IMG/VR virus record: IMGVR_UViG_3300020045_014749
Coordinates: 1-33,784 of that record
DNA length: 33,784 bases
Reading direction: 5' to 3' (one strand)
From: a virus
Taxonomy: Duplodnaviria > Caudoviricetes
This document shows, piece by piece, positions 1-33,784 of the stretch (position 1 is its first letter; each line of letters opens with the position of its first letter). Under the pieces are notes generated by a model. The model made no database searches, had not been told where the DNA came from, and saw only the letters and a list, made by a program, of their open reading frames with translations. The translations under genes were made by a program, and so were the position numbers.

Positions 1-576
1 GCGGTTCAAAAAATAATCGATTGGTGCGGAAAGCCTCCAGCCGGTCAAAATCCAACGAAGGATATTAAAGACGTGCTCTCAGCGCTTGCTGTTTTTTCTG
101 CAACCCTGGTACCAGAAACACAACCTGCCTTGATTGAAACGGTCACCAGCGCGGCGGATTTATACACGCGCGATGAAACCAAACTGCTCACCGCCGGATT
201 CATCCTGGTCAGATACGACCGGGAAGCAAAAACAGTCCAGCGTACCTCCGCCAACTCCGCGGCGGGTTGGGCTCCGGCCGTATTATTCAATACCTACGCG
301 GCAGCGGAAAAGACCCTCAAGGATATGTTGAAAATCGACACCATTATCGAAGTCTCCCTGGAGGGCAAGGCCAACCTTACGACCTGCCGCCGGAAGCTGC
401 TTGCAGCTGGATTCGATTTTTATCGCTCCGAAGGTGTTATCCCTGGCCACGGCACTGTTCCGCGGATCAAGCAGGGGAGTAGTAATTGGTCAACCTGGGG
501 AAAATACGAACAACTATATGAACTGAAAAACGCCTGGGATGAGTTGATGACGGATGATAAGGCGCTGGAGGGGTAA
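1..576 (+). CDS. Hypothetical phage protein, 5'-truncated by the window
   Basis: The frame of ORF 73..576 is open back to base 1; no recognised motif. Confidence 0.6.
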   Translation, partial: AVQKIIDWCGKPPAGQNPTKDIKDVLSALAVFSATLVPETQPALIETVTSAADLYTRDETKLLTAGFILVRYDREAKTVQRTSANSAAGWAPAVLFNTYAAAEKTLKDMLKIDTIIEVSLEGKANLTTCRRKLLAAGFDFYRSEGVIPGHGTVPRIKQGSSNWSTWGKYEQLYELKNAWDELMTDDKALEG

Positions 577-578
577 TC

Positions 579-803
579 ATGGCCTGGATGAATATCACCT
601 GCAAGTGCGGACATACCGCTGATATCGATGATTTTTGCCGGACGCTGCTTTTCGGAGAGCTGCCGAAAGGGCAATTTCAGTGCCCCGGTTGTGGGGAAGC
701 GTGGAAGCGCGTGGAGAGTGAACATAGTATACTGCGGCACGGATCAGCGGCAACCATCATCGCCGGTCGGGTGGAGCTGGTGATGGTGGATAGTAGGTTT
801 TAA
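579..803 (+). CDS. Small Zn-ribbon protein
   Basis: CKCGH and CPGCG motifs; RBS GGAGGGG; its stop TAA lies in the 14-bp att core at 801. Confidence 0.7.
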   Translation: MAWMNITCKCGHTADIDDFCRTLLFGELPKGQFQCPGCGEAWKRVESEHSILRHGSAATIIAGRVELVMVDSRF

Positions 804-814
804 CTACTGATTAT
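801..814 (-). other. Second copy of the attI core (truncated attI-like site closing the array)
   Basis: TAACTACTGATTAT is identical to 2668-2681; the minus strand reads ATAATCAGTAG/TTAAAAC. Confidence 0.75.
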
Positions 815-833
815 ATTTCGTAGGAGCGTGGAT

Positions 834-1004
834 ATGCTAGTAAAAATCAATCAGACGGTGGCAGTCCTGACAATAGTAATGTGGTTTTCCGTGACCATGA
901 ACCCCAACGAGTCCCGAATATGGGTGATGGCTCCGACTATGTGCCTACTAGCTGTATCCTTCGCCACGCTGATAATCACAACTCTAATCAGGATATGGAG
1001 ATAG
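834..1004 (+). CDS. Small membrane protein (56 aa), distal cassette gene 1
   Basis: Not in the ORF track. AGGAG RBS then ATG 834: MLVKINQTVAVLTIVMWFSVTMNPNESRIWVMAPTMCLLAVSFATLIITTLIRIWR, with two hydrophobic segments. Confidence 0.6.
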   Translation: MLVKINQTVAVLTIVMWFSVTMNPNESRIWVMAPTMCLLAVSFATLIITTLIRIWR

Positions 1005-1009
1005 TCATA

Positions 1010-1264
1010 ATGAGACAGACATTTGAAAACTGGTATTCAGATGGTGGCAAATTCCCGCGAGCAATTGAGCGCGATGGCGAGGGGTACAGGCTGAAACATG
1101 CTCATGATTCGTGGACATCGTGGAAAGTAGCTGCCGCAATAACCGCCGCGAGCTGCGCTGAAATTGCCAAAACATGGGCGAACAAGACCACGGATAATGT
1201 CAATCGGGCGCGGTATCTCGAAATAGAGAAAGCAATCAAGGGGAAATTTGGCTTAGAACTATAA
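1010..1264 (+). CDS. Hypothetical protein (84 aa), distal cassette gene 2
   Basis: GGAG RBS before ATG 1010 (MRQTFENWY...); its stop TAA is part of the attC R box. Confidence 0.7.
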   Translation: MRQTFENWYSDGGKFPRAIERDGEGYRLKHAHDSWTSWKVAAAITAASCAEIAKTWANKTTDNVNRARYLEIEKAIKGKFGLEL

Positions 1265-1321
1265 CGACTAAGCGCACCGGCAAGCGGAGCGCAGACCGTG
1301 TGCCGCGACTGGTTACAAATC
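1256..1321 (-). other. attC recombination site
   Basis: Minus strand: TTGTAAC-CAGTC-GCG[G]CAC[A]CGG...CCGGTGCGC-TTAGTC-GTTATAG. It has 5/6-nt spacers and two extrahelical bases in the first arm, the canonical attC geometry. Confidence 0.85.
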
Positions 1322-1354
1322 GGTAGCGGCCACGAAGATAAAAAAGGGGGCATC

Positions 1355-1633
1355 ATGAGTCAAAGGGGTGAAGATTGGAAAGCGTTTGCAGAACAGGTAA
1401 ACAGCCACATTGAGGAATACACCGTTCCGCAGTATGGCGACAAGGGCGAAGATCAGGCCAGCGAGTACGGTTCTGCCGAGCACGTCTTGCAGGCGAAACG
1501 CTATCTTGCCCGGTATGGCAAGAACAGTAGACCGGGGCAGGAAGTGCTTGACCTGATAAAAACTGCCCATTACTGCCAGATGGCGGCAATGGAACTAACA
1601 AAAGAACTGGAGGCCGGAAATGTTACTTGTTAA
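1355..1633 (+). CDS. Hypothetical protein, possibly DUF3310/T7 gp1.7-like (middle cassette gene 1)
   Basis: RBS AAGGGGG before ATG 1355; KRYLARYGKN...DLIKTAHY resembles the KY-x2-R-x-G-x-K...DL-x-KA-x2-Y pattern. Confidence 0.5.
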   Translation: MSQRGEDWKAFAEQVNSHIEEYTVPQYGDKGEDQASEYGSAEHVLQAKRYLARYGKNSRPGQEVLDLIKTAHYCQMAAMELTKELEAGNVTC

Positions 1634-2270
1634 ACCTTCTGCGGAAATACTGGCGGTTAGCCTCAGCGCCTTGCAACTGATTGAATACGCTGGCCGGACT
1701 TGCTACAAGAGCGAGGACAAAATCACTGAGGACAGCGCCCCGATTTTCGCGGCCATGATCCTGAAACGTGGTCATGAATCGGTTGTTGAGCACGCTTCCG
1801 CCACTGTCCGCTTTATCTGCGACCGGGGCGTGACACATGAGATCGTTCGTCATCGTCTGGCCAGCTACAGTCAGGAGAGCACGCGGTATTGCGATTACAA
1901 GGGCGGGCATGTCTCGTACATCATTCCACCCTGGACCAGCTACACCGAAGGCGAGTACACGAACGATACTCATATTCTGACCGGCGACTTTGCGGAAACC
2001 ATGTGGGCGAAAAACTGCCTTGAGATTGAGCAGCTTTACCGGAATCTGCGGGAAGCGGGATGGAAGCCGGAACAAGCCCGGTCTGTGCTGCCGAACAGCC
2101 TGAAAACTGAAATTGTGATGACGGCAAATCTCCGCGAATGGCGGCACTTCTTCAAGCTCCGCACATCTGCGGCGGCGCATCCTCAAATGAGGGAAGTGGC
2201 AACGCCGCTACTTCTGGCAATGAAAGGGCGCGTTCCGGTTTTGTTTGACGATCTGGCAAGAGATTTGTAA
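1620..2270 (+). CDS. thyX: FAD-dependent thymidylate synthase (middle cassette gene 2)
   Basis: GHESVVEH, RHRLASYSQESTRY (ThyX motif), EQARSVLP, NLREWRHFFKLR, AHPQMR. Confidence 0.96.
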   Translation: MLLVKPSAEILAVSLSALQLIEYAGRTCYKSEDKITEDSAPIFAAMILKRGHESVVEHASATVRFICDRGVTHEIVRHRLASYSQESTRYCDYKGGHVSYIIPPWTSYTEGEYTNDTHILTGDFAETMWAKNCLEIEQLYRNLREAGWKPEQARSVLPNSLKTEIVMTANLREWRHFFKLRTSAAAHPQMREVATPLLLAMKGRVPVLFDDLARDL

Positions 2271-2318
2271 CGGGCCGCTGGTGTGCGGCTTGTCCGCACC
2301 GGCAGCTTGTTATGATGC
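2262..2318 (-). other. attC recombination site
   Basis: Minus strand: TCATAAC-AAGCT-GCCGGTGCGG-ACAAG-CCGCACACCAGC-GGCCC-GTTACAA, an imperfect hairpin bounded by AAC/GTT; bulge pattern less canonical than at 1256-1321. Confidence 0.78.
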
Positions 2319-2342
2319 GTCGGTGCCACGGAGGGACGAGGG

Positions 2343-2657
2343 ATGAACCCAACACAGAAACCAGATCGACCTTGGCTGGAATACCCTATCGGTACAAAAG
2401 CATTCGCTATCAACGGCGGTCACTGGACAAAAACGGCGCGAGGGTGGAAATGGTGTACTGGTGCAACTTTTCCGACTCCGGGCGGTGACGCCTATCGGGT
2501 TCAGTTGCCGGACGAGGGAACGGTGCAAAACGGTGTCGTTTCGAGGCAAGTTGAGTGTACCGGATGTGGCCAAGAGTTTGAGGATTTGCATCTGGTCGGA
2601 GAAACACCGGATGACATGCCGTGGTGCGATGGCTGCATAAGCACGATGGAGCCATAG
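2343..2657 (+). CDS. Hypothetical protein with C-terminal CxxC...CxxC (attI-proximal cassette)
   Basis: RBS GGAGG/GAGG; Trp-rich N-terminus; CTGC and CDGC. Confidence 0.65.
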   Translation: MNPTQKPDRPWLEYPIGTKAFAINGGHWTKTARGWKWCTGATFPTPGGDAYRVQLPDEGTVQNGVVSRQVECTGCGQEFEDLHLVGETPDDMPWCDGCISTMEP

Positions 2658-2661
2658 GGAA

Positions 2662-2705
2662 GCATCATAACTACTGATTATCCCGCAACATTGCGTCTTA
2701 TCACG
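2662..2705 (-). other. attI site
   Basis: Minus strand GGGATAATCAGTAG/TTATGAT has TAA-N7-TTA spacing as in attI1 and lies about 40 bp before the intI start. Direct repeat TTATCCCG (2678) / TTATCACG (2698) may be an accessory binding site. Confidence 0.78.
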
Positions 2706-2719
2706 AAAGGAGGTTGGTC

Positions 2720-3805
2720 ATGGGAAGTCGTTGGAGTCAAAAACATTTTACTGCAAAAAGTCCCGATAACGCTCCGATCAAATCAAGCAAATTGACCGAT
2801 TTTGATGCATTGTTGCAAGCGATGCACCGTGAGATCCGCCTGGAACATCTGGCCACAAGTACGGAAGATTCATATTGTGGCTACGTGGCAGAATTTCTGG
2901 ATTTCAAAGTCAAGCGGCATTCGATGTTGACCGATGAAGCCGCTATCCGTGAATTTTTAACCTATGCCGCCATGGAAAAGCATGTTGCCGCTTCAACCCA
3001 AAATGTCATGCTGAATGCCCTTCTCTATTTCTACGGCAAAATTCTGCATCACGACGTGGGTTTGATCGATGCGCCGCGGGCCCGGAAACCGAAACGCATT
3101 CCCGTGGTGTTTTCTGAAGATGAGGTAAAACGAATCTTGGCCGAATTGTCGAATCCGTACCTATTGGCGGCAGACCTCATGTACGGCGACGGATTGCGCG
3201 TCGAAGTGGATTGTCTGACCCTTCGCGTCAAGGATATTGATTTCGGCCAGGAGATGATCATATTGCAGGCAAGCAAGGCTCTGAACGCTCGTACCCTGCC
3301 ATTGCCGAAACACGATATCGAGCCGTTACGCGCCCAGCTCGAACATGCCAAACGATTATGGGAACGCGACCTGACAGATGGGTGGGGCGCGGTGTATATG
3401 CCGGATGCCCTCGCGATAAAATATCCGAACGCGGCAAAGTCGTGGGCGTGGCAATGGGTATTTCCGGCTGGATCCCGGTGGGTGGACAAGAAAACCGGCC
3501 AGCAAGGCCGTTGGCATCTCGATGTGTCATTGATGCAAAAAGCGTTTAAGGCGGCAATGACCCGGGCTCAAATCTACAAACATGCGGGACCGCATTCCCT
3601 GCGCCATTCGTTTTGCACTCATTTGATCGAGGCCGGTGAGGATGTCAGATTTATCCAGGAGTTGATGGGACACCGGGAGTTGAAAACAACGCAAGGCTAC
3701 GCACATGTTGCCAAGACCCACTTCCGGAAATTGGTGACGCCGATTGATCGCCTGTTCGGCCTGGGTGGTACAATCTGCCCTCATTGCGGCGGGGCCTTGG
3801 CATGA
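2720..3805 (+). CDS. intI: Integron integrase (IntI-type tyrosine recombinase)
   Basis: AAAGGAGG RBS; VAASTQNVMLNALLYFY; R (GLRVE), K, HSLRH, LMGH, TTQGY; IntI-specific insertion WERDLTDGWGAVYMPDALAIKYPNAAKSWAWQWVFP. Confidence 0.92.
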   Translation: MGSRWSQKHFTAKSPDNAPIKSSKLTDFDALLQAMHREIRLEHLATSTEDSYCGYVAEFLDFKVKRHSMLTDEAAIREFLTYAAMEKHVAASTQNVMLNALLYFYGKILHHDVGLIDAPRARKPKRIPVVFSEDEVKRILAELSNPYLLAADLMYGDGLRVEVDCLTLRVKDIDFGQEMIILQASKALNARTLPLPKHDIEPLRAQLEHAKRLWERDLTDGWGAVYMPDALAIKYPNAAKSWAWQWVFPAGSRWVDKKTGQQGRWHLDVSLMQKAFKAAMTRAQIYKHAGPHSLRHSFCTHLIEAGEDVRFIQELMGHRELKTTQGYAHVAKTHFRKLVTPIDRLFGLGGTICPHCGGALA

Positions 3806-4503
3806 CCACCCCCGAAACCGACATAACCGCCACCCTAGACCAGGAAGAACAGCGCCTCCTCGCACATCGTGATGGCTGCCTGGATCTGGCCAAGCGCAAA
3901 CCGACCGGCGCCAACCTCAAGAGCCTGAAAAAGGCCGAAGCCCTCCTGGGTGACTTCCGATCGGCGCGCTATGAAACCTCCGGCGAAACCACCTTCGCCT
4001 CACTGATGGATGTCGTCACTCACCTGGATACCGCCGGGTGGAAGATCAGCAAGAGCTCCGCCTATGAGCATAAGGACGAAGGCAAGATCCGCCCCGGCGT
4101 TGATGGCAAATACACCCTGTCCGCCGTCCAGGAATACGCCCGGCAACATCTGCAGCGCAAAGACGGCAGCAGCCCGACCACCGCCAACCTGCAGGAAGAT
4201 AAACTACGCGGCCATATCCGGCAGATATCCGCCGATGCCGAAATGCGCGAACTCAAACTGCAGGAACGCCGCGGCGAACTGATCCCCCGCGAGCATGTCG
4301 AGGTTGAACTTGCCGCCCGTGCCGGCGATCTCAAGACGCACCTGGACGCCTCCGCCCGCAGCTCCGCCACCCGCATCATCAAACTGGTGGGGGGCGATGT
4401 CCAGAAAGCCCCCGAGCTGATCGGCTTCCTGCTCGGCATCAACCGCAAAGTGATGGACAACTATTCCCGGCCGATACAGGGGCCGGATGAGGAGGAAGAG
4501 TGA
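3802..4503 (+). CDS. Terminase small subunit (Nu1-like)
   Basis: HTH-like segment, coiled coil with ELKLQERRGELIPREHV; upstream of the large subunit; ATGA overlap with intI. Confidence 0.75.
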   Translation: MTTPETDITATLDQEEQRLLAHRDGCLDLAKRKPTGANLKSLKKAEALLGDFRSARYETSGETTFASLMDVVTHLDTAGWKISKSSAYEHKDEGKIRPGVDGKYTLSAVQEYARQHLQRKDGSSPTTANLQEDKLRGHIRQISADAEMRELKLQERRGELIPREHVEVELAARAGDLKTHLDASARSSATRIIKLVGGDVQKAPELIGFLLGINRKVMDNYSRPIQGPDEEEE

Positions 4504-4712
4504 TTATAGTAAAAACGCTTAAATATCCGGACCGTGTTGCCAAGTTTATCGAGATCCAAGCGTTCGATTCTATTTTTCGGGTTAGTGTCTGGTCCCGCTT
4601 TTCGCTTTTACCGTGGGAATGGGTTGCTTTCCGTAATTCATTTCCCAATATTCCTTTTTGTGGTTGGCAACTCGATATTTTGTGTTTTTCTGTGGCCAGA
4701 AAACTAAATTAA
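4500..4712 (+). CDS. AT-rich small hypothetical protein (moron-like)
   Basis: GTGA overlap with the terS stop; fills the gap to terL; visibly AT-richer than its neighbours. Confidence 0.5.
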   Translation: MIIVKTLKYPDRVAKFIEIQAFDSIFRVSVWSRFSLLPWEWVAFRNSFPNIPFCGWQLDILCFSVARKLN

Positions 4713-4714
4713 CA

Positions 4715-6661
4715 ATGCCTGCCACCGCCCATGACATAGCTGTCGATTACTCCTGGCTCCCCCCCGCCCCTCCGCGCAGCTATCGCCTCTACCCCGGCGA
4801 GCTCCTGGCCTATCGCGCCGGCAGCGGCAAGGTCGGCAGCGCCTGGGCGCAAGGCAACCGTTATGTCCATGTCTCACCGCTCCCCGGCCCGTGGGATAAC
4901 GACGTCGCCCCGCACCTGGTCGATATCATGGACACCTTCAGCCGGGAGGATTTCCAGCACGGCACCATCTGCGGCGGCTCCCAGGGGGGCAAAACCGATG
5001 TGCTGCACAACTGCCTCGGCACGGTCTCCAACGAGGCCCCCGGCCCGGCGCTGCTGGTCATGCAGGACCAGGCCACCGGGGGCGACACCATTACCGACCG
5101 CCTGATTCCAATGTTCCGGGATACTCCCTCCCTGCGCAAGCTGCGGACCAAAAACCCGGATGACATGGGCAAGCAGCGGATCCGCCTCAAAAACGGCATG
5201 ACGATCTACCTCGCCTGGTCAAACTCCGAAGGGCGTCTGGCCTCAAAACCGGTCCGCTACCTGATCCGGGATGAAATCGACCTCTGGCCGCTGTCCGCCC
5301 TCAAAAAATCATGGGCCCGCACCCGGGCGTACAAACACTCCCGCAAGATCATGGACGCCTGCACCGCCTCCACCGTGGACGGCCCCGTCTGGAAAGCGCA
5401 GTTCCACGCCCAGGAAGTGCGCGAATTCTACGCCGTCTGTCCCCATTGCGGCCACGAGCAAACCCTCAAATTCTCCGGCATCCGCTGGGCCGACGGCGTT
5501 GTCGATCCGCAGGCGCTCTCGAACAGCGGTTCCGCCTGGTATGAGTGCGAAGAGTGCCAGGGCAAATGGGACGAAGACGATCGGGACGACGCCGTCCTGG
5601 CCGGCAGCAAGCGTAATCAGAAAGGGTGGAAGCGCCGTGACGACAAGATCGTCCACCTGCGCCCCTCCTCGGTCTGGTGGCACGTCCCGCCGATGCTGTC
5701 GCAGTTCGTTTTCTTCAACGAGATCGCCCAGGCGTATCTGCTCACCCTCAGCGAGCCGACCGTCGAAAACCTGCGCTATTTCTACAACGACTGCCTCGGT
5801 CTCCCGCTGCCGGAAGATGCCGAGGGCGAAACCATCAAAGAAAAGGACCTCTATGAGCGCCGCGAGTATTACTCCCCCAAAGATGAACCGGCAAAGTGGC
5901 GCGTTCCGATGCAGGCCTGCGTCATCACCGCCGATGCCGACGTGCAAAGCAACCGCCTGGAATGCGAGGTCGTTGCCTGGGGTCCTGGCCATGAATCGTG
6001 GGGCATTGAATACAAGGTTTTCCACGGCGACACCACAAAGGACGAGGTATGGGACCAGCTGCACGACTGGGCGTCATCGATCACCTGGCGACATGAGTCC
6101 GGCGCCGAACTGCCGATCGCAAAAATGGGCGTTGACCTCGGCTACCGCTCCGACATGGTTGCCCGGTTCGTGCGCCGGTCCCGTCGCTACCTGGCGCACA
6201 AAGGCTCCAATAACAGCAGTGCCCCGCTAGTCCCGCGCAAGCCGAGCAGGAGCCCGAAATACAAGGTCGCGTTTTACGAGCTGGGCGTTTCCAGCGGCAA
6301 GGACAGTCTCTTCACCTGGTTAAACAATGAGCCGGGCGGGGCGCGATCGTGCCACTTCCCCATGTTTTTCGGGTACGACTTCGAATACTTCCGCATGCTC
6401 TGTGCTGAGCACGCCGTCAAAGAGAAGAACCGCCGGACGGGCAAGATGGAAACCGTCTGGAAGATCCGCCCCGGCTTCATCCGCAATGAGGCCCTGGACG
6501 TGAGAGTCGGCAACATGGCGGTGAGGGAGATACTGAATCCGAATTATGAAGTCAGAAGCAAAGAACTGCTCAGTCAGGCCCAATACAAGGCCCTTGGCCA
6601 AACCGTCCCGCAACCGAAAAAAACACGCAGAATATACAGCCAGGGGGTATCAGGTGAGTAA
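4715..6661 (+). CDS. Terminase large subunit, lambda GpA family
   Basis: Walker A-like GGSQGGKT, Walker B IRDEID, CPHCG...CEEC, ADVQSNRLE, VDLGY, RNEALDVRVG. Confidence 0.93.
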   Translation: MPATAHDIAVDYSWLPPAPPRSYRLYPGELLAYRAGSGKVGSAWAQGNRYVHVSPLPGPWDNDVAPHLVDIMDTFSREDFQHGTICGGSQGGKTDVLHNCLGTVSNEAPGPALLVMQDQATGGDTITDRLIPMFRDTPSLRKLRTKNPDDMGKQRIRLKNGMTIYLAWSNSEGRLASKPVRYLIRDEIDLWPLSALKKSWARTRAYKHSRKIMDACTASTVDGPVWKAQFHAQEVREFYAVCPHCGHEQTLKFSGIRWADGVVDPQALSNSGSAWYECEECQGKWDEDDRDDAVLAGSKRNQKGWKRRDDKIVHLRPSSVWWHVPPMLSQFVFFNEIAQAYLLTLSEPTVENLRYFYNDCLGLPLPEDAEGETIKEKDLYERREYYSPKDEPAKWRVPMQACVITADADVQSNRLECEVVAWGPGHESWGIEYKVFHGDTTKDEVWDQLHDWASSITWRHESGAELPIAKMGVDLGYRSDMVARFVRRSRRYLAHKGSNNSSAPLVPRKPSRSPKYKVAFYELGVSSGKDSLFTWLNNEPGGARSCHFPMFFGYDFEYFRMLCAEHAVKEKNRRTGKMETVWKIRPGFIRNEALDVRVGNMAVREILNPNYEVRSKELLSQAQYKALGQTVPQPKKTRRIYSQGVSGE

Positions 6662-6938
6662 TAAACAAGCGGAAAAAATCAGCAGGGGCGACATTGAGGC
6701 GCTGAAAAGAACTATCATCCTGGCCAACACACTGTTCCGCCCGCCCCGTGCCGCGGAGCTGCTCCAGATATCGGTCCGGACGCTTTACCGCCTGGATGAA
6801 GAGGGGCATATCCGGTCACAGCCGCTGCGTCCCGGCCAGATGAAGGGAAAGCGCTACTCGCTCCAGGCGATCGAAGATTACCGCCGCCTGGTATTGGGAG
6901 ACGACTTCGCCCCACTCGATCTCCCTTTGAATATCTAG
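6654..6938 (+). CDS. Winged-helix/excisionase-like DNA-binding protein, candidate late activator
   Basis: FRPPRAAELLQISVRTLYRLDEEGHI (HTH_17-like); GTG start overlapping the terL end. Confidence 0.75.
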   Translation: MSNKQAEKISRGDIEALKRTIILANTLFRPPRAAELLQISVRTLYRLDEEGHIRSQPLRPGQMKGKRYSLQAIEDYRRLVLGDDFAPLDLPLNI

Positions 6939-6980
6939 CCACTATATTTAGTGCAAACTATTTTCAAAACCACAACATTT

Positions 6981-7043
6981 TGTGTCAGAATGCGTCAGAA
7001 TGTGCCAGAAGTGATTCCCGCCCCATAAAATACCCTCTATAAT
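6981..7043 (+). promoter_or_regulatory. Probable late promoter with three 10-bp direct repeats
   Basis: TGTGTCAGAA-TGCGTCAGAA-TGTGCCAGAA (6981-7010), TATAAT at 7038-7043, no good -35. Confidence 0.6.
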
Positions 7044-7061
7044 CCCGGCCATAATTAAAAC

Positions 7062-7086
7062 GTAGGGGCGCGGTCTTGACCCGCCC
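7062..7086 (+). repeat. GTAG-type REP-like palindrome, copy 1
   Basis: GTAGGGGCGCGGTCTTGACCCGCCC. Confidence 0.65.
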
Positions 7087-7099
7087 GCCGAGGTTTTAC

Positions 7100-7318
7100 A
7101 TGGCCGGGATTGATCTCACAACCGCACAAGCAAAACTCGACCAATACCTCGCCGCAGAGACCAAAGTCCTTGCCGGCCAAAAAATCGAGATTGACGGCAC
7201 CGTATTCACCCGTGCTGATCTGGCGGCAATCCAGAACGGCATAACCATCTGGAACAAGCGCGTGCAGCAGGCCTCCCGTGGTTGCATCCCGGTCCGTCGC
7301 CTGCAGGTGATGGATTGA
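7100..7318 (+). CDS. Head-to-tail joining protein (gpW-like)
   Basis: Small ORF before the portal; YLAAETKVLAGQKIEIDG...TRADL. Confidence 0.8.
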   Translation: MAGIDLTTAQAKLDQYLAAETKVLAGQKIEIDGTVFTRADLAAIQNGITIWNKRVQQASRGCIPVRRLQVMD

Positions 7319-8943
7319 AACCCTTTTCCTTGCGCATAGGCCGCGAGACGGTCGTGATCGAACCGACCCTAGCCGATCGCGTCGTCAACTATTTCAGCCC
7401 GGAGCGGGGCGTCCACCGTATGCGCGCCCGTGCCCAGATGGCAATTGTCGGCGGCTACACCGGCGCCCGGCGCGACCGCAAACAGACCTCCTCCTGGAAC
7501 CCCGGAGACGGCGACGCCGATTCGGTAATCCTTTATGATCTGCCCGAACTGCGTGACCGCTCCCGCGACCTGGAGCGCAATTCACCCATTGCCGCCGGCG
7601 CCATCAACACCAAGGTCACCAACGTAGTCGGTACCGGCCTCAAGCCCCGCGCCGCGATTGACCGCGAAATTCTTTCCGGCCTCACTGAAGAACAGGCCGA
7701 TGCCTGGGAGCGGATGGCGGAAGCGGAGTTCCGGCTGGCCACGTCCGGCAAAACGTTCGATGTCGAGCACCAGTTCAGCTTTTACCAGTCACAGGATATC
7801 GTCTTTCGCTCCATGTTGTCGGCGGGAGACACCTTCGTCAATCTGCCCCGCATCCCTCGCCCGGGGAATCCCTACACCCTCCGGACAAATTTTATCGAAG
7901 CGGACCGCGTCTGCAATCCCAATTCACGGGCCGACACGGCAACCATGGTGGCCGGTGTCGAAAAAGACAGCCACGGCGCCCCGGTAAAATACCATATTGC
8001 CAAGTTCCACCCCGGCAATCTCCGCTATACCAAAAAACGGGAATGGATGGAACTGAAAGCCGTTGACTCTGAAGGCCGCCGTCTGGTGCTGCACGTCTAT
8101 CGCAAACGGCGGATCGGTCAGACCCGTGGCGTGCCCGACCTCGCCCCGGTGGTCGAGCTGATCAAGCAGTTCAGCACCTACACCGACAACGAAATCCAGG
8201 CCGCCGTGGTTTCCTCGCTGCTCACCGTGGTTGTCAAGTCCAGCAACCCGAACCCCGAACTGGTTGACCAGGACGAAAAAGCCAAGGAACGGATTGACAC
8301 GGAGGGGATCAAGCTCGGCTCCGGATCCGTCATCGGGCTCTGGCCGGATGAGGATATCAGTATTGTCGATCCGAAGCGGCCCAACGTCGCCGCCCAGGCG
8401 TTTCTGCACGCCATGGCCGAACAGATCGGCGTGGCAATCGAGATGCCCTTTGAGATCCTGGTCAAACATTTCACATCGTCATACTCCGCCGCGCAGGCCG
8501 CCCTGCTGGAGTTCTGGCGCTACGTCCTTTCCTGCCGTTTCTGGCTGGCCGCCGATTACTGCCAGCCGATCTGGGAACTGGTGATTACCGAAGCCGTCGC
8601 CCTGGGGCGGCTGCCCGCGCCCGGCTTCCTCAATGATCCGCTGATCCGCATGGCGTACCTCGGCTGTGAATGGGTTGGCGATGCCCGCGGGCACATCGAT
8701 GAAAACAAGGCAGTCACCGCCGCCGCCAAACGGGTCGCCGAAGGATTCTCCACCAAGGCGAGGGAAACATCCGGCCTTACCGGCGGCGATTGGGAGCGCG
8801 ACGAAAAACAGCGGACCAAGGAACAGAAAATCGAGGGTCCGCGTGTTGCCGCAACGGTGCGGGCCGAAACACCACCGGCGCCGGAACCGTCAGCCGCGGA
8901 TCTCGACGCCGCCGATAATGCCAACAAGGAGGATGCTCCATAA
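7315..8943 (+). CDS. Portal protein, lambda family
   Basis: LRDRSRDLERNS, VVGTGL, IEADR, RIGQTRGVP, SSYSAAQAALLE; TTG start inferred from the overlap with the upstream stop. Confidence 0.93.
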   Translation: MKPFSLRIGRETVVIEPTLADRVVNYFSPERGVHRMRARAQMAIVGGYTGARRDRKQTSSWNPGDGDADSVILYDLPELRDRSRDLERNSPIAAGAINTKVTNVVGTGLKPRAAIDREILSGLTEEQADAWERMAEAEFRLATSGKTFDVEHQFSFYQSQDIVFRSMLSAGDTFVNLPRIPRPGNPYTLRTNFIEADRVCNPNSRADTATMVAGVEKDSHGAPVKYHIAKFHPGNLRYTKKREWMELKAVDSEGRRLVLHVYRKRRIGQTRGVPDLAPVVELIKQFSTYTDNEIQAAVVSSLLTVVVKSSNPNPELVDQDEKAKERIDTEGIKLGSGSVIGLWPDEDISIVDPKRPNVAAQAFLHAMAEQIGVAIEMPFEILVKHFTSSYSAAQAALLEFWRYVLSCRFWLAADYCQPIWELVITEAVALGRLPAPGFLNDPLIRMAYLGCEWVGDARGHIDENKAVTAAAKRVAEGFSTKARETSGLTGGDWERDEKQRTKEQKIEGPRVAATVRAETPPAPEPSAADLDAADNANKEDAP

Positions 8944-10418
8944 TGCGAAACATGCGCGTTGCCGAACTGCTCTTCAACCGCCCGTTGATGATCGCGGAAT
9001 CAAAACTGAACGTCATCCTGCACGCCCTCGGCCCCCGTTTCAACCTGGACCTGGCCTCGATACCGGTGCAGGAGGCCGCCGTATTATCGGACCAGGACCG
9101 CGCCCGCTCCGGATACTACGTCCGCGACGGCGTTGCCGTGGTCGGCATCTACGGCCCGCTGCTGCATCGCGTCATGGCATCCGATTACCCCAGCGGCGGC
9201 CCGACAACGTACGGTGAGATCCGCAAGTCATTCGACACCGCCCTTGCCGATGACGGCGTCCGTTCGGTGTTGCTCGATATCGACTCCTGCGGCGGTGAGG
9301 TGTGCGGCGTATTCGACCTGGCCGACCATATCTATCAGTCCCGCGCCCTGAAACCGATCACCGCCGTCTGCAACGAATCGGCCTACAGCGCGGCTTATCT
9401 GCTGGCCAGCTCGGCCGGTCGGATCATCGTGCCACGCACCGGCGGCGCCGGGTCGATCGGCGTTGTCGCCACTCATGTCGATTTCTCCCGGGCGGAAGAC
9501 AGCGCGGGCATAACCGTCACCCATATTTATGCCGGGGCCCGCAAGGTCATGGGCACTCCGCACCAGCCGCTGTCCAGTGATGCCTTCAACGAAATCCAGG
9601 CCGGCGTGATGGAGACATACGACCTGTTCGTATCGACCGTGGCCCGCAACCGTGGTGTTGCGGAAAGCGTTGTGCGCAACACGGAAGCCGGCTGTTTTGT
9701 CGGCAAAAAAGCGGTTGCCATCGGCCTGGCCGATGAAGTCGCCCCGGCAGACCATGCCATTCAGATCGCCCGTAAGGGGGGTAATAAGCAACACCACAAA
9801 ATGTCAGCCGTAACAGCGGCGACGGAAAAGGAGGAAACGATGAATAAGGAAACACTGAAGGAGAATCACCCCGCCCTTTACCAGTCCATTCTGGATGAAG
9901 GCAGGACCTCCACCACTGCCGCTGCTATGGGTGGCGGTGGTCCCATGTGTGCAACATGCTCGTGCAAGGATTGCGAAGGGGGCGATTGCACCACATGCAC
10001 CAAGAACCCGCACGAAGCCGCCGCATTCAACCGTGGGGCGACTGCGGAGCGGGCGCGTATCCAGGGTGTCGAAGCATCCTGCATGCCCGGCCACGAAAAG
10101 CTGATTGCCGAACTGAAGTTCGACGGTAAAACCACCGCCGGAGAAGCGGCACTGCAGATCATCGGCGCGGAAAACCAGCTGCGCGCCGGGGCGCTGTCAG
10201 CGCTGAAAGGTGAGGCAAACGCTGTAGTTGCAGGTGTTGAAACCAGCGCAACCGGCGAGGTAACCGACGTTACCGAAGCAACCGGCACCATCGAAGAGCA
10301 GGCCAAAGCCGAATGGGATAAATCGCCCGAACTGGCTCAGGAGTTCCGTAACTTTGACGGCTACCTGGCCTATCGCAAAGCCTCAGCGGCCGGTACCGCC
10401 AAGGTGCTCAAAAAATAA
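8943..10418 (+). CDS. S49 prohead protease (gpC-like) with C-terminal scaffold
   Basis: LDIDSCGG, AYSAAY, GSIGVV, GLADEV. Confidence 0.92.
   Translation: MRNMRVAELLFNRPLMIAESKLNVILHALGPRFNLDLASIPVQEAAVLSDQDRARSGYYVRDGVAVVGIYGPLLHRVMASDYPSGGPTTYGEIRKSFDTALADDGVRSVLLDIDSCGGEVCGVFDLADHIYQSRALKPITAVCNESAYSAAYLLASSAGRIIVPRTGGAGSIGVVATHVDFSRAEDSAGITVTHIYAGARKVMGTPHQPLSSDAFNEIQAGVMETYDLFVSTVARNRGVAESVVRNTEAGCFVGKKAVAIGLADEVAPADHAIQIARKGGNKQHHKMSAVTAATEKEETMNKETLKENHPALYQSILDEGRTSTTAAAMGGGGPMCATCSCKDCEGGDCTTCTKNPHEAAAFNRGATAERARIQGVEASCMPGHEKLIAELKFDGKTTAGEAALQIIGAENQLRAGALSALKGEANAVVAGVETSATGEVTDVTEATGTIEEQAKAEWDKSPELAQEFRNFDGYLAYRKASAAGTAKVLKK
9840..10418 (+). CDS. Nested in-frame scaffold protein (Nu3-like)
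   Basis: Strong internal RBS AAGGAGG before in-frame ATG 9840; AERARIQGV motif. Confidence 0.7.
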   Translation: MNKETLKENHPALYQSILDEGRTSTTAAAMGGGGPMCATCSCKDCEGGDCTTCTKNPHEAAAFNRGATAERARIQGVEASCMPGHEKLIAELKFDGKTTAGEAALQIIGAENQLRAGALSALKGEANAVVAGVETSATGEVTDVTEATGTIEEQAKAEWDKSPELAQEFRNFDGYLAYRKASAAGTAKVLKK

Positions 10419-10457
10419 CAACCACTGCCGAACCAATAAAAAACGGAGGTAACAATC

Positions 10458-11018
10458 ATGGCAACACTCGCAGCAGATAAATCCCGCGCTTATGAGCTGG
10501 GAGAACACAACGACCTGCCGGTCATCGCCGCCGATATCATTTATGAAGGCTCCGCCGTCGGCGACAATGGCGCCGGCTATGCCCGCCCGCTTGTAGCAGG
10601 CGACCCGTTCCGCGGCTTTGCTTTTGCCAAAGCCGATAACTCTGCCGGAGCCGCCGGCGACATCAATGTCCGCGTCCGCCGTTGCGGTGACATCGTACTC
10701 CCTATTGCCGCCCTGGCTATCACCGATGTCGGCAAGGATGTCTACGCTTCCGATGACGACACCTTTACCCTCACGCAATCAACCAATACCCGTATCGGTA
10801 AGGTCAAGCGTTTTATTGCCACCGGTTCCGGAGTGGTTTGTTTCTGTGAATCAAACGGCGGCGCACAGGTTGCCGAGATCACCGACAGCACCGGCGGGGT
10901 AGTTTCCGACACGATCGCCAACACTGCCGGAGCGGCACCGACAACCGCCGAATTCGAAAACGCCGTTGCCAGTATTGTGGACAAGATCAATTACCTGATC
11001 CGCCGTCTGGGCAATTAA
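10458..11018 (+). CDS. Capsid decoration/cement protein
   Basis: Between protease and capsid; LPVIAADIIYEGSAV, DVGKDVYASDDDT. Confidence 0.75.
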   Translation: MATLAADKSRAYELGEHNDLPVIAADIIYEGSAVGDNGAGYARPLVAGDPFRGFAFAKADNSAGAAGDINVRVRRCGDIVLPIAALAITDVGKDVYASDDDTFTLTQSTNTRIGKVKRFIATGSGVVCFCESNGGAQVAEITDSTGGVVSDTIANTAGAAPTTAEFENAVASIVDKINYLIRRLGN

Positions 11019-11020
11019 CA

Positions 11021-11049
11021 CCAGGGCGGGTCACGGACCGCGCCCCTAC
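11021..11049 (-). repeat. GTAG-type REP-like palindrome, copy 2
   Basis: Minus strand GTAGGGGCGCGGTCCGTGACCCGCCCTGG. Confidence 0.65.
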
Positions 11050-11080
11050 AAAAACCACCATCTGAAAGGAGATTATTAAT

Positions 11081-12025
11081 ATGGGAGCATCAGGACTTTC
11101 TTCCCGCGCCATCATTGGCGAGTATTTCGCCCGCCTCGAACAGAATACCGGGGTTGGCTATGTCAACGTAATCGGCACTGAGCCGTTTCCCTCCGACCAG
11201 GCATCCGAAGAGTATAAGTGGCTGGGTCAGTCGCCTTCGCCCCGTGAATGGGTCGGCGGGCGTCAGGCAAAGGGCCTCTCCGAAAACGGTGTCATCATCA
11301 AGAACAAGAAATTCGAGTCCACCCTCGAAATTTCCTGCGATGACATCCGTCGCGACAAGACCACCCAGATCATGACCCGCGTCCGTGAGATGGCCGATCG
11401 CGACAACGCCCACTGGGCAAAACTCATGTGTGCCGCCATCATCGCCGGTGAATCCACCGTTTGTTACGACGGCCAGTATTTTTTCGATACCGACCACGCA
11501 GAGGGGGACAGCGGCGCACAGTCCAACGATTTGACCTCCGATGTCACGACAACCGCCGCGCCGACCGCCGGAGAATTCTCCGGCGCGATCCTCAAGAGCA
11601 TCGAGGGCATCCTCGGCTTTGTCGATAACACCGGCGAACCGATGAACGAAGAGGCCCTGGAATTCCTGGTTATGGTCCCGGTCGGGTTCCTCTCCGCCGC
11701 AGCCGCCGCTATCGGCAGCGAGATCATCATCGACGGCAGCACCAGCCGTACCAACACCATCATCACCGCCGGCGCCCTGGGAGGCTTCAAGGTCGGTCTG
11801 CGCGCAACCCCTCGCCTCAACTGGACCACCAAGTTCGCCACCTTCCGTGCCGACGGCAACGTCAAGCCGATCATCCGCCAGGAAGAAGTCCCGCTGCAAC
11901 TCTCCGCAGTTGCTGAAGGCTCCGAACTGGAGTTCAACGAGGACAAGTGGCGTTTCGGCACCAAGGCCATCCGCAACGTCGGTTACGGTTACTGGCAGCA
12001 TGCCGCACTGACCACATTCACCTGA
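11081..12025 (+). CDS. Major capsid protein, Mu gpT-like
   Basis: YKWLGQSPSPREWVG, NKKFESTL, CYDGQYFFDTDH, GYGYWQHA. Confidence 0.9.
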   Translation: MGASGLSSRAIIGEYFARLEQNTGVGYVNVIGTEPFPSDQASEEYKWLGQSPSPREWVGGRQAKGLSENGVIIKNKKFESTLEISCDDIRRDKTTQIMTRVREMADRDNAHWAKLMCAAIIAGESTVCYDGQYFFDTDHAEGDSGAQSNDLTSDVTTTAAPTAGEFSGAILKSIEGILGFVDNTGEPMNEEALEFLVMVPVGFLSAAAAAIGSEIIIDGSTSRTNTIITAGALGGFKVGLRATPRLNWTTKFATFRADGNVKPIIRQEEVPLQLSAVAEGSELEFNEDKWRFGTKAIRNVGYGYWQHAALTTFT

Positions 12026-12032
12026 TCTTGAT

Positions 12033-12060
12033 CGCCGGGGTGGCTCACTCCACCCCGGCG
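12033..12060 (+). terminator. Strong hairpin after the capsid gene (attenuator or mRNA stabiliser)
   Basis: CGCCGGGGTGG-ctcact-CCACCCCGGCG, an 11-bp stem with a weak U-tail. Confidence 0.55.
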
Positions 12061-12090
12061 CTTGTCAGATCCATATTCAAAGGAGTTTCC

Positions 12091-12366
12091 ATGCAGCGCT
12101 ATATCATAATAGCCATAGCAGCAAGCTTCAGCAGCGGCATACTGGAGTTGACACCTGATCAGGCATCCAGCCGCGCCCACGCCCTCACGCCCCTGGGCGA
12201 CGGGTTGTACGAAGTTACCCAGCCGGTGCAGTTCAAGAACGGTGAAGTGGTCGGCTTTGACGGCGACACCAACAAGGCCCTGCTGCAATTGGTAGAGCCG
12301 ATCGAAGCAAATCTCGGCAAATCTTCAATCTCCGGCAAAACATCAGCCAAAAACAAAAAGCGGTAA
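12091..12366 (+). CDS. Hypothetical head-associated protein
   Basis: AAGGAG RBS before ATG 12091; synteny. Confidence 0.65.
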   Translation: MQRYIIIAIAASFSSGILELTPDQASSRAHALTPLGDGLYEVTQPVQFKNGEVVGFDGDTNKALLQLVEPIEANLGKSSISGKTSAKNKKR

Positions 12367-12668
12367 TGCAATTCGAAGCCGCCGACATAGCCGACATCCT
12401 CGATACCACCGGCGAGGATGTCGCGGTGAAACTGAACGGAGTCACGGTCAAGACCATCCGCGCAAAGTTCCGCAAGGACTTCAGCCTGGCGTCTCCTTTT
12501 GAGGCTGAAGTCGGCAAACTCGACATATCGTTCATGTGCGCCTCGGCAGATATGGTGGATGTCACCAGCAGCAACACGTTTCTGGTCCGCGATGTTGAAT
12601 ACCGGCTGGATAAAAAACCACAAGACCTGTCATCCGGATTCACCAGGGTGACATTGGCGAAAAAATGA
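12366..12668 (+). CDS. Head-tail joining/closure protein
   Basis: Size, position, predicted beta-rich; stop/start coupling. Confidence 0.65.
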   Translation: MQFEAADIADILDTTGEDVAVKLNGVTVKTIRAKFRKDFSLASPFEAEVGKLDISFMCASADMVDVTSSNTFLVRDVEYRLDKKPQDLSSGFTRVTLAKK

Positions 12669-13117
12669 CCACTCAAGCCCTGATCGATACCTACATCGCC
12701 GCGCTGCTGGAGACAATCACCATCGCCAACGGCTACCAGACCGACGCCGGTGCCAGTGTCTATAAAGATCTGGAGTACACCGCGCACCCGGACGTCATGC
12801 CGTCAATCGCCTGGTTCCCCGGCGCGCTGCAATCCGGGGCCGAGGTCGGGCCGGTACCGCCCGAAATGGGCGAACAGAACCATCTGTATCCCATGTCCTG
12901 GGAAGGGTTCATCGCCGACGATCTGGACGGGGCCGAAGGGCGCAAGCTCAAGGCCGATCTGATCAAGGCGCTCTACAGCGACTACCGTTTCGGCGGCCTG
13001 ATCGAAGTGCTGGACGGCTGCAAATCCTCGGTGGCCGTGCAGAACGGAGATGAAATTTTCAGCGTCGTGCAGGTCAGCTTCACCATTTTCTATGTAACGC
13101 CTTACGGACAGGAGTGA
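12665..13117 (+). CDS. Tail terminator-like protein
   Basis: LETITIANGYQTDAG motif; position. Confidence 0.65.
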   Translation: MTTQALIDTYIAALLETITIANGYQTDAGASVYKDLEYTAHPDVMPSIAWFPGALQSGAEVGPVPPEMGEQNHLYPMSWEGFIADDLDGAEGRKLKADLIKALYSDYRFGGLIEVLDGCKSSVAVQNGDEIFSVVQVSFTIFYVTPYGQE

Positions 13118-13350
13118 GCATGCCTGAAAATATCAATGGAATACTCTGGTGGGCGTTAAATGGTGCGATCCTGATCGTCGCCGCGTACATCAAAGCCGAC
13201 CTGAAGGACATCAAGCACAATTTGCAATCCGCTCATGACCGTTACGACAACCACGAGACACGCATCGTGCGGCTGGAAGTGAGTTGTAAACTGCGCCACG
13301 GGAGTGATGAACATTTTCATTCTCGTATATCCGACATAGGGGGCAACTGA
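13114..13350 (+). CDS. Single-TM membrane protein (holin/antiholin-like)
   Basis: N-terminal TM plus coiled coil (HETRIVRLE), directly before the endolysin. Confidence 0.55.
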   Translation: MSMPENINGILWWALNGAILIVAAYIKADLKDIKHNLQSAHDRYDNHETRIVRLEVSCKLRHGSDEHFHSRISDIGGN

Positions 13351-13772
13351 TGAAACCACGCGGCATCATCATCCATCACAGTCTCACCAAAGACGGCAAA
13401 ACCGTCGATTGGGACGGCATCAAGCGCTATCACATGCAGGAAAAAGGCTGGGTTGATATCGGTTACCACGCCGGGGTGGAACGCATCAGCGGTGTGCTCA
13501 CTTCCCTGACCGGCCGCCCGCTCGATATGCCAGGTGCCCACTGCGTCGGCCACAACGATTGTATCGGCATCTGCGTTGTCGGGAATTTTGACCAGGCCGC
13601 GCCGGACAACGAAACCCTGCGCTATGCCGCCGCACTGACGGCCGGATATCTACGGATGTTCGAACTGCCGATCGCGACCGTCGAGCCGCATAACAAGTAC
13701 GCCCCCAAAAGCTGCCCCGGCCTCAAGTTTCCGTTCAGCTATTTCTTGGGCATGGTTCAGGAGGCGCTTTAA
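13350..13772 (+). CDS. Endolysin, N-acetylmuramoyl-L-alanine amidase (Amidase_2)
   Basis: IIIHHS, DIGYH, GAHC, IGICVVGNF, H...KSCPG Zn ligands. Confidence 0.92.
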   Translation: MKPRGIIIHHSLTKDGKTVDWDGIKRYHMQEKGWVDIGYHAGVERISGVLTSLTGRPLDMPGAHCVGHNDCIGICVVGNFDQAAPDNETLRYAAALTAGYLRMFELPIATVEPHNKYAPKSCPGLKFPFSYFLGMVQEAL

Positions 13773-13790
13773 AAACTGGTTTCAGCTTCA

Positions 13791-13852
13791 GGATTACTCA
13801 GGATTCTTTAAAGCCTTTCGGATTTTAAATCCAGAGTAATCCAGGGTAATCC
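13791..13852. repeat. Intergenic inverted repeat built from GGATT/AATCC units
   Basis: GGATTACTCAGGATT...AATCCAGAGTAATCC plus an extra GGGTAATCC. Confidence 0.6.
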
Positions 13853-13878
13853 CGAGGCTAAAAAAAAGGAAGGTTTTT

Positions 13879-14358
13879 ATGAGCATCATCTCCGACATAT
13901 TTTCCGGCGGCGCCGAAGGTGTCCTCAAGGGCGTCGGCTCCCTGGCCAAAGACATCCGCACCGCCATCACCGGCGACGATCCGCTCACCGCCGAACAAAA
14001 ACTGAAGCTGTCCGAAATGGCCTCCGCCCTGGAAGTTGCCGCCCTGGCCGCCGATGTTGAGGTGATCAAGGGGCAGGCCGCCATCAACATGGAGGAAGCC
14101 AAAAGCGACAGCCTGTTCAAGTCGGGCTGGCGTCCGGCGGTCGGCTGGGTCTGTGTGGCCGGATTGGCATTCACCTTCGTGGTTAAGCCGCTGCTCCCCT
14201 GGGTGATCCAGGCTGGCTGCCAACTGTTCGGCTATGTTTCCACCATGCCGCCGATGCCCGATATCCCCATGGGCGACCTGATCACGCTGCTGGTCGGTAT
14301 GCTCGGCCTGGGCGGCATGCGCACTTTCGAAAAGATCCGCGGCGTCCCCGCAAAATAA
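13879..14358 (+). CDS. Holin (3TM/GTA-holin-like family)
   Basis: INMEEAKSDSLFKSGWRPAVGWVC...MLGLGGMRTFEK. Confidence 0.85.
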   Translation: MSIISDIFSGGAEGVLKGVGSLAKDIRTAITGDDPLTAEQKLKLSEMASALEVAALAADVEVIKGQAAINMEEAKSDSLFKSGWRPAVGWVCVAGLAFTFVVKPLLPWVIQAGCQLFGYVSTMPPMPDIPMGDLITLLVGMLGLGGMRTFEKIRGVPAK

Positions 14359-14369
14359 AGGAGCACACC

Positions 14370-14537
14370 ATGAATATCACCGTCACCGGCAAAGGTAACC
14401 TCGGTTACTCCCCTAAGTTCGGGGAGATACTCGAAGGCCAGGAATACACCATCGCAGAAGAGGATTTCGCCCCGGAGCTGTTTAATCTCCCCGGCAAAAA
14501 ACAAAATAACAACCCGAAGGGAGGGGATGAAAAATGA
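14370..14537 (+). CDS. Small hypothetical protein (55 aa)
   Basis: Not in the ORF track; AAGGAG RBS, MNITVTGKGNLGYSPKFGE..., ATGA overlap with the next gene. Confidence 0.6.
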   Translation: MNITVTGKGNLGYSPKFGEILEGQEYTIAEEDFAPELFNLPGKKQNNNPKGGDEK

Positions 14538-15589
14538 GCAACGGCGCGGAATTACGATACGGCTTCAAGAAAGCCACCACCTGGAACACCCCGGTTGCCT
14601 GCGGCGCCGGCAACGGCTTCCTCGGCCTCGATCTCGGTCTCAAGGCCGATGCCGGCAGCGTCACCGATGATTCGCGCGGGCAACTGTTCGCCGTCGATGC
14701 CACCTCCGGAGAGGTGAAATGCGACGGGACCGTCCCGGCCTACCTGCGCTACAACGATGGACAGGTGCTGTCGATGATCGCCATGGTCATGGGCACCTCG
14801 GCCGCCCCGGCGCTGCACGCCGCCGGCGCGATCTCCTACGACCACATCATGAAAGTGGCGTTCACCACGGTCGGCCAGTTCGGCACGCTCTGCGGCATGC
14901 TCGGCACCCTCGGGGTCGAGTCGATCCCTTCCTGGAAACCGTCCAAAGTCGTGTTCAAGTGGGATACCGGCAAGCCCTGCCAGGTCACGATCTCCGGACC
15001 CGGCGTCGACGTGGTCCTGGACGGCACCAATACCACCGTCACGTTCAACAACGTGACGATCCTGGAGCGGGCCAATCGCGTCTATGCCGCCCAGACCGAA
15101 CTCCGCATCAACGCCCAGTCCGGCGCCGGTCTGGCCGTCGGCGACAAGGTCGGCTGGTCCTCGATCGAACTGACCTTCGAACGCAAATCCGCCGGTGTCT
15201 ATGGCTCGGTAGTCTCCGCCGACACCGATCCTCGCGACCTGATCGATGAACCGACCGGCGACGGCATGTTCTCCGGCACCCTCAAAATCCAGCAGCCGCG
15301 CACCGCCTCGCTGTCCGCGCGCACGGATCTGAAGAACAACGTCTCCAAGAAGTGCGAAATCATCTGTACCGGCCCGATCATCGAAGGGGCGATCCCGTAC
15401 CTGATCAAGTTCCAGATGCCGCACCTGAAGCCGAAAAGTTACGAGAATCCGTACGCGGCCGGGATCATCCAGAACAGCCGCGAGTTCGACGTGTTGGGGG
15501 CCACCGCCGCGCCGACCGGCATGACCGGTATCACCGACCCGCTCTGGATCAACATCACCAACAAAATCACGACCAGCCTGCTGGCATAG
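14534..15589 (+). CDS. Major tail tube protein
   Basis: 351 aa, Thr/Gly-rich, position; no sheath gene in the window. Confidence 0.7.
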   Translation: MSNGAELRYGFKKATTWNTPVACGAGNGFLGLDLGLKADAGSVTDDSRGQLFAVDATSGEVKCDGTVPAYLRYNDGQVLSMIAMVMGTSAAPALHAAGAISYDHIMKVAFTTVGQFGTLCGMLGTLGVESIPSWKPSKVVFKWDTGKPCQVTISGPGVDVVLDGTNTTVTFNNVTILERANRVYAAQTELRINAQSGAGLAVGDKVGWSSIELTFERKSAGVYGSVVSADTDPRDLIDEPTGDGMFSGTLKIQQPRTASLSARTDLKNNVSKKCEIICTGPIIEGAIPYLIKFQMPHLKPKSYENPYAAGIIQNSREFDVLGATAAPTGMTGITDPLWINITNKITTSLLA

Positions 15590-15598
15590 GGATAAACC

Positions 15599-15952
15599 AT
15601 GGCCGCACGTTTGCCCGACATAGCCATAACCCGTAACGCCGGCTGGTCGAAAGTCCTGGCTTTTTACCGGGACAAAGCCCGCACCCAGCCTGTGGACCTG
15701 ACCGGTTACACCGGCAAGTGCCAGCTGCGGGCGGGAGAGAGCCGCACTTCGGCCCTGCTGGCAGAGATTGCCCTGACGTTCGAGGATCGTGCCAACGGCA
15801 AAATAAAACTGGCCATGACCCTGGCGCAGATATCGGCGCTTGCCGACGGCGAGGGGTGGTTTGACGTGCTGCTGGCCCCCTCCGGCGGTGATCCGGCGCG
15901 GATGTGTTATGCAAAAATGGTAATCGGCGACGGGGTGACCGTATGGCCGTAG
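15599..15952 (+). CDS. Tail/fibre-associated beta-sandwich protein
   Basis: PVDLTGYTGKCQLR...GKIKLAMT...FDVLL pattern common in fibre adaptor proteins. Confidence 0.6.
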   Translation: MAARLPDIAITRNAGWSKVLAFYRDKARTQPVDLTGYTGKCQLRAGESRTSALLAEIALTFEDRANGKIKLAMTLAQISALADGEGWFDVLLAPSGGDPARMCYAKMVIGDGVTVWP

Positions 15953-16362
15953 ATACCATTTATATTGTGGTGGCCGATGACATCGCCGTGGTTGTGGATC
16001 ACAGCGGGTTGCCGGGCCCTCCCGGGGCTGCTCCCGCGTTGATATTCACATACATTAAACCAGGGGCATTGTCAGTGTCCTCCGGAGAGGCGAAACGGAT
16101 CAACGAGGCCTGTGCCCTGACGGGGGGCGTGGTCGAGCTTATTGCTGCGCCCACCGGAGCGGATTTAACCGGTAATGTGCAAAAGAACGGCACAACCATT
16201 GGCACCTTTAGCGTGGCTGCCGGACAGATTGTCGGTATGGTAACAATCACCGCCGGGGATTTGATTGTCGGCGATTATATCTCGTATGACATAACCCAGA
16301 TCGGCTCCGGCACGCCGGGGACACGGTTGTTGATAGAGTTGACGGCTACTGCAGGACTTTAA
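15943..16362 (+). CDS. Putative minor tail/fibre protein
   Basis: Short collagen-like GLPGPPGA; APTGADL...GDYISYDITQIGS. Confidence 0.55.
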   Translation: MAVDTIYIVVADDIAVVVDHSGLPGPPGAAPALIFTYIKPGALSVSSGEAKRINEACALTGGVVELIAAPTGADLTGNVQKNGTTIGTFSVAAGQIVGMVTITAGDLIVGDYISYDITQIGSGTPGTRLLIELTATAGL

Positions 16363-16374
16363 GGGGGGATTAGC

Positions 16375-16842
16375 GTGGCTGATTTAGGATTCCGTATATA
16401 TGTCACAAAAGGCGAGCTAGCCACGATCATGGGGCCGTTGGCCTATGGTTCGGCAAAACGCCAGCTCCGCAGCGGCACGTCACCTCTCGGGGAAACCGGC
16501 CTGGACATCATCGAAATACTGGACGAAAACACCGGCATCTACCTGGACAATCCCGAGGTGACTGCGCTGATAAATGCCTTGGCCGCCGCCGGGATAATCA
16601 CCGCAGTCGTCCGCCAGAAAGTTGCGGATTATGTTTCCGCACAAACTGCGCTCCCTCCCGAAATAACCCCCGGTGTTCTGGCCCCGGCTCAACACCGCTG
16701 GCGCTTGCCCTTCGGCGTAGATCCATCGGATTATTTCACAGCCGCCACTATTTTCCCTGAAATCCCGACCGCCGATGGCTATATCCGTGTCTGGACTGAT
16801 GCCACGGTCAGTACTCATCCTGATGCTGTGATGGAGGTATAA
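16375..16842 (+). CDS. Hypothetical protein
   Basis: RBS AAGGGGG, GTG start, operon packing. Confidence 0.55.
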   Translation: MADLGFRIYVTKGELATIMGPLAYGSAKRQLRSGTSPLGETGLDIIEILDENTGIYLDNPEVTALINALAAAGIITAVVRQKVADYVSAQTALPPEITPGVLAPAQHRWRLPFGVDPSDYFTAATIFPEIPTADGYIRVWTDATVSTHPDAVMEV

Positions 16843-16844
16843 CG

Positions 16845-17825
16845 ATGGCTATTACCACTACCGGATGGGATGGCACAAGTGGGGCAAACCCGAACACTTG
16901 CAAGATCAGTATAGCCAACGGCGATCTCTTGAGTGACCTGATTACTGCTGTTGAAGCATTTCTAACAACTCATAACTGGGCATTGTATGATGCCGTGGCT
17001 GGAACCAATGCCAGAGCATATCGCTGTCTGGCTCTACCCGATGCTAATGCGGTGACGCACTACGGGTATATCGTGCTTGACTACAATACCAGCGGCTATT
17101 TACTGCTCAAACACTATGAGTCATGGAATGCAACAACGCATGTCGGCACCAATCTCGCAATACGAAGTGACTCCACAACTTATTGCCAGCGAGTACCAGC
17201 AAATACCACAGGTACATTTACAGCTACTGGCTGGCTTCGTATTCATGCCTCAAAATTCGGGATTGTTCTGGTAGGTAACAATGGAGCTAATACGGGCTGT
17301 GCAGGCGATTCTGGCCCAACCTTCGTATTTCAAACCTCCCGTGTATGTCCTGAAGATACGGTAACACTAGGGTATGCAAAATGGGTGTGGGGCACTACCC
17401 ATGGGCTAGGTCTCAACGACAGTTGGCCCTTATCAGTGTCACGCTCTCCCTCTGGTGTAAGTGGTTCCACTTATATGGCGGTTACTACAGACTTCGGATA
17501 CTCTGGCCACTTCAATGGTAATCCTTCATATGCCGGTAATACATTGATGCCTGCACGCGTAGATTATAGCACGAGTAAGCTCAATTTTAGCAACATCCGG
17601 GCAAAAGGGGCATTTTCAGACGCAACATCATCTAATACTTTTGGCACAGTGCTTGATTTAATAGCTGTAACGAACACACAAGGTTCAACCAATACTGACG
17701 ATATAACGTTCAACGTGGACGAAGAGCCAAACTTTGGTGGGGCGGCATTCGCACATGCTGGCGGCACTCCTCAGGCATGGTGGTTGATCGGCGGCACAAC
17801 CCTCCGCTTGGCGATAAGGAAATAA
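16845..17825 (+). CDS. Putative virion/receptor-binding protein
   Basis: GGAGG RBS; Thr/Gly/Ser-rich; visibly lower GC than the core tail genes. Confidence 0.55.
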   Translation: MAITTTGWDGTSGANPNTCKISIANGDLLSDLITAVEAFLTTHNWALYDAVAGTNARAYRCLALPDANAVTHYGYIVLDYNTSGYLLLKHYESWNATTHVGTNLAIRSDSTTYCQRVPANTTGTFTATGWLRIHASKFGIVLVGNNGANTGCAGDSGPTFVFQTSRVCPEDTVTLGYAKWVWGTTHGLGLNDSWPLSVSRSPSGVSGSTYMAVTTDFGYSGHFNGNPSYAGNTLMPARVDYSTSKLNFSNIRAKGAFSDATSSNTFGTVLDLIAVTNTQGSTNTDDITFNVDEEPNFGGAAFAHAGGTPQAWWLIGGTTLRLAIRK

Positions 17826-17826
17826 C

Positions 17827-18069
17827 ATGGCTACGTTACTTACTGTCAATCAAAGTGGTCTTCACTCACATGGAGAAGCGCACTATGCCACATTCTACGA
17901 CCCGCCACCGTTACCTGGTAAGCTGATCTCCACATATATCTACGATACAATTCAAGGCACTGCCGTTGTTCCGGCTGTCGAAGATGTCCGTACTGGTGTT
18001 CCTGTTGGCGCTGGCTTGACTGGCACCTTGGAAACCGGTGGCGGGGAATCATGGTACATCGGCCGATGA
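17827..18069 (+). CDS. Small virion-associated hypothetical protein
   Basis: AAGGA RBS; VPAVEDVRTGVPVG...TGTL. Confidence 0.55.
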   Translation: MATLLTVNQSGLHSHGEAHYATFYDPPPLPGKLISTYIYDTIQGTAVVPAVEDVRTGVPVGAGLTGTLETGGGESWYIGR

Positions 18070-18503
18070 CCCACCTCACCCTGATCTTCTCCACCCGCAC
18101 CAACCCGGCCAGCGCCCTGATCCGCGCCGCCGTCTGGAGCCGGTGGAGCCACGTCGGGGTGATCGATTACGACCGGGGCACGGTGATCGAGGCGGTGATG
18201 ATCCACGGCGTCCGGGAGATCCCGCTGGACCAGGCGGTGGAAAACGCCAGCCGTTTCGAGCTGGCCAACATCCGCTGTGCCGCTCCGGCTTGTGCCCTGG
18301 CTCTGATTCGTTCCCAGGTCGGCAAGGGATATGACTACGGCGCCCTGGCGGGGCTGGCGCTGCATCGGGACTGGCAACACGCCGCCCGCTGGTTCTGCTC
18401 CGAATTGATCACCTGGGGTATCGAGACTTCTGGCACCCGCCTGTTCCGCCCCGAATCGATGCACCGCATCACCCAGCAGGATTTGTACGCGCGCTCGTTT
18501 TAA
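18066..18503 (+). CDS. Permuted papain-like (YiiX/YebB, NlpC/P60-like) amidase
   Basis: WSHVG...IEA...GV...GKGYD...WFCSEL (His before Cys). Confidence 0.85.
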   Translation: MTHLTLIFSTRTNPASALIRAAVWSRWSHVGVIDYDRGTVIEAVMIHGVREIPLDQAVENASRFELANIRCAAPACALALIRSQVGKGYDYGALAGLALHRDWQHAARWFCSELITWGIETSGTRLFRPESMHRITQQDLYARSF

Positions 18504-18512
18504 AACATCACC

Positions 18513-18540
18513 GTAGGGTCGCGGGCTTGCCCCGCCCTGG
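18513..18540 (+). repeat. GTAG-type REP-like palindrome, copy 3
   Basis: GTAGGGTCGCGGGCTTGCCCCGCCCTGG. Confidence 0.6.
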
Positions 18541-18559
18541 TTACAAAAGGAGAAACATC

Positions 18560-19000
18560 ATGCAAAGCGCTCCAAAAGGATTCGACGTATCAGCGGTAAT
18601 TAACGGCAGCAATCTATCGGCATGGGTACCGTTCGGTGAAAGCAGCCGGGTAAAGATCCGCTATATCCCCCGCGACAAGCTCCGCGAAATATCGGCAAAA
18701 TCAATGACGGTAAATTTCGACCCGAAAACCCGTCAGAAGCGGGAGGAAGTTGACCCCCTCAAGTGGGATACCCTTTTGGGCAAGGAAGCGATTGAGGACT
18801 GGGACGGCTTCGTCACAGGGGACAACGTTTGCCCGTGTACCCCGGAAAATATCGAGCTCTTTATGAGTCGCTGGTCCGAATTTGCAAAGTTTATCGGTGA
18901 CGTCTGCGTCGACCTGGAAAATTTGCAGGCTGCCGATCTGGAAGCCGCAAGAAAAAACTCCGGGAATTCCTCTGCGCAAGGGCCGACTATCCAGCCATAA
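18560..19000 (+). CDS. Tail assembly chaperone (gpG-like)
   Basis: AAAGGAG RBS; IEDWDG; precedes the tape measure; slippery site near its end. Confidence 0.8.
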   Translation: MQSAPKGFDVSAVINGSNLSAWVPFGESSRVKIRYIPRDKLREISAKSMTVNFDPKTRQKREEVDPLKWDTLLGKEAIEDWDGFVTGDNVCPCTPENIELFMSRWSEFAKFIGDVCVDLENLQAADLEAARKNSGNSSAQGPTIQP

Positions 19001-19272
19001 ACTGCGACAGTTGCCGTGAAGCGGAGGAAACGGACGGCATCATCCCGCCGTGCGAAACCACCGAGGGATGCGTGATCCCGGTCTTGCACCCTCGCAGCGA
19101 GCGAGCCTTGGAAATCAGGGGGAAACTCTCACGGTTGGCGCAGCTCAACATTGGCGGCCGGGTGTTGGAGTTGTACAACGCGGATTTGATTGACCTGGAA
19201 ATGATCGCGATTATTGAAGACGAATTGAGACAGTCAGAGGAAAATCCGGCACAAACCCCGCGCGAGGAATGA
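18952..19272 (+). CDS. -1 frameshift extension of the chaperone (gpGT-like)
   Basis: In-frame A AAA AAC at 18952-18958; the -1 frame is open (LREFLCARADYPAINCDSC...) to 19272. Confidence 0.8.
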   Translation, partial: KKLREFLCARADYPAINCDSCREAEETDGIIPPCETTEGCVIPVLHPRSERALEIRGKLSRLAQLNIGGRVLELYNADLIDLEMIAIIEDELRQSEENPAQTPREE

Positions 19273-19273
19273 T

Positions 19274-21787
19274 ATGGCTAAGGACGTCAGATTTTTAATA
19301 GGGGCAAACGTTGATCGTGCCGAACAGGAGATCCGGAAGTTGCAACGGACCGGAGAGGATGTCGGCGATCGTCTCGGCCGCGCCTTCGAAACCCTGGGGA
19401 CGAAGTCATCGATGGCTATCGACCGGCAGAAAGATTCGATCAACCGCGCATATGAAAGCATCAAGAACTCCGGGGTTGCCTCTGCCGACGAAATCACCCG
19501 CGCGGAAAAAGCCCGTGCCGATAAGATCGTACAGATCGATGAAGAGCATTTCGGAAAACGCAGTTCGCTCCTGGAAAGTTTCAAGCAAAATTGGATGGCC
19601 GTCACCGCGGCCATTGCCGGCGCATGGTTTGCCGTCACCCAGGCGTGGAACCTGGCCGGTGAGGCGGCCAAGGGATTGCAGCAGCGCGCCTCATTTTCCA
19701 ACCTGGCCGCATCGCACGGCGTCGCCTCCAGCCAGATCATAGCCGACCTGAAGCGTTCCTCCGCCGAAACGATAGCTACCAGGGACCTGATCGAAAAGGC
19801 GGGCACTGCCATGCTGCTCGGAATTCCCGCCGACAAACTCTCAAAACTGATGGAGATTGCCCGCGCTTCGGCCCGTGTTACCGGCCAAAGCATGACCAAA
19901 TCATTCGAGGATATATCCCTCGGCGTCGCGCGGCAATCCCGGCTGATCATGGACAACCTGGGGATTATTATCCAGGAAGAAAAGGCCAACAAAACCTATG
20001 CGGCGGCCCTCGGTAAAACGGCAGAGCAGTTGACCGATGCCGAAAAACGCCAGGCATTCATGAATGCCACCCTCGAAGCCGGTGATGAGATGATCAAGCG
20101 GGTAGGGATTACCGGGATGAGCACGGCGGAGAAGATGCAGCGGCTTGAGGCCCGCATGAAAGATCTGAAAGAAGTCGTCGGTGTCGGTCTGCTGGCGGTG
20201 CTTAATGTGGTAAGTGGCGCCCTGAACCTCGCGGCTTCCGGCGCGCTCTATTTGTCCGGCGCGCTCTTCAAGGTAGGGCAGGGGGTTGCGTGGTTGACCG
20301 GCAATAAAGATGCCATGGCGGAATGGAAAATCAACGCCGACGCCGCGTTTGGTGCGGCAAAGGATCTGGGAAAAAAAGGTCTCGGGGACCTCAGTACAGC
20401 GATGGATCTGGCCACGGGCAAGATCGGCCCGCTCAACGCCAACACTAAAAAAATGGAGGAGGCCGCCAAGGCCGCCGCCGAAGCGGAACAGAAGCGCAAG
20501 GAATATTTAAAAGCTTCGGCGGAGGCGGTTGGCAATTATGCCAAATCGGTTTCCGAACTGGGAAAGGCGCAGCTCAAGCTGGCTGAAAATGGCTTCAGCC
20601 GCGATCTCCAGCGTCAGGAAGAATATTTCAAAAAGAACCAGTCCCTGGCCGCCAACCTGGCAGCGCCGTTGCGCAACTATCTGGGCGTCCTTGATACGGT
20701 GTATGGCGCGCAGTTGAAGGCCCACCGGGATATCGAGGATGTGCTGAAAAAGATCGGCGCCGAAAAGAAAATCCAGCTCAGCGCGCAGCTTTCCGCGCTG
20801 CAGGTGGAAAAGACATACAGCGAGGCGTCCCTGAAAGCCTGGGGTGATTACCTCGGCTCCCTGAAAACGATGTATGCCACGGCCATTGACGACATCAAGA
20901 AAAAACAGGTCGAACTGACGGAGTTGCAAAAATATGGCGCCGACAACCGGAAGGCTTTGCAGGACAAATATTTCCCGACCCCTCCGCAACTCGATCCTTA
21001 TGTGAAATTTTATGACGACTTGAACGCCGCCGATGCGTCCATGTCATCGGCAATGCAGCTCACCGGGGACAAGCGGATCGAGGCAATCAAGAAAACGATT
21101 GACCTGCTGAAGACCATGCCGGAGGAGGTTTCCTCCGGAGACGATGTGCTGATATCCCGGCAGGAGATTTATGAAAAAATAACCTCACGGGCAAACGAGT
21201 GGCAGAAAGAAGCCGAAGCGGCAAAGCAGGCGCAGATCGACACCGCAAAGACCGCCGCGCAGGTTTTGGCGCAAGAGATGTCCCGTGCCGAAGAGGCGAT
21301 GGCCGCGCTGGAAACGAAAATAGTCAACCTTGACGGCAAGATCGTTTCCCTTTCCCGCACTGTTACCCTGACCCTTAATGACCAGGTAACCGGCGGGGTG
21401 GCCAACATCCAATTCGCTATTGACGGGCTGAAGTCCGGCCGGTCGGTTGCCGCAAGTTATGTCAGCTCCATCCCTGGCCGCAGCAGCAGTTCGTCCCCCA
21501 GTGAATATTACGAGTCAAACGGCTCGATGTATTGGGGTGACGGCAGTTATGCCGGTCCGTCGCTTGCGGTCGGGACCAACCGCGTCCCTGCGGATGGATT
21601 CGCTTTCCTTCACAAGGATGAGGCTGTTGTCCCGGCAAAATACAATCCCGCTGCTGGTGGCACTTCTCCCGGATCCGGAGCCGCCGTAACCATCACCGGC
21701 AACATCATCCTCCCCAACGTCACCAACCAGACCACCGCCCGCGAACTGTTCGCGGAATTCCAGAAACTCGGCCGCATGGCGGCATAA
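19274..21787 (+). CDS. Tail tape measure protein
   Basis: 837 aa, Ala/Lys-rich helical; RLIMDNLGI; C-terminal AVGTNRVP...LHKDEAVVP. Confidence 0.9.
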   Translation: MAKDVRFLIGANVDRAEQEIRKLQRTGEDVGDRLGRAFETLGTKSSMAIDRQKDSINRAYESIKNSGVASADEITRAEKARADKIVQIDEEHFGKRSSLLESFKQNWMAVTAAIAGAWFAVTQAWNLAGEAAKGLQQRASFSNLAASHGVASSQIIADLKRSSAETIATRDLIEKAGTAMLLGIPADKLSKLMEIARASARVTGQSMTKSFEDISLGVARQSRLIMDNLGIIIQEEKANKTYAAALGKTAEQLTDAEKRQAFMNATLEAGDEMIKRVGITGMSTAEKMQRLEARMKDLKEVVGVGLLAVLNVVSGALNLAASGALYLSGALFKVGQGVAWLTGNKDAMAEWKINADAAFGAAKDLGKKGLGDLSTAMDLATGKIGPLNANTKKMEEAAKAAAEAEQKRKEYLKASAEAVGNYAKSVSELGKAQLKLAENGFSRDLQRQEEYFKKNQSLAANLAAPLRNYLGVLDTVYGAQLKAHRDIEDVLKKIGAEKKIQLSAQLSALQVEKTYSEASLKAWGDYLGSLKTMYATAIDDIKKKQVELTELQKYGADNRKALQDKYFPTPPQLDPYVKFYDDLNAADASMSSAMQLTGDKRIEAIKKTIDLLKTMPEEVSSGDDVLISRQEIYEKITSRANEWQKEAEAAKQAQIDTAKTAAQVLAQEMSRAEEAMAALETKIVNLDGKIVSLSRTVTLTLNDQVTGGVANIQFAIDGLKSGRSVAASYVSSIPGRSSSSSPSEYYESNGSMYWGDGSYAGPSLAVGTNRVPADGFAFLHKDEAVVPAKYNPAAGGTSPGSGAAVTITGNIILPNVTNQTTARELFAEFQKLGRMAA

Positions 21788-21801
21788 AAAGGAGATTAAT
21801 C

Positions 21802-21984
21802 ATGTGGACAGTAGACAGCAGATGCAGCCAGTGCGGCCATAAAGAAGACCCCTGCAAAGATCGTCCGGCCATCGTTACCGCGCTGGTGACGCTTTCCAAC
21901 GAGCTGAACACCAACCCGGTGCATCTGGCCAGCCCCGGCGACGGCATCCTGATCATGGCCTGCAACGACTTCACCCCGAAATAA
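21802..21984 (+). CDS. Small Cys-rich protein
   Basis: AAAGGAG RBS; CSQC...C...C. Confidence 0.6.
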   Translation: MWTVDSRCSQCGHKEDPCKDRPAIVTALVTLSNELNTNPVHLASPGDGILIMACNDFTPK

Positions 21985-22884
21985 ATGCTCCGCCCGCAGA
22001 ACTATACGCCACCCGGCTATGTCCGGGACGGCTACTGCGCCCCCTGGTCGACGCTCTACGTCCGTGACGGCTATGTCCAGCCCGGCTATGTCCGGACTAC
22101 GCCGCGCCCCGTCAATCATCCGCTGATGTCGTTCGACCTGGCGCGCATGCCGGGGTATCCGGAATACACCATCGAATTTGACCAGTGGACGAAGGAATCC
22201 GGCGGCGGGTCGCGGAGTGTCGGTGATCCCTACGCCGTGCGGCTGTACATGACCCTCTCCTGGCCGTCCATCTGCACAGCCGATCGGGACAACCTGGAGA
22301 CGTTTTTCCGCACCGTCGCCCGGGCCCAGTCCGAGCGGTGGACCTGGTGGAACCCGATCCACGGCAACGCCCTGCCGGTCCGGTTCGCCGATGCGAACTT
22401 CCCGGAGACGCCCGAGGTCGGCTACGGCTATCACCGCCTCGACGGCCTGCGGCTGATGGTGGATGTCAACTATCCCGGCCAGATGCCGACCGGAGCGCCG
22501 AACTATGTCAACGGCATGGGTACGGCGCTTGCCGCCGGCAGCGCCCTGATGTTGTTCCCGCCGCCGTCGCGGCCCGGCAGCGGCTACGGTGTCTCCACCC
22601 GCCACGCCCTGGAGGACTCCTCCGCCGGGGAGCCGGTGGTCTACCGCACCGGCAAGAGCGCGCGGCGCGTCTGGAACCTGACCTGGAACGATCTGCGCTA
22701 CATCCACTGGCTCCGTCTGCAGGCGCTGTTCTGCACGTTCGTGCGCGGGCAGGCCAATCCGTTCACCTGGTACGACACGGACGGCTCCACCCGCACCCTG
22801 CGTCTGGCCGGTCCCCGCATCACCGTCAAGCAGCTCGGCTATGACCGTTTCACCTGCACACTACCCCTGCTGGAGGATATCTGA
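21985..22884 (+). CDS. Distal-tail-like protein (two similar halves)
   Basis: Position after the TMP; parallel motifs FFRTVARAQSERWTW / LFCTFVRGQANPFTW. Confidence 0.6.
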   Translation: MLRPQNYTPPGYVRDGYCAPWSTLYVRDGYVQPGYVRTTPRPVNHPLMSFDLARMPGYPEYTIEFDQWTKESGGGSRSVGDPYAVRLYMTLSWPSICTADRDNLETFFRTVARAQSERWTWWNPIHGNALPVRFADANFPETPEVGYGYHRLDGLRLMVDVNYPGQMPTGAPNYVNGMGTALAAGSALMLFPPPSRPGSGYGVSTRHALEDSSAGEPVVYRTGKSARRVWNLTWNDLRYIHWLRLQALFCTFVRGQANPFTWYDTDGSTRTLRLAGPRITVKQLGYDRFTCTLPLLEDI

Positions 22885-25652
22885 TGCGGAATTTTCCCGC
22901 CGCTTTTGCCGCCCAGGTTGTCCGCCGTGACGGCGCGGCCCCGGTGTGGCTGCTCCGCTTCATCGCCGGCGGGGTCGATTACGTCCTCTGTCAGGACGCC
23001 GTCACCATCACCCCGTGGGGTATAACCGCCCTGCCGCTGATCGCCTCGTGGGGGCGCGTCTTCGAGGGGGTGTCAAATACCCTGGCCGATTACCGCATCG
23101 CCGATCTGTCGGTAAACCTGATCAATAATCCCGCCGCCGCCACCCCCCTGCGCAGCCGGGTCAAATCCCGCCAGCTGCACGGCATCGCCGCCTCGGTCTA
23201 TCTCTGGTTCGACGGCTGCAGTGATGCTCCCCAGGAGATGTACCGTTTCCGCGCCCGCGACATCGATTTGCCGTCGGAGGCGCTGATCAACCTGGAGCTC
23301 CAGGACGAATCGATCCGCTTCGAGAATTATTACCCCGGCACGGTCCTGACCGTCGACCAATACCCGGACGCGGATCCGGACGACATCGGCAAGATTCTGC
23401 CGATCATCGTCGGCAGTATCGACAAATCACTGGCCCTGTCGGTGGACGCCGGTCTCAAAACCACGCTGGCCGCCGGGATGTCGGCGGTGCAGACGACGAT
23501 GACGGTATCCGATGCGGAGCGGTTCTGGATCGGCATGTGGGCGGGGATCGATGACGAAACCGTGCTGGTCACCGACATCTCCGGATCGACGGTCACGGTC
23601 ACCCGCGCCCAGGACGGGACCGTGGCGACGACCCACCAGCGGGGCGCGGATGTGATCGAGATCCGCCCGAACGATTTCGCCTATCTGGTCGCGGACCATC
23701 CGCTGCAGTCGCTCGGCAAGGTGTGGGCGCGGTTCGGCAACAAGACGCTGGACGTGACCTCGATTGCCACCGGCTATACCGGTCAGCCCGGCAGCGAACA
23801 CGCCTCCTATCCCGGCCAGGCGGTCGTCACCGTCCCCGGTTTCATCACCATCTCCCAGGCGGCGCAGCTGATGCTGACCGACGGCATCGGCGTCTCGGAT
23901 CTGCTGGAGGTGGTTGACGGCCTCGGCGTCTCCGACGCCATCATCATCACCGACGGCAAGGGGGTCAGCAGCACCTACAGCATCTCAGACGGCAAGATCT
24001 GGCAGGACGGCATCGATGTAACCGACACGATCGGTATCAGCAACCTGCTATCGGTCCTGGACCAGATCACGGTCGGGGATAATATCGCGGTGTCTGACAC
24101 GATCGGCATTTCCGACGCGATCCTGGTCGGAGATAATATCGACGTGTCCGACACCATCGGCGTGTCCGACACGATCGGCGTTTCGGACGGGATCGGGGTT
24201 TCCACCTCGGCCCACTCCCACACCGTCAACCAGAGCCTCACCCAGGCCGCCACCGGCACCGGAACGCTGGCGTACGGATCGTCCGGCATTCCGGTGGTGG
24301 TGACAAACAGCCTCTCCTTTGCGGCTTACCCCGGCACGCTGGTGCAGCAGACAATGAGCTTTTCCATCAAGTTCACCGGCGCCAAGATTATCGTTATCGA
24401 CGGCACGACCGTTTACAACTCCGGGACCCCATGGTCCGGGTCGATGTCCTACTACAAGACAACTACCGGTACCGGCTCCAGCACCTCCGTTCAGGTCACC
24501 GGCGCGAACAACACATACACCGACGTCGAGACGGCCAGCTGTACCCGCGATGTCGTCTACACCGACTCGATCTCGGCAACGCAGCCGGTGTCCAAGACCG
24601 GCGCGGCCTCCAAGACCGGCGGCGCTTCTAAGAGCGGAACTGCGGTCAAGACCGGCAACGCTTCCCGTACCGGCGCGGTGTCGCGGACCGGTTCCGCCAG
24701 CAAGACCGGTTCGGCCTCCAGAGGCGGCTCCGCGTCGCTATCGGGATCGATATCCAAGACCGGCACGGCCTCAAAAACCGGGACGATTACTGCCCTCGGT
24801 ACCATCGACTTGACCGGCGGCGTATCGCTGACCGGCACGGTGGACCGCTCCGGCGGAGTCACCCGCACCGGCAATGTAACCCGTTCCGGAGCGGTCGCCA
24901 AAACCGGCACGGTCACCCTTACCGGCAACTCGGTCGCCAACACTTTGATCGGTGACGCCATCCTGGTTGACGCGGTCTCCGCCACAACCCTCCCCGGCGA
25001 TGTTGTCGGCGCACTCCTCGGCGTCCCCTGCAACGTCATCGGCACATTCCCGGCGGGCTACGCCTTCAACGGCCAGATCAACACCTCCCGCCCGGCGTTG
25101 GCCTGGTGCCACGACCTGGCCCGGCAATGCCGCGCCTATTTCCGCTGGGTGCTCGGCACGCCGACGCTGATCGTCCGCCCCGACGTGCTGGCCCCGGTCA
25201 AAACCATCAACGAAATCCGGCTCTCCTACGGCGAGATGATCCACGGCCAGAAACTGACCGACGTCAACGAGGTTATCAACACCATCAACCTGCAATACAA
25301 CCGCGACTGGAGCGGCGGCAACTCCAACGTGCCCTACAAGAGCACTCTCACCGGCACGGACGCCGCCTCGATCACAACCTATGGCATCCGCGAACGTCCG
25401 GAGCTGTTCAAATTCGACTTCGTCACCTCTGACACCATGGCCGCCGATCTGCTGGCGTTCTATCTCCGCTGGCAGGCCTGGCAGCGCTGGCAGCATACGC
25501 AGGAGGCGTACCTGTTCGAGGCGGCACTGGAGTTCGGCGACGCGGTGACGCTCGGCTTCCTGGAGGGCGAAGTGGGGGAATGCATCGAGGTAGGTTTCAA
25601 CCCCGGCAACGGCACCAATATCGACAAAATACAACTGACCGTTATCGAATAA
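22884..25652 (+). CDS. Tail tip/hub protein with inserted repeat needle
   Basis: 922 aa; DIGKILPIIVG, SITTYGIRE; two hexapeptide repeat runs. Confidence 0.75.
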   Translation: MRNFPAAFAAQVVRRDGAAPVWLLRFIAGGVDYVLCQDAVTITPWGITALPLIASWGRVFEGVSNTLADYRIADLSVNLINNPAAATPLRSRVKSRQLHGIAASVYLWFDGCSDAPQEMYRFRARDIDLPSEALINLELQDESIRFENYYPGTVLTVDQYPDADPDDIGKILPIIVGSIDKSLALSVDAGLKTTLAAGMSAVQTTMTVSDAERFWIGMWAGIDDETVLVTDISGSTVTVTRAQDGTVATTHQRGADVIEIRPNDFAYLVADHPLQSLGKVWARFGNKTLDVTSIATGYTGQPGSEHASYPGQAVVTVPGFITISQAAQLMLTDGIGVSDLLEVVDGLGVSDAIIITDGKGVSSTYSISDGKIWQDGIDVTDTIGISNLLSVLDQITVGDNIAVSDTIGISDAILVGDNIDVSDTIGVSDTIGVSDGIGVSTSAHSHTVNQSLTQAATGTGTLAYGSSGIPVVVTNSLSFAAYPGTLVQQTMSFSIKFTGAKIIVIDGTTVYNSGTPWSGSMSYYKTTTGTGSSTSVQVTGANNTYTDVETASCTRDVVYTDSISATQPVSKTGAASKTGGASKSGTAVKTGNASRTGAVSRTGSASKTGSASRGGSASLSGSISKTGTASKTGTITALGTIDLTGGVSLTGTVDRSGGVTRTGNVTRSGAVAKTGTVTLTGNSVANTLIGDAILVDAVSATTLPGDVVGALLGVPCNVIGTFPAGYAFNGQINTSRPALAWCHDLARQCRAYFRWVLGTPTLIVRPDVLAPVKTINEIRLSYGEMIHGQKLTDVNEVINTINLQYNRDWSGGNSNVPYKSTLTGTDAASITTYGIRERPELFKFDFVTSDTMAADLLAFYLRWQAWQRWQHTQEAYLFEAALEFGDAVTLGFLEGEVGECIEVGFNPGNGTNIDKIQLTVIE

Positions 25653-25668
25653 CGGCGAGGAGGGGTGG

Positions 25669-26781
25669 ATGTCACTGGCATTGAACAAATACAGCACGCT
25701 GTTGAGGTTGCTGGAGTACGCGGAACTGGACGGCAACTGGACGGCCATCGAGACGTTTGTAAATGGCTTGCTGGCCGGCACGGGTGGGTACGAGGCCGGG
25801 AACGCGCTGAAGCTCGGCGGGGTGCTGGCCAGCGGCTATTCACCTGTGGCGGGCCCAGGCGCTGCGCAGGCGTTCAGCACTGGTGCGCTGACGTCTAACG
25901 GTCCGACTAAAGCCATCACTCCCTCCAACCTGCCCGCTTCGTTGACATACAATGCGGCAGCGACGCACATCGCAGATTGTGCCGGTGTGCAGCTCGCGCA
26001 GTCGGTCGAAATTGCGGGGGTGTTTCCCTGGTGGATGCAGGCCCGGTACACCGATAACACCGCCTGGCCGGTCGCCATAAACCCGCTGGGCGGGAAAGTC
26101 CTGGTCGGGACCATTGCTTCTGCTACCGCCGCCCTTTTGCAGGTTAATGGCGGAATCAGCGCCACAACCCACAACATCAGCGATCTCGGCACCACTGCCG
26201 TACGCTGGAAGGATTTGTGGCTGCAGTCCGGCGCGTTCAACGGTTCTGATGCCCGGCTGAAAACGGAGGTCGCGGCATTCACGCCCGCCGAAATCCAGGC
26301 TGCAAAAGAACTGGCGCGGGAAATCGGAACGTATCAATGGCTTGAATCGGTGGCAAACAAGGGCGCTGATCAGGCCCGCCTGCACACCGGCCTGACTGTC
26401 CAGCGTGCGATCGAGATAATGACCGCCAACGGTCTCGACTGGCGGCGGTATGCCTTCATCGGTTATGATCAGTGGGAGGATAGTGTCATCGAGCATCCGG
26501 CCGTCGCGCCGGTCACTGCACAGGCCGCCCAGCCCGCCGAATACGAGACACAAACACAGACTGAGACCGTAATCATCGACGGTGTAGAAACCGAACTGCA
26601 GCGGTCGGTTCTGGTTTGCATAAAGGAAGCTGTCCCGGCTGTCGAAGCCGCCCCTGCGGTGGATGCCTGGACGGAAGTGACTTTGCCGGCGGGTGACGCT
26701 TATTCATTCCGCTACGATCAGCTCAATATGTTTATCGCGAGAGGGTTTGAAGCGAGGTTGGCGGAACTGGAGGCAAAATAA
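25669..26781 (+). CDS. Tail fibre with C-terminal Peptidase S74 intramolecular chaperone
   Basis: DLGTTAVRW...SDARLKT...ARLHTGLTVQ...FRYDQL...RLAELE. Confidence 0.88.
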   Translation: MSLALNKYSTLLRLLEYAELDGNWTAIETFVNGLLAGTGGYEAGNALKLGGVLASGYSPVAGPGAAQAFSTGALTSNGPTKAITPSNLPASLTYNAAATHIADCAGVQLAQSVEIAGVFPWWMQARYTDNTAWPVAINPLGGKVLVGTIASATAALLQVNGGISATTHNISDLGTTAVRWKDLWLQSGAFNGSDARLKTEVAAFTPAEIQAAKELAREIGTYQWLESVANKGADQARLHTGLTVQRAIEIMTANGLDWRRYAFIGYDQWEDSVIEHPAVAPVTAQAAQPAEYETQTQTETVIIDGVETELQRSVLVCIKEAVPAVEAAPAVDAWTEVTLPAGDAYSFRYDQLNMFIARGFEARLAELEAK

Positions 26782-26787
26782 ATACTG

Positions 26788-26817
26788 TTGACATTAAATC
26801 TGATCGCATGCTATAAC
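26788..26817 (+). promoter_or_regulatory. Sigma70-type promoter
   Basis: TTGACA-N18-TATAAC with extended -10 TG. Confidence 0.7.
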
Positions 26818-26920
26818 CCCCGTCGTTGATGCACGGGTTTTAGCGGGTTTTTCGAGGCAGTTTGCATTAAATAAACGGTCTCAAAACCAGTAAAAAGCGG
26901 CATTGGCGGAAAAACCTCTT

Positions 26921-26951
26921 TCCCCTTTAGCTCAGTTGGTAGAGCAGGTGA
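26921..26951 (+). tRNA. tRNA 5'-half fragment (Asn-like), probable attP homology; not a complete tRNA
   Basis: TCCCCTT-TA-GCTC-AGTTGGTA-GAGC-A-GGTGA = acceptor strand, D arm and 5' anticodon stem, then divergence. Asn is inferred from the TCC start; the anticodon is absent. Confidence 0.8.
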
Positions 26952-26971
26952 GCAGAGAGCAGAGAACTTTT

Positions 26972-27002
26972 AAGGCCCGGATCTTTTGATTCCGGGCCTT
27001 TT
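26972..27002. terminator. Bidirectional intrinsic terminator
   Basis: AAGGCCCGGA...TCCGGGCCTTTT at the 3' end of the convergent integrase. Confidence 0.75.
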
Positions 27003-28493
27003 CTATTTATCGAGGCGTTTCCCGCGATGTGCTGCCGGCAGGTTGATTTTTGCGGTGGTGGTGCCGTCCGGTCGGCGGGGGAATTTATACGTGACGACGG
27101 CGTGCATGTTGTAGATATCGATGCGGTCGATGATCAGCCGCAAAAATTCGCGCTGGTTGATTGTGTCCAGGAAGGTGAATTCTTCTCTGGTCAGGTCGAT
27201 ACTGCTCCAGTCGGGAGGATTGTGGATGTGGCCCACGATTTCATCCCGCTGCCGTTCCAGCGTCTCGATTCTGGTCTTGATTTCAGCCATGGCCTCTTTG
27301 GCGTCAGCCAGATCCATTACGCCGTTGGTGATGGCGCTGATAAGCCGGGCTTTCTTTTCCTGCGCTTTTTTGATTTCCGCGCTGTTATCCTTCAGCTCCT
27401 CCCCGCTGTTCCTCCTGGTCTGCTGATCATCCCAAATCTGTTTCAATTCTTCCAGGTCGTCAAGGGTGTTGAATACGTTCGTTATCACCGCGCTGTTGAC
27501 CACGTCCTGGGCGATCAGCCGGGCGCGTTCACATTTCTTGCGGGTGTCCTTGTTTTGGCAGCCGTAGTAGTTGATGCAGGTGCCGTCGGTCCGCGCTCTG
27601 GTATTTGTCCAGGTTTTGACGGTGCGTCCGCAGTAGCCGCAGAACATCAATTGCAGATTTGAAAGCAAGGCGGCAAATTCTTTCCTCACGCCGTTTTTGT
27701 TGTTGGTCCGGATGCGTCTGCTGCCCCGGATGCGTTTGGCCTGTTCTGCGGTCATCACCGGTTCCCAGTCGCATGCTATCGGTTCGCCTGTCTGCTGATC
27801 CGTTCGTAGCGCCTGATAAAACAACAGGCGGTCATCGGCCAGGCTCCGGCGGATGAATATTTCCGGTTTGCCGATTTCGAGTGCGATCGCCCTGGCGGAC
27901 ATGGTTTCGGTCATGGTCCAGATCTGCTCCATCTGTTTCAACAGGCCCTTGTCTACCACCGGCCGCCCCTGGGTTTTGTCGAGGACATAGGGCGGGGGGC
28001 AGCCGCCGCCGAGAAACTTCCCGGTTCGGTATGCTTCGTCCCGCCCCTCTTTCATTCTCCCCTGCAGCACCTTCATTTCGACCGAAGAGAAGCCCCCCTC
28101 CATCAGCAGCAGCATCCAGTCGCTGTGTTGCGCCGGGTCGAGGATCCGCGACATGGTGGCCAGTTTGACGCGGTGATCGGCGCAGAGGGTCAGCCAGGCG
28201 ATATAGTCCTGCATGGTATCGTCACGGGAGAGGCGGGACAGTTCGATGGTGAGGATGATGTTGACGCGCCCGGCGCGGATGTCGGTCTCGAGACGGGCGC
28301 GTTCCTTCAGGCTTTCGGTTTTGCCCTGGGCGGCGGAGGCGTGGCCGTCGTCATAGATGGTGGCGTGCCATCCCTGGACGGCGGCATGGGCCGGCAGTTG
28401 TTCGCGCTGGACGGTGAGGCGCTGGGAGGGTTTGTCCTTGTCCTCGCGGGATTTGCGGATGTAGATGGCGCACCGTGGCTGATTAAGGGTCAT
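27003..28493 (-). CDS. Large serine recombinase (phage integrase)
   Basis: AIYIRKS catalytic Ser, ELSRLSRD, recombinase domain, CGYCG...YYGC...C Zn ribbon, coiled coil. Confidence 0.93.
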   Translation of the reverse strand: MTLNQPRCAIYIRKSREDKDKPSQRLTVQREQLPAHAAVQGWHATIYDDGHASAAQGKTESLKERARLETDIRAGRVNIILTIELSRLSRDDTMQDYIAWLTLCADHRVKLATMSRILDPAQHSDWMLLLMEGGFSSVEMKVLQGRMKEGRDEAYRTGKFLGGGCPPPYVLDKTQGRPVVDKGLLKQMEQIWTMTETMSARAIALEIGKPEIFIRRSLADDRLLFYQALRTDQQTGEPIACDWEPVMTAEQAKRIRGSRRIRTNNKNGVRKEFAALLSNLQLMFCGYCGRTVKTWTNTRARTDGTCINYYGCQNKDTRKKCERARLIAQDVVNSAVITNVFNTLDDLEELKQIWDDQQTRRNSGEELKDNSAEIKKAQEKKARLISAITNGVMDLADAKEAMAEIKTRIETLERQRDEIVGHIHNPPDWSSIDLTREEFTFLDTINQREFLRLIIDRIDIYNMHAVVTYKFPRRPDGTTTAKINLPAAHRGKRLDK

Positions 28494-28494
28494 T

Positions 28495-29307
28495 TTAATA
28501 TCTGGCAAAGTCCGTTACTGTCCATTGGGTGATGGAGTCGTATTCGGATGTTGTCAGTGGCTCACCGAAGCTCACCCCGTAACCGAGCGATTGTCCCCCG
28601 TTGATGGCCGTATTGAGATCGCGGGAAAAAACTAGGGTGTCGGTTGCCGTAAGGGCGTTGACAGTCCAATGGAAGTTGATCCGGGTGGAAGAAAGGTTCT
28701 GAAACTGGAATCGTGTGGTGAAGTTCACTTTGTCGGCGGTTCTGAAATTTTCTACAGGCTCTATGTTGAGCAGTTGGACCGCGCCTGACGTCTCAGTGGC
28801 AATCGGTATGACCGGCGGTTGCTGCGGCTCTTCTGGCGTTGTGACTGGCTCAGCGGGCGGGTTTACCGGTTCTGCTTGTTGTAATGATATAAGCCCTACG
28901 GATTGTACCGTCCATGTTTCCGCTTGATATAGCAGTATGGCTGTAAACTGCTGCTGCTGATTGACGACTCGTGTTTCACCTGGCTGCACGGTTGTGGTTA
29001 TTACCGGGGCCAGCACTTCCAGGTTGTAGCGGTCGCGCCCGGAAAGGGTGACGCTAATCTCCTGCGGCGAAGTGCCGGAGTTGGTGATAGTGATACCGAA
29101 GTCAAGAGTGACGGTCTCTATCGATCGGGAAACCCCGGTGATTGTAAGCTCGGACGCCTGAATGCCTGTGGCCTGATCCGCGACAACCATCGCAACTTTA
29201 ACCGGTTTGGCGAAGTAGTCTAAGGTTTGCGTGGTAGCAACCGATGCGCTGCTGGATCCGCAAGCGGAAAGGAATAAACAAGCAGAAAGCAAAATGAAAT
29301 ATTTCAT
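28495..29307 (-). CDS. Lipoprotein (possible superinfection exclusion)
   Basis: GGGAGG RBS; MKYFILLSACLFLSAC lipobox; two beta-rich domains with a Pro-rich linker. Confidence 0.75.
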   Translation of the reverse strand: MKYFILLSACLFLSACGSSSASVATTQTLDYFAKPVKVAMVVADQATGIQASELTITGVSRSIETVTLDFGITITNSGTSPQEISVTLSGRDRYNLEVLAPVITTTVQPGETRVVNQQQQFTAILLYQAETWTVQSVGLISLQQAEPVNPPAEPVTTPEEPQQPPVIPIATETSGAVQLLNIEPVENFRTADKVNFTTRFQFQNLSSTRINFHWTVNALTATDTLVFSRDLNTAINGGQSLGYGVSFGEPLTTSEYDSITQWTVTDFARY

Positions 29308-29326
29308 ATGAACCTCCCAACTATCA

Positions 29327-30022
29327 TTAAATGAATTCTCCATCAAACTTACAAATTTCTTTTCTTATGAATCGTCTTATATCTTCTTTGTCTGGGTTAT
29401 TTGAAGAGTTGCGGGTCCAAACATCTTTCAACGGATTGTATCCATATTTGATGCCGTTGTAATAAATGTCCATCCACACACCATTCCCATCATTGAAATC
29501 ATTTAAACCTATTTCCGTAAAGACGGCGGCAGGAGCATCGTCTATTAAAATCATATACCTCATGTCTTTAGCAATAAAGCCTCTGCCGTTTAAGTCCAGT
29601 TTTTCAATCTCTTGTTGAAAGACCGAATAATATAAAAATATTTCTGGGTCTTGTATTATTGTTTTTATTAAATGTTTGCAAAATCTACGAGGGTCGGTGA
29701 CATCAAAGGTAGACCTCGAACTTATAAAATCAGGGCAACTGCACGTAAGGGTATTCTTGTCGACAAAGTATTTATGTGCAGGATTAGTAAAGCTTTCGAC
29801 TGTGACGATTTCATGATTTATATCTATTGAATTAGTCTCCGGGCGGGCTTGATACAAGGTATTGTTGAGAGGTTGCTGTGGCATATTTCCTGCCACTTTC
29901 ATGATTGCGCCACAAACACACATACATATGAGTGCGCCGAGACCTCCCCATAAAAGGGCTCCAATTCCAGCACCAAGTATAACAGCCGCTATAAAATAGA
30001 AAACATTCATATAACCTGCCAT
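29327..30022 (-). CDS. Membrane-anchored SWIM zinc-finger protein
   Basis: N-terminal TM hairpin; TCSCPDF...FCKH; AT-rich. Confidence 0.7.
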   Translation of the reverse strand: MAGYMNVFYFIAAVILGAGIGALLWGGLGALICMCVCGAIMKVAGNMPQQPLNNTLYQARPETNSIDINHEIVTVESFTNPAHKYFVDKNTLTCSCPDFISSRSTFDVTDPRRFCKHLIKTIIQDPEIFLYYSVFQQEIEKLDLNGRGFIAKDMRYMILIDDAPAAVFTEIGLNDFNDGNGVWMDIYYNGIKYGYNPLKDVWTRNSSNNPDKEDIRRFIRKEICKFDGEFI

Positions 30023-30038
30023 CCAAGCCGCACCATTT

Positions 30039-30569
30039 CTAGGCGCAATTCATATCCGCTGATTCGCCGCCCCTGTGCCCGTTTTCGTGCGATTCTTTCC
30101 GCGCTAAAACCATATCCTCAGCATCCTCAATTAATCTCTCTTGGCGCCGTCCATCCAGTTTACGAAATGCTTTCAAAAGTCTCTGTTCATCTTCGGTCAT
30201 CGTTTCCGGTGCTGCGGGTGGCTGGTGGATCTCTATCACCTGAAAGCGTTTTTCAAGGCCGAACCGCTCGATGATACTCTCCGCTGTTTGGAGGGCGTTC
30301 TTTTCGGTTTCGGCCAACGGGTAAGTAATCTCCGGCTTTTTCTCTGGCTCGTTGGTGGACCCCCCCTGCCCGTAAAGAAGCCAATCGGCGCTTTTCCTAC
30401 TCAACTCTATAATTCGTGCAAGGGTTTGAGCTTTTGGCCATGCTAATCCATTTTCGTAGTTGGAAATCATGTTAGAGCTTACACCAACAATTTTTCCGAA
30501 CGCGGATCCGCTTCTATCGCCTCTGACTTGCTTAATTCGCTCGCCTATTTGTACTAAATTAAATCTCAT
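30039..30569 (-). CDS. CI-like repressor (XRE HTH)
   Basis: IGERIKQVR...ISNYENG...ADWLLYG; divergent from the cro-like gene. Confidence 0.85.
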   Translation of the reverse strand: MRFNLVQIGERIKQVRGDRSGSAFGKIVGVSSNMISNYENGLAWPKAQTLARIIELSRKSADWLLYGQGGSTNEPEKKPEITYPLAETEKNALQTAESIIERFGLEKRFQVIEIHQPPAAPETMTEDEQRLLKAFRKLDGRRQERLIEDAEDMVLARKESHENGHRGGESADMNCA

Positions 30570-30705
30570 AGTTTCTTTTTATATTATTATTTCCGTTTTG
30601 TAAAACACTTCCCATATTAAAGTAACTCATTGTTAATTTTAACATAAAACAGAATAATCAAGACCTGCAGCGACCATTATTTTCTGCCATACGTGATTAT
30701 TTGTG

Positions 30706-30750
30706 TTGACATCCCATTTAACGGGATGTATATATCTCATAAAACGGGAT
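30706..30750 (+). promoter_or_regulatory. Rightward lytic promoter with two 17-bp operators
   Basis: TTGACA at 30706 and a TATATA-like -10 at 30729; ATCCCATTTAACGGGAT (30711-30727) and ATCTCATAAAACGGGAT (30734-30750). Confidence 0.75.
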
Positions 30751-30788
30751 TGAGTTATGCCAAAGCAAAAAAAAAGGAAGTGTGAACC

Positions 30789-31361
30789 ATGACACTCGGA
30801 AAGAAAATATTAGCTGCACGTAAACGGAAAGGCATGACCCTGGATGATCTGAGCACGATCATTGGCATGTCCCGTACAAATCTCTCAGTAATCGAAAACG
30901 ACGGACTTCAATCCGGCCCCGCCCCCGCTACCCTGATCCGCATTGCCGAGGCGCTCGACTGCATCGAAATCCTCATTCACCACTGCGACCTTTGCCCGAT
31001 CCGCCAGCACATCATGCTCAAAAAATACCCCGACCTGAACAACATCCGCACCGATCCGGCCGTCATTGCTGCGCGCCTGGCCAAAGAAATGAGCGAAGGG
31101 GCCGCGGCTTTGACCCGTCTGATGGAGCGGTTTTCAGACAAGGACTTCAATACCCGCTCCGATTACATGGCCACGTTTGTCAAGGAATTCGAGCAGGTGG
31201 TTGACGTGGAGCGGGGGATTGAGATCCTCAAGTTTGAGCTGCTTCGCTCCGGACTACATACGCAGGATGATTTGCGGTCGGTAGAAGAGGCCCAGCAGCA
31301 AAAGTGCGTTGATCACGGGCACCATGTACAGGCACAAAAACCGGACGGTTCGGAGGAATAA
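30789..31361 (+). CDS. Cro-like XRE HTH protein with C-terminal extension
   Basis: LGKKILAARKRKGMTLDDLS...LSVIEN; HCDLCP. Confidence 0.8.
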   Translation: MTLGKKILAARKRKGMTLDDLSTIIGMSRTNLSVIENDGLQSGPAPATLIRIAEALDCIEILIHHCDLCPIRQHIMLKKYPDLNNIRTDPAVIAARLAKEMSEGAAALTRLMERFSDKDFNTRSDYMATFVKEFEQVVDVERGIEILKFELLRSGLHTQDDLRSVEEAQQQKCVDHGHHVQAQKPDGSEE

Positions 31362-31364
31362 GCC

Positions 31365-31646
31365 ATGGCAAACGGCAGATTGAACATAAAACAGCTGACA
31401 GAAATCATGTATGACGCCCGGATCGATGCCGAAAAAGAACTGGCGGCGGCGCAGGATTATGAACAGTTCCAATATGCCGCCGGTCGGGCGCGCGGGGCCA
31501 GCTATGTGCTTCATTCGGTTGTATTGGCGGCCTTCGGATTGCCCCATGAAGCGAGGGGAATGTTCATTCAATACACGGAATATGCCGCATACATCAACGC
31601 GCGGATCGGCTTCCACCTGGCCCGCATTATCGGGGTAAAACAATGA
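31365..31646 (+). CDS. Hypothetical early protein
   Basis: GGAGGA RBS, operon packing. Confidence 0.6.
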   Translation: MANGRLNIKQLTEIMYDARIDAEKELAAAQDYEQFQYAAGRARGASYVLHSVVLAAFGLPHEARGMFIQYTEYAAYINARIGFHLARIIGVKQ

Positions 31647-31781
31647 ACCGCTCCAAAAAGAAGAGTGGGATGCTGGAATCCTATAACACGGCCTGGACGG
31701 ACCAGCAGCGGGCCAGCTGGCAGGCGGTGGGTGCGTTTATAGCGAGGATGCGGCTGGCCGTGGCGAAACAGCAGGTGACCC

Positions 31782-31964
31782 ATGCTCTCAACAGATCCTC
31801 CGCCTCGTCCCCCTTGTGACGATTGCCGCGCGGTGGTGCGGTGCCTGATGCGCGGGGCGCTGTGTCGGGATCTGATTTGCGCCTGGCTGCAGGATCAGCC
31901 GCCCAGGGGTTGTGAGTTTCATGTTGCGGATAATTATCACGGGTTGGAAGGGGTACGGCGATGA
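31782..31964 (+). CDS. Small Cys-rich hypothetical protein
   Basis: AGGTGA RBS; ATGA coupling to the next ORF. Confidence 0.45.
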   Translation: MLSTDPPPRPPCDDCRAVVRCLMRGALCRDLICAWLQDQPPRGCEFHVADNYHGLEGVRR

Positions 31965-32146
31965 GGATTAATTTTGTTGAGGCGTTGGTGTTGTGGATTA
32001 TCTTTTTGTGTTGCGTCGCCAGCGGGGCTCATTCGTTTATTAATTATGCAATCCCGCTCTCGATCCAGGAGCAGCGGGCGCAAATGGCACCTACTCTGGA
32101 CACGCTCTCCGCTTTAGGGTTGGCTGCCGACCGGGGGCGCAAATGA
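31961..32146 (+). CDS. Small membrane hypothetical protein
   Basis: Hydrophobic N-terminus; ATGA overlaps at both ends. Confidence 0.5.
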   Translation: MRINFVEALVLWIIFLCCVASGAHSFINYAIPLSIQEQRAQMAPTLDTLSALGLAADRGRK

Positions 32147-32325
32147 GCCCGGGCTGGATCGGTTTTATCTGTGGTTTGATTGTCGGCGCCCCAGTCGGGA
32201 TAATCGTCCTGGCGCTCTGTATCGTTGCCAAGCGCGCCGATGGGGATATCGAGCGGCTGTTCAGCGGTGTTGTGCCGGATGAGCGGCCTAAAAACACCCT
32301 GCCGCCACGTTTGCCGAGGTACTGA
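32143..32325 (+). CDS. Small membrane hypothetical protein
   Basis: FICGLIVGAPVGIIVLALCIVAKRAD, a typical small phage TM protein. Confidence 0.6.
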   Translation: MSPGWIGFICGLIVGAPVGIIVLALCIVAKRADGDIERLFSGVVPDERPKNTLPPRLPRY

Positions 32326-32370
32326 CGGTCCCATGCGTCCACGCTGCCCGCATTGCCAGGGGTTGGTTGA

Positions 32371-32805
32371 GCACGAGCCCGCGCGAACGCGACCAGCTTC
32401 AAAAAAGGGAGCATCCCGCCGAACCGGAAACCGCTCTGGGACGAGCGCATCTGCCCTAAAGATGGCTTCATCTTGATGAAGGTTCCAGAACGGGATCCGC
32501 ACACCGGTTTCCCGACCCGCTACAAGCACAAGCACGTCTGGATCTGGGAGCAGTCAAACGGCCCGGTACCGGAAGGAATGGCGGTGGTATTCATCGATGC
32601 GGACAAACAAAACTGCAACCTCGACAACCTGATGCTGGTCACCCGCAATGAGTTGCTGCTGCTCAACCTGCACAAATACAAGGATCAGCCGGCCGAGATC
32701 CGCCCGTCGATACTGGCTCTGGCCAAGGTCGAAGCCGCCGCCGGCTTCCGAACCATGGGCCGTGTTCCTGGTGCTGGCCGCAAGAAAAAGGAGTCCCAAC
32801 CATGA
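32371..32805 (+). pseudogene. HNH endonuclease (HNH_3-like), N-terminally broken
   Basis: TSFKKGSIPPNRKP...ERI...DGF...KHVWIWEQSNGPVP...FIDADKQNCNLDNL. There is an in-frame TGA at 32368 and no start codon until 32473. Confidence 0.6.
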
Positions 32806-33074
32806 GCGGACTGCTCAAGTTTTTCCCCCGTACCCGGTTTGTCGATGAGAACGACATCGTTGACCAGCTCCGGCATGTGCGATCGGAGTCGAACGAGGCC
32901 ATGGATGCGTTTGTCGATAACGAGAGCGCCGTCCGGATCGCCGAGGAACTGATCGATACGATGGGCTCTTCGGTATCCGGCTTGCGGATCCTGGCCGAAA
33001 AGCACGGGGTCGATGTCGCCGCGGTGCATGACTATGTGATCGAGAAGAATCGTGTCAGGGGGTATTACTCGTGA
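32802..33074 (+). CDS. MazG-like (all-alpha NTP pyrophosphatase) small protein
   Basis: ExxE...EExxD pattern (ESNE...EELID); AAGGAG RBS. Confidence 0.5.
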   Translation: MSGLLKFFPRTRFVDENDIVDQLRHVRSESNEAMDAFVDNESAVRIAEELIDTMGSSVSGLRILAEKHGVDVAAVHDYVIEKNRVRGYYS

Positions 33075-33427
33075 GCCTGTTGGCCGCCATGCCGGGTCTG
33101 TCCGTGCACGCCCCAAAAGCCCCCGCCCCGGTTGTCGTTGCGTTTGATGACGCCGCCGCCCACGATATCGTCCGGCAGGCGGTCAGGGATGTCGCCGCGG
33201 CGTTTCCCGCTCCTGATCCCTGGGGATGGCTTGCGGCTAATCGGCCGGAGGTCATCGTGGAGCTGAAGCGGGTCGGCAAGGCCATGGGCACGGCGCATTT
33301 GTCCCTGGATATCGACACCGTCAAGGCCTCCGCCGCGACGTTCGTGCAGTACCATTTGAAGGCCTGGAAGATATACGAGCTGCGCCCGCCGGTGATAGAG
33401 GTTCAAGGGAATCTGCTGGCGACGTAG
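33071..33427 (+). CDS. Hypothetical protein
   Basis: GTGA overlap with the previous stop. Confidence 0.55.
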   Translation: MSLLAAMPGLSVHAPKAPAPVVVAFDDAAAHDIVRQAVRDVAAAFPAPDPWGWLAANRPEVIVELKRVGKAMGTAHLSLDIDTVKASAATFVQYHLKAWKIYELRPPVIEVQGNLLAT

Positions 33428-33462
33428 GCTTTACCATTCAATGCAATAACCAGGAGCGGCGT

Positions 33463-33784
33463 TTGAGATTTTGTGAAGAGCACATGACGGAGGATCAGCG
33501 GGCGGAGATTGCACGGGGTCTGTTTGTGGTCAAGGAAGTGATGGCGAACAAGGGCGAACTCCACGGCCTCTGTCCTGCCCATGACGACCGCAACAAGCCG
33601 TCATATTCATACAATTACAAAAAAGACATGGGTAACTGCATGGCCTGCGGTTTCAAGGGCGACCTGGTTGACCTGTGGTGTCACGTCAACGGCCATTCCC
33701 GCGATAAGGGGGGCTTCAAGGCGTTCTGCCAGGCGTTCAATATCGAGAAAGAGCGCGATTCATCCCCTTCAAGACCGGCCGGAA
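33463..33784 (+). CDS. DNA primase, CHC2 zinc-finger N-terminus (runs off the window)
   Basis: Not in the ORF track; AGGAG RBS, TTG start; GLCPAHDDRNKPS...NCMACGFKGDLVDL. Confidence 0.85.
   Translation, partial: MRFCEEHMTEDQRAEIARGLFVVKEVMANKGELHGLCPAHDDRNKPSYSYNYKKDMGNCMACGFKGDLVDLWCHVNGHSRDKGGFKAFCQAFNIEKERDSSPSRPAG

Follow-up and report, generated by a model that had tools for sequence, protein, structure and literature searches.

Integrons are regarded as bacterial devices that phages occasionally acquire. In their canonical layout the gene lies on the top strand of attC, with its own attC site after it, and SOS (LexA) control of intI is frequent though not universal. Integron parts in phages, including captures of Vibrio and Shewanella integrons, were published in 2023 (PMC9892861), a precedent that tempers the original prediction's generalization that integrons are typically chromosomal or plasmid/transposon-borne. 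The three complete integrons of that study derive from host-type elements, one each of Vibrio chromosomal, class 1, and Shewanella type. On re-examination of its CALIN phages, TJE1 proved canonical (2 sites), and P12002L and ctTUS972 have one detected site each that looks gene-inverted, an arrangement that the main text of PMC9892861 does not describe. Another described system, the inverted integron-integrase group of Treponema and others, has intI and cassette genes on one strand, according to the accessible part of its description (PMC4889954). How cassettes originate is listed as an open question in the available portions of two reviews (PMC8618304; PMC4792948).

The DNA analyzed here, a 33,784-nucleotide tailed-phage sequence (hereafter the window), carries an intact integron integrase gene, intI, at 2,720–3,805 on the + strand. 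The 361-aa product scores 337.6 bits against a curated cutoff of 265 (TIGR02249), has the catalytic residues R160, K186, H292, R295, H318, and Y327, all six of them invariant in 17 close homologues, and contains the IntI-specific (I2/patch III) insertion when aligned with IntI1, two other IntIs, and PDB 2A3V. The original prediction that this gene encodes an integron integrase is thus borne out, and the protein groups with IntIs, not outside them. It also carries a C-terminal CPHCG and the clade motif GLRVEVDCL. The clade motif matched 14 viral and 19 metagenome loci and, among 185,579 genomes of bacteria and archaea (one genome per species, such that host-chromosomal members may escape), a single one; that match comes from a contig of 33.6 kb that also encodes a terminase. 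Genes for terL, portal, or primase lie downstream in 17 of the 19 clade loci scanned. This IntI clade is phage-associated: its members have nearly always a terminase, portal, or primase gene as neighbor. The IntIs of PMC9892861 fall outside it and are 36–39% identical to the window protein.

The integron sits between two phage genes on the same strand. To its left is a small zinc-ribbon-like gene (579–803, +) that takes its stop codon from the TAA in the distal recombination box; this conserved flank has homologues in the related phage loci L121 (81%) and L123 (74%), and attC begins within 10 bp of the homologue's stop in L121 and L020. To its right, a terminase small subunit-like gene (3,802–4,503, +; phrog_57, E 2.5e-12) overlaps the intI stop and is followed by terL and portal. 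The attI site (2,662–2,684), which was delimited by comparison only (with locus L001 and through an attI motif conserved across the clade), comprises an R box with the crossover AA|C at 2,670/2,671, the spacer TACTG, and the L box ATTATCCC. It stands 51 bp before intI, with 35 bp between the L box and the start codon, and across the clade the motif lies 49–86 bp, mostly 50 bp, before intI. A scan with the attI pattern returned 12 loci: four already in our set, two new clade loci (L131 and L138), and six with neither intI nor array, which were taken as chance matches.

Two cassettes with attC hairpins precede attI. The 1,006-bp cassette (1,265–2,270, +) contains a SaV/DUF3310-like gene (1,355–1,633; Atlas 0.95 to SaV-like and DUF3310 clusters) and a thyX gene (1,620–2,270) that scores above the TIGR02170 cutoff and has its stop in the recombination box; thyX also occupies a cassette position in L123 and L018. 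The proximal, 400-bp cassette (2,271–2,670, +) has one 104-aa ORF (2,343–2,657) with just a sub-threshold zinc-ribbon match. The first hairpin, attC-1 (1,256–1,321, +), has the + strand as its bottom strand, an extra C and an extra T on its 3′ arm, and 9/9 stem pairs, and the second, attC-2 (2,262–2,318, +), is short and degenerate, resembling hairpins in L009 and L115. As had been predicted, the ends of each cassette match at 10/10 positions, GTTATGATGC at 2,309 with GCATCATAAC at 2,662 for the proximal cassette and GTTACAAATC at 1,312 with GATTTGTAAC at 2,262 for the 1,006-bp cassette. Over both strands of the window, these two are the only attC cassettes combining a hairpin with a 10/10 end match; among 500 dinucleotide shuffles of 701–2,720, two such cassettes arose in none and one arose in three. 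For the circle forms, the folding z-score is −3.6 for attC-1 and −5.6 for attC-2. The first strict attC scan scored both window sites below threshold, and the first two scanners overlooked one or both. Other phages give independent support for placing the AA|C cut on the + strand, as the cassettes they share run from AAC plus hairpin to the next AAC (in L094 and L096, and in L026 and L112). A G|TT cut on the + strand, which would give gene-then-attC cassettes, was rejected since arrays open with a hairpin and finish at attI, and shared cassettes carry the upstream hairpin.

The locus resembles both the published phage integrons, which likewise combine IntI, attI, and attC cassettes in tailed phages with frequent orphan methyltransferases (PMC9892861), and classical integrons (IntI1/attI1; Vibrio, PDB 2A3V), with which it shares the I2 insertion, an attI site next to the 5′ end of intI, attC sites that combine R and L boxes with extrahelical bases, a bottom strand on the intI-coding strand, and self-complementary cassette ends (runs of 8–12 in the controls too). 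Its most distinctive trait, absent from the original prediction, is the reversed orientation of the genes with respect to their own attC: unlike in classical integrons, each hairpin stands before its gene and travels with it, and cassette genes run toward intI. Orientation was called from ORF length and not by a gene finder: of 28 chained clade cassettes, 25 had their longest ORF on the intI strand and two on the opposite one. The chain walker behind these counts gave false positives in 12 of 392 downstream windows and assigned L002, L009, and one interval of L034 wrongly. ORFs of at least 40 aa ending in a box numbered 18 on the intI strand vs. three in the clade loci, and per locus (n = 47) 34 followed the intI strand, seven ran against it, and six were ties. 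In the published integrons of Vibrio and Shewanella phages the bulge falls on the same side as here, but the genes are opposite in 12 of 13 intervals. The inverted integron-integrase group differs, as far as the accessible part of PMC4889954 goes, in that here intI and attC still face opposite ways, as is usual, and the flip concerns the gene within the cassette; the intI-coding strand has its bulge on the 3′ arm, like the canonical controls, which places the locus outside that group.

Taken together, we put the probability at about 80% that the window contains a complete integron in the accessory region of a temperate phage, whose integrase likely captures and swaps accessory genes built back-to-front relative to attC. 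This reading, drawn from sequence comparison, is favored because an intact IntI, an adjoining attI, two attC cassettes, and AAC-bounded turnover in related phages (below) occur together. By established integron chemistry, an excised circle would present its folded + strand to IntI, which would join it at AA|C to the R box of attI, such that new cassettes would enter beside intI and older ones shift leftward. Rightward transcription of the phage itself would serve the back-to-front genes, and a Pc promoter would be unnecessary because the cassettes all point the same way as intI and terS, are separated by short gaps, and have ribosome-binding sites. The one-direction layout would also couple integrase expression to phage gene expression. 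A Pc-like promoter, as classical integrons have, was not found above chance: positions 1–4,800 hold five weak promoter-like sites vs. 4.0 expected, and one 9/12 match (2,704–2,677, minus strand) would be antisense to the cassette genes.

The inverted orientation could alternatively reflect ordinary gene-then-attC cassettes inserted upside down by an integrase that prefers the attC top strand, a reading we consider very unlikely. Top-strand recombination does invert cassettes in the laboratory, according to the available part of PMC5027507, and the bulge side of attC-2 is tied. The bulge count itself is model-dependent: with canonical 5–6 nt spacers, 15 of the 49 clade sites favored the 3′ arm, 25 the 5′ arm, and nine were ties, whereas with spacers of 4–8 nt, a symmetric widening chosen after the data had been seen, 39 favored the 3′ arm, seven were against, and three tied. 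Spacers do differ from those of classical integrons, the 5′-arm spacer being 7–8 nt in 24 of 39 sites here, whereas 15 of the 17 control sites have 5 nt. Against upside-down insertion, attC-1 fits a 3′-arm bulge at 9/9 vs. 5/9 for the other arm, the + strand forms the more stable fold in 33 of the 49 clade sites, and in a wider viral set 103 upstream sites have a 3′ bulge vs. 11, with the genes mostly on that same strand.

Related phages show genuine exchange of cassettes. As the original prediction had anticipated, phages differ in content between the 579–803 gene and intI/terS, with boundaries at AAC. L001 has an 84% identical IntI and a different array, with DNA identity beginning at the attI core and divergence falling exactly at attI. 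Both flanks of the window (72–81% DNA identity) are shared with L121 and L123, which hold three and four end-matched cassettes, respectively, in entirely different arrays. Homology of thyX to L123 stops at window position 2,271, the AAC crossover, and the two ends of the thyX cassette differ in step between these phages (GTTAC../..GTAAC vs. GTTAT../..ATAAC). Across this group of phages the cargo consists of accessory phage genes such as orphan methyltransferases, thyX, and PAPS-reductase-like genes. An empty-site relative, with the 579 gene joined straight to terS, was not found among four distinct contigs.

The platform could be real and yet mostly inert now, its array differences arising from host integrases or from mosaic recombination at shared hairpins. 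In four close or clade-related phages intI is lost or broken while the arrays are retained (L122 and L123 lack the gene, L121 has a truncated copy, and L138 one with an internal deletion), and such decay is frequent among the closest phages; the device is therefore dispensable and may often be inactive. Identical hairpins also recur across many phages and could act as short homologies. We nonetheless judge this reading very unlikely, as the window intI is intact with catalytic residues conserved among its homologues, the most recent cassette in every case lies directly against attI and has matching ends, and homology breaks fall at AAC, not inside hairpins. That the locus is a piece of host chromosomal integron captured once and now a passenger, as in Vibrio and Shewanella prophages, has published counterparts (PMC9892861) and fits L060 and L075, which group with Vibrio IntI and have canonical gene orientation, but is largely refuted here by the missing flanking host genes, the differing cassettes at the same locus among close phages, the phage neighborhood of the IntI clade, and genes inverted relative to the published captures.

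The integron of the window differs from those of PMC9892861 in its phage-associated IntI clade, a locus conserved between phages, and inverted genes. We found no description of a phage-native inverted integron lineage in the literature. A phage-resident lineage with conserved position, flipped cassettes, and phage cargo would explain part of phage mosaicism in a site-specific way, and would likewise account for rapid turnover of counter-defense genes. With an intact IntI and natural sites, both this lineage and the origin of cassettes are open to experiment.

The distal unit of the array (804–1,264, +; 461 bp) bears on how cassettes are made. Of the three cassettes originally proposed from AA|C cuts, all three sets of boundaries hold, but this one lacks attC: its ends match at 8/9 positions (TTATATTTC at 811 and GAACTATAA at 1,256), as predicted, and in the absence of a hairpin it was rejected as an ordinary attC cassette. 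Its two small ORFs (834–1,004 and 1,010–1,264) have no Pfam, NCBIfam, or PHROG match. Similarly, the predicted attI-like core upstream of intI is present but in two copies, not one: TAACTACTGATTAT occurs at 801 and 2,668, a 14-mer repeat that alone arose in 7 of 500 shuffles. The copy at 801–819, recognized from sequence and leader comparison, is a second attI half-site (TAAC-TACTG-A) joined to a cassette leader (TTATATTTC), i.e., a hybrid simple site with no hairpin, and its 16-nt leader also follows an attC hairpin plus G in L007 and L138. Because of this shared leader, and because IntI1 efficiently cuts the attI1 L box (accessible part of PMC4792948), we consider it likely that a crossover joined the attI L box to the second attC box of a cassette, which would have swapped the hairpin for the attI spacer. 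The unit is thus likely a former attC cassette whose hairpin has since been lost. Such a hybrid attI-bounded unit sets the locus apart from classical integrons, and among 53 loci the attI-spacer duplication was found only in the window and L001. A near-identical attC-1 hairpin occurs in 11 viral contigs, and one hairpin precedes ten different genes. Tentatively, a phage-run integron lineage might itself make cassettes, with a few attC hairpins plus leaders repeatedly joined to accessory genes and L-box activity yielding hairpin-less attI-type circles; the repeated hairpin and the attI-bounded unit, a candidate intermediate, bear on this possibility. If true, these phages would let the making of new cassettes be followed in a living system, and the orphan attC arrays of other phages could stem from them.

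No tRNA genes were found in the window. Outside the integron, the separate serine integrase of the original prediction is present as a large minus-strand recombinase (27,003–28,508; Pfam Resolvase plus zinc ribbon), likely the lysogeny integrase of this phage.

Judged from sequence, the element at 801–3805 is a real and complete integron that resides in a phage, carries its genes inverted and includes an attI-hybrid unit, with recombination predicted; its parts, their conservation, their turnover and their orientation were observed directly in the window and its relatives. The integron integrase originally predicted at 2720–3805 (+) was confirmed: the ORF scored 337.6 bits against the TIGR02249 profile (cutoff 265), R160, K186, H292, R295, H318 and Y327 were invariant across 17 close homologues, and its IntI insertion aligned with IntI1, one Vibrio IntI, one Shewanella IntI and PDB 2A3V, and was missing from the phage integrase serving as outgroup. 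An invariant CPHCG motif (3776–3790), possibly a zinc-binding half-site, ends the 17 closest IntIs at the C-terminus but is missing from IntI1 and Vibrio IntI.

All motifs quoted in the original prediction were found at their positions, and the array comprises attI (2662–2684), attC-1 (1256–1321) and attC-2 (2262–2318). A scan of the whole window for folded sites running from AAC to GTT, with the GTT arm pairing at 10/10 bases with the following AAC, returned exactly two attC cassettes, the proximal one (2271–2670) and one with SaV/DUF3310-like and thyX genes (1265–2270); in 500 shuffles of the array region, two such cassettes arose in none and one in three. The attC-1 hairpin occurred 12 times over 11 viral contigs (≤4 mismatches per 52 nt in 11 copies), ten copies having a same-strand ORF downstream with N-terminal sequences that all differed. 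The leader of the proximal cassette was found again upstream of other genes in three loci (L112, L144 and L048). By eye, the start codon of the gene, together with its ribosome-binding site, appears to sit within the attC terminal loop in many viral arrays (L062, L072, L078, L080, L085, L089 and L095).

Cassette content differed among related phages (L001, L121 and L123), as the original prediction had anticipated, with breaks at the attI core and at AAC. In L001, whose IntI is 84% identical to that of the window, DNA identity begins at the attI core and the upstream array is unrelated. At the DNA level, the L121 contig matches the left flank (gene 579–803) at 72% and terS-terL (terS-like gene at 3802–4503) at 81%, and between these flanks lie attI and three cassettes with matching ends (570, 447 and 740 bp); its intI belongs to another sub-lineage and breaks off after ∼101 residues. 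In L123 the two flanks are also present and enclose four cassettes with matching ends plus a terminal hairpin, without intI. Its thyX is 82% identical to that of the window, the alignment stopping at 2271, an AAC, and both ends of the thyX cassette differ between the two in a complementary way. L122 carries an array ahead of terS, also without intI, and in L020 an attC begins directly after the stop codon of the 579–803 homologue. In all, four related phages carry a disrupted intI or have none. In the arrays without intI (L123 4517–4560; L122 1444–1495), a bare attC hairpin runs straight into the leader of terS, as though a deletion from the second attC box onward had removed attI and intI. 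Insertions at attI would be performed by the window IntI, although the damaged or missing intI of the four related phages counts against this.

At 17/18 sites in the Vibrio and Shewanella phage integrons already in print, the intI-coding strand carries the extra base on its 3′ arm; the longest ORF of these integrons runs opposite to the intI strand in 12/13 intervals, in agreement with annotation. In the window, attC-1 shares this bulge side (3′ arm, 9/9 pairs vs. 5/9 for the other side; attC-2 models tie), but the window genes lie on the intI strand. For 49 candidate sites from the clade of the window IntI and three close phages, a few false sites included, canonical spacers gave 15 on the 3′ arm, 25 on the 5′ arm and 9 ties; 4–8 nt spacers in both models, a range widened only after the canonical result, gave 39, 7 and 3. 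Independent of bulge calls, arrays open with a hairpin and close at attI, cassettes common to L094/L096 and L026/L112 begin at AAC plus hairpin, and homology in L017/L020 and window/L123 ends at the next AAC. These limits place the crossover at AA|C on the + strand, where it had been proposed, with the gene downstream of the hairpin. Relative to the canonical layout described in PMC5027507, a gene followed by its own attC, the window genes read as inverted; the inverted-integrase group, as PMC4889954 defines it, is different.

The distal unit (804–1264), starting at the second attI half-site (801–819), has the attI spacer where a hairpin would stand. Behind the spacer come 16 nt, an arm and a ribosome-binding site, that in L007 and L138 stand directly after an attC hairpin plus G. 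The same arrangement occurs in L001, with an 11/11 end match enclosing a promoter, an ORF and an HTH gene; a homologous HTH cassette in L009 and L122 is attC-bounded. Among 53 loci checked, the spacer duplication was seen only in the sister phages window and L001. On the simplest reading, the L box of attI would have recombined with an attC at its second box; this would either have freed a circle bearing an attI-like site, later re-inserted, or have taken place between sister genomes. IntI1 cuts the top strand of attI1 efficiently at the L box (PMC4792948). The HTH cassette (L001 3048–3587; before attI in L009; L122 ∼745–1446) combines a strong sigma-70-like promoter, recognized by eye, with a variable ORF and the HTH gene. 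It adjoins attI in L001 and L009, a position from which its promoter could drive intI; between L009 and L122 the cassette is 81% identical, with differing ends, each pair self-complementary.

The clade of the window IntI (motif GLRVEVDCL), defined by a one-residue insertion (GLRxxVDCL), accounted for 69 of the best 120 clusters that a protein search listed. A DNA pattern covering 64/69 of these clusters and 0 of the other 51 matched 14 IMG/VR and 19 metagenome loci (some contigs shared between sets) and a single one of 185,579 bacterial and archaeal genomes, where the matching contig is 33.6 kb long. FastTree placed the window and L001 as sisters (0.99) within the clade (support 0.97–0.99) and published phage IntIs outside it, with weak deep nodes; other branches also have inverted arrays. 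From a broader viral scan the best 80 of 561 confirmed loci were kept. The TIGR02249 cutoff was passed by 59 of 60 integrases scanned (from 82 non-redundant intact ORFs), and an end-matched cassette chain lay upstream of intI at 47/71 loci vs. 12/392 control windows. Judged by longest ORF, 34 of the 47 followed the intI strand, 7 the opposite strand (including two Vibrio-type arrays) and 6 tied; the intI strand held the longest ORF in 25/28 clade cassettes. Downstream, terL, portal or primase genes were present in 17/19 clade loci. PHROG matches were obtained for 33 of 74 cassette ORFs examined from other loci (93 candidates), including 10 DNA methyltransferases, 4 PAPS-reductase-like proteins and 2 HNH nucleases.

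Integrons in phages are already known in print: 10,705 phage genomes yielded 3 complete, host-type integrons, 1 lone intI and 17 CALINs, according to PMC9892861. Three of its CALIN phages were re-examined. TJE1 has the canonical layout (2 sites); P12002L (L151 30009–30053) and ctTUS972 (L152 2073–2126) each have a single detected site with neighboring genes on the bottom strand, resembling the window in gene inversion. The inverted layout is thus probably already within published data, without comment in the available PMC9892861 text. A literature search, mostly outside subscription journals, found no description of a phage-native, gene-inverted integron lineage. In a further GenBank phage, Virus Rctr41k (KX853513; L117 4680–10095), absent from Tables 1, 2 and S1 of PMC9892861, the annotated "xerD" passes TIGR02249 (383 bits), and four ∼120-bp attC sites (end matches 10–11) lie downstream of intI, with annotated genes on the bottom strand, which reads as a second inverted layout.

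The window encodes terminase small-subunit-like, terL, portal, protease, capsid, amidase and holin genes, a large serine recombinase and repressor-like genes; it is a partial genome of a temperate tailed phage, and no host genes were recognized around the integron in its 33,784 bp. Ribosome-binding sites precede intI and the cassette genes, and a promoter search of 1–4800 returned none above chance; phage transcription through the cassettes, intI and terS would express the cassette genes. Two lower-GC genes on the minus strand (28495–30022), between the repressor and the serine recombinase, are possible morons; neither matched NCBIfam, and the one scanned had no Pfam match. Just past the serine recombinase, ARAGORN found no tRNA gene at 26921–26946, a segment that presumably resembles the 5′ half of a tRNA and is possibly part of an attachment site.
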